Virus record (IMG/VR): IMGVR_UViG_3300033067_002375
Location: 1 to 39,051 of that record
Origin: a virus
Lineage: Duplodnaviria; Caudoviricetes
Length of the DNA: 39,051 nucleotides
Strand: one strand, 5' to 3'
Within the stretch, counting starts at the first letter, position 1. Each line of letters starts with the position of its first letter. Position numbers and translations under genes: made by a program. Below, piece after piece: positions 1-39,051 of this stretch. Below the pieces are notes generated by a model, which was given only the letters and a program-made list of their open reading frames with translations, was not told the origin of the DNA and ran no database searches.

Positions 1-67
1 TAAATCCTGCTCCTATAATGACAGCCCTGCCTTTAGGAAACTGTTTAACGTAGTGCTTAATTTTATC

Positions 68-123
68 TGTATTATAAACGCAAAAACAATTTGTCCGATT
101 TTTAATTTCCAAATGTCCAAAAA
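68..123 (+). repeat. Phage end (tail side) with putative transposase-binding sites
   Basis: TGTAT start. TGTCC cores at 92-96 and 114-118 are 22 bp apart. TTCCAAATGTCC at 107-118 is the exact reverse complement of 38904-38915. Confidence 0.7.
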
Positions 124-176
124 TAAAATGAATTAAATGCCTTTTAAAAGCTATTCAAAGAGGCTTTAAATAATGA

Positions 177-198
177 GGCCAGGGTAGAAACCCCGGCC
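177..198 (-). terminator. Putative terminator hairpin after the last tail gene
   Basis: Minus strand GGCCGGGG-TTTCTA-CCCTGGCC, followed by TCATTATTT, about 35 nt after the stop at 233. Confidence 0.45.
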
Positions 199-232
199 GT
201 TTTACCAAAACTAACTGCTTATGAGAAAAAAT

Positions 233-1666
233 TTAATCTATAAAAATATGATCCACTGTTATTACATGCGCCACTACGCCAGCAGATGGAGCTGTACCAA
301 CTTTCTTTTTTACCAGTTGAAAAAACTCACCTGGTTGTACGAGTATTGGATTTTTAAAAGTTGAGTTAATAGGTGCTAATTGCGTAATAGCTACTAAGCC
401 AGATGCTACACTATTAGAACCAACCGGTATTCTCCTTGATGCCTTTGTATTTTGCCCCTCGGTTGTAGCTAAAGAAACAGCCGTATGGCCAGCAGCGATA
501 CTCCATTGTGCGTTATAACCACCACCTGTTAACGCAGTTTGAATAAATGAATTTATAGTTACACCATAAACAAGCATCGTTTTTCCCGGAATATTAATAG
601 TACCAACCGGGTTTTGATAGCTGCATATAATTCCATCTGTTGTTACAGCCAATGTATCGGTTTCCCAAAATTGCCCACCTAAGCCCGAGCCTAACGCTGC
701 TGTTGTATTAGTTGGCACAGCAGCCGTAGGGTTAGCACTATTTGCATAATTGGCAATAGTACCTTGTGTATGGCCAGATTGACCTTGATAGGATGCACCT
801 TGCGATGCTTTAATCATAGTGTAATCTCTTCCATTGGCAACACCAGAAACCCAAACCACATAATTACCTACTTTATACGTAGTGGCCGCAGAAGCCACTA
901 CAGCCAATATTCTAATTTGACTGCAAATAGGGGCAGATGGAGATAAAGAAATATTAGCTATTGCCGGGCCAGCAGCAATAGATGCTCTTAACTTATCATC
1001 AATATAAAAATCAACACTTCTATTATTGATGATTAATTTAATTTTAAACGTTGTGTTTAAAACCGGGGCAAATAATAAATTACCAGTACTCACCTCTACA
1101 CCTGCATTGTTAATAATGCCCTCAACTATTCCGTTACCAATTTTAAAATACACACCATCCAAAGGATTTGTAGTTGCTGTGTTTGGCACAAACCATCCAT
1201 CGTATATTTCGGTATTAGTAGCCCCAATTGCAGATAATTGCACCAATTTTTCTACATTAAGAGAACCTCCACTCGGCAATGAAAACCATTGCTTAGTTGA
1301 CTTATAAACACCCGTATTAATTGTATTAATGGCACTTGCATTTAAGTTCATAAACCCACTTGCAAAAGAAGCTGTCATTGTAACAGGTACAATCATAAAT
1401 TTACCTGTATTTTGAGCCACTGAATTAAATGTTTCCATATCCAATTCGTTATCGACACCTACAGCCAACCTATCGTCCTTACAAACTCTTGGCGATCTTA
1501 TTTGTGGTGTATTTGCATCAATATTCTCACTACCATTATCATTTTCAAAAACGCTGATAACATAGCCTGCTTTATTAATGCTTTTAGTAGGCGCAATAGT
1601 TAATTCTTTATCTGAATTTACGGTTGCTAAATCGGTACTTGACCCTGATTTTATTGGTGTACTCAT
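233..1666 (-). CDS. Putative tail fibre / receptor-binding structural protein
   Basis: 477 aa, rich in T/A/G/N with beta-strand character. Last gene of the tail operon, coupled to the collagen-like gene. Family not recognised. Confidence 0.55.
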   Translation of the reverse strand: MSTPIKSGSSTDLATVNSDKELTIAPTKSINKAGYVISVFENDNGSENIDANTPQIRSPRVCKDDRLAVGVDNELDMETFNSVAQNTGKFMIVPVTMTASFASGFMNLNASAINTINTGVYKSTKQWFSLPSGGSLNVEKLVQLSAIGATNTEIYDGWFVPNTATTNPLDGVYFKIGNGIVEGIINNAGVEVSTGNLLFAPVLNTTFKIKLIINNRSVDFYIDDKLRASIAAGPAIANISLSPSAPICSQIRILAVVASAATTYKVGNYVVWVSGVANGRDYTMIKASQGASYQGQSGHTQGTIANYANSANPTAAVPTNTTAALGSGLGGQFWETDTLAVTTDGIICSYQNPVGTINIPGKTMLVYGVTINSFIQTALTGGGYNAQWSIAAGHTAVSLATTEGQNTKASRRIPVGSNSVASGLVAITQLAPINSTFKNPILVQPGEFFQLVKKKVGTAPSAGVVAHVITVDHIFID

Positions 1667-2313
1667 TATATGGTTATTTTATAATTTATTGTGTAATTGC
1701 CACTTGCTTCATTTATTGAAGTAGCCCTAATGTCAAAACTTGTATTATCAATAATATTTTCAATGTTAAAATAAACTGCATTTAGCTTAAAATCATCCAA
1801 TGTTGTTTCATTAGTTTCAACCGGCATAAAAGTTGCCGATTTTAATAACGAATTTGTAATAATACTATCAGCAATTGTTACTACAACACTTTCGGTTTCG
1901 TTACCAAAATTAAAAACAGCAATTCCACTTATTAGGCTAATGCCTACGCCCGGATCACCTTGCAATCCCTGTGGCCCTTGCGGCCCTGTAGCACCAGTTG
2001 CTCCTGCATCACCAGTATCGCCCTTTAATCCCTGAATGCCTTGTAATCCCTGTGGCCCTTGTAGCCCTGTAGCACCAGTTGCTCCTGTATCCCCGGTATC
2101 GCCCTTTAATCCCTGAATGCCTTGTAAACCCTGCGGCCCTTGTGGCCCTATGGCACCATCATTACCCGGATCACCTTTATCGCCTTTTTCAAGTAAAACC
2201 TCCACAACACTATTATCTGCAACAACCGTTTCCATCTCTACAATACAACTACTATGCTCTACCTCTGTATCGCCAATGGTGTTGGTTTCTATTTCTAAAA
2301 TTTCGGTTGCCAT
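1666..2313 (-). CDS. Collagen-like (Gly-X-Y) fibre protein
   Basis: Continuous GXY tract ([16 protein letters not shown]...) built from a 27-aa unit repeated about 2.4 times. Confidence 0.85.
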
Positions 2314-2314
2314 G

Positions 2315-2659
2315 TTAATCTATAGTTGTAAAAGTGCCACTCATTACAGGCTCTGTATTTCCGTCTTTTGTTCTTTTTATTAAATAATTATAGCTGCCAA
2401 TTGCTAATGTAAAACTTACCCCAGGTACTTCAATTATTACCTGATTGCTAACTATTGTTAAAAAATTTGTATCATCTATTTTTAAAAGTGGTGGTGTTGC
2501 ACTGGCTGCACCTTTATAAATAAGCATCTCGTACTCCCAGCCGGTAATATCAATTACTACACCCTCGGCTGTTTTACGCCTGAATTTTAGCGTAAAATCA
2601 AATAACCGTCGTTGATTTTTAAAGTCAACCTTTTGCGCTGTATCTAAATTTATAATCAT
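2315..2659 (-). CDS. Small fibre-attachment/adaptor-like protein (BppU N-terminal-like)
   Basis: 114 aa, pattern '[10 protein letters not shown]...GSYNYLI...SGTFT', typical of beta-sandwich adaptors preceding collagen fibres; inference. Confidence 0.5.
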
Positions 2660-2841
2660 TTTAAAAACACTTTTTTACTACGGCTTATTATCTTAGTTCT
2701 GCAATATGTTACTTTCACTTTTGCAATGCCTTTTACCTCGGTGCTGTCTATTGTTTTTAGCGTAAAAACTTCTTTGCTACCGGCAAAACAAAATTGTGAG
2801 CCGGGTGCTAAATGTTCAATATTAAAGGCTTTATCTTTCAT
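2656..2841 (-). CDS. Small hypothetical protein
   Basis: 61 aa, fills the gap in the operon with an ATGA overlap to the next gene; resembles 30808-31014. Confidence 0.6.
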   Translation of the reverse strand: MKDKAFNIEHLAPGSQFCFAGSKEVFTLKTIDSTEVKGIAKVKVTYCRTKIISRSKKVFLK

Positions 2842-2847
2842 GTTTAA

Positions 2848-3855
2848 TTATGCTTGCAAAATGCCATAACCAAATAAAGATGGCTCATGTTTTTTGCAGC
2901 TATTTTTCATTTTTTGTACTACTTTTTTGTTATCCGATAAACCAGAAATTTCTTTATGGCCTGCAAATATGCCTGCTGCCGTTGGCGCACTAAACGAAGT
3001 GCCATAAGCTAATTGCACACCACCTGCATTATTAACTACATTTTGGCCGTAACCGCCACAAACAAATGTTACGCCCAATAAATTAGTATAATGATAGGTA
3101 TTATCTTCTTTTACAGCTCCTACAGCCACCGCATTTATTTTAGATGCCGGCGATACAACTGTTGATACCGATCCTCCGCTTGCATTACCTGCTGAGCAAA
3201 AAGGAATACAATTATTATCTAATAAAGAATTTATTAAAGACTGAACGGTTGCATCATCAAATTGCAGCGGCATTACTAAACAATCTAAGCCCGATGTAAT
3301 GGCCTGATTTACACCTGCCGCAAAAGAGGTAATGGTAATACCTCCTGCATCGTCCACAACTTTTATTGTATAAAAATCAACATCATTAACCACACCTTTG
3401 TGTGAGCCTACCAAACTTTTTATTACAGATGTTACCATTGTGCCATGATTAAAATTATCCAACACTCCCGGATTGGCATCTGCAAAATTAAAATTGTTTG
3501 AAAACGATAAGCCTAACACATCGTTTCTGCCGGTGTCTAAATCTCCAATTTTTACATCTCTTCCGGTAACGTTTAGCAACTCTAATTTTCGGGTGTTCGA
3601 TTGGCGTTTTATGTAGTCACCTGCCAATAGTGTGCATTTCTTCTTTTCGTCGGATGATAAGGTATAGCCATTGGCAATTAAAATTTTCTTTTCCTGCTCA
3701 TTTATATCCAATGAACAAAACTCTATTTTATCAAAAGAAAGGTTATGGCTTTTGGTAATAACAATATCTTGCGCCAATGTTGTATTGGCATCAACATATA
3801 CCCTGCCCAATAATTCTTTAGCTTTTTGCTCGTTAATATTTATTAAATACCTCAT
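2848..3855 (-). CDS. Subtilisin-like (S8) serine protease
   Basis: Catalytic motifs in order: GDLDTG (Asp), NHGT (His), SAGN (oxyanion Asn), GTSFSAP (Ser). Confidence 0.9.
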   Translation of the reverse strand: MRYLININEQKAKELLGRVYVDANTTLAQDIVITKSHNLSFDKIEFCSLDINEQEKKILIANGYTLSSDEKKKCTLLAGDYIKRQSNTRKLELLNVTGRDVKIGDLDTGRNDVLGLSFSNNFNFADANPGVLDNFNHGTMVTSVIKSLVGSHKGVVNDVDFYTIKVVDDAGGITITSFAAGVNQAITSGLDCLVMPLQFDDATVQSLINSLLDNNCIPFCSAGNASGGSVSTVVSPASKINAVAVGAVKEDNTYHYTNLLGVTFVCGGYGQNVVNNAGGVQLAYGTSFSAPTAAGIFAGHKEISGLSDNKKVVQKMKNSCKKHEPSLFGYGILQA

Positions 3856-5576
3856 TAAAAATTACTTTTTATTTTCCAATTACTGCCATCACTAACTACT
3901 GTAATGGCTTTATCGCTTACTAAAGAATATGTTGTGGCTGTACTAAAATTACCTATAGTTTGTGATGAAGTTGTGGCTATTGTATTAGCACCCGAACTGC
4001 TATTTATTATAGTAAATTGAATACCTGTTTTACCTGCTGCTGTAGGTAGCGTTATTGTATTACCTGATGAAGTGTAATTAACAACTACATTATTGAGTGT
4101 AATTGTATAATTAGAGGACTTATCAACATAATTGTACGTAACAGATCCGTTTTTTAAATTAAAACCCGACCCATCAATTCTTAAAACATTATTGGTATCT
4201 AAATTATTTCTATCTTTTACACCTAATTCAATTTTACTTCCGTCATTGTAAATTTGTGCTGTTGTTATGCTATCATAATTCATTAACGATAAACCGCCTT
4301 TGCCTAATAAATAAGAGCCACCATACAAACCATTTGTTGTGGTGCTGGCTGTATCTAAAATCTTAAACTGTCCACTATCAAATAAGGTAGAGTAACCGTT
4401 TTGGTTAATTCGTCTTTCACTTAATGTTGTATATTTTCCGTTAGTTGTATAGATTGAACTATCGGCATTACCCACAATAATACCATTGGTATCTAAAGTA
4501 GCCCATGTAGCTGCACCTGTACTTGAATTACTAATTAACACTTGCCCTGTGGTACCATAATTGCCATTTACAGCTACAGCACCAAACTCGTTAATTTGTA
4601 ACTTAACCTCTCCATTTCCATTACCTATGGCAATGGTTTTATACGACCGGCTTGGTAATACAACACCTGCTCCTATCACTGTATTATACCTGCCCGATAA
4701 ACCTAAAATTATGTTAGCTCCTACTAAGGTGTTTAACAAGCCCGATCCTAACGTTGATGCAGATGAAAATCCTACACTTGTATTAGAACCTGAAGTAGAT
4801 AAAACAGTTCCTGTGCCTGATCCAATACCCGATGCTGTAAAAGAAATACCAACAGTATTTGAAGCTGCACCTATCAATGTAAAATCAGTTGTTCCAATTG
4901 TAACTATTTCGTATGTTATACCTGCTTCAATGTCAGTAACATTCATAATACCGCCAACATTTGCTAAAGCAGAGCTACCTATAGCAGTATTATTAGTACT
5001 TTTAAAACCTGAGCCCAATGCTGTATATCCTATAGCTGTATTATGATTACCTGTTGTATTATAACTTAAACTGCCTGAGCCGAGTCCTATATTGTTTGCA
5101 CCATTTGTATTTTTTTTAAGTGCGGAAATACCTATAGCAACATTATCTCTGCCTTTATTAATAGCACCTGTTAAATAAGCTAAACTACTATCGCCAATTG
5201 CTATATTATTAATTTTATGTGCAGAGGTTCCTGATGTTAACGACATAGCACCTTTACCAATAGCAATATTTGTTACGCCCATATTAGCATCCATTGCACC
5301 ATAACCAAACGATAGATTGTTTTTTGTACTATCGTATTTTAATAAAAATTTTCCATTTCTATTTATATAAAAGTTTCCTGTACCCGATAATTTTGATACA
5401 TCTAAACTGTCGGATATTTTTGCGGTGCCAATCACATTTAATTTATAAGCGGCAGAGGGTGTTGCATTGCCTATAGTAACACTTTTTTTAGCCACCAAAT
5501 CCCCCGTTTTTAACAATTGCCCTACTGACAAAAAACTGCTTAATAAAAAAACAATTGCTATAAATACTTTTTTCAT
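3855..5576 (-). CDS. Beta-helix/adhesin-like tail fibre protein with N-terminal signal peptide
   Basis: About 14-aa N(T/I)AIG..AL repeats; 'GTTGQVLISN' and 'TITLPTAAGKTG...VVSDGSNW' fibre motifs; N-terminus MKKVFIAIVFLLSSFLSVGQ. Confidence 0.7.
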   Translation of the reverse strand: MKKVFIAIVFLLSSFLSVGQLLKTGDLVAKKSVTIGNATPSAAYKLNVIGTAKISDSLDVSKLSGTGNFYINRNGKFLLKYDSTKNNLSFGYGAMDANMGVTNIAIGKGAMSLTSGTSAHKINNIAIGDSSLAYLTGAINKGRDNVAIGISALKKNTNGANNIGLGSGSLSYNTTGNHNTAIGYTALGSGFKSTNNTAIGSSALANVGGIMNVTDIEAGITYEIVTIGTTDFTLIGAASNTVGISFTASGIGSGTGTVLSTSGSNTSVGFSSASTLGSGLLNTLVGANIILGLSGRYNTVIGAGVVLPSRSYKTIAIGNGNGEVKLQINEFGAVAVNGNYGTTGQVLISNSSTGAATWATLDTNGIIVGNADSSIYTTNGKYTTLSERRINQNGYSTLFDSGQFKILDTASTTTNGLYGGSYLLGKGGLSLMNYDSITTAQIYNDGSKIELGVKDRNNLDTNNVLRIDGSGFNLKNGSVTYNYVDKSSNYTITLNNVVVNYTSSGNTITLPTAAGKTGIQFTIINSSSGANTIATTSSQTIGNFSTATTYSLVSDKAITVVSDGSNWKIKSNF

Positions 5577-5579
5577 TTT

Positions 5580-6011
5580 TTATGATTTATATATTTTTAC
5601 TTTTGAGTTAACCCCGTTGCCAGTCCAATAAATTGTAGTTTCATCAACGCAGTAATAAGGGTTTGTTAAAATGCCCGTTTGCGTATCTGCAACCTCCACA
5701 AGTGCATTATCAAAAATATTTGTACCACCCAATGTGGTACCCATACTAAAGTTTACATCGGTAGCATCAATAACAACCACTCTATCTATCAATGTACCCG
5801 CCGGAAAAGTCCAGCTATGTACTGCGCCGTCAAATTCTAAAACACCTCTTATAGCTGTAATAATAGCCTGCAAATCAGGGTGTAAATCTGCAAAAACAAT
5901 TTTATCAAGTACGTGCCTGTACGATTCAATCCAATCATAAAATTGCTCCTGTGTTGGCTTATCGCCTGTTTCAAAAAAAGCCTTTAGCTCACCAACGGTT
6001 TTTACTGCCAT
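5580..6011 (-). CDS. Tail fibre-associated protein
   Basis: N-terminal 'LKAFFETGDKPTQEQFYDWIESY' motif typical of Bacteroidota phage tail-fibre modules; position. Confidence 0.6.
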   Translation of the reverse strand: MAVKTVGELKAFFETGDKPTQEQFYDWIESYRHVLDKIVFADLHPDLQAIITAIRGVLEFDGAVHSWTFPAGTLIDRVVVIDATDVNFSMGTTLGGTNIFDNALVEVADTQTGILTNPYYCVDETTIYWTGNGVNSKVKIYKS

Positions 6012-6799
6012 TATAATTTCATTATAAAAAGTGATACAATATAAGGTTGCAAATTATTTACAGGTGTACTGGCTCCTGGCCAAGCCTGCATGGTTTTATT
6101 ATTAAATTCACCTGCACTACTATCACCACTTGTAAAAGTATCTACACCATCCACTTTTACTAATCCTTGTGTTGCAGGTAGGCTTGGTAAGTTAGCTGGC
6201 AAAAGGGTATTTGTTTTTGTGCCGCCTGTTTCACCCATTAAATCAAATTCGGTTTGCGAACTGTCTAATTGTACAGATACTTTTCCTTGCCTGTCTTTGG
6301 TTCCGTTGTTGCCGTTACAAATAGCCCAACCAACACGGTTGTTAATGCCCAACCCGGTGCCGTCAAAATTGGCTGCTATGTAAGCAGCATCACAATCAAT
6401 TTCTTTTATATCGCCATACTGCCATGTTTCTTTTATTGTAGGCACTCTTTTTAAGTTGCTATATTGGTAAGGGCCGCCAACACTAAACCGGGCAACTCTT
6501 TCAAACCTGGTTATCTTGCCTAATCCATCGTGAAAAACAAGTGTTTCGCTGGTTTCATCAATAATAAATTCGCCACTACCAATGGCTCCACCAACAAATG
6601 GCAACAGCTCATTATTAATGCTTATCCAACCTCCCGATACATTGCCCCCTGCCTCAACCATGCCGCTTATAATAACACTATCGCCAATTAAAGCGCTCAT
6701 TGCTGCAAATGCTCCCCGGTAACTTACCTGCATCCAATCCAAGTCTTTTTGACTTAGTGGGTAACCACCTAAATATGTAAGCTGTAATCTTTTGTTCAT
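6011..6799 (-). CDS. Tail fibre protein with tail-collar-like domain
   Basis: 'GWAICNGNNGT.D..G...GETGG...L...NLP...NNLQPYIV' collar-type motif; follows the baseplate wedge genes. Confidence 0.75.
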   Translation of the reverse strand: MNKRLQLTYLGGYPLSQKDLDWMQVSYRGAFAAMSALIGDSVIISGMVEAGGNVSGGWISINNELLPFVGGAIGSGEFIIDETSETLVFHDGLGKITRFERVARFSVGGPYQYSNLKRVPTIKETWQYGDIKEIDCDAAYIAANFDGTGLGINNRVGWAICNGNNGTKDRQGKVSVQLDSSQTEFDLMGETGGTKTNTLLPANLPSLPATQGLVKVDGVDTFTSGDSSAGEFNNKTMQAWPGASTPVNNLQPYIVSLFIMKL

Positions 6800-6801
6800 G
6801 G

Positions 6802-7290
6802 TTAATAAATTTCTATTTTATAGCGTTTGCCGCAAATTTTTGTTGCTATCATAGCCCTCATTTCATTTTCGTTAAATGCCACACTTACCGGCACAAAAAC
6901 AATAAAATCAAAAAGTAAATCGCCAACTATTTCGCCCTCAGTAAAAACATATACAGGCTCAGCTTCAATATCCTGATGCAAATACAATGGCTGCAACTCT
7001 GCATCCTGATAAATGTATAATGGCTGTTCTCCATCGGGGCCATCATCAATATAAATACGACGGGCAATTGCATCAAACCTGTCGTTTAAAAATGCTTCCA
7101 TATAGCATGTTTGCCAGTTCATTTTTACCTCATACTTTTTTGCAATCCTGTAAGTCATAAACTCATTATGCAATTTAATAACAGGCTCAAAACAAGCCTT
7201 TACAAAAGCCATTAATACAGCAGTTCTTAACCGTATAGGCACAAGCCATTTAGCTAACAGGTAAAATTGTATGTTAAAAAAATTAAACAT
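6802..7290 (-). CDS. Baseplate wedge protein (P2 gpI / Mu gp48-like)
   Basis: Position after the J-like gene; 'LNDRFD...DFIVFVP' pattern. Confidence 0.6.
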   Translation of the reverse strand: MFNFFNIQFYLLAKWLVPIRLRTAVLMAFVKACFEPVIKLHNEFMTYRIAKKYEVKMNWQTCYMEAFLNDRFDAIARRIYIDDGPDGEQPLYIYQDAELQPLYLHQDIEAEPVYVFTEGEIVGDLLFDFIVFVPVSVAFNENEMRAMIATKICGKRYKIEIY

Positions 7291-8164
7291 CTTTTGCTAT
7301 CCATATTATAGTTAAATCTGCCGGATCATAAATTTTTAAATAAGCACTATCGGGTATTACTTCATCCACAACAACTGTCCAGCTTAATGCTGCGTACCTG
7401 GTTTGTGCTGATAGTATTACCGGATCAACAATTCCATCAACCGCCTGCATGGCATCCACCAATTTTGTCAGATTAAATCTGCCGTTAAATGGCAGGTTCT
7501 TTAAAAAGACATCAATGGCATCCTGCAACGGAACATTATTAACACCATCCAACCTTTGCCCAAGGCTGTTTAATACCAATGGGTTGTAATACACTTTTAA
7601 ATCCAGTTTTAACCTATCTGCATCATCGCTGGTTACTTCGCAGTAAACACCTGGGCCTTTAAAACGTGGTAAAAAAGCCCTTGCAGCAGTTAACTCAGGG
7701 ACAGGTAATTGTATCCTTTCGCCACTGCCATTTTCGCCTGCAACTTTTATTCGTACACCAAACCTGCCATTACTAAAAGCTTGCTCAATAGCTGCCGAAT
7801 ATTTTATTACCCGTCTTGCTTGTATCTCCGTATCAGTAAGGCCGGTATTATCGTACACATCTGTTTCGGCAATGGGCGTATCGCCGTATTGAAAAGTTTT
7901 TATTTTATCGGCATACTTTTTTAAAGTAGGATGGGTATAGTTAACGATGTCTGTATTTATTTCGGCCTTAAACAGATCAAAAAAAGAATACAGCACAAAC
8001 ATTACAAAAGCAACACTGTAAAAAATGATGCTTTCAATACTGGCAGGGCTAAATTCTTCCTCAAATGTTTTTCCAGGGGTAAGTGCATAGGCAGTCTGTA
8101 TATCAGTATTTGATATAAACACATCTGTAATACTTTTTTTAATTTCTGTTACTGTCTTTGCCAT
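7283..8164 (-). CDS. Baseplate J-like wedge protein
   Basis: 293 aa, C-terminal 'NLPFNGRFNLTKLVDAMQAVDGI' pattern; synteny. Confidence 0.7.
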   Translation of the reverse strand: MAKTVTEIKKSITDVFISNTDIQTAYALTPGKTFEEEFSPASIESIIFYSVAFVMFVLYSFFDLFKAEINTDIVNYTHPTLKKYADKIKTFQYGDTPIAETDVYDNTGLTDTEIQARRVIKYSAAIEQAFSNGRFGVRIKVAGENGSGERIQLPVPELTAARAFLPRFKGPGVYCEVTSDDADRLKLDLKVYYNPLVLNSLGQRLDGVNNVPLQDAIDVFLKNLPFNGRFNLTKLVDAMQAVDGIVDPVILSAQTRYAALSWTVVVDEVIPDSAYLKIYDPADLTIIWIAKDV

Positions 8165-8185
8165 AAAAATATTTTCATCCTTTTT

Positions 8186-8218
8186 CTCCCTCTCCTTTTG
8201 GAGAGGGTTGGGGTGAGG
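8186..8218 (+). repeat. REP-like GC-rich palindrome (CCCTCTCC-TTTT-GGAGAGGG-TT-GGGGTGAGG)
   Basis: Perfect 8-bp stem plus GGGGTGAGG tail in a 54-bp intergenic gap; resembles a short palindromic repeat common in bacterial chromosomes. Confidence 0.65.
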
Positions 8219-8515
8219 TTATTGTACAATAAAATCATTACCAATTATCCACCATCCAATACCTTCGCCCGATCCACCACCACCACCATAAAATGCGCCT
8301 GTTGAACTTGCAGGTATTGCCTTTTCGGTTTTAAAAACTGTTACAATATTTTCATCAACCACAGCAGGTTTTTGCAATAAAGTACCTGCTGTAAAAATTT
8401 GCGTAACTGGTAGTAAGTTGGCAAATGCCATTTGCACGGCTGCAGATGCATCACCTGCATGCTGCATAGCCAAATCCAAAAAACATTGCCCTTCACGAAC
8501 GGTTATAGTCTGCAT
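8219..8515 (-). CDS. LysM-like baseplate/tail protein (P2 gpX-like)
   Basis: 'TVREGQCFLDLAMQHAG' LysM-like start; synteny. Confidence 0.65.
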   Translation of the reverse strand: MQTITVREGQCFLDLAMQHAGDASAAVQMAFANLLPVTQIFTAGTLLQKPAVVDENIVTVFKTEKAIPASSTGAFYGGGGGSGEGIGWWIIGNDFIVQ

Positions 8516-8819
8516 CTATAAATAAATTATCTACACTCGAAAATTTTATATCATTTACTCTTTGCTCATCCAATTCAAGATTGATCCTTATTTTACGCCG
8601 CCATTCCAAATAATCATTATCCAGTAAAATATCTTCAATACCAACACCCAAAACAGGTTCCTGCTTAAACTCACCTTTCCTACTGATTAATATCAGCCCT
8701 GTATTTTGATTAATGGTTTTCCCTATTAAAACACCACTTACAATTTTGCCGGTTGCATCCCTTTCCGGTTGCACCTTTAATTCAAAATCATCATTCAATA
8801 AAAAACCTGTTCCCCTCAT
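8493..8819 (-). CDS. gp25/gpW-like baseplate protein (sheath initiator)
   Basis: 'KGEFKQEPVLGVGI' resembles the gp25-family GE...P..G motif; synteny. Confidence 0.65.
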   Translation of the reverse strand: MRGTGFLLNDDFELKVQPERDATGKIVSGVLIGKTINQNTGLILISRKGEFKQEPVLGVGIEDILLDNDYLEWRRKIRINLELDEQRVNDIKFSSVDNLFIDADYNRS

Positions 8820-9040
8820 TATGTAATTTTTACAGTTATTGGGCCTGATGCTATTACCGCTGTTGCACCTGATTGTTGCAGGCTGCCTGCTTGATAAACA
8901 CCATCCCCACTTTTTACAAAAGCATCTATCAGGTTGCTAAGCCTGGTTGCATATTCAGCATCTGAATTTGTATCACGGGTTCTCATATCCGTTAATAAAT
9001 TTTCAATCCCTGTTTTTAATGTTGCTTTATCTAATGGCAT
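8819..9040 (-). CDS. Small baseplate-region protein
   Basis: 73 aa, tightly packed in the operon after the spike gene. Confidence 0.6.
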   Translation of the reverse strand: MPLDKATLKTGIENLLTDMRTRDTNSDAEYATRLSNLIDAFVKSGDGVYQAGSLQQSGATAVIASGPITVKIT

Positions 9041-9043
9041 AAC

Positions 9044-9547
9044 CTATTTTAAAATCATTTTAAATGTGGTTTCAAAATCAACAATACCAACCATTGTGGT
9101 AGGTATTGGGCCAGATGATACACCCGATGGCGTAAACTCTTTGAAATTCTTTAGCAGATCGGCCAGCTTTTGAAAAACGGTTTTTAATGAAGTACTGCCG
9201 TTTTCAATTTTAACTTTACCATCTGTACTATCAATAAGCACTTTTAAACCATCCTGCTCATATTGCAGCTTTGCCACCTCATCAACCTTTAACACCGCCA
9301 AATCTTTCAAATCGCCTGTTAAAGAGCCAATCAATACCATTGTACCAATCTTTGGCTCAATAATAATCTTATTGGTTTCGCCATTAATGGTTGCCTTTAA
9401 CCTTACCTCATCCAGCTCTATGGTATCAACCATTACAGTGCAGCTCTCACCATCTACACTTACCACTTTCGCATTAAAAAGCGGCAATGCCTCAGTGCCT
9501 TTATTCAAACCCCGTAATTGATCAGCCAGCTTTTTATATCTATCCAT
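9044..9547 (-). CDS. Baseplate spike protein (gpV / Mu gp45-like)
   Basis: OB-fold-like N-terminus (AKVVSVDGESCTV...PKIGTMVLI), beta-rich C-terminus ending TPSGVSSGP. Confidence 0.7.
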   Translation of the reverse strand: MDRYKKLADQLRGLNKGTEALPLFNAKVVSVDGESCTVMVDTIELDEVRLKATINGETNKIIIEPKIGTMVLIGSLTGDLKDLAVLKVDEVAKLQYEQDGLKVLIDSTDGKVKIENGSTSLKTVFQKLADLLKNFKEFTPSGVSSGPIPTTMVGIVDFETTFKMILK

Positions 9548-10553
9548 TTCCTATTAACTTTATACCTAATTGTACTTTTCTAACCCCGCCACCACTGCCA
9601 TCCACTGTTGTAGTAACAGCAGTGGTATAATAAGCGCCGTTTTTAAATTCATAATCTTCATCCTCAATATGGGCCGTGTAACCAGGTTCAATAAAAGGAA
9701 TAAGCCATGTTGTAATTGATCCCTCAAACCCTTCATACATGCGGCGCTTAAATTCTGCATCTGCAAGTATCTGCATGGCACTTTTGCTGAGGCCATACCC
9801 TTTAATGGTTATTTTATCGCCACCCGTTGTACCACTGGTAACAACTATCTTTTTTCCATCCTTACCGGTGTTTTCCACTTCCACTTCAAGTTTTTTATCT
9901 TCCTTGCTTTTATATTTCAGGTCGCTTTTTTCAATATTTTGCTGAAAGGAATAGTAAACCTCACCATGCTTTTCTATGTATGGGGGATGGATATTTAAAA
10001 CACCAACACCGGCAGCATTTTTTTTGATGTATATGTTACCCTTTGTTTCATCCTGCAACTTTTTTAGTACATCGTATGCAGTTGCTTTGCTGATAACAAA
10101 TTTGTCGTAGTTGATAGTCAAAGAGCAATTTATCAGTAAACCACATTTGGTTTCACTTACCAGGTATTCAGCAATTTGTTTTACGGTTGCATTTTTAAAT
10201 TGCTTATCTGCCACCGCCTTCCGCATCAAAAAAAGATCATCTTCACAATTAAAAATGATACTTCCATCATCAGTGCCTATGTTTAGCAAATACCCTTCAA
10301 ACTCAGGAACATCCTCTTTGCCAAACAAATCTTTATCATACCCCAAAAAAACTTTTACTTTATCGCCCCGCTTTACCTTACCCTCAATCTCATTTATCCG
10401 GTCGGCCTTTATGGCTTTGTTGTTTACTGTAGCAGGCAATTTTATTGTACAGGTATCAGCCAGCAGGTCAACCGATTTATGTATATCAACATTATCCAGC
10501 ATGCCCAACCTGTAATCACCAACCTCAATATGCCAGCTTATTTTAAAGTACAT
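9540..10553 (-). CDS. Baseplate hub protein (gpD / Mu gp44-like)
   Basis: 337 aa, 'DTCTIKLP...VFLGYD...EFEGY' pattern; synteny. Confidence 0.75.
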   Translation of the reverse strand: MYFKISWHIEVGDYRLGMLDNVDIHKSVDLLADTCTIKLPATVNNKAIKADRINEIEGKVKRGDKVKVFLGYDKDLFGKEDVPEFEGYLLNIGTDDGSIIFNCEDDLFLMRKAVADKQFKNATVKQIAEYLVSETKCGLLINCSLTINYDKFVISKATAYDVLKKLQDETKGNIYIKKNAAGVGVLNIHPPYIEKHGEVYYSFQQNIEKSDLKYKSKEDKKLEVEVENTGKDGKKIVVTSGTTGGDKITIKGYGLSKSAMQILADAEFKRRMYEGFEGSITTWLIPFIEPGYTAHIEDEDYEFKNGAYYTTAVTTTVDGSGGGVRKVQLGIKLIGNG

Positions 10554-11148
10554 TCGTGTTACGCTTTATTAACAGTTCCCAATCATCATCTGAGTAAGCT
10601 TTAAAACTGAAATTTTGATTTTCAGGCCCTTTGGTAAAGGGTAAGCTTCTATCTTCAATTACTATCCGTGTAATGCCCAATCTTTCCAGCGCCGGGCAGG
10701 CAACATCTAAAGGCTCAGTGGCTGTGCAATACTTTATCAGTTGTTTTAAATCTGCATCAGGAAAATTTTCGGTGCCCGGATTGGTTAAAGTACCCTGTAC
10801 ATTTATTACCCAATCATCCTCAGTCCAATATTCCTTTATGCTGCCCCTGCCTTTTTTTTTGGCAACATTTCGTTTTATCAAAATGCTTTTACCATCTATA
10901 CTTATCAGTGGTTCCACCGGAAACAACCACCAATCACTTTCACTTTTAAGTTTTACTTTTAAAGGCACCACCTGCGGTGTACCAAAAATTGTTTGCTCTA
11001 TTTTATCGCCAACGGTTGTTTCTAAACTATCAGCATCAATACTACCAGCCTTAGCAATGGTAGCAGGATTGCTTTTTATAAATGGTGGTAGCGGCGGCAA
11101 AACATGCGGCCTCAATATTTTATTTAATATGTAATCACTACCTGCCAT
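10543..11148 (-). CDS. Tail tube initiator-like protein (DUF6046-like)
   Basis: 'GSIKEYWTEDDWVINVQG...AYSDD'; directly after the tape measure gene. Confidence 0.6.
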   Translation of the reverse strand: MAGSDYILNKILRPHVLPPLPPFIKSNPATIAKAGSIDADSLETTVGDKIEQTIFGTPQVVPLKVKLKSESDWWLFPVEPLISIDGKSILIKRNVAKKKGRGSIKEYWTEDDWVINVQGTLTNPGTENFPDADLKQLIKYCTATEPLDVACPALERLGITRIVIEDRSLPFTKGPENQNFSFKAYSDDDWELLIKRNTNVL

Positions 11149-11159
11149 ATTCGCTTTAT

Positions 11160-12980
11160 TTATTCTGCTATAGCCTGGCTCATTGCTATGGCCCGGCTCA
11201 TTTCATCTACTATAATATCTCTTATCTTTTCAGCACCTTCCTTAATGTTATTTGAAACCACTTCAAGTCTTTCAATTTGCTTACCAATGTTAATATGGAT
11301 GGTGGTGTTTTTGGTACCACCTGTTGCCACCGTTTCGCTTTTGCTTTTACCGGAAGCATCCTTACCTGATGTTGATGAAAAATTAGTATTTACCGGTTGC
11401 CCGTTTAACGATGGCTTAGCAATGCCCAATTTTTCTTTTATATCATTTCCAAAATCTTTAATGCCTTTTCCATTGTCTTTTAATCCTATTTTATTCCACG
11501 AATCCGCAGCCATTATGGTATATTCTGCAAGCTTGCCTTTGCTTTCTGCAATTTGCTTGGCACGTTCATTGGCCTGTTCATCCAGTTTTTTCAACCCGGC
11601 ATTGGCACCATCTTCATCCCACAGGCTTTTAAATTTGTACCAGGCTTTTTGCATCAACTCTACGCCACTTAAAAAACCATCTTGCACATAAAGCCATATC
11701 AGGTAAAAACTTTCTTTAAATCCTTTCCAGCTATAACTTAAATAATTCACCAAGTTTTTCCATGCATCACCCCAACCATTGTAGCGATAAATGATGTAAG
11801 CTATAACAGCAGCAAAAGCAATAATGAGTGCTATGATGATGCCGATAGGATTTGCATACATGGCAGCATTTATAAGCCATTGAGCGCCCTCCCAAAGAAG
11901 TGTTACGGCGGTAATTGCCAATGTCATGCTACGCATAATTATCATAGCACCAACAATACCCATAATGCCAGCAGTAAGCAATAGCACAAACCAATTACCC
12001 TCTTTAATTTTATTGTACCATCCCTGAAAAAATCCAATAACATAACCAATAACATCAATCAGGTAAAAGAAAATATTACCAACAGATTCAATAATTGGTT
12101 TAAGCACTGATAAGATTTTAGGGGTAGCATCTACAAATCGCTGGATGTACTGTATTCCTTTTTCCATGAAAGGCTGCATTGCTTCACCTGTATCGGCCAT
12201 AAATTTTTTAAATCCATCTCTTAAAGTGCTTAGCAAACCGCCCATTGTTTTGCTTTGCTTTTCACTTGCACCATAATACAGGCCACCTTTTTGATTTGCC
12301 ATTTCCAGTGCTTTGGAAAGCTGGCCGTAACTAACCGTCATATCCTTAACCTGGTCAACACTTTTGCCGGTTGCTTTGGCAAGCAATGCGTAAATATTTA
12401 TACCGGCAAAACCAAATTGCTTAATATCCATAGCAGTGGCGCTGCCAATATTTTTTATCTGTTGCAGGTTTGCACCCATTCTTTCCAGTACAGCATCGTT
12501 ACCACCTACAGCGGCAACAGCGTTTGAAAGGTTAAGTACATCCTGCCGGGCAGCATCGGCGTTCATACCGGTACTTATAAGGCCCCGGTTTGCGCTAAGT
12601 AATGCGTCTAAACCAAAAGGGGTTGCTGCTGCATCCTTTTCAATTTGTGCATACACATTTTTTGCATTATCGCCTAAGAAAGTAGTGAGGCCAACAATAT
12701 CCTGTTCACGTTTTATATAACCATCCACACTGCCGCTAAAAAATTCGTTTATAACCCCGCCAAACTTTGCAATGCCCTGAGCATACAGGTTACCCAATGC
12801 TATATTAAAACGGGTAAGGCCGCCTGTGGCAGCTTTACTAAATGATCCATCCAGCTTGTTAACCTGATCTGTAAGTTTTTTAGTATTATTGAATGTATCA
12901 GACGAAACACCCGTAACCTTTTTTAAAGGATCAGATATTTTATCTTTCAACGTTAATATGTATTCTAAAAACTTACTCAT
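11160..12980 (-). CDS. Tail tape measure protein
   Basis: 606 aa, helical and Ala/Gly-rich, 'AAATPFGL' tape-measure motif, hydrophobic segment 'NAAMYANPIGIIIALI'. Confidence 0.9.
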   Translation of the reverse strand: MSKFLEYILTLKDKISDPLKKVTGVSSDTFNNTKKLTDQVNKLDGSFSKAATGGLTRFNIALGNLYAQGIAKFGGVINEFFSGSVDGYIKREQDIVGLTTFLGDNAKNVYAQIEKDAAATPFGLDALLSANRGLISTGMNADAARQDVLNLSNAVAAVGGNDAVLERMGANLQQIKNIGSATAMDIKQFGFAGINIYALLAKATGKSVDQVKDMTVSYGQLSKALEMANQKGGLYYGASEKQSKTMGGLLSTLRDGFKKFMADTGEAMQPFMEKGIQYIQRFVDATPKILSVLKPIIESVGNIFFYLIDVIGYVIGFFQGWYNKIKEGNWFVLLLTAGIMGIVGAMIIMRSMTLAITAVTLLWEGAQWLINAAMYANPIGIIIALIIAFAAVIAYIIYRYNGWGDAWKNLVNYLSYSWKGFKESFYLIWLYVQDGFLSGVELMQKAWYKFKSLWDEDGANAGLKKLDEQANERAKQIAESKGKLAEYTIMAADSWNKIGLKDNGKGIKDFGNDIKEKLGIAKPSLNGQPVNTNFSSTSGKDASGKSKSETVATGGTKNTTIHINIGKQIERLEVVSNNIKEGAEKIRDIIVDEMSRAIAMSQAIAE

Positions 12981-13240
12981 TTTTTGTTACTGGCATCGGC
13001 CTGTGTTTTTAATATCCATGCCAAATCGGTGTATAAAAGGGCAATTTCCTGTATGGGCAAATCGTATGGTTCCCTGTTAAAATAAAAACGGATTAATGAA
13101 AATATTTTACGCCTTTCATCAATCCGTTGCTTATGATTTTTACACCAATTTTCGTAGCTTATTTTTTTTCCGGGTTGTTTGGCGTTTTGCGTTGTCTCGT
13201 CCGGGAAACAAATACCATAGTCGGCATCCGCTAAAGCTTT
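12977..13240 (-). CDS. gpT-like extension of the tail assembly chaperone, reached by -1 frameshift (not in the ORF track)
   Basis: 87-codon frame with no ATG, from AAA at 13240 to a TGA overlapping the tape measure ATG (KALADADYGICFP...LYTDLAWILKTQADASNKK). Confidence 0.8.
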   Translation of the reverse strand, partial: KALADADYGICFPDETTQNAKQPGKKISYENWCKNHKQRIDERRKIFSLIRFYFNREPYDLPIQEIALLYTDLAWILKTQADASNKK

Positions 13241-13542
13241 TCAAATTCAACCTCAGCTTCCTCAATCATTTCGTTCATGTACTTACCAACGGTTCTTAAG
13301 GCTTCCTCACTGGCAATGGTATCACCACCAATTTGGCAGGTTTTAAAAAGAGAGATGCCGTATTGTGTTAATGCGCCCCTGGTAAGGTTTGCACTGGCAA
13401 AATCAATTTCTTTGTTGGTTGGTTTGCGTACATAAGCAATTTTAGTTTCGCCGCCTTCTTTAACGGTTACTTTACCAACTGAGCCGTATTGCTCTTTCCA
13501 TTGCTTTATTACGGTTTCGTTAATTTCGGTGTTTGGTTTCAT
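13231..13542 (-). CDS. Tail assembly chaperone (gpG-like)
   Basis: 103 aa between tube and tape measure; 'IKQWKEQYG...AYVRKP'. Confidence 0.8.
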   Translation of the reverse strand: MKPNTEINETVIKQWKEQYGSVGKVTVKEGGETKIAYVRKPTNKEIDFASANLTRGALTQYGISLFKTCQIGGDTIASEEALRTVGKYMNEMIEEAEVEFEKL

Positions 13543-13573
13543 TTTATTATAGTGTATTTTTTAATAACAAATT

Positions 13574-13993
13574 TTATTGCACCTGATTTTTTAAATCGGT
13601 GAACATAAATGGCAGAGATATGTCGCAAAACTTATCGCCCTGTTTCCATTCTTTACCGGCTTCTGTAAATACAATACCAATGGCCTGATCAGTTAGCAAT
13701 GCATCTCCTGCAGATGGGTTACCGTAAGCAATGGTAAGCGTAAGGCCACGTAGGTTTAGCACCGATCCGTTGCCGGCAGTAACCAGCGCTTCGTATTCAC
13801 TTTGCGTTAAGCCCAACTCACCATCGTAACCAATGTTACCGGTTTGAATGCTGTGCGGTTTACGCCCCTTGGCATACAAGCCCTCTGCTTCTTGTTTTTC
13901 CTTATATTTTACAGCCCTGATGCCGGTAATATCCCGGTTGTTTAACACGCCTGAAATATCGGCCCATTCGTATTCTCTGCTATTAAAAGGCAT
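13574..13993 (-). CDS. Tail tube protein
   Basis: 139 aa after the sheath gene; 'FNSREYEWADI...QGDK'. Confidence 0.8.
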   Translation of the reverse strand: MPFNSREYEWADISGVLNNRDITGIRAVKYKEKQEAEGLYAKGRKPHSIQTGNIGYDGELGLTQSEYEALVTAGNGSVLNLRGLTLTIAYGNPSAGDALLTDQAIGIVFTEAGKEWKQGDKFCDISLPFMFTDLKNQVQ

Positions 13994-14033
13994 TTTCTAC
14001 AAAGTTAACAGTGTTTTTAACAAGGTTTAAATA

Positions 14034-15224
14034 TTAGCTTAGTACTGTAAAGCCCAAATACACATCAATATATCGTGGATAGCCAAACGGCCTTACCCTG
14101 ATTTGTATTTTCAATTGCGATGTTTGTACCAGGTTTTGGTTTACATCAATAAAGCACTTAACACCATTATCGCCTTTGGTTACATCGCCACTCAGCTCAC
14201 CATTGGCGGTCATTTGTATAGATATATCCCTTTCCACATCGCTTTGCCATGCTTTTACAACACCGGCAGGCAGGGTACCATCTTCATTTATTTGTACCTC
14301 ATCCAATACCTTTTGCAACATGGTAGTGTACGCAATGCGGTAAGCTTTATCAATGGTACGGCGGGCTGTTAAATGGCAATAATCATCTGTTGGCAATGCA
14401 GCCATAAAATCATCATTAAAATAATAGCCGCTTTGGTTTATGAATGTGCGGAAAGTAATGTACCCTTTATCATGTATGCCGCTAATGTCAGCCAGCTCCA
14501 CAGGGGTGGTATTAATAAAAGCACTGATGGGGTAAAGTGGGCCATCTTTTACACGGCCTATGTTACGTTGCACAGGGCATACAGCCAAACGGCCTGCTAA
14601 AATACCAATAGCGGCATTTTTACTGGCACTCACTGTATCACCAATCATTACACACACACGGTTGTAACTTTCGGTGGTAAGGTCTTTTAAATCAGCTGCA
14701 ACACCGCTATAGGCATAACCCTCAATTGCAATAAACATGGGTGCATATTTGCTTACTGTATAATTTTCAGCAAATTCCTGTCCTTTTTGGCGGGCCAATG
14801 CTACATCTGCATCCATTCCGTTTGTAATTACAGGTGTATAACCACCAGCCGGGGTACGACTGATAAAAATGCCCCTCAACTTTCCATTCGCCAGGTCGGC
14901 AATTTTTTTGGCTCCGGTAGCATTGGTAATATCTACCATATCGCTCAGCTTAACGGTATCGGCAACACCCATGATATACAAATCAACACCATCTCCGGCC
15001 TGAGCGTAAAATTCGCTGATGATTTTGTAAAAGCTGGCATTGTTTGCACTGGTAACACCTAATAAAGCAAGCCCTGCCATACCCGAAATTTTGTAACCAG
15101 TATTTAAAGCAAATGTGCTTGCTACAGTTGCAGCAGTTGCACAAATGCCATACAGGCGATCATCGGATGGAGCAACCAATCCAAGGTTGCCGTTTTCAAA
15201 ATATATTTTTATACGTGGTAACAT
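14034..15224 (-). CDS. Tail sheath protein (DUF2586-like)
   Basis: About 396 aa; 'QRNIGRVKDG', 'HDKGYITFR', C-terminal 'IRVRPFGYPRYIDVYLGF'; ATG at 15224. Confidence 0.8.
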   Translation of the reverse strand: MLPRIKIYFENGNLGLVAPSDDRLYGICATAATVASTFALNTGYKISGMAGLALLGVTSANNASFYKIISEFYAQAGDGVDLYIMGVADTVKLSDMVDITNATGAKKIADLANGKLRGIFISRTPAGGYTPVITNGMDADVALARQKGQEFAENYTVSKYAPMFIAIEGYAYSGVAADLKDLTTESYNRVCVMIGDTVSASKNAAIGILAGRLAVCPVQRNIGRVKDGPLYPISAFINTTPVELADISGIHDKGYITFRTFINQSGYYFNDDFMAALPTDDYCHLTARRTIDKAYRIAYTTMLQKVLDEVQINEDGTLPAGVVKAWQSDVERDISIQMTANGELSGDVTKGDNGVKCFIDVNQNLVQTSQLKIQIRVRPFGYPRYIDVYLGFTVLS

Positions 15225-15285
15225 CAAAATTTTATTTACAGGTTAAAACACCTTTTTTTAAACTCAATAACAGGTAAGCCGGTTA

Positions 15286-15519
15286 TTACTTAGCTCCCTT
15301 TTCGGCTGCTGCTTTTTCGGCTGCTGCTTTTTTATCAGTATCTGCTTTATTATCAGCATCTTTATTTTTTGATGCTGCATGTGGTATTACTTCTTTATCT
15401 TCTAAAGAACCTGCATGCATATTTGCATCGTATTTAGTATGGAAAATAGTGCCGTCTGATGTTTCAAAACATTCAGTATTGGCAGGGTATAATTTGAAAT
15501 ACTCTTTTACTTTGCTCAT
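15286..15519 (-). CDS. Small hypothetical virion-region protein
   Basis: 77 aa with low-complexity AAAEK tail. Confidence 0.6.
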   Translation of the reverse strand: MSKVKEYFKLYPANTECFETSDGTIFHTKYDANMHAGSLEDKEVIPHAASKNKDADNKADTDKKAAAEKAAAEKGAK

Positions 15520-15531
15520 TGTATTTTTATT

Positions 15532-16005
15532 TTAGTTTAATTGAATAAATCCTTTGAATGAACTGATTGGCCTTTTGCGCCTTGCTACTTCGTAACCCTC
15601 CCGGCTTCCATCATCATTTGTATTACCTTCAACGGTGTAAACTGTCTTACCTTCAATTTTTTCAACAAAGCCTGTATGCCCTGTGCCATGCCCAAACTCC
15701 ATTATAAAAATATCGCCTGGTTTTACTACCTTACTATTGTTTGTAAGCTTTGGAAGTTTAGTTGCATTCCATTGCAGCATTACGCCGCCTGTTTTAATCA
15801 ATGGGTTTTTTATTTCTAATGCAGTAGCAGCTTTGCCAACACACCAGTAAACAAAAGCCATACACCACGGAAAGCCTTTACCAAGCCCAACACTTTTTAA
15901 GTACTGATTAACCTCCGGGCCGCTGTTGCTTCCTTTTGGTTTTTCGGCAATACCATCCTGTGTAATAGCAATGCCAAGTGCTTTTTGTGCTAAACTTTCG
16001 CTCAT
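15532..16005 (-). CDS. Endolysin, CHAP-domain amidase/peptidase
   Basis: Catalytic Cys in PWCMAFV, His in GHTGFV, plus EGNT motif. Confidence 0.9.
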   Translation of the reverse strand: MSESLAQKALGIAITQDGIAEKPKGSNSGPEVNQYLKSVGLGKGFPWCMAFVYWCVGKAATALEIKNPLIKTGGVMLQWNATKLPKLTNNSKVVKPGDIFIMEFGHGTGHTGFVEKIEGKTVYTVEGNTNDDGSREGYEVARRKRPISSFKGFIQLN

Positions 16006-16481
16006 ATACTGATTGGTATTTTGTACATTTTAAAAACCACTCTTAAGCCTATATAAACAATATTTAAACCCAATAGCCACCAAACCCATTTTGGTATAAA
16101 GCGCTTTGGTGGCGGGGTAATGGTTACAATTTTTTCCTTTACAGTTAGCTGCCTGCTGTTAGCTTCCAGCCATTGTATTCTTTTTTGCAGGCTATCTGTT
16201 TTACAATCAACGGTAAGGTTTCCTTTACTGATGTTTACAACCGCTTTTAAATTGCCTGTTTTGCTGGTTGCTTCTTTATGAAAAATAACATCAGGGCAGG
16301 GAATAGCTTCGTAAATTTCAACCGTATCACCTGGTATGGTTACAACAGTTTCTTTTGGCACATAAACTGTATCTGTTGTAACTGTTTCTTTTATCACAGT
16401 ATCAACAGATGATGGGTAATGCCGTTTGCTGCAAGAGGCCAGCAATACCAGCAAAGAAAATATGGCGATTAGTTTTTTCAT
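16002..16481 (-). CDS. Lipoprotein, probable unimolecular spanin
   Basis: Lipobox LLASC at the N-terminus, beta-rich middle and C-terminal TM helix; lies between holin and endolysin. Confidence 0.65.
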   Translation of the reverse strand: MKKLIAIFSLLVLLASCSKRHYPSSVDTVIKETVTTDTVYVPKETVVTIPGDTVEIYEAIPCPDVIFHKEATSKTGNLKAVVNISKGNLTVDCKTDSLQKRIQWLEANSRQLTVKEKIVTITPPPKRFIPKWVWWLLGLNIVYIGLRVVFKMYKIPISI

Positions 16482-16948
16482 GATTTTACTACCTCTTTCT
16501 TTTTTTGTAAAACCGGATTATTCTCTAATCCAAATTTTAGTATTATAAGCAATGGTTTTATTAAAAATTTTGATATTGTACTGGTTTTGTCAATCTCCCA
16601 AAGGTTTTCTAAAATAGAGGTTATCTCTATGTACAGCACAAAAAGACAAACAAATACACTAATGTATTGCAAGTCTGCACTGCTGTTTGTTACCGTTGTT
16701 TTAACCAGGTATTGAATACCCAACGATAACCCAATGGCGGTAAAATATTGTGTTACTTTTTTTACCGTTCTCCTGTAACCTTCACTGGTTCTTTCCTGCC
16801 CTTTAAACTTTGCTTTTATTACACCGGTAATAAAATCAATGATCATTCCAATAAAAACAGCAGCAAGTAAAAAAGGCACATTTGGTTTTATATCAAAAGT
16901 GAACCCGAAAAAAGTAAATAGTAAACTTATTATTGCTGCACTTTTCAT
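16478..16948 (-). CDS. Holin (phage holin family 4-like)
   Basis: Several TM segments; 'IDFITGVIKA' and 'EITSILENL' motifs. Confidence 0.85.
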   Translation of the reverse strand: MKSAAIISLLFTFFGFTFDIKPNVPFLLAAVFIGMIIDFITGVIKAKFKGQERTSEGYRRTVKKVTQYFTAIGLSLGIQYLVKTTVTNSSADLQYISVFVCLFVLYIEITSILENLWEIDKTSTISKFLIKPLLIILKFGLENNPVLQKKKEVVKS

Positions 16949-16959
16949 TGAAGTATTTT

Positions 16960-16987
16960 AAAAAGGGAGCTGTATTCTACAGCTCCC
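16960..16987 (-). terminator. Intrinsic terminator after the capsid gene
   Basis: 10-bp stem GGGAGCTGTA/TACAGCTCCC followed by TTTTT on the minus strand. Confidence 0.75.
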
Positions 16988-17044
16988 CCTGATGATTGCT
17001 GCTGCGGTCAAAGCCGCCTATTTTAATTGTTGTTTTATCGGCTA

Positions 17045-17965
17045 TTAAGGCGTATTGATATTGTAGATTGCGCCAATCATTTTATTTTGGAAAGGCATTA
17101 CAATATAATAGTGGCGATAATTCAATTCATTACTTTGGTTGCGTGGGTTTTGGGCCGATGCTAAGAAGTATTGCTTTGTATTACCTGTTTTCTTACCTAC
17201 ATTACCTTCGTGGAAACAAACAGATGCTTGGTATTCGCCTGCACCTGCCGCAGCTCCAAAAGCTTTTTTGGCACCCGCTGTTGTGTAAATAGGGTTATTG
17301 ATATAGTTGTACAATTTAAACCCTGCTATCATAGGTGCAGGTTTGCCCTCATTATAATCAACCAATTGGTTGCCAAAGTTTGCCCTATCCAATAACAGAT
17401 CGTTCCAGTGATCCATACATAATACCAATCTACGTCCTTCCACATCTACACCTGCTGTATCCAGTTTTCCTTTAAGTGCTACCAAATCGGCATACACCAA
17501 TGGTTTACGTACACCGCTGGCACTGGTACCGGTTGTTGCAATTACAGGCGTATTAGCTGCATTACTTGCCGGGGCCATTGCATGTATAGCCATTGCAAAT
17601 TTCTTTTTGGTAATAGCCTTTGTATGGCTGCCGGTGGCATTATCAATTTTGTTGTACGATGCACCCATTACCTGGTCATCACTTAATGTGGTAACCTCTG
17701 TTTGAAATTTATTTAAAGTAAGTGTTGCATTGGTATCGCTGTACTCTACAGCCGTAATTGGGTAAGTACTGTTGTTTACTAACACGGTAGGCTCAAAAGT
17801 ACTGATGGGTACATGAATTATATTCAACTCGGTTTCGGTACCGGCACCCAATTCAATTACATTGCCATCTACTTCGGCAATACCATCCAACCAGGGGGCT
17901 TTATCAGCCTGTTCCATTTGTTGAATCACTCTTTTAAGCCATATTTCAGGAAAATTTCCAGCCAT
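17045..17965 (-). CDS. Major capsid protein
   Basis: 306 aa, directly after the prohead protease; HK97-like pattern 'LKGKLDTAGVDVEGRRLVL...IAGFKLY'; strong terminator downstream. Confidence 0.8.
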   Translation of the reverse strand: MAGNFPEIWLKRVIQQMEQADKAPWLDGIAEVDGNVIELGAGTETELNIIHVPISTFEPTVLVNNSTYPITAVEYSDTNATLTLNKFQTEVTTLSDDQVMGASYNKIDNATGSHTKAITKKKFAMAIHAMAPASNAANTPVIATTGTSASGVRKPLVYADLVALKGKLDTAGVDVEGRRLVLCMDHWNDLLLDRANFGNQLVDYNEGKPAPMIAGFKLYNYINNPIYTTAGAKKAFGAAAGAGEYQASVCFHEGNVGKKTGNTKQYFLASAQNPRNQSNELNYRHYYIVMPFQNKMIGAIYNINTP

Positions 17966-18027
17966 GATATTTAAGTTTTAAATTTTGAATATTTATTTTA
18001 AAAATGGTTTTAAACAGGGTTGAATAA

Positions 18028-19026
18028 TTACATTTCAGCAACCAGCTTATCGTAAGCCGCTTTGTTGTTTGTTTTAAATGATAACTGAGCAGCCGTATCA
18101 AGTTTTTGGAAATCATCCATTGTTTTAATATCGCCTGGTTTACCTGCTTCGGTATTATTTACACCGGCAGCCAAATTTGTTTTGGCAGGAATTTTTGCGG
18201 CAATCTCTTTAGCAAATGCCAAATCGGATTTAGCCATTTTTGTTACCGTTTCCCTTTCGGTTTCATCGTACTTTGCAGGGATCACTTCTTTAAGGAAAGC
18301 ATCCACCTCGGCACTAAGCTTTGCGGCCTCCGCATCAGTGTACTTTTTAAGCGCCAATTCAGTTGCACTCAATTTGGTTTCTGCGTTGTCCAATTTACTT
18401 TTTAGACCGTTGATTGCATCATCTACAAGAGTGCTGTCAATACCATCAGCAGTATTATAATTTTTTTCCAAACCGAGTGCAACCAAAGCGGCAACACCTA
18501 AAAAAACTTTTTTCATATTGTTTTGATTTTTATGTTCAAATGTTGTTTCTGTTGTTAAGGCGCTTAGGCAAAGCTTTACATCTTCCTCATTTAGCAGTTC
18601 CAGCTTACCATCTTTATCTACGTAAAGCCTGATTGCATTTGAGTTTGACGGAACCGGAACAATGGAAACTTCCAGTAATTCACTTTTTGAAAGAAGCCAT
18701 TTGCCATTTGGTTCTAAAACCATGTAAGCAGGATTAAATACCAGGCCCATTGAACAAGCTTTTATAAAACCCCTTTCAACCTTGCCTGCAATTTTATTTG
18801 CATTTTCATCCTCTGTATCAAAAACAGGTAACCCACTAAGCATAACACCATCAATTTTAAAATCCTCCCATTTACCAATAACACTTTCATTGCTGTTCCA
18901 ATGTCCATTTAGCATTACGGGGTTATTTTCAAATCTGGTTAAATCAATGCCCTCATTGCTGGTTCTAAAACCGTAACTGTTGTAAACCGTTTCATCATTA
19001 AAAACAAAGGCTTTTGATTTGCTCAT
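18028..19026 (-). CDS. Prohead protease with C-terminal scaffold region
   Basis: 'NPVMLNGH', 'CSMG', 'LLEVSIVPVPSN' motifs and a coiled-coil C-terminal half. ATG 19026 preferred because 19050 lies inside the promoter box. Confidence 0.85.
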   Translation of the reverse strand: MSKSKAFVFNDETVYNSYGFRTSNEGIDLTRFENNPVMLNGHWNSNESVIGKWEDFKIDGVMLSGLPVFDTEDENANKIAGKVERGFIKACSMGLVFNPAYMVLEPNGKWLLSKSELLEVSIVPVPSNSNAIRLYVDKDGKLELLNEEDVKLCLSALTTETTFEHKNQNNMKKVFLGVAALVALGLEKNYNTADGIDSTLVDDAINGLKSKLDNAETKLSATELALKKYTDAEAAKLSAEVDAFLKEVIPAKYDETERETVTKMAKSDLAFAKEIAAKIPAKTNLAAGVNNTEAGKPGDIKTMDDFQKLDTAAQLSFKTNNKAAYDKLVAEM

Positions 19027-19049
19027 TTTTTTATTCTGCTTTCGTAACA

Positions 19050-19151
19050 CAAAAATGAAGTGCTTAAACAGCCATTACAAATAGTTGTGCAACCCTTGCA
19101 GCGAAATTTTTAAAGAGGGTGAAGTAAGTAGAGTTTTGTATTACAAAACTC
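19050..19151. promoter_or_regulatory. Symmetric divergent late promoter with central palindrome
   Basis: TGCAA-CCC-TTGCA at 19088-19100. -7-like boxes CATTTTTG (minus, 19057-19050) and GAGTTTTG (plus, 19131-19138) each begin 37 bp from the centre. Confidence 0.65.
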
Positions 19152-19157
19152 ATTCTA

Positions 19158-19637
19158 ATGGCAGTAAAAAAGGATATTAAAAAGCCCAAAAAAAAGGCAA
19201 CCAAGTCAGATTCTTTCTCAAATAAAAACTATGGTTTAAAGCTTTACATGATGGGTATGCAGCAAAATGAAATTGCTGAAAGATGTGGAGTTTCTGCCCA
19301 AACCATTACGGAATGGAAACAAAAATATGATTGGGAAACAAAGAGGGCATCTCGTAGTGTATCGTTGGAAGAGCTTGCAAACAAATGCATACAAAAAGCC
19401 AGTGAGTTATTGGATTCGCCCAATTTTAATGCAGATGCATTTGCAAAAGCAATTGCACAATTAAAAACACTTATTCCAAAAAATACGGCTGATACAGATA
19501 TTATGACATTCATGGGCTTTCAGGATTTTTTATTAGAGCTAAGGCATGAGGAAAATATAACAGAAACTTTTATAAAATCATTAACCAGTTTACAGGACAG
19601 GTACATCAGAAAACGCTTAGGACATGAACAAAAATAG
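19158..19637 (+). CDS. Putative terminase small subunit (HTH protein)
   Basis: HTH 'QNEIAERCGVSAQTITEWK'; overlaps the start of the large terminase. Confidence 0.7.
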   Translation: MAVKKDIKKPKKKATKSDSFSNKNYGLKLYMMGMQQNEIAERCGVSAQTITEWKQKYDWETKRASRSVSLEELANKCIQKASELLDSPNFNADAFAKAIAQLKTLIPKNTADTDIMTFMGFQDFLLELRHEENITETFIKSLTSLQDRYIRKRLGHEQK

Positions 19638-21186
19638 CCAAGTATCAAAAGCGCTTTGGGAACGATGGCTAAAGCGTACTGCATGGGTGCAAAGCGCTAC
19701 TTTCTGCAAAGAAATAAGCGAACAGGAAAAGTTTACTAAACGCTCTAAAATAGAGCTAAAGTATTCCACCTGGTTTGAATTTATTTTTCCGCATTACAAA
19801 AGCAAATGTGCAAAGTTTCATGATGAGATGGCCGATGCGTTGGTGAAGCACAAAAACATCCGGCTGCTTAATGAAATATATAGAAGTGGTGCAAAATCGG
19901 TGCATGCCGATATGGGCATACCATTATACCTATACCTGGTGCATAAAGATTTATTTTTTATGCTGCTTATGGGTGAAACGGAGCCAAAGGCAAAAAGGTT
20001 ATTAAGTGATATACAAATTGAATTGCAGTTTAATGAGATTTTAAAAACTTATTACGGCAACCGGTTTCAATTTGGTTCATGGGCCGAGGGTGATTTTACA
20101 ACAGTAGATGGTGTTGTTTTTTTGGCAATGGGTTTTGGGCAAAATGTACGTGGTGCAAGGGTACTTAATAAACGGCCTGATTATATTGCTGTGGATGATG
20201 TTGATAACAAAAGGCATGTTAACAACGACAGGTTAATGATTGAGGCTGTTGATTATATAACAGAAGATATTTGGGGCCTTTTTGATGCTCAGGATAATGG
20301 TACCGAAAGGTTTGTGTACAACAATAACAACTTTGCCAAAAACAGTATTACCAACAGGCTTAAAAAGTATTTTATTGAGGTACTTGAAAAGAATAAACGG
20401 GAAAACATAAAGAGTGATACATTTTTTAAAGTATTAACTGTAAAAGCCGTTAAGGACACTGTAAATTTTGAACCATCGTGGCCCGAAAAAACCAGTGCAA
20501 AATATTGGCGTAATAAGTACAACAGTATGCCATACCGTTCTTTTATGAGAGAATATATGCATGTGCATATTGCTGATGGCTCTATTTTTAAGCATGAAGA
20601 TATTTTGTACACAGAGCCATTGCCGCTAAAGAATTATGAAGCCCTTTGCCTGTATGGCGATATGAGCTATAAAGAAAATGCCGATTATAAGGCATTGGTA
20701 TTGGTTGGAAAAACAGGCAGAAACTTTCATGTACTTTATAGCTATTTAAGGCAAAAGAGCCGCAAAGATGCAGCCAAATGGCTGTACAATTTATATGAGG
20801 ATGAAAAGCTGAATAAATACAATATCCGATATAAAATTGAGGGCCTTTTTGCTCAGGATGATTTTGTAAATGATTTTAACATGGAAGGTGATGAACGGGG
20901 ATATTTTATACCGATTGTTGCCGATAAACGACCCAAAGAGGGCAAGTATGACAGGATTGAAAGTATTGCAGGTTTTTTTGAGAGGCATAATGTTTTCTTT
21001 AGCCAGCAACACTCCAACAGCGATATGCAAATTCTGATTGATCAGTTTCTTGCATTTGAAAAAGGCAGCAAAGCCCATGATGATGGCCCTGATGCCACAC
21101 ATGGCGCATTTAGTTATTTGAACATGAGAACACACAAAAAGAATACACAATACAGGGTACAGTTAAGGCCATCACGTAAATATTAA
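19624..21186 (+). CDS. terL: Terminase large subunit
   Basis: Walker A-like YRSGAKS, Walker B YIAVDD, nuclease motifs LYGDMS and HDDGPDA. Confidence 0.9.
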   Translation: MNKNSQVSKALWERWLKRTAWVQSATFCKEISEQEKFTKRSKIELKYSTWFEFIFPHYKSKCAKFHDEMADALVKHKNIRLLNEIYRSGAKSVHADMGIPLYLYLVHKDLFFMLLMGETEPKAKRLLSDIQIELQFNEILKTYYGNRFQFGSWAEGDFTTVDGVVFLAMGFGQNVRGARVLNKRPDYIAVDDVDNKRHVNNDRLMIEAVDYITEDIWGLFDAQDNGTERFVYNNNNFAKNSITNRLKKYFIEVLEKNKRENIKSDTFFKVLTVKAVKDTVNFEPSWPEKTSAKYWRNKYNSMPYRSFMREYMHVHIADGSIFKHEDILYTEPLPLKNYEALCLYGDMSYKENADYKALVLVGKTGRNFHVLYSYLRQKSRKDAAKWLYNLYEDEKLNKYNIRYKIEGLFAQDDFVNDFNMEGDERGYFIPIVADKRPKEGKYDRIESIAGFFERHNVFFSQQHSNSDMQILIDQFLAFEKGSKAHDDGPDATHGAFSYLNMRTHKKNTQYRVQLRPSRKY

Positions 21187-21195
21187 ACTTTAAAT

Positions 21196-21654
21196 ATGCC
21201 ATTTTTAAGCAAAGATGAATTGAAAACTGTTGCATACAGTTACCAGGTATCGCAGATAACCGAAGATGATGATTATATAGTATTACAAGCAATTGAAACT
21301 GCTACTAAAGAAGTTGCAGGATATTTGCGCCGCAATAATAAAAAAGAGTACAATGATGGGCGTATTGTATATGATGTTACTGCTGTATTTGCTGCCACCG
21401 GAAATGCCAGGCATCCGCTTATTTTACAGTACTGCAAAATTGCAGCGCTTTGGCACCTTATAACATTATGTAATGTAGATATGTTATATGAGCATGTAAA
21501 AGAACGATACGACAGGGCCATTGACTATTTAAAGAAAGTGAACAAAGGCGATATAACAATGGATTTGCCCATATTGGCAACACCAGCTCCCGGAGAAGAT
21601 AACAGCGGACAACCTTTTCGCTTTGGCAGCCGTATAAAATTCAATCACGAATAA
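21196..21654 (+). CDS. Mu gp36-like head-tail adaptor (DUF1320)
   Basis: 'EVAGYL...ERYDRAIDYLKKVNKG.I..DLP' pattern. Confidence 0.8.
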   Translation: MPFLSKDELKTVAYSYQVSQITEDDDYIVLQAIETATKEVAGYLRRNNKKEYNDGRIVYDVTAVFAATGNARHPLILQYCKIAALWHLITLCNVDMLYEHVKERYDRAIDYLKKVNKGDITMDLPILATPAPGEDNSGQPFRFGSRIKFNHE

Positions 21655-21665
21655 ACTGATTTTAA

Positions 21666-22910
21666 ATGAAATTTAATTTAGGGCAAAAGATTGCTTCAAA
21701 ATTGTTTGGTGGACAAATTACCAGTATGGTAAGATTAGGCATTGTAAAAGAGCTTACCAAAAAAGGTAAATCATTGGGATGGACACCAAAGAGTATTTAC
21801 CATACCAGGTCTGATATTAAGACATGGAATGAATCGCAGGATTTATTTTACAGTGTGGATGATCCAAAAACATACGCCATGCAATTGCTGTATAATGAAA
21901 TAAAGTTGGATGCTCATTTAACATCGCAGATTGAAAACCGTAAACAGCAGGTTTTTAGCTCATCCTTTACCCTTAAAAATGCAAAAGGTGATATTGATGA
22001 GGTAGAAACATTGAAGCTTAAAAAATCAATGGCATACCGTGTTATTACAGATGCCATGCTGGAAACAGAAGACATGGGCAACAGCCTGTTGCAACTGGAT
22101 ATTACAGCCGATAAAAAGGTATTGGTGCAACTGGTACCACGTACCAATGTAGTACCGCAAAAAGGGCTTTTTTATCGTGATTATACCGGCATCGAAAAAA
22201 TTGAATATCGCAACCTGCCCGATTACGGAAAATGGCTTATTGAATTTAACGCCGGGCACATTGGCTTACTCAATAAAGCCATACCGCATGTATTGTTTAA
22301 ACGATTTGCACAAAGCTGTTGGAGTGAACTTTGTGAGATATACGGCATACCACCCCGTGTAATGAAAACAAATACACAAGACCCTTCCATGCTGAGCCGG
22401 GCCGAAACCATGATGAAAGATATGGGAGCTGCTGCCTGGTTCATTATTGATGAAACCGAAAGTTTTGAATTTGCCAAAGCTGCTGCTGATAGCAGTGGCA
22501 ATGTGTACGATGGATTAATAAAGCTTTGTAACAATGAAATAAGCCTACTTAAATGTGGTGCCATTATTGGACAAGATACCGTTAATGGAAACCGCAGTAA
22601 AGATGAAAGCGCCAGGGATGTGCTTTGGCAATTGGTAAAAAGTGATATGGAAAAATGTGAGCAATGGTGGAACGAAATTGTGCTGCCTGCTTTTGTAAAG
22701 ATTGGCGCTATGCCTGATGGCCTTAGCTTTGAATTTGATGAAGCTGAGGACATAAAACAGCTTTTTGAATTTACCAAAGGATTACTGCCGTTTAAAAAAG
22801 TAGATGATGCATGGTGTGAGGAAAAATTTGGTGTAAAGGTTTTAGGCGATAAAGACAGCGGAACCGGCAACGGAAATAACAATTCAAATCTTTCCTATTT
22901 TTTCGACTAA
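21666..22910 (+). CDS. Portal protein (Mu gp29 / DUF935-like)
   Basis: 'DAHLTSQIENRK', 'WSELCEIYGIPPR', 'CNNEIS' motifs. Confidence 0.85.
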   Translation: MKFNLGQKIASKLFGGQITSMVRLGIVKELTKKGKSLGWTPKSIYHTRSDIKTWNESQDLFYSVDDPKTYAMQLLYNEIKLDAHLTSQIENRKQQVFSSSFTLKNAKGDIDEVETLKLKKSMAYRVITDAMLETEDMGNSLLQLDITADKKVLVQLVPRTNVVPQKGLFYRDYTGIEKIEYRNLPDYGKWLIEFNAGHIGLLNKAIPHVLFKRFAQSCWSELCEIYGIPPRVMKTNTQDPSMLSRAETMMKDMGAAAWFIIDETESFEFAKAAADSSGNVYDGLIKLCNNEISLLKCGAIIGQDTVNGNRSKDESARDVLWQLVKSDMEKCEQWWNEIVLPAFVKIGAMPDGLSFEFDEAEDIKQLFEFTKGLLPFKKVDDAWCEEKFGVKVLGDKDSGTGNGNNNSNLSYFFD

Positions 22911-22929
22911 GCCCCCGCAGGCAGGGGGC
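22898..22929 (+). other. Programmed -1 ribosomal frameshift signal (portal to gpF)
   Basis: Slippery T TTT TTC (22898-22904), 6-nt spacer, stem GCCCCC/GGGGGC (22911-22929); the -1 frame runs open into ATG 22946. Confidence 0.75.
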
Positions 22930-22945
22930 GGCTGTTTTAAGTGAA

Positions 22946-23773
22946 ATGCATAAGCGTATTGGCTTAATGCATAATGCATGCTGTACAGGTACGTATTTGG
23001 TAAACCTTGCATTGGATGATAAGCAACTGAATGATGTAAAGGATGCATTTAATGCCGCCGCAAATGAGGTACATAAAAACAAAGGATTTACCAGCAAACA
23101 CCTTAAAAATAAGGCTGTAAAAAAACTTACCAAAGCCACTTATAAGGTTTTAAACGAAGCAGTAAAAGAAACAGTAAAAACCGAAATACCGGAAGATATG
23201 TTGCGTATGCTTCAAAACGATGTATTTATTTTTAGCGGTATGAAAACCTATGCTCAGCTAAAAGAAACCAGCCTTTTACTGATGGATGATACTGGTAACA
23301 TTAAGCCGGTAAGTTCCTTTATAAATGATGTACAGAAAATAAATAAAACTTACAATGAAAATTATTTAAGAGCTGAACATCAGTTTGCAATTTCCTCATC
23401 ACAATCAGCAGCCCAATGGCATAGTTATGCAAAAGATGGCGACAGGTATAATTTACAGATACGTACTGCCGGTGATGATAAGGTACGTAAGGAACATGCA
23501 TTGCTTAATAACATTACACTTTCACAAAGTGATAAGTTTTGGGTTACCCATTGGACACCATTTGATTGGGGTTGTCGCTGCCGTATCATCCAGGTACTTA
23601 AAAGCAAGTATGAAATTAGTGATACTGAAACCGCCATTGCTGCCGGTAAAAAAGCAGTGCCTGAAATGTTCAGGTACAATCCCGGTATCGAAAAAATTGT
23701 TTTCCCGCCAAAGCATCCATATTACAAGCTGAGCAAAGAAGCTTTAAATGTGGTTAAAAACGACAAGCCATAA
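22946..23773 (+). CDS. Minor head protein (Mu gpF / SPP1 gp7 family)
   Basis: 'RTAGDDKVRKEH...DKFW...PFDWGCRC' signature. Confidence 0.9.
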   Translation: MHKRIGLMHNACCTGTYLVNLALDDKQLNDVKDAFNAAANEVHKNKGFTSKHLKNKAVKKLTKATYKVLNEAVKETVKTEIPEDMLRMLQNDVFIFSGMKTYAQLKETSLLLMDDTGNIKPVSSFINDVQKINKTYNENYLRAEHQFAISSSQSAAQWHSYAKDGDRYNLQIRTAGDDKVRKEHALLNNITLSQSDKFWVTHWTPFDWGCRCRIIQVLKSKYEISDTETAIAAGKKAVPEMFRYNPGIEKIVFPPKHPYYKLSKEALNVVKNDKP

Positions 23774-24336
23774 TGGATTTTGAAACCTACTTTAAAAGGA
23801 TTTTAACTGATCTTAAAGTTGAACTGAGCGATGAGTTTGACAGGAACTTTGAGCGCAAAGGCTTTTTTGATCAGAAATGGCCTGAAAGCAAAACTGTTGC
23901 CGGTAATAAAGGTTCACTGATGTTGCGTACTGGGGCAGGCCGCCGCAGCATACATGCCAATATTGAGGGTACAAACATCGCATGGCGCTCATCCCTGCCA
24001 TACATGGGCATACATAATGAGGGCGGTGAAATTACAGTAACGGCACAAATGATAAAGTTTTTTTGGGCTATGTACTATAAAGCAACCGGCGCTTTATCAA
24101 AAACAAAAACCGGCGCTGTTTCAAATAACAAGCGCAATGCAGGACTTAGTAAAGAAGCTGGTATTTGGAAAGCACTGGCATTAATGAAACCGGGTGCAAA
24201 AATAAAGATACCTGAGCGCCGGTACATTGGCCCTCATCCGATGGTTGATGCATCGGTTAACCGTGTGGTTGATGAAAACATACAGCAGCTAAATAATGAT
24301 CTGCATAACACATTGCAAAATCAATTAAATAAATAA
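23773..24336 (+). CDS. Virion morphogenesis / tail completion protein (Mu gpG-like)
   Basis: 'LPYMGIHNEGG' and 'IPERRYIG' motifs. Confidence 0.85.
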   Translation: MDFETYFKRILTDLKVELSDEFDRNFERKGFFDQKWPESKTVAGNKGSLMLRTGAGRRSIHANIEGTNIAWRSSLPYMGIHNEGGEITVTAQMIKFFWAMYYKATGALSKTKTGAVSNNKRNAGLSKEAGIWKALALMKPGAKIKIPERRYIGPHPMVDASVNRVVDENIQQLNNDLHNTLQNQLNK

Positions 24337-24338
24337 CT

Positions 24339-24830
24339 ATGGATATTCTTTTAGGTGATATACAGGAAAGGCTAAGTATCGAAGTAAGCCAGCTTAAGTA
24401 TATAGATGAGGATTGGGGGCAACTGGATGATTACAGCCCCAATTTTCCGGTGCAATGGCCCTGCTGCCTTGTTGATTGCTTTACTGCTAATTATGAGAAT
24501 GCCGGGAAAAATACCCAATTGGGTTTGGCAACGGTACGAGTTTTAATTGCTGATGTAAAGCTCACTAATAGCAGCAAGCAGGCACCATCCGGGCAAAAAA
24601 CACAAAGCAAAAGTTTTTACCTGCTGATGAAAGATATTTATAAGGCATTACAGGGATGGGCGGGCCATGATCATTACAGCAAGCTTATACGCATAAGAGA
24701 GGGCAGGATAAAACGAAATGATGGTGTAAGGGCGCATGAAATGTTATTTACTGTGGAAATAAAAGATACCAGCGCCATGCCTGTACTTACAATACTTACA
24801 GCACCTGATATAATATTTGAACAGCTTTAA
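24339..24830 (+). CDS. Tail terminator-like protein (Mu gp37-like)
   Basis: 'YIDEDWGQL...PVQWPCCLVD...IYKALQGW'; last gene of the block. Confidence 0.65.
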   Translation: MDILLGDIQERLSIEVSQLKYIDEDWGQLDDYSPNFPVQWPCCLVDCFTANYENAGKNTQLGLATVRVLIADVKLTNSSKQAPSGQKTQSKSFYLLMKDIYKALQGWAGHDHYSKLIRIREGRIKRNDGVRAHEMLFTVEIKDTSAMPVLTILTAPDIIFEQL

Positions 24831-25039
24831 ACTGCAAATAAATTAAGCTGATTTTTTGGCAGGGATGATATTGGGGTACCTTTAATGTACATCCATGTAC
24901 GGTAACTTATGTATATATTATGTTTGGGAAAAACATTGCGTACAATGGAGGTATCAGGCACATCGTCATTTTTGTGATGGTTATATATCGCCACAATATT
25001 TGCTATTCGTTTTAAATGATTATTACGGTTGTATGCCAT
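24827..25039 (-). CDS. Small basic DNA-binding protein, candidate late transcription activator
   Basis: 70 aa from ATG 25039 (MAYNRNN...ISYRTWMYI), HTH-like; position analogous to Mu mor/C; inference. Confidence 0.55.
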   Translation of the reverse strand: MAYNRNNHLKRIANIVAIYNHHKNDDVPDTSIVRNVFPKHNIYISYRTWMYIKGTPISSLPKNQLNLFAV

Positions 25040-25046
25040 TAAGGCA

Positions 25047-25054
25047 CAAAAATA
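25047..25054 (-). promoter_or_regulatory. Bacteroidota -7 promoter element
   Basis: TATTTTTG matches TAnnTTTG, 7 nt upstream of ATG 25039; preceded by an AAAGGCAC/GTGCCTTT hairpin. Confidence 0.5.
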
Positions 25055-25148
25055 AAAAAGGCACCATGTATTTAACACAGTGCCTTTGATAACTTATACA
25101 TCAATATATTAACTACTGTTTTTGTACTTTAAGTAAAATTAAAGTTTA

Positions 25149-25526
25149 TTACTGATTATCTACCTTTATCAAATTGCCGCTTATATCAGCCTCGGCACGT
25201 ACTATTTTAGTAAGTACACCACCGAAACCATTTTTACCTCTGTAAGTCATTTTAATAATAATGGTATCCCTGCCATTATCCCAATAGTTGGTTTTTACAT
25301 GCTCAAAGCTTTCAGGATCATTCATGTTGCTTTTTACAAATTCCACTAATGTTTTATGACTTCCATCCCAAGCGCTGAAAGATTTTTTTAATATTTCTTC
25401 CCTTGCTGTACTATCATTTTTAAATCCTGAATTTGTACTGTTATCACTTTTTATTTTTGGTATTAATGCAAAAATTACCATTAACAAAATGAAGATGATT
25501 GAAAGTGCTAAGATTATTTTTTTCAT
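25149..25526 (-). CDS. Membrane-anchored hypothetical protein (moron-like)
   Basis: N-terminal TM/signal segment; 'FSAWDGSH..LV..VK..MNDPESFEH' domain. Confidence 0.7.
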   Translation of the reverse strand: MKKIILALSIIFILLMVIFALIPKIKSDNSTNSGFKNDSTAREEILKKSFSAWDGSHKTLVEFVKSNMNDPESFEHVKTNYWDNGRDTIIIKMTYRGKNGFGGVLTKIVRAEADISGNLIKVDNQ

Positions 25527-25551
25527 GATGTGTATTTTTTAGCTTTAAAAT

Positions 25552-25974
25552 TTAATTCTCCCATAATCTTGATCTTAAATAGGTTTCAACATACTTAACG
25601 CCAATACCAGGCTCTAAGTTACGTAAATAAAAATTCCAATGATTATCTGCCGCATCCCGATCAATCTGTTTCATTTTATCCCAAATTTTTCGACTTATGG
25701 CTTTGCTGCTGTTTTTATTTACACAAGCTTTTGGCCAAAATTCATCAAAGGTTACAGCAGTTCTAATTTGCATAGTAAGTTTTGCGCCTTTACTTGCCTT
25801 TAAAACAGCTTGTAATTCGGTAAAAGTTTTGGGCAACCGGTTGCTAATCCATTCATGCTGCTTATCGGTTAATGTGGCATTGGTAGTATCATACTTAATT
25901 AATCGACCTGCCTCATCAAACTGAAACAGGATATTGCCAGTAAACTGAGCGCTTGTAAATAAATAGGTTTTCAT
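25552..25974 (-). CDS. Hypothetical protein with C-terminal helical DNA-binding-like domain
   Basis: 'TFDEFW...K...KIWDKM...KYVETYL...WEN' resembles C-termini of phage replication proteins. Confidence 0.6.
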   Translation of the reverse strand: MKTYLFTSAQFTGNILFQFDEAGRLIKYDTTNATLTDKQHEWISNRLPKTFTELQAVLKASKGAKLTMQIRTAVTFDEFWPKACVNKNSSKAISRKIWDKMKQIDRDAADNHWNFYLRNLEPGIGVKYVETYLRSRLWEN

Positions 25975-26384
25975 TATTGTGCTAATTTATTTCTGATAGA
26001 TTTTTGCCAATCAATTTTCATCTTTTCTGCAATGCTTATCAATACAAATAACTCACCGGTGGTATAATCATTGAAAGCCTTTTTAATACCCTTTACACCC
26101 TGTTTTTCTGCCCATAAAATGGCATCGGCAGTTTGCTTGTTCATGCTTTTAAAGATGGCAATAATGGCTTTACGCATTCTGTCGGCCTTATCATTAGCAA
26201 TCGGTTGTGGTGCCACCACCCTTAGCAGCCTTGTAAGTTCCTGCAACTCCCAATCGGTTAAATCTTTCAGGGATGATTTAGCGCCATTCGTAAATTCCTT
26301 TACTTGTTCATCTTTGCTGTTGGGGTTGCCCCGTTTTACACTATTGTTATAAGCGGCAAAGAAAGGGGCGTATCTGTTAGCCAT
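25974..26384 (-). CDS. GemA-like (Mu gp16 / DUF1018-like) protein
   Basis: 'SSLKDLTDWEL' and 'DRMRKAIIA' pattern; position at the end of the early region. Confidence 0.55.
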   Translation of the reverse strand: MANRYAPFFAAYNNSVKRGNPNSKDEQVKEFTNGAKSSLKDLTDWELQELTRLLRVVAPQPIANDKADRMRKAIIAIFKSMNKQTADAILWAEKQGVKGIKKAFNDYTTGELFVLISIAEKMKIDWQKSIRNKLAQ

Positions 26385-26429
26385 TTTAATTTTTTTTAAT
26401 TTTATACTTGTTTAATAATTATAGTAATT

Positions 26430-26765
26430 CTAATAGTTGCAGGTTTTTATTTTTACATTAAATTTAATTTTATACTCTTTTACAGAAATTCGATGCCCAA
26501 GGCGGTGGCGATAAATCCAAAAATCCATTGCCGGGCATGGGTGCGTTATATACAACCCTCCAAAAATGTATTTAAACACAATATCGGTTTGGTTGGGTAT
26601 ATGTATGCTGTTAACACCGATACGGCGTTTTATGCCGTTTTCTGTTACAATAACATGCTTCCAGCCGTTTGCATCTTGCACCCTGTAACTTTTACCCCTG
26701 TAACTTATTGTTTGCACCCTGTAACTTTTTTGTTTTTTAAGTAGTATTTTTTGGATATGTAACAA
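26430..26765 (-). pseudogene. ORF probably decapitated by the cassette array insertion
   Basis: Only a TTG start, directly preceded by TAA and 8 nt from the array junction; contains internal direct repeats. Confidence 0.4.
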
Positions 26766-26788
26766 TTACTGTGTTATGGGCAATACTA

Positions 26789-27574
26789 TCAGTCCGTACA
26801 GCTACAAGCAATTTCTTCATTATGACTATCGACAAAATCAAAAAGCGTTTTTTGTTGCGACAATTCATAAATGGTTCTAAAACTTATATCTTGACGAAAG
26901 CCGTGTTTGCCACGTTTAAATTTTTCTTCCAATTCTGCCCATTCTAAAAACTCTTGTGGGTATTCTTTTGCAAGAGCAATTAGTTTTGGCAATGATTTTA
27001 AAAAACAAAATTTGCAGTTGCCTTTGTAGTTTGGAATTTCAAGTTTAAAAGGCTGTTCATTCCAAAAATTATTTACGTCTGTTTTTGTTATTAATCCATA
27101 ATGCAACGGCAGTAAATGTTTTTCTTTCATTCTATGAACTCTCAAAGGTTCATCATATCTCAATCCTAAAGCTGTTATGTAATCATTAGGCTTGTAACCA
27201 AGTTCAACAGCATATTTTTTTGCAGGGTGTTCTTTAATTCGGCTTGTGCAATAACGCATCATTCTATTTGGTAAATAGCCAGTTTTTTTTATCAATTCAA
27301 TTAAATCCTTTTTTCTCTTTTCAACTTTTATATTATAGTAGCTTTCAAACTGTTCTATAAATTGGTATGTTTCAGGCATTTCTTGACCTGTATCGCCAAA
27401 GAAAAAATGAATATCATTGCCAATTCTATTCGGGTATTTTTCACAGAAATAAGCACCCATTAAAGCAGACGATTGACCGCCAGAAAAGCTAACTAAAATA
27501 GCCGTACTGCCCATAACATCGTATTGCCACAATTTGGGCAGACGTGCTGAAATCAACTGAATATCTTTAATCAT
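26789..27574 (-). CDS. PAPS-reductase-family (PP-loop) protein, cassette 1
   Basis: 'VSFSGGQSS' PP-loop, 'DTGQE', 'RYCTSRIK', 'GNCKFCF', terminal CSC. ATG 27574 preferred; 27514 is an alternative. Confidence 0.85.
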   Translation of the reverse strand: MIKDIQLISARLPKLWQYDVMGSTAILVSFSGGQSSALMGAYFCEKYPNRIGNDIHFFFGDTGQEMPETYQFIEQFESYYNIKVEKRKKDLIELIKKTGYLPNRMMRYCTSRIKEHPAKKYAVELGYKPNDYITALGLRYDEPLRVHRMKEKHLLPLHYGLITKTDVNNFWNEQPFKLEIPNYKGNCKFCFLKSLPKLIALAKEYPQEFLEWAELEEKFKRGKHGFRQDISFRTIYELSQQKTLFDFVDSHNEEIACSCTD

Positions 27575-27643
27575 CTTTTGTATAAATTTTGAACTGGCGA
27601 ACAATGAATGCCCAAACTGACGGCAATACGTAGACCGTTAGTG
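27511..27643 (+). repeat. attC-like site 1
   Basis: CCATAAC-AT-CGTATTGCC..TTTGGGCA ... TGCCCAAA..GGCAATACG-TAGACC-G|TTAGTG; 133 bp. Confidence 0.85.
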
Positions 27644-27649
27644 GCAATG

Positions 27650-28021
27650 CTACCTGTATCGTTCTTTGATAGCTTCTGCCAACTTAGTTGCATCTTCTTT
27701 CGTTCTGTTGCTGTCCAAAATTTCCTTTTTATCTTCTTCGGATAAACTTTCGTCATTGTTCATATCCTGCAATTCTTTCTCGTCAATATCTGTATGGTAA
27801 TCAATAAATTCTTCTGTATTGCAAAACGGGCAAGGCGGATTATCACCACTTGAAATAAGTCCGCTTTCATCGCATTTATCTAAATCCCATAAATAACCAT
27901 CTATACAAGTGGCATCGGGATATGAAGCACCGAAAAAAGGAAATTCAGGACACTGATGAATAACCGCACTGCCACTAACATCGGTTTGGCAAGATTGTGG
28001 CTTTTGTTCTAAATTGTTCAT
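27650..28021 (-). CDS. Cys/acidic-rich hypothetical protein, cassette 2
   Basis: 123 aa with C..., C and CPFC (possible metal binding); N-terminus is encoded inside attC2. Confidence 0.75.
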   Translation of the reverse strand: MNNLEQKPQSCQTDVSGSAVIHQCPEFPFFGASYPDATCIDGYLWDLDKCDESGLISSGDNPPCPFCNTEEFIDYHTDIDEKELQDMNNDESLSEEDKKEILDSNRTKEDATKLAEAIKERYR

Positions 28022-28105
28022 TTGTAATTCTATTTAACGTTAGTAATAAATTTGAGCGATAGTTTTTCAAAGTCCACAACCTCGCCAAGCCGTGAACCGT
28101 TACCT
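27973..28105 (+). repeat. attC-like site 2
   Basis: CACTAAC-AT-CGGTTTGGCAAGATTGTGG ... CCACAACCTCGCCAAGCCG-TGAACC-G|TTACCT; 133 bp. Confidence 0.85.
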
Positions 28106-28279
28106 GCCATTTTTAGACCGACTATCTACATAAAAGATAATCAAGTTAATGACAGAATACATTATGGATAAAACTCCCAATATCCATAGAAAATAATTAT
28201 CGGAAGGTTTTAAATCTCCGTTTGTAACGAGCATCCAAATTGCCCATAATGTGATTAAAATAAATGATATGTATTTCAT
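28100..28279 (-). CDS. Small two-TM membrane protein, cassette 3
   Basis: 59 aa from ATG 28279, with upstream in-frame ATGs inside attC3; stop TAA lies in the cassette junction. Confidence 0.6.
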   Translation of the reverse strand: MKYISFILITLWAIWMLVTNGDLKPSDNYFLWILGVLSIMYSVINLIIFYVDSRSKNGR

Positions 28280-28298
28280 AATTTGAAAATAAAACGGC

Positions 28299-28429
28299 AG
28301 GTAACACGTGTTTTGCGCTATGGCGGGTAAAGTGCAAAATTCAGCGTTAGTGCCTTTGTTGAACATTTGTGTTAAATTTAAAGTGTTGTGCCTTGAAACC
28401 GCCACATCGCAAAGCACCATCCGTTAGTT
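28299..28429 (+). repeat. attC-like site 3
   Basis: AGGTAAC-AC-GTGTTTTGCGCTATGGCGG ... CCGCCACATCGCAAAGCAC-CATCC-G|TTAGTT; 131 bp. Confidence 0.85.
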
Positions 28430-28468
28430 TCTATTTTTTCCCCTTGCCACACATCCGGCTCCGGTTCA

Positions 28469-29305
28469 TCATTGCTTCTGACAATGAGCATTTATGGCCT
28501 CAAATATTTCAAAGGCTATTTGTGGAACTATGGCGTTTCCAAGCCCCTTAAGTCTGTCCACCCTGCCGGGTAGCCCATCAACCACTCTACCCACTCCGGG
28601 TTCAGTTTCCCACCAGCTACTGCATTTAGGGGCAAAGAATTTCGTTCCATCTGTGAACTGCTCCCGTTGTTCTTTGCATCCTGTGTCGTTGGTGTTGGCA
28701 GAAATAAAACCTGATTCGCTAATCCTGCGTTGCTGCTTCCTCCGGCCTTGTTCCTTAATCGTATTGTTCCCGTTTCCGTCAGGTAAAGATTTGATACTTT
28801 CTTTTTGCTCATAATTCCATCTGATGCTGTTGGAGTAAGCCACAATCCATACTCTATCTCTGCGATGCCAAGCGTTTTTACCGCAAGCTGGAATAATAAA
28901 CGTTTCTGTGGTGTAATCCTGTACTTCCAGGTCAGAAAGCACCGTGTCGAGTGCCAAGCCGATGATGCCAGTAACATTTTCGCCAACAATAAAGGACGGC
29001 TTAACCTCTCCGATGATTCTAAGCATTTCTTCCCAGAGGTAACGGTCATCATCTTTGCCTTTTCGTTGCCCGGCAACGCTGAATGGCTGGCAAGGGAATC
29101 CACCGGAAATAATATCAACTGTTCCATAATATTCGTTTGCTTTAAATTCTTTTATATCAGTATATCGTTTTGTATCAGGAAAATTTTTAGCTAATACTTT
29201 TCTACACCATTCATCTTTTTCACAGGAAAATATATTGTTCCATCCGGCCCAATGTGCTGCTAAATCAAATCCTCCTATTCCGCTAAATAAACTTCCGTGA
29301 TTCAT
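28469..29305 (-). CDS. DNA (cytosine-5) methyltransferase, main polypeptide, cassette 4
   Basis: Motifs I FSGIGG, IV GFPCQ, VI ENV, VIII HRRDRVW and X LGNAIVPQ; no clear motif IX. Confidence 0.92.
   Translation of the reverse strand: MNHGSLFSGIGGFDLAAHWAGWNNIFSCEKDEWCRKVLAKNFPDTKRYTDIKEFKANEYYGTVDIISGGFPCQPFSVAGQRKGKDDDRYLWEEMLRIIGEVKPSFIVGENVTGIIGLALDTVLSDLEVQDYTTETFIIPACGKNAWHRRDRVWIVAYSNSIRWNYEQKESIKSLPDGNGNNTIKEQGRRKQQRRISESGFISANTNDTGCKEQREQFTDGTKFFAPKCSSWWETEPGVGRVVDGLPGRVDRLKGLGNAIVPQIAFEIFEAINAHCQKQ
28528..29127 (-). CDS. Nested alternative-frame methyltransferase subunit (TRD / motif IX-bearing)
   Basis: 199-aa ATG-initiated ORF wholly inside the MTase gene, with WLTPT/LPTPT and LNPEWVEWLMGYPAGWT. 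Confidence 0.75.
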   Translation of the reverse strand: MEQLILFPVDSLASHSALPGNEKAKMMTVTSGKKCLESSERLSRPLLLAKMLLASSAWHSTRCFLTWKYRITPQKRLLFQLAVKTLGIAEIEYGLWLTPTASDGIMSKKKVSNLYLTETGTIRLRNKAGGSSNAGLANQVLFLPTPTTQDAKNNGSSSQMERNSLPLNAVAGGKLNPEWVEWLMGYPAGWTDLRGLETP

Positions 29306-29352
29306 AACTCTTTTATAATTTGAAGTGAAGCTCCGCAGCTAAAAAAAACAAA

Positions 29353-29486
29353 AACTAACAAACGGTTTGCTGCAATAGTGGCTTGACAATCCACATTTCA
29401 ACTTTATATCTTTAATCGGCTGCATCAAGTAAATGAACTTTGGTTTTTCAAATTCCACTACTGACAGCAAGCCGCAAACGTTAGCA
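29353..29486 (+). repeat. attC-like site 4
   Basis: AACTAAC-AAA-CGGTTTGCTGCAATAGTGG ... CCACTACTGACAGCAAGCCG-CAAAC-G|TTAGCA; 134 bp. Confidence 0.85.
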
Positions 29487-29825
29487 GTCATTGCTACCAT
29501 ACGTTTCCAAATCGAAAATTTCGCCACATTGGTCTTTATATTGAAATTTAAAATTGTCTGTAAAATTTCTATGCAAAGAAGCACTTGAAAAAACTTTTTT
29601 ACGCTGAACACAACTTGCAATATCTTCAATCTTTGCCCTTCCGAAATCGTGGCTATCACCGCTTAAAGTGAATATTGAATTATCTCTATCAAGTGTCCAC
29701 CATCCACCGCCTTTTACTTTTGTAATATCGGTTGCAAGTTGTTTGTGGTAAGTGCATTTTGCCACTATCAGACAATCGCCTTCTTGTTCGTCTGTTTCTA
29801 TTATGAATTTTGGGAATACATCCAT
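29481..29825 (-). CDS. Hypothetical protein, cassette 5
   Basis: 114 aa (H...GGGWW...GDSHDFG); stop TAA lies in the cassette junction. Confidence 0.75.
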   Translation of the reverse strand: MDVFPKFIIETDEQEGDCLIVAKCTYHKQLATDITKVKGGGWWTLDRDNSIFTLSGDSHDFGRAKIEDIASCVQRKKVFSSASLHRNFTDNFKFQYKDQCGEIFDLETYGSNDC

Positions 29826-29864
29826 TTTTTAATTGAGTTTTGTTGTTAATAATCCGCAACGAAC

Positions 29865-29961
29865 TGCTAACAGGGGTTTTGCGTCATTGCCCCATCAGCA
29901 TTCGTTTTTAATTTGAAAATCCTACAAGGGGCAACGAACGCAAAGCCCCAAAACGTATCAT
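29865..29961 (+). repeat. attC-like site 5 (terminal; right arm joined to phage backbone)
   Basis: TGCTAAC-A-GGGGTTTTGCGTCATTGCCCC ... GGGGCAACGAACGCAAAGCCCC-AAAAC-G|TATCAT; 97 bp. Confidence 0.8.
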
Positions 29962-30803
29962 ATATTGATGTTTGTAAATGCTGGAAATTGCCTTACCTGC
30001 AAATCATCGGGTATTGGTTGCACTTTATCAATCTGTTTAAAGAAATAAGGAACATTTGCCCGTTCACAATGAGCCTTCATATCATAAGCCCATTGCAGGT
30101 TAAAAGGGCGCTTATGATGCCCACTTTCACCTCCCTGTATAATCCAATCAATAGCGCTTCCTGGTTTACCGGTACGGGCATCTTTAGTTAATTCCAACAG
30201 CGGATAAAGATTGATTGGCCCCAACTGTGGTTCAATTGAAAGAAAGCGTTTGCCGTTAACTTCCAATAACTGTAAAACAAGCTTTTCAGCAGTTTCCCGA
30301 TCCACGGGGCTGGTGCCAAACATTACATTTTTTGGTGGCTCTTCTTTCCAATGCTCAGGTATATATTTATTTATATTTGAAGGTCTTTTTGTTAATAACA
30401 GAAACATCAAATTTTCGTACATCTGTAAATCAATGTTATTAAAAAATTCATCTCTTAACAATCCAGTATTAGTTTTCCAAGTACTTGAACTATTGCAATA
30501 AACTTGATTTCCTTTTGCATCAACAACATTCATAGGTTTTTCAAAAATATCCATCATGCTGCCAACAAAAACACGGTGCATTTCCCCTGCCTCTTTTGCC
30601 AACCGTTGGTATTTGTCCAAATCTTTCCAAACTGATTTTATTTTCAAACGGGGTACATTATTTCCCCAATTACTATTTTCAGGATGCCAATGATGGTTTT
30701 GAACCCTTGCATAACAATTATCACAACCAGCATGTACCTCAGTGCATCCATGCCAAAGGTTTGCTGTGTGGTGCGTCCACTCTATTTTTGAATTTTGTGC
30801 CAT
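29958..30803 (-). CDS. DUF5131 / phage gp37-gp68 family (radical-SAM-like) protein
   Basis: 'SKIEWT...GCTEVHAGCDNCYA', 'LLTKRP', 'FLSIEP', 'WIIQGGESG', 'PYFFKQ'. Confidence 0.9.
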   Translation of the reverse strand: MAQNSKIEWTHHTANLWHGCTEVHAGCDNCYARVQNHHWHPENSNWGNNVPRLKIKSVWKDLDKYQRLAKEAGEMHRVFVGSMMDIFEKPMNVVDAKGNQVYCNSSSTWKTNTGLLRDEFFNNIDLQMYENLMFLLLTKRPSNINKYIPEHWKEEPPKNVMFGTSPVDRETAEKLVLQLLEVNGKRFLSIEPQLGPINLYPLLELTKDARTGKPGSAIDWIIQGGESGHHKRPFNLQWAYDMKAHCERANVPYFFKQIDKVQPIPDDLQVRQFPAFTNINI

Positions 30804-30807
30804 TGTA

Positions 30808-31014
30808 TTAATTTGAGTGCTTTAAAAAAATTACTTCCTCTTTTTTGCTGATAATATCTGGGCATCTTAAACCGAGCTTTGCAGCCAGTATTTGGTATTT
30901 TAACAGGCTGCCTTTATCGCTTACCTGGTACACCTGTTTTGTTGAATCTTTTGATCGGTAAAACTGATCGCCGGGTTTAAGCTTTGATGCTGTTGTAAGT
31001 GTTAATGCTTTCAT
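30808..31014 (-). CDS. Small hypothetical protein
   Basis: 68 aa, ATG start, co-oriented with the operon; resembles 2656-2841. Confidence 0.65.
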   Translation of the reverse strand: MKALTLTTASKLKPGDQFYRSKDSTKQVYQVSDKGSLLKYQILAAKLGLRCPDIISKKEEVIFLKHSN

Positions 31015-31037
31015 TTTGTGGTTTTAAGTATTGAAAT

Positions 31038-31072
31038 AAAAAAAGGCCGCCCCGATATATCGGAAACGGCCT
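31038..31072 (-). terminator. Intrinsic terminator after gam
   Basis: AGGCCG...CGGCCT stem with inner CCGAT/ATCGG, followed by a T7 run on the minus strand. Confidence 0.65.
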
Positions 31073-31083
31073 CTAACCAAAAA

Positions 31084-31608
31084 CTAAACTGCAACCTCTT
31101 CTTTCTTTGGTTCAACAAAGAATGTTTCATCCTGATCAACATAAATACCGCAGGAACTAAATTTCTGCATGGTTTCCGGTTCCTCCCTATCAGATAACAG
31201 GCGATCTTTTGCCGGCTCCTCAATAGTTCTTACATAAGATGGAAGATGTACTTTAAGCAGGTTTAAAACTGAGGGCCATGTAAACCCTTTAAGCGTTTTT
31301 AATTTAGGTGTACCGGTACGGAAACCAATAATGCCATGTGCAAAATCCAAACTTTTCTTTTTGCCAAACTCATCCCGATTACTTTCTGCATAAGCCTGCA
31401 TAATTTCAAATTTTTCCTCTTTGGTTTCTGTAAGCTCATTCAATTCATCTGTATATTTTTGCCTGATCTTTGTAATTTCCAAATCCATTTTGGAAGTAAT
31501 CTGCTGCTGCCTTGCATCGGCACCTGCAAATTCTGCAAATGCTTCCTCAGCAATATCACGGGTGATGTTACCTTTTAATACTTTTTTTACTCTTTTGTTT
31601 GTTGCCAT
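31084..31608 (-). CDS. gam: Mu Gam-like DNA end-protection (host nuclease inhibitor) protein
   Basis: 174 aa; coiled-coil N-terminus, 'KKSLDFAHGIIGFRTGTPKL', 'QDETFFVEP'. Confidence 0.88.
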   Translation of the reverse strand: MATNKRVKKVLKGNITRDIAEEAFAEFAGADARQQQITSKMDLEITKIRQKYTDELNELTETKEEKFEIMQAYAESNRDEFGKKKSLDFAHGIIGFRTGTPKLKTLKGFTWPSVLNLLKVHLPSYVRTIEEPAKDRLLSDREEPETMQKFSSCGIYVDQDETFFVEPKKEEVAV

Positions 31609-31645
31609 TTTTTTTTCTTTTTATATTGTTCTTTAAAATTGTTTA

Positions 31646-31852
31646 CTAATTCATCAGGCTTTTTTTATCGCCATATTTAAACATCAGCCAGTTGGCAGAT
31701 TTACTTACTTTTTCTTCGCCCAACAGGGGTGTAAAAACCTCTGTAAATCTTTCAATCATATCCCAACAGCAATTGAGTTGCTCGGGGTGTATGCAGCTTT
31801 CGATATTATCGGCAATTAGCTTTTCGTATGGTTCAAAATTTTCGGGTTTCAT
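31646..31852 (-). CDS. Hypothetical protein
   Basis: ATG 31852 (MKPENF...) avoids overlap with the upstream gene. Confidence 0.6.
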   Translation of the reverse strand: MKPENFEPYEKLIADNIESCIHPEQLNCCWDMIERFTEVFTPLLGEEKVSKSANWLMFKYGDKKSLMN

Positions 31853-31856
31853 GTTT

Positions 31857-32186
31857 TTATTGATATAGTTTATGAATTTGGTTACAAACTGTAAGCAGCT
31901 TAACATCGAGTGAGCTTACTAAATTACCTTTGGTAAAACCGATGAGTATATACTCGTGGTAAAGCATCCTGAGTGCTATGGCCTGAGCTGCTGAAAGGTT
32001 TAATTTGTATTCTGTTTTAAACTCCAGCATCTTTTTTTCAATTTGCAGGCTTATTTCTGCAAGGCAGGCCAACATCAACTGTTCTTCTATTTGCGGCTCA
32101 GGGATGTTTTCAAATACATACTTAATTACCTGGTTAAGTGCTGAAAAATCATCTTTACCAAATGTTGTTTTAAAATTGGATGCCAT
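31857..32186 (-). CDS. Hypothetical protein
   Basis: 109 aa, packed in the early operon. Confidence 0.7.
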   Translation of the reverse strand: MASNFKTTFGKDDFSALNQVIKYVFENIPEPQIEEQLMLACLAEISLQIEKKMLEFKTEYKLNLSAAQAIALRMLYHEYILIGFTKGNLVSSLDVKLLTVCNQIHKLYQ

Positions 32187-32556
32187 GTAGTTTGCTTATA
32201 GCATTTAAAAAGTGAGTAAATTGTTTATGGGCTTCAAATGTGGTTAACATCGTTTGCTTTTTTAGCCCGTAAGCCTTGGGTGTTTTTACGGAAACATAAT
32301 CCAGCAGGGTTTCATCGTGCTGAGTGTAATAACATAGCCACCAATCCCAAAAACCAAATGCCTTATCCATAAGCAGTGCATTGGCTGCCGGTGTTTTTTC
32401 GATATGCATTTCAACAAATCGGCAGCCGGTATCAAACATGGTGTGCAACCATATTTCATCTGTAAGGCCGCAAAGGCTTTTAATTTTTTCAACTACCTGT
32501 TGTTTTTCAACAGCGGCGGTATTGGTGGTGGTATTTATTTTAAACATGCTTTTCAT
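32170..32556 (-). CDS. Hypothetical protein
   Basis: 128 aa with FWDWW motif, packed in the early operon. Confidence 0.7.
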   Translation of the reverse strand: MKSMFKINTTTNTAAVEKQQVVEKIKSLCGLTDEIWLHTMFDTGCRFVEMHIEKTPAANALLMDKAFGFWDWWLCYYTQHDETLLDYVSVKTPKAYGLKKQTMLTTFEAHKQFTHFLNAISKLHGIQF

Positions 32557-32965
32557 CTTCTATAATTTTGGCCTGCTCAATAATTTTTGCTTGTGCTATT
32601 TCTATAAGTTTTATAATGGCCTCATCTTTACATTGCAACCTGTCTTTTATTACATTTAAGGCGTGTATAACAGTTGTACGATCTCTTTGTATTTTAACTG
32701 CTATATGTGCCGTTTTCATTTTTTTTACTTGATGTAACAGGTAACAGATAACCATACGGGCATCACTAACATGCACCGGGCCTTTATATGGTTTTAGCAA
32801 TTCAATCTTTGATACACCTGCCTGCCTGCATACGATGCTTATAATATCTACCTCGGCAAAAAAGCTTTCATCAAACACATAAACTTTTAACAGCTTGTTA
32901 CTGAAACGGGTTTGCAACTGCTTTTCAAATCCTATAATCCAATCCTCTAAGGTTTCTGTTTGCAT
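32540..32965 (-). CDS. DnaA C-terminal-like HTH protein
   Basis: 'IISIVC...SDARMVICYL...IA..IQRDRTTVIHAL' matches the DnaA domain IV signature (RDHTTV). Confidence 0.8.
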   Translation of the reverse strand: MQTETLEDWIIGFEKQLQTRFSNKLLKVYVFDESFFAEVDIISIVCRQAGVSKIELLKPYKGPVHVSDARMVICYLLHQVKKMKTAHIAVKIQRDRTTVIHALNVIKDRLQCKDEAIIKLIEIAQAKIIEQAKIIEDEKHV

Positions 32966-32967
32966 AA

Positions 32968-33216
32968 CTATATTTTTAACAATTCGCCACTGCGGCTAAT
33001 AACCCATAGTTCTAAAATCCTGTCGCTTAGTGCAACTCTTACAGGGTTTTCGCCTTTGGGCTGTTTAAGTTGTTTATTGCCATCGTTAACAACGTTTTCG
33101 TTCAATGCATCGTATGCATCGCCATAATCGCTAAAATGCAACGGATCGGATAACCAGGTATCGCCCATTTCACTGTTTTGGGGTAGCTCTACTACCATAA
33201 ATTCTTTTTTGCTCAT
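32968..33216 (-). CDS. Hypothetical protein
   Basis: 82 aa, packed in the early operon. Confidence 0.65.
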   Translation of the reverse strand: MSKKEFMVVELPQNSEMGDTWLSDPLHFSDYGDAYDALNENVVNDGNKQLKQPKGENPVRVALSDRILELWVISRSGELLKI

Positions 33217-33231
33217 AGTGTTGTTTTTTAT

Positions 33232-33864
33232 TTAGTGTGTTAATTCGGTTTTTGTACCCCAATACAGGGCTGCTTTGTTTTCATCAATACTTATGGTGCC
33301 GCCTGGTACCCTGCCCGAAATTTGAGCCTCTAAACCAACCACATGCACAATTATTTTGGCAAACTTTTTACAGCGTTTTGCCAGTGCTGTGTAGGGTTCT
33401 CTTTTTTCCTCGTGTGCTAAGAAGATGAACAGTTTATTTGGAAACTCTCTTAGCAATACATTGAAATCGGCAGCTTTCATTTCATCGGCATAAACAGTGG
33501 CATTATCAATAAAAATTACATCGGCACATTTGCGGCTTTTTAATTTCTCTCTCAGCTCATCTATGCTTAAATACTCATTAAACTTTAATGCAGTATTTTT
33601 ATCGCTAATTTTTGCCCGCTTGCATGCTGCAACAAAATCTTTATTGATACCTTCCTCGGCACTTATGTAAAGAACTTTTTTAAACTTGCTCAGGTAATCG
33701 GCCAGCATTAAAGCGAACCATGTTTTACCATTTTTTTCTATTCCCCAAATAATCCAAACACCGGTTGTTTCAGGATTGCCAAAAGCTTTAAGCCATAGGC
33801 TATCAAAAGGGAACTCATTAAATTTTTTATCGTACAGGTTTCTAATACTAAGGTTCCGGGCCAT
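33232..33864 (-). CDS. P-loop ATPase (RecA/Sms-like)
   Basis: Walker A GIEKNGKT, 'VLYISAEEG', Walker B VIFIDN. Confidence 0.85.
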   Translation of the reverse strand: MARNLSIRNLYDKKFNEFPFDSLWLKAFGNPETTGVWIIWGIEKNGKTWFALMLADYLSKFKKVLYISAEEGINKDFVAACKRAKISDKNTALKFNEYLSIDELREKLKSRKCADVIFIDNATVYADEMKAADFNVLLREFPNKLFIFLAHEEKREPYTALAKRCKKFAKIIVHVVGLEAQISGRVPGGTISIDENKAALYWGTKTELTH

Positions 33865-33867
33865 ACA

Positions 33868-34227
33868 TCAATTTTCTTCGCTTAATTCAATCAGGGTTTC
33901 TTTTAATACTTGCAGCCTTTCAATTTCATCGCCCTTTTTTTGCAGGCTTATTATCCATTCTAAATATTGCTGCACACCTGGTATGCCATTTTTTTTGTAC
34001 CTGTTCCTTAACCTACGGTTATGGTTTGCAGGGGAAATAACCGGGTAATGCCATGTGTACACCTTTTCAGGATCAATGGCTTCACCATCTATTTCCTCAA
34101 TGCTGTTCCATCCTATAATTTCGGCACCGGTTACCTTATGTTTTTCAACACTATGGCATTGTACCTGCGGTAACATGCCTGCTAATTGGCTCAGTAAATT
34201 GGATATTGTTGTTGTAAGTAGATACAT
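33868..34227 (-). CDS. Hypothetical protein
   Basis: 119 aa, packed in the early operon. Confidence 0.7.
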   Translation of the reverse strand: MYLLTTTISNLLSQLAGMLPQVQCHSVEKHKVTGAEIIGWNSIEEIDGEAIDPEKVYTWHYPVISPANHNRRLRNRYKKNGIPGVQQYLEWIISLQKKGDEIERLQVLKETLIELSEEN

Positions 34228-34229
34228 TT

Positions 34230-34463
34230 TTATGAGTGTATTATTTTAATATTGTTGTTAAAAAATTGAACTGCTGTATTAAAATCAATGTTGTTGTTAA
34301 AGCTGTCTGGAAACTCATCAAACAGGTCTTTAATATTACCGGTATCATTGATGCCAACAAACAGTGGATGCCTTATATCCTGTACAAAAACTGCTTTAGT
34401 TGGCACTGTTTGATATGCAACAGAAACATGATCATTGATTACGCAAAACATTTTTTGTACCAT
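34230..34463 (-). CDS. Hypothetical protein
   Basis: 77 aa, packed in the early operon. Confidence 0.6.
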   Translation of the reverse strand: MVQKMFCVINDHVSVAYQTVPTKAVFVQDIRHPLFVGINDTGNIKDLFDEFPDSFNNNIDFNTAVQFFNNNIKIIHS

Positions 34464-34465
34464 AG

Positions 34466-35368
34466 CTATTTATTTAAAAGTATGAGTGATTCAATACGGC
34501 GTAAGCCTGAATACTCACCACTGTTGGTGTTTTGTACCAGGGCTTTATTAACTATGGTATTCAGGTTTGCTTTGTTGGTTAAATTGGCTTTAACTACATC
34601 GGTTATGAGTTTTTTGTAAAAGGCATGTTTTTCCCGGTTATCATCAGGGGTAATGGTATTGTAAGTGGCACCATATCGGTTGAACATTTCATAAAAACCA
34701 ACTTTTCGGTTTTTCTTTCCCCTTTCAATCCAATCCCTTAATGCATCGGCACCGATCATATACCAGCCACATGCACCCTCAGTGCCATTCCACAGCTCTT
34801 TGCAAACCAAAAAGGTTTCATATCTCATATCACCTGCCTCATCCAGTAAAACAACAGGATCAGGCAATGCCTTAAGCATGAATTTGATCCTGCTTTTTAA
34901 CTCAACAATTTTTTGGTTTGGATTGATGCCGATATTTTTTGCAAGTGTGCGGATAAACTCTATTTTTCCAGCACACTGGCTCATATCAACATAAAAGCAG
35001 TTTTTTAAAGTTTTGGAAAGATGCTTTGCAGTGGTTGTTTTGCCAATATCTGAATTATCAACACATATCATGCTTTTTGCATTGGATTTGCAAAACAAAA
35101 TTTCTTCCTCAATCATGGTGAAAACATCAGTACGTACAATGTTCCATTTGCGCTTACTGAAATCAATATTTAGTTCATATCCTAAATCAACCCATTTGCT
35201 ATCACGGATAAGGCCATCAAAATCTTTGGAATTTTTTAAACGGCTTAATACAGAACTATTAATGCCAAGGCTATGGCTAAATTGCTCATCGCTGCCGTCA
35301 AAGTTTTTACGTTTGTCAAAAATTGCAGTAACTATCTGCTGTTTTTGTGGTGTGCTTAATTGTATCAT
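34466..35368 (-). CDS. MuB-like transposition AAA+ ATPase
   Basis: N-terminal HTH 'SLGINSSVLSRL', Walker A variant DNSDIGKT, Walker B VLLDEAG; follows the transposase. Confidence 0.88.
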   Translation of the reverse strand: MIQLSTPQKQQIVTAIFDKRKNFDGSDEQFSHSLGINSSVLSRLKNSKDFDGLIRDSKWVDLGYELNIDFSKRKWNIVRTDVFTMIEEEILFCKSNAKSMICVDNSDIGKTTTAKHLSKTLKNCFYVDMSQCAGKIEFIRTLAKNIGINPNQKIVELKSRIKFMLKALPDPVVLLDEAGDMRYETFLVCKELWNGTEGACGWYMIGADALRDWIERGKKNRKVGFYEMFNRYGATYNTITPDDNREKHAFYKKLITDVVKANLTNKANLNTIVNKALVQNTNSGEYSGLRRIESLILLNK

Positions 35369-35388
35369 GTTTTTGGGTTTAGCTTGGT

Positions 35389-37425
35389 TTAAAATCTGTC
35401 TTTAAGTGATCTTCCTGATATTACCGGTACTAATTCTGTTTCCGGTTCATCGGTGTTTATTATTTCAGGCTCATCGCCTGACTGTTCTCCGTGGAACCTT
35501 TTAACACCGGGTATTACAAAGCCCCGGTTTAAAGTTTTATCGCTGTTATCAATCACCAAAACTTTACCTACCTGCTGAGCTTTTCGGGCTGCATAAGCAT
35601 CAATAGTATTGGTGTAAGCGCTCATAATTTCATAAGCTCTGTTATCCTTTTCGGTACGTTCAATTGTTGCCCTGTTATAGCGTGGTTTTATAACTGCCTC
35701 ACAAATAGGTGTTGTTTCATTTTTAAGGAAAATGATGGCTTTAATAACCTCACCATTGTTACCATCCAGCCAATACACATCAATTGCTTTACCTGCAACC
35801 TGGCTCATCATGTTTATCAGGCGATCACCCAACAATACTTCGCCATCGAGGCCCAATAAAAATTCGCTATTATTCAGATGGATAATGCCATTGAGCTGGC
35901 AGGTGGTTTGTGTTATGTAACCAAGGTGTGGTAAAATAGCACTCCAGTTTGTAGGTTGTAAATTTGGGTTTTGCATTTCGCAGAAAACCTCCCAACGGGT
36001 TTTATCTGTATGTACACTGTGAGGGGTGTTATTCCAATCTTCAATATCTCTTAAACAACCATCTACAATTGTATTGTAAGGAACAATAGGAACTATACCA
36101 CCGCCTGATTGGTTTGCTTCGCTACGAGCATGTGGGCGGGCCAACCATCCTTCACGTTGTTTTTCGCTGCCATACCTTAAACTACCAAAGTATCTTTCAA
36201 TTCTTTTACCCCTTGCATTATTGGCCTCAATACGTACATGCTCAAACATGCGGCCCGGTTGCAGAAAGGTATTTTTAAATGAGGCGTTTAGGTTCGATTC
36301 GCATTCAATCTCAGCCGGTACTTGCATACCCCAAGCAGCATAGTTGCGTACCAACTGTCTGTAAAAATCTGTTATAATTCCCTCTTTACTTTTACCATGC
36401 ACCCAACAAACCCATGCCTCACTACCTAAATCAATACCATTGTAAAACCATACACGGTTGTTGCTGCTGTCGTATTTAAAAGGCGGCTGCCTATCATCCA
36501 CAGAAATAATTGAACCTGCATAGTTTGGTTTGTCCATGCTGTGGTAAGGTTTAAAGCTGCCCATGTACTTTTGCCTGTCGCCACTACGTAGGCGGTGTGT
36601 ACCAATTTTATCGGCCCAACGGCCCAAATAGTTGATGATGGTATTTTCTGAAATGGGTTTAAAATCGGTGTGGTTGTATAACTCACCGGTTTCGGTGTTT
36701 ATTACTTCTACATAGCCGCTAAGGAAAGATCCATACAGGCGGCTAACCTCAGTACGGGTTGGCTTTTGTGCTTTATCTGCAAACAGATCATTCAGTAGTT
36801 GCAACATATAATCTGTTACAACTTTTCTGTTTTCATTTCTGAGCCTGCCGGAAATAAGGCAACCATAATTAAACCCGGTTGCAAACTCTTTGAAAGTTTC
36901 TTTAAATCGCTTTTCACTGGATGGCAATGTGTGCTTTGAATTGTGCTTTACCTGTAGCACTTTATTGAATGCAATAACATCATTGCAAATGGTTGTCATA
37001 ATACCAACCAGTGATCCTTTTTTTGATCGGCGCTCATACTCCCTTGCCTCCTTTAAGAAAATTGCAGCTTTTAACACTGATGCATTGGTTATATATTCAT
37101 CCTGATGGTTAAGGCTTAACCTGGTTTCATCTTCAAACTTGTAGTTAGTAAAGAAACGTACAGCATCAGGATCAACTTTATAAAAAAGCTCCAGTGGGTT
37201 GCTTATTTTTCGGGGATCGCCAATGGCTTCCTGCATTTCTTTGGGTAAACTGTCAAATGCAACAAGCATTTGGCGATTATTACCGCCACGTTGTACTTTT
37301 TTAATGCCATAATCTTTAGTCTGATACCTACTAATTGTTTGCTTTAAAGTATCTAAACTATTAAAGTAAGCTGGCACAAGTTCATCGGCAGTTACAACAA
37401 TAATATTATTCCATACAGATGGCAT
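35389..37425 (-). CDS. MuA-like DDE-family transposase
   Basis: 678 aa; RNase H-like core 'ISVDDRQPP...GIDLGSEAWV...IECES...NARGKRIERYFG', 'WNNTPH'; precedes the MuB-like gene. Confidence 0.88.
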   Translation of the reverse strand: MPSVWNNIIVVTADELVPAYFNSLDTLKQTISRYQTKDYGIKKVQRGGNNRQMLVAFDSLPKEMQEAIGDPRKISNPLELFYKVDPDAVRFFTNYKFEDETRLSLNHQDEYITNASVLKAAIFLKEAREYERRSKKGSLVGIMTTICNDVIAFNKVLQVKHNSKHTLPSSEKRFKETFKEFATGFNYGCLISGRLRNENRKVVTDYMLQLLNDLFADKAQKPTRTEVSRLYGSFLSGYVEVINTETGELYNHTDFKPISENTIINYLGRWADKIGTHRLRSGDRQKYMGSFKPYHSMDKPNYAGSIISVDDRQPPFKYDSSNNRVWFYNGIDLGSEAWVCWVHGKSKEGIITDFYRQLVRNYAAWGMQVPAEIECESNLNASFKNTFLQPGRMFEHVRIEANNARGKRIERYFGSLRYGSEKQREGWLARPHARSEANQSGGGIVPIVPYNTIVDGCLRDIEDWNNTPHSVHTDKTRWEVFCEMQNPNLQPTNWSAILPHLGYITQTTCQLNGIIHLNNSEFLLGLDGEVLLGDRLINMMSQVAGKAIDVYWLDGNNGEVIKAIIFLKNETTPICEAVIKPRYNRATIERTEKDNRAYEIMSAYTNTIDAYAARKAQQVGKVLVIDNSDKTLNRGFVIPGVKRFHGEQSGDEPEIINTDEPETELVPVISGRSLKDRF

Positions 37426-37430
37426 AGCTA

Positions 37431-37646
37431 TTACATTTTGGATATTTGTTGATATTTTGATAATCGGGCGGCAAAAAATATTCTGATTTCATCGGAGCTG
37501 CCACCTAATTCAGTTTTATTAACTGAGTTTCTTACATAGGTTTCAGAAACTTTAAATTCCGATATAGCATCTTTGATTGCCTGAGAAAAAAGCGGATCGT
37601 ATTGCTTTCTAACTTTTCTTGACTTATTTTTACTCCCTTGTTTCAT
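37431..37646 (-). CDS. Ner/Cro-like small regulator
   Basis: 71 aa, basic, HTH-like 'SEFKVSETYVRNSV'; divergent from the repressor. Confidence 0.6.
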   Translation of the reverse strand: MKQGSKNKSRKVRKQYDPLFSQAIKDAISEFKVSETYVRNSVNKTELGGSSDEIRIFFAARLSKYQQISKM

Positions 37647-37667
37647 TACTTGTGTAGTTTATAAGTA

Positions 37668-37700
37668 CAAATGTAGTGGAAATAATAACTAAATACCAAA
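37668..37700 (-). promoter_or_regulatory. Early (lytic) promoter, Bacteroidota consensus
   Basis: TTTG (37700-37697) - 21 nt - TACATTTG (37675-37668), upstream of ATG 37646. Confidence 0.75.
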
Positions 37701-37703
37701 TTT

Positions 37704-38429
37704 ATGGCAGAAAATATCACCACTATTAAACAAAGAATATTACAATTTGCTGGTTATCAACCTGATAACTTAGAAATATTTTTTAAAAAAATAGGCTCTA
37801 CCTATGGAAATTTTAAAGGAAAATCAAAAAATACCGCATTAAGTAGTGATATATTAGCAGTAATTTCCACCTCTTACCCTGAATTAAATATGGATTGGGT
37901 ATTAAACGGAAGGGGAGAAATGTTGAATGGGGTGGAAAATTTATTATTAAATAAACCATCAACTCCTTACGGAATAAAAAAAGCACCATTAGGTAGATTA
38001 ACAAAACGCAGTACAGGAAGTGAATTGATAAAATTTTATGAGGCTGATTTTGCAGCAAGCAGGGATATTGAATTTTTTGATGATGAGGCTTCAATAAAGC
38101 CTGCATACATGATGGATATACCTGAGTTTGCCGGTTGTATTGCTTTTAGAACTTACAGCGATAGTATGGAGCCACTTATTAAAGGAGGGGATATTTTATT
38201 TGCTACAAAAGTGGATGATTGGCGGGATGGATTGGAATATGGGCAGATTTACGGAATAACGAGAATTGATAATCGGAGGCATTTAAAATATATTAGGCGG
38301 GCAGAAAGACATCAAACCCATTTCCTGCTAAAAAGTGAAAATTCTGATATGTACGATGACTTTGATTTGGATAAAATAAAAATTAAGAATATTTGGCTGA
38401 TACATGGCTGGATTAATAAGCGTACATAG
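37704..38429 (+). CDS. CI-like repressor with S24 peptidase domain
   Basis: N-terminal HTH with 'YPELNMDWVLNGRGEM'; 'SDSMEP' catalytic Ser and 'LKYIR' Lys. Confidence 0.88.
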   Translation: MAENITTIKQRILQFAGYQPDNLEIFFKKIGSTYGNFKGKSKNTALSSDILAVISTSYPELNMDWVLNGRGEMLNGVENLLLNKPSTPYGIKKAPLGRLTKRSTGSELIKFYEADFAASRDIEFFDDEASIKPAYMMDIPEFAGCIAFRTYSDSMEPLIKGGDILFATKVDDWRDGLEYGQIYGITRIDNRRHLKYIRRAERHQTHFLLKSENSDMYDDFDLDKIKIKNIWLIHGWINKRT

Positions 38430-38639
38430 TTAATTGTCCTATTTATCATTGGAGAAATATATGTTTTTACTTATTTATTTGAGCAAAATCCTTTGAAACT
38501 CAATACTGTTAAGCTTTTTTAAGTAGTATTTGTTATTTTGCTTTTGTCCTTATAGGGGTGTTTAACTTATATTTTATAATGTTATTTGCCAATTTTATGT
38601 AATTATGTATCAGTTAAATAACTTTTTTAAACAGATGTT

Positions 38640-38675
38640 TGTCACTCCAACTGTCACTCCAACTGTCACTCCAAC
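38640..38675 (+). repeat. Three perfect tandem copies of TGTCACTCCAAC
   Basis: Read directly at 38640-38651, 38652-38663 and 38664-38675. Confidence 0.95.
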
Positions 38676-38897
38676 CCGAAATTTTACACTTTTTAAGGTT
38701 CCTTATGTTTATCCTTATTACTAATATTCACACATCAATGAGTTGCTGGTAAAAAAATAGGCTATTAAAGCCATATAATTGCCAATTTTACTATATTTAC
38801 ATTATTCCAACAGGTAATATCAATTAGGTTTAAACTGCCTTTAAATAGAAATAAAAGAAAGGTGCCAATATTTAAAGATAAATCAGCATTATTTCAA

Positions 38898-38923
38898 TTT
38901 TTAGGACATTTGGAATTTATACA
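38898..38923 (-). repeat. Phage end (repressor side) with putative transposase-binding site
   Basis: Minus strand TGTATAAATTCCAAATGTCCTAAAAA; inverted match to 107-123. Confidence 0.75.
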
Positions 38924-39051
38924 GCAAATGAGGCTTTTTTTTCTGTATTCCTTTTCAGATAAGCTTTTCAGGCTTTTTTTTATCTATTATTTATTAGACA
39001 TTTAGAATTGTTGCCCTTATTCTCTTGCTCTTTCGCAAAGTTCTGCATAAA

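Follow-up and report, generated by a model that had tools for sequence, protein, structure and literature searches.

Why should every gene in an array of integron-like cassettes run antisense to the hairpin with which it travels? The question is raised by the window analysed here, a stretch of 39,051 nucleotides that comprises a whole Mu-like phage, probably of a Bacteroidota host, and which carries transposase (phrog_310), AAA_22, Phage_Mu_Gam, Portal_Mu, Mu Gp36 and Mu F markers. Its early accessory region holds five cassettes bounded by five attC-like hairpins (26774-29955), with six ORFs in all, as cassette 4 carries two overlapping minus-strand ORFs. The first-pass annotation had described the cassette genes as minus-strand throughout and aligned with phage transcription, and this is confirmed; every array gene shares the strand of the surrounding early region, and five of five cassettes are antisense to their hairpin. 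The features are as follows (cassettes have no strand assigned):

26430..26765, minus: phage gene next to the array on its downstream side, not an integrase
26757..26786, plus: left array end, half-site G|TT at 26773 plus the outer arm of cassette 1
26774..27637: cassette 1, 13/14 outer-arm match
26789..27574, minus: PAPS-reductase-like gene of cassette 1 (PF01507, phrog_424)
27514..27640, plus (top strand): attC-like hairpin B, stem from TAAC to G at 27514-27637
27638..28099: cassette 2, also present in a different context in L297 and L298
27650..28021, minus: 123-aa gene of cassette 2, start within hairpin C
27976..28102, plus: attC-like hairpin C, TAAC to G at 27976-28099, the census family
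28100..28423: cassette 3, 13/14 outer-arm match
28100..28279, minus: 59-aa hydrophobic ORF of cassette 3, its stop the TAA of the junction
28302..28426, plus: attC-like hairpin D, TAAC to G at 28302-28423
28424..29480: cassette 4, 12/14 outer-arm match
28469..29305, minus: C5 DNA methyltransferase, large chain (PF00145, TIGR00675, phrog_363)
28528..29127, minus: nested 199-aa ORF in another frame (phrog_1008, DNA methyltransferase)
29356..29483, plus: attC-like hairpin E, TAAC to G at 29356-29480
29481..29955: cassette 5, promoter-proximal, 9/10 outer-arm match
29481..29825, minus: 114-aa conserved protein of cassette 5, its stop the TAA of the junction
29868..29958, plus: attC-like hairpin F, TAAC to G at 29868-29955, right arm G|TATCAT
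29958..30803, minus: DUF5131 flanking phage gene (PF07505), transcriptionally upstream of the array
31045..31070, minus: terminator-like hairpin with T run after gam, stem 31050-31065
37668..37704, minus: candidate early promoter, two TAnnTTTG motifs between repressor and early genes

A known family could be assigned to only two of the five cassettes. The PAPS-reductase-like gene has its likely start at ATG 27574, within hairpin B (alternatives are TTG 27604 and ATG 27514), and three close homologs start at the same Met; for the 123-aa gene of cassette 2, hairpin C holds the sole start codon ahead of the conserved domain. The predicted gene of cassette 3 is the weakest call, being 59 aa with no family match; its frame continues unbroken across hairpin D as far as ATG 28420, which would give 106 aa, and matches to this longer ORF elsewhere are confined to the hairpin-encoded part. 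Both ORFs of cassette 4 match methyltransferase families and recur as a pair in two other loci (L057, L069), the nested one likely encoding the smaller chain of a two-chain methyltransferase of the M.EcoHK31I type; according to the available text of PMC2836561, that enzyme's small chain also lies in another frame within the large chain, but cassette 4 lacks a restriction enzyme partner and its two-chain pairing is a prediction. The 114-aa protein of cassette 5 has 292 homologs and matched no Pfam or PHROG family. Viral scans returned no relatives of the 136-aa flanking gene or the cassette 1 protein, and when the array was compared with cultured phages by BLAST, the match among the best 25 of 84 records was part of the methyltransferase only. 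Contigs from one public run (X1), which may represent the original sample, cover most of the array region piecewise with no differences, and are not independent support. As first described, stops lie near the GTT junctions, at 26789, 27650, 28100 and 29481 (15, 12, 0 and 0 nt away); a fifth, that of the methyltransferase at 28469, is 45 nt from its junction, and the hairpin F junction falls 2 nt beyond the stop codon (TGA) of the DUF5131 gene.

The hairpins themselves are well formed, with stem scores of 39, 38, 37, 35 and 42 for B to F, as against a maximum of 29 (none ≥35) when the 5-kb region was shuffled 60 times; an Rfam search gave two chance matches only. The five stems are all intact, as are the outer arms, and each G|TT arm finds its best partner in the inverse arm of the hairpin that follows on the right (10, 10, 10, 9 and 9 of 10). 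The arm at 29955 (G|TATCAT) is foreign, because no partner arm matches it (3-4 of 10), and the right end is confirmed as a full site with a foreign arm. At the left end, the proposed half-site G|TT at 26773 is likewise confirmed, as no hairpin ends there: no stem that starts at an AAC scores above 14, which is under the null median of 15, and a search for a full palindromic site left of this position found none. A sixth, hairpin-deleted cassette to the left was rejected, there being no nearby partner arm (best 9 of 11, at 24980). Three CCCTGTAAC repeats (26681-26728) were set aside as attI direct repeats and are read as coding, because they lie in frame of the 26430-26765 gene, a homolog of which also lies downstream of the array in L211. 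The half-site has no integrase beside it and is a weak match to the attI/attG-like target consensus (84th percentile among the 1567 GTT sites in the window), those of L210 and L211, related Mu-like phages with different antisense cassettes in the same interval, being over the 99.9th percentile. This copy of the array may therefore be eroded, given its weak left motif and a right junction of G|TA, not G|TT. No empty-site relative was found; L208 carries other cargo in that interval.

The direction in which these cassettes move can be read from breakpoints. L297 and L298 share hairpin C and its gene with cassette 2, similarity ends at both junctions, and cassette 2 is 93-94% identical in protein sequence to copies having other neighbours, so that it has probably moved recently. 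Among 60 pairs of like phage cassettes (8 families), 27 have differing context, and in 26 of these the hairpin stays with the gene on its left, the reverse occurring in none; host pairs were too few (5) for such mapping. Judged from these sequence breakpoints, crossover takes place at the right-arm G|TT, and not at the other arm, with the hairpin moving together with the gene on its left; the assignment of plus as the attC top strand thus holds. That the top strand has instead been misassigned, with crossover at the left arm and an array canonical on the minus strand, might be suggested by the near-palindromic sites (in the window's five, top and bottom arms fold almost equally, C excepted) and by outer-arm pairing, which alone fits both models, but this appears already refuted by the breakpoints, hairpin C travelling with the cassette 2 gene, as well as by the lack of a stem left of 26773 and by host genes that face the top strand of the same family, and we give it almost no credence.

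The check proposed in the first-pass annotation, a tabulation of gene orientation at homologous sites in phages and hosts, was carried out as a census seeded with a single hairpin family (that of hairpin C) under a longest-ORF rule, with genome loci drawn from about a quarter of the collection and 22-25% of clusters uncalled. Phage cassettes gave 93 antisense, 0 sense and 26 uncalled among 119 dereplicated clusters, and host chromosomal cassettes 7 antisense, 153 sense and 54 uncalled among 214, host antisense counts being kept uncorrected for spurious ORFs; of eight host antisense calls viewed by eye, six look like spurious ORFs, one is a phage-type 1-kb contig and one looks real. The rule that cassette genes usually point toward their attC is therefore seen in hosts, stop positions in phage and host cassettes mirror each other about the outer arms, and the idea of a separate, phage-adapted cassette pool, as well as the earlier interpretation overall, is supported by this divide. 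Genes flanking phage arrays are mostly co-oriented with the cassette genes (left, 31 minus, 8 plus, 6 none, n=45; right, 12 minus, 5 plus, 2 none, n=19). A first array-end test was dropped as too crude, short hairpin families having been counted as half-sites.

Cargo divides along the same line. DNA-modification enzymes account for 37/83 phage cassette proteins vs 1/69 in hosts, which supports the earlier description of the cargo as phage-type, and when 127 cassette proteins from phages were compared with 164 from hosts, none was common to both, bar hairpin-encoded N-termini in the 1-kb contig L135; within this sample, then, the two sets as predicted from their ORFs have opposite polarity and no common cargo. 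In the hairpin C family, a bottom-strand ATG with an open frame is present at 56/61 phage vs 16/110 host sites, while the top-strand promoter motif TAnnTTTG (PMC6847099) is present at 24/110 host vs 2/61 phage sites, hairpin C itself bearing one at 28047. Five of nine methyltransferases picked have no other start ahead of the domain; free homologs of the cassette 2 and cassette 4 genes have no hairpins, and those of cassette 2 have their own start codon. Many phage cassette genes are thus predicted to start inside the hairpin.

As to expression, the terminator-like hairpin separates the array from the early promoter region (L208, L210 and L211 have similar hairpins), and no -7 promoter motif was found on the minus strand from 30549 to 25054, so that the array would need read-through or a second promoter. 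A sigma-70 promoter scan gave chance level only, and public RNA runs contained 6% of words and no expression evidence. From geometry only, antisense cassettes are predicted to be silent from a host cassette promoter; phage cassettes are likely to be transcribed along with the early genes.

How far is this an integron? Tandem cassettes, folded sites whose cores are AAC and G|TT (GTA in site F), crossover at G|TT, a hairpin that moves together with its cassette, a tyrosine recombinase that, where mapped, adjoins an attI-like half-site, and host genes that face the hairpin are all shared. Classical attC sites have near-symmetric spacers and extrahelical bases, whereas the sites here pair their arms with a 3-4 nt offset (144/150 phage and 194/222 host sites). 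Also unlike integrons, phage genes are antisense, often starting in the hairpin, and the host recombinase is co-oriented with, and upstream of, the array in 11/12 loci. Host recombinases fall below the TIGR02249 cut-off in 32/32 genomes and this array-associated class is unmatched at profile positions about 180-237; it appears to lack the IntI additional domain, which is defining (10.1101/2022.02.06.479319), and the integron label is accordingly corrected to integron-like, not canonical IntI integron. In 12/120 host and 5/75 viral loci a recombinase is present to the left of the anchor hairpin, mapped ones adjoining the half-site; three phage proteins group weakly in the recombinase tree (85/63, long branches), a grouping given no weight here, and none of the window's 358 ORFs encodes such a recombinase. 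A further likeness is to attG insertion, in which cassettes enter genomic sites outside attI, and which would yield arrays without integrase at varied places; the available text of bioRxiv 10.1101/2022.09.11.507474 gives a GWT consensus and reports no strand bias, whereas here a motif some 7-14 nt ahead of G|TT is common to the half-sites, and the window's array ends on the right in a G|TA junction.

Phage attC clusters without integrase but with orphan methyltransferases have already been published as CALINs (Qi et al. 2023, PMC9892861), and the present array resembles them. When mapped, Polaribacter phage P12002L has the same layout (attC1 at 30008-30053 with its top strand plus, methyltransferase genes minus); this attC1 is the one site of six not recombined by IntI1 (PMC9892861). 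For P12002L, the accessible text of that paper describes attC directions that diverge but no antisense genes, and it contains neither a phage-versus-host contrast nor a Bacteroidota recombinase. We found no paper on mirrored polarity, although the supplementary figures and Dryad file of Qi et al. may show gene directions; per the literature searched, phage attC clusters are known and the mirrored cassette polarity appears new.

Synthesising these findings, we consider it probable that this is a five-cassette Bacteroidota integron-like array whose genes are antisense to the travelling hairpin, the likely reason being that it comes from a phage-born pool of cassettes kept in the direction of phage transcription. 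Cassettes would form from ordinary phage genes; a tyrosine recombinase without IntI's additional domain, which either the host or a second phage would provide in trans, would cut at G|TT and insert them at half-sites, often beside a stop codon; early transcription, via read-through or a second promoter, would express them, with the hairpin loop serving as a translation start, and the pool may amount largely to an anti-restriction, DNA-modifying kit.

Three other explanations deserve weight. Strand mechanics might set the polarity, if the recombining hairpin strand were the coding strand exposed during phage transcription or replication; bottom-strand arms do fold better in 56/61 phage vs 61/116 host sites, and classical attC folding depends on single-strand exposure (PMC8946536, available text), but such folding could stem from selection on mRNA, and polarity is the same in this Mu-like phage and the unrelated P12002L, which probably replicate differently, so that we regard this as rather improbable. 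Polarity could equally follow from target availability only, in that, within a dense operon, a TAA-C stop presents G|TTA on the template strand as a target that does no harm, which would force the top strand antisense and so favour antisense genes. In the window the promoter-proximal junction is indeed 2 nt from a stop, in L211 it adjoins one and in L210 it coincides with one, and such exact coincidence is seen at 5/19 viral array ends vs 52/1669 random GTTA; yet host ends are also at stops (5/37), some of the ends called may really be internal cassettes whose partner went undetected, and the harmless-target bias, at 32:14 for the window and 838:501 across 80 Mu-like loci, is only roughly twofold, far from 93:0, which makes this explanation quite unlikely too. 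Finally, the pool may be real but this array a frozen relic in which recombination has ceased and the genes have become fixed accessory genes: the G|TA right junction, the weak left motif and a genome without recombinase fit, as does the failure to find a joint skipping a whole cassette in contigs from four runs, which cannot show absence. Intact stems and outer arms, and the recent movement of cassette 2, speak against this, and we see it as unlikely, if worth keeping in view.

Beyond this locus, we would put at a little under even the chance that Bacteroidota phages own a mirror-image integron-like system, with cassettes made de novo from their own genes, the hairpin taking the place of the gene's start as a portable translation start, a dedicated short recombinase as last gene behind the array in some, and a shared anti-restriction kit set against the sense cassettes of their hosts. 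Surveys based on IntI would likely miss the Bacteroidota system, as its recombinase falls below IntI cut-offs, and tests are practical, since cultured phage P12002L shares the layout. Cassette formation is named an open question in the available text of PMC8618304; it can be studied here on natural pairs, because cassette genes have free relatives and the junction is visible, and, if the mirror-image reading is true, free/cassette pairs such as that of cassette 2 would give direct access to the birth of a cassette. A single hairpin family with two pools of opposite polarity suggests that phages and hosts share one recombination chemistry for opposing ends.

The window covers the whole 39,051-base record of a Mu-like transposable phage (transposase, AAA partner, Gam, Mu portal, Gp36 and F proteins), whose host is probably a member of the Bacteroidota, judging by the distribution of the hairpin family. 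The stretch between 37646 and 24827 has its genes on the minus strand, and the array sits inside this run, bordered by a DUF5131 gene and a 111-aa gene. The five attC-like hairpins (B-F) score 35-42, with a maximum of 29 in 60 shuffles, and 9-10 of 10 bases pair between each G|TT arm and the inverse arm belonging to the hairpin after it, which delimits five cassettes between 26774 and 29955, their ORFs on the minus strand throughout. The array ends are atypical (right junction G|TA; weak target motif at the left), and no partner for the arm at 29955 was found among the inverse arms. Directly left of the half-site, three CCCTGTAAC repeats (26681-26728) lie within the 26430-26765 frame and read as coding; relatives of hairpin E (29354-29484), with other flanks, reach a summed depth near 900 in sequencing run X2, making this a very common site family. 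The tail region holds a subtilase-family protease and a collagen-repeat protein (2848-3855 and 1666-2313).

Outer-arm pairing cannot decide which arm carries the crossover, and the same cassette was therefore sought in other contexts. Cassette 2, which encodes 123 amino acids, recurs in two other loci (L297 and L298) at 93-94% protein identity; hairpin C is common to all three, and similarity stops at both junctions (L297 starts at the first). Among 60 like cassette pairs across phage loci, context differs in 27 (8 families), and in 26 of these the hairpin had moved with the left-hand gene, in none with the right-hand gene. A hairpin kept with its left-hand gene makes plus the top strand and the cassette genes antisense, as the first-pass annotation had proposed, and no stem was found ending at 26773 that would give a full palindromic site to the left.

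That annotation had also suggested that phage and chromosomal cassettes differ in orientation, and tabulation bears this out. A search pattern based on hairpin C matched at 75 viral loci and, with about a quarter of the genome collection scanned, at least 120 genome loci. For the gene before the anchor hairpin, the 75 viral loci gave 63 minus and 2 plus calls and 120 genome loci gave 80 plus and 8 minus calls, the remaining loci being uncalled. Counted per cassette (397 in 331 clusters), and subject to a single-family seed and a crude gene caller, phage clusters are antisense in 93 cases and sense in none (26 uncalled), whereas host clusters are sense in 153 and antisense in 7 (54 uncalled). 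Stop codons either coincide with the junction or lie inside the outer arm by some 10-16 nt, phage and host being mirror images. Phage genes flanking arrays mostly share the cassette orientation, the cultured Polaribacter phage P12002L has the same polarity as the window, and among 80 Mu-like relatives found with Gam, all four with a callable site direction are antisense. The same interval holds other cassettes in two relatives (L210, L211), with the promoter-side end at or next to a stop codon and a half-site at the distal end; in L208 the cargo differs. The L208 slot (~8800-11650) contains three repeats that differ at adenines, together with a reverse-transcriptase-like ORF, and looks by eye like a diversity-generating retroelement; in L218 (7969-9231) a lone antisense hairpin precedes a 375-aa ORF resembling IS200/IS605 TnpB by eye.

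Features bearing on expression and cargo are as follows.
37675 and 37704, candidate early promoters (motif match), 7.7 kb upstream of the array
30549, further promoter motif (motif match), inside the DUF5131 gene
28469-29305 and 28528-29127, minus strand, nested ORF pair of cassette 4, both matching methyltransferase families

A terminator-like hairpin follows gam in the window and three relatives, so that early expression of the array requires read-through or a second promoter. A strong terminator-like hairpin on the minus strand (25057-25087), directly before an 83-aa gene (24827-25078), probably marks where the early region ends.

Phage hairpins are, on sequence grounds, adapted as the mirror image of host hairpins. 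In family C, a bottom-strand ATG opens a frame into the cassette at 56 of 61 phage sites against 16 of 110 host sites, while a top-strand -7 promoter motif occurs at 24 of 110 host against 2 of 61 phage sites. Adenines stand at -12, -13 and -3 ahead of this ATG, positions at which A promotes initiation in Flavobacterium (PMC6847099). The first ATG lies inside the hairpin in 80 of 123 phage genes (a sample biased toward family C), and in the cassette 2 gene the hairpin start is the sole start ahead of the domain; we infer that phage cassette genes use hairpin ATGs as starts.

Cargo differs in kind, in keeping with the earlier proposal that it is phage-type: 41 of 83 phage cassette proteins have a Pfam match, 37 being DNA-modification enzymes, against 25 matches and one methyltransferase among 69 host proteins searched (out of 147), whose other matches include defence-type, resistance-type and metabolic genes. 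No protein is common to both pools except hairpin-encoded N-termini in one 1-kb contig. The nested ORFs of cassette 4 share the layout of M.EcoHK31I (PMC2836561) and by analogy likely form a two-chain C5 methyltransferase; the pair recurs in L057 and L069. Homologs of the cassette 2 gene (39 found) are free of any hairpin in most of 24 loci examined, with a native start 6-7 codons ahead of the conserved domain, and cassette copies bear N-terminal extensions of three kinds; none of four methyltransferase relatives examined (five found) has a hairpin. We infer that phage cassettes probably derive from ordinary phage genes.

The array works like an integron cassette array and departs from it in IntI domain, site geometry and gene direction. 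No IntI exceeded the profile cut-off in 32 host genomes. The associated recombinase (~350 aa) aligns to the IntI profile as two separate segments, with positions ~180-237 left out between them, and an archaeal XerA-type model is its first- or second-ranked match. Of 120 host loci, 12 have this recombinase to the left of the anchor (5 kb being present there in 46), co-oriented in 11 of the 12; of 75 viral loci, 5 have it there, each time on the minus strand. The half-site adjoins the recombinase wherever mapped. At the left array ends of L006, L017, L071 and L291, which have their own recombinase, the motif TATATA(A/G)TAG|TT directly precedes its start, a candidate phage attI. In such phages, cassettes would be transcribed toward the recombinase and new ones inserted at the transcript's distal end; the window phage, in which no recombinase of this type was found, would borrow one from elsewhere. 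Clusters of attC sites in phages are already published (Qi 2023; PMC9892861), and the failure of IntI1 to recombine P12002L attC1, given in the same paper, is consistent with a distinct system; in open-access titles and abstract openings we found no paper on mirrored polarity or the ~350-aa recombinase. A short recombinase in an Ignavibacteriaceae array (L102, 6233-7069), divergent from sense cassettes in the classical layout, groups beside the phage recombinases.

Selection for co-orientation accounts for how arrays are positioned, but not for the pool's antisense beginning. Harmless stop-codon targets give about a twofold push toward antisense, and strand mechanics may be an added cause. We speculate that, most likely, polarity was fixed early by such bias and then locked once hairpins took over translation starts. 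On the host side, a lincosamide nucleotidyltransferase-like gene forms a sense cassette in a Riemerella record (L080, 4826-5647) and L104 carries a cassette of the beta-lactamase family; the host system may move resistance genes.
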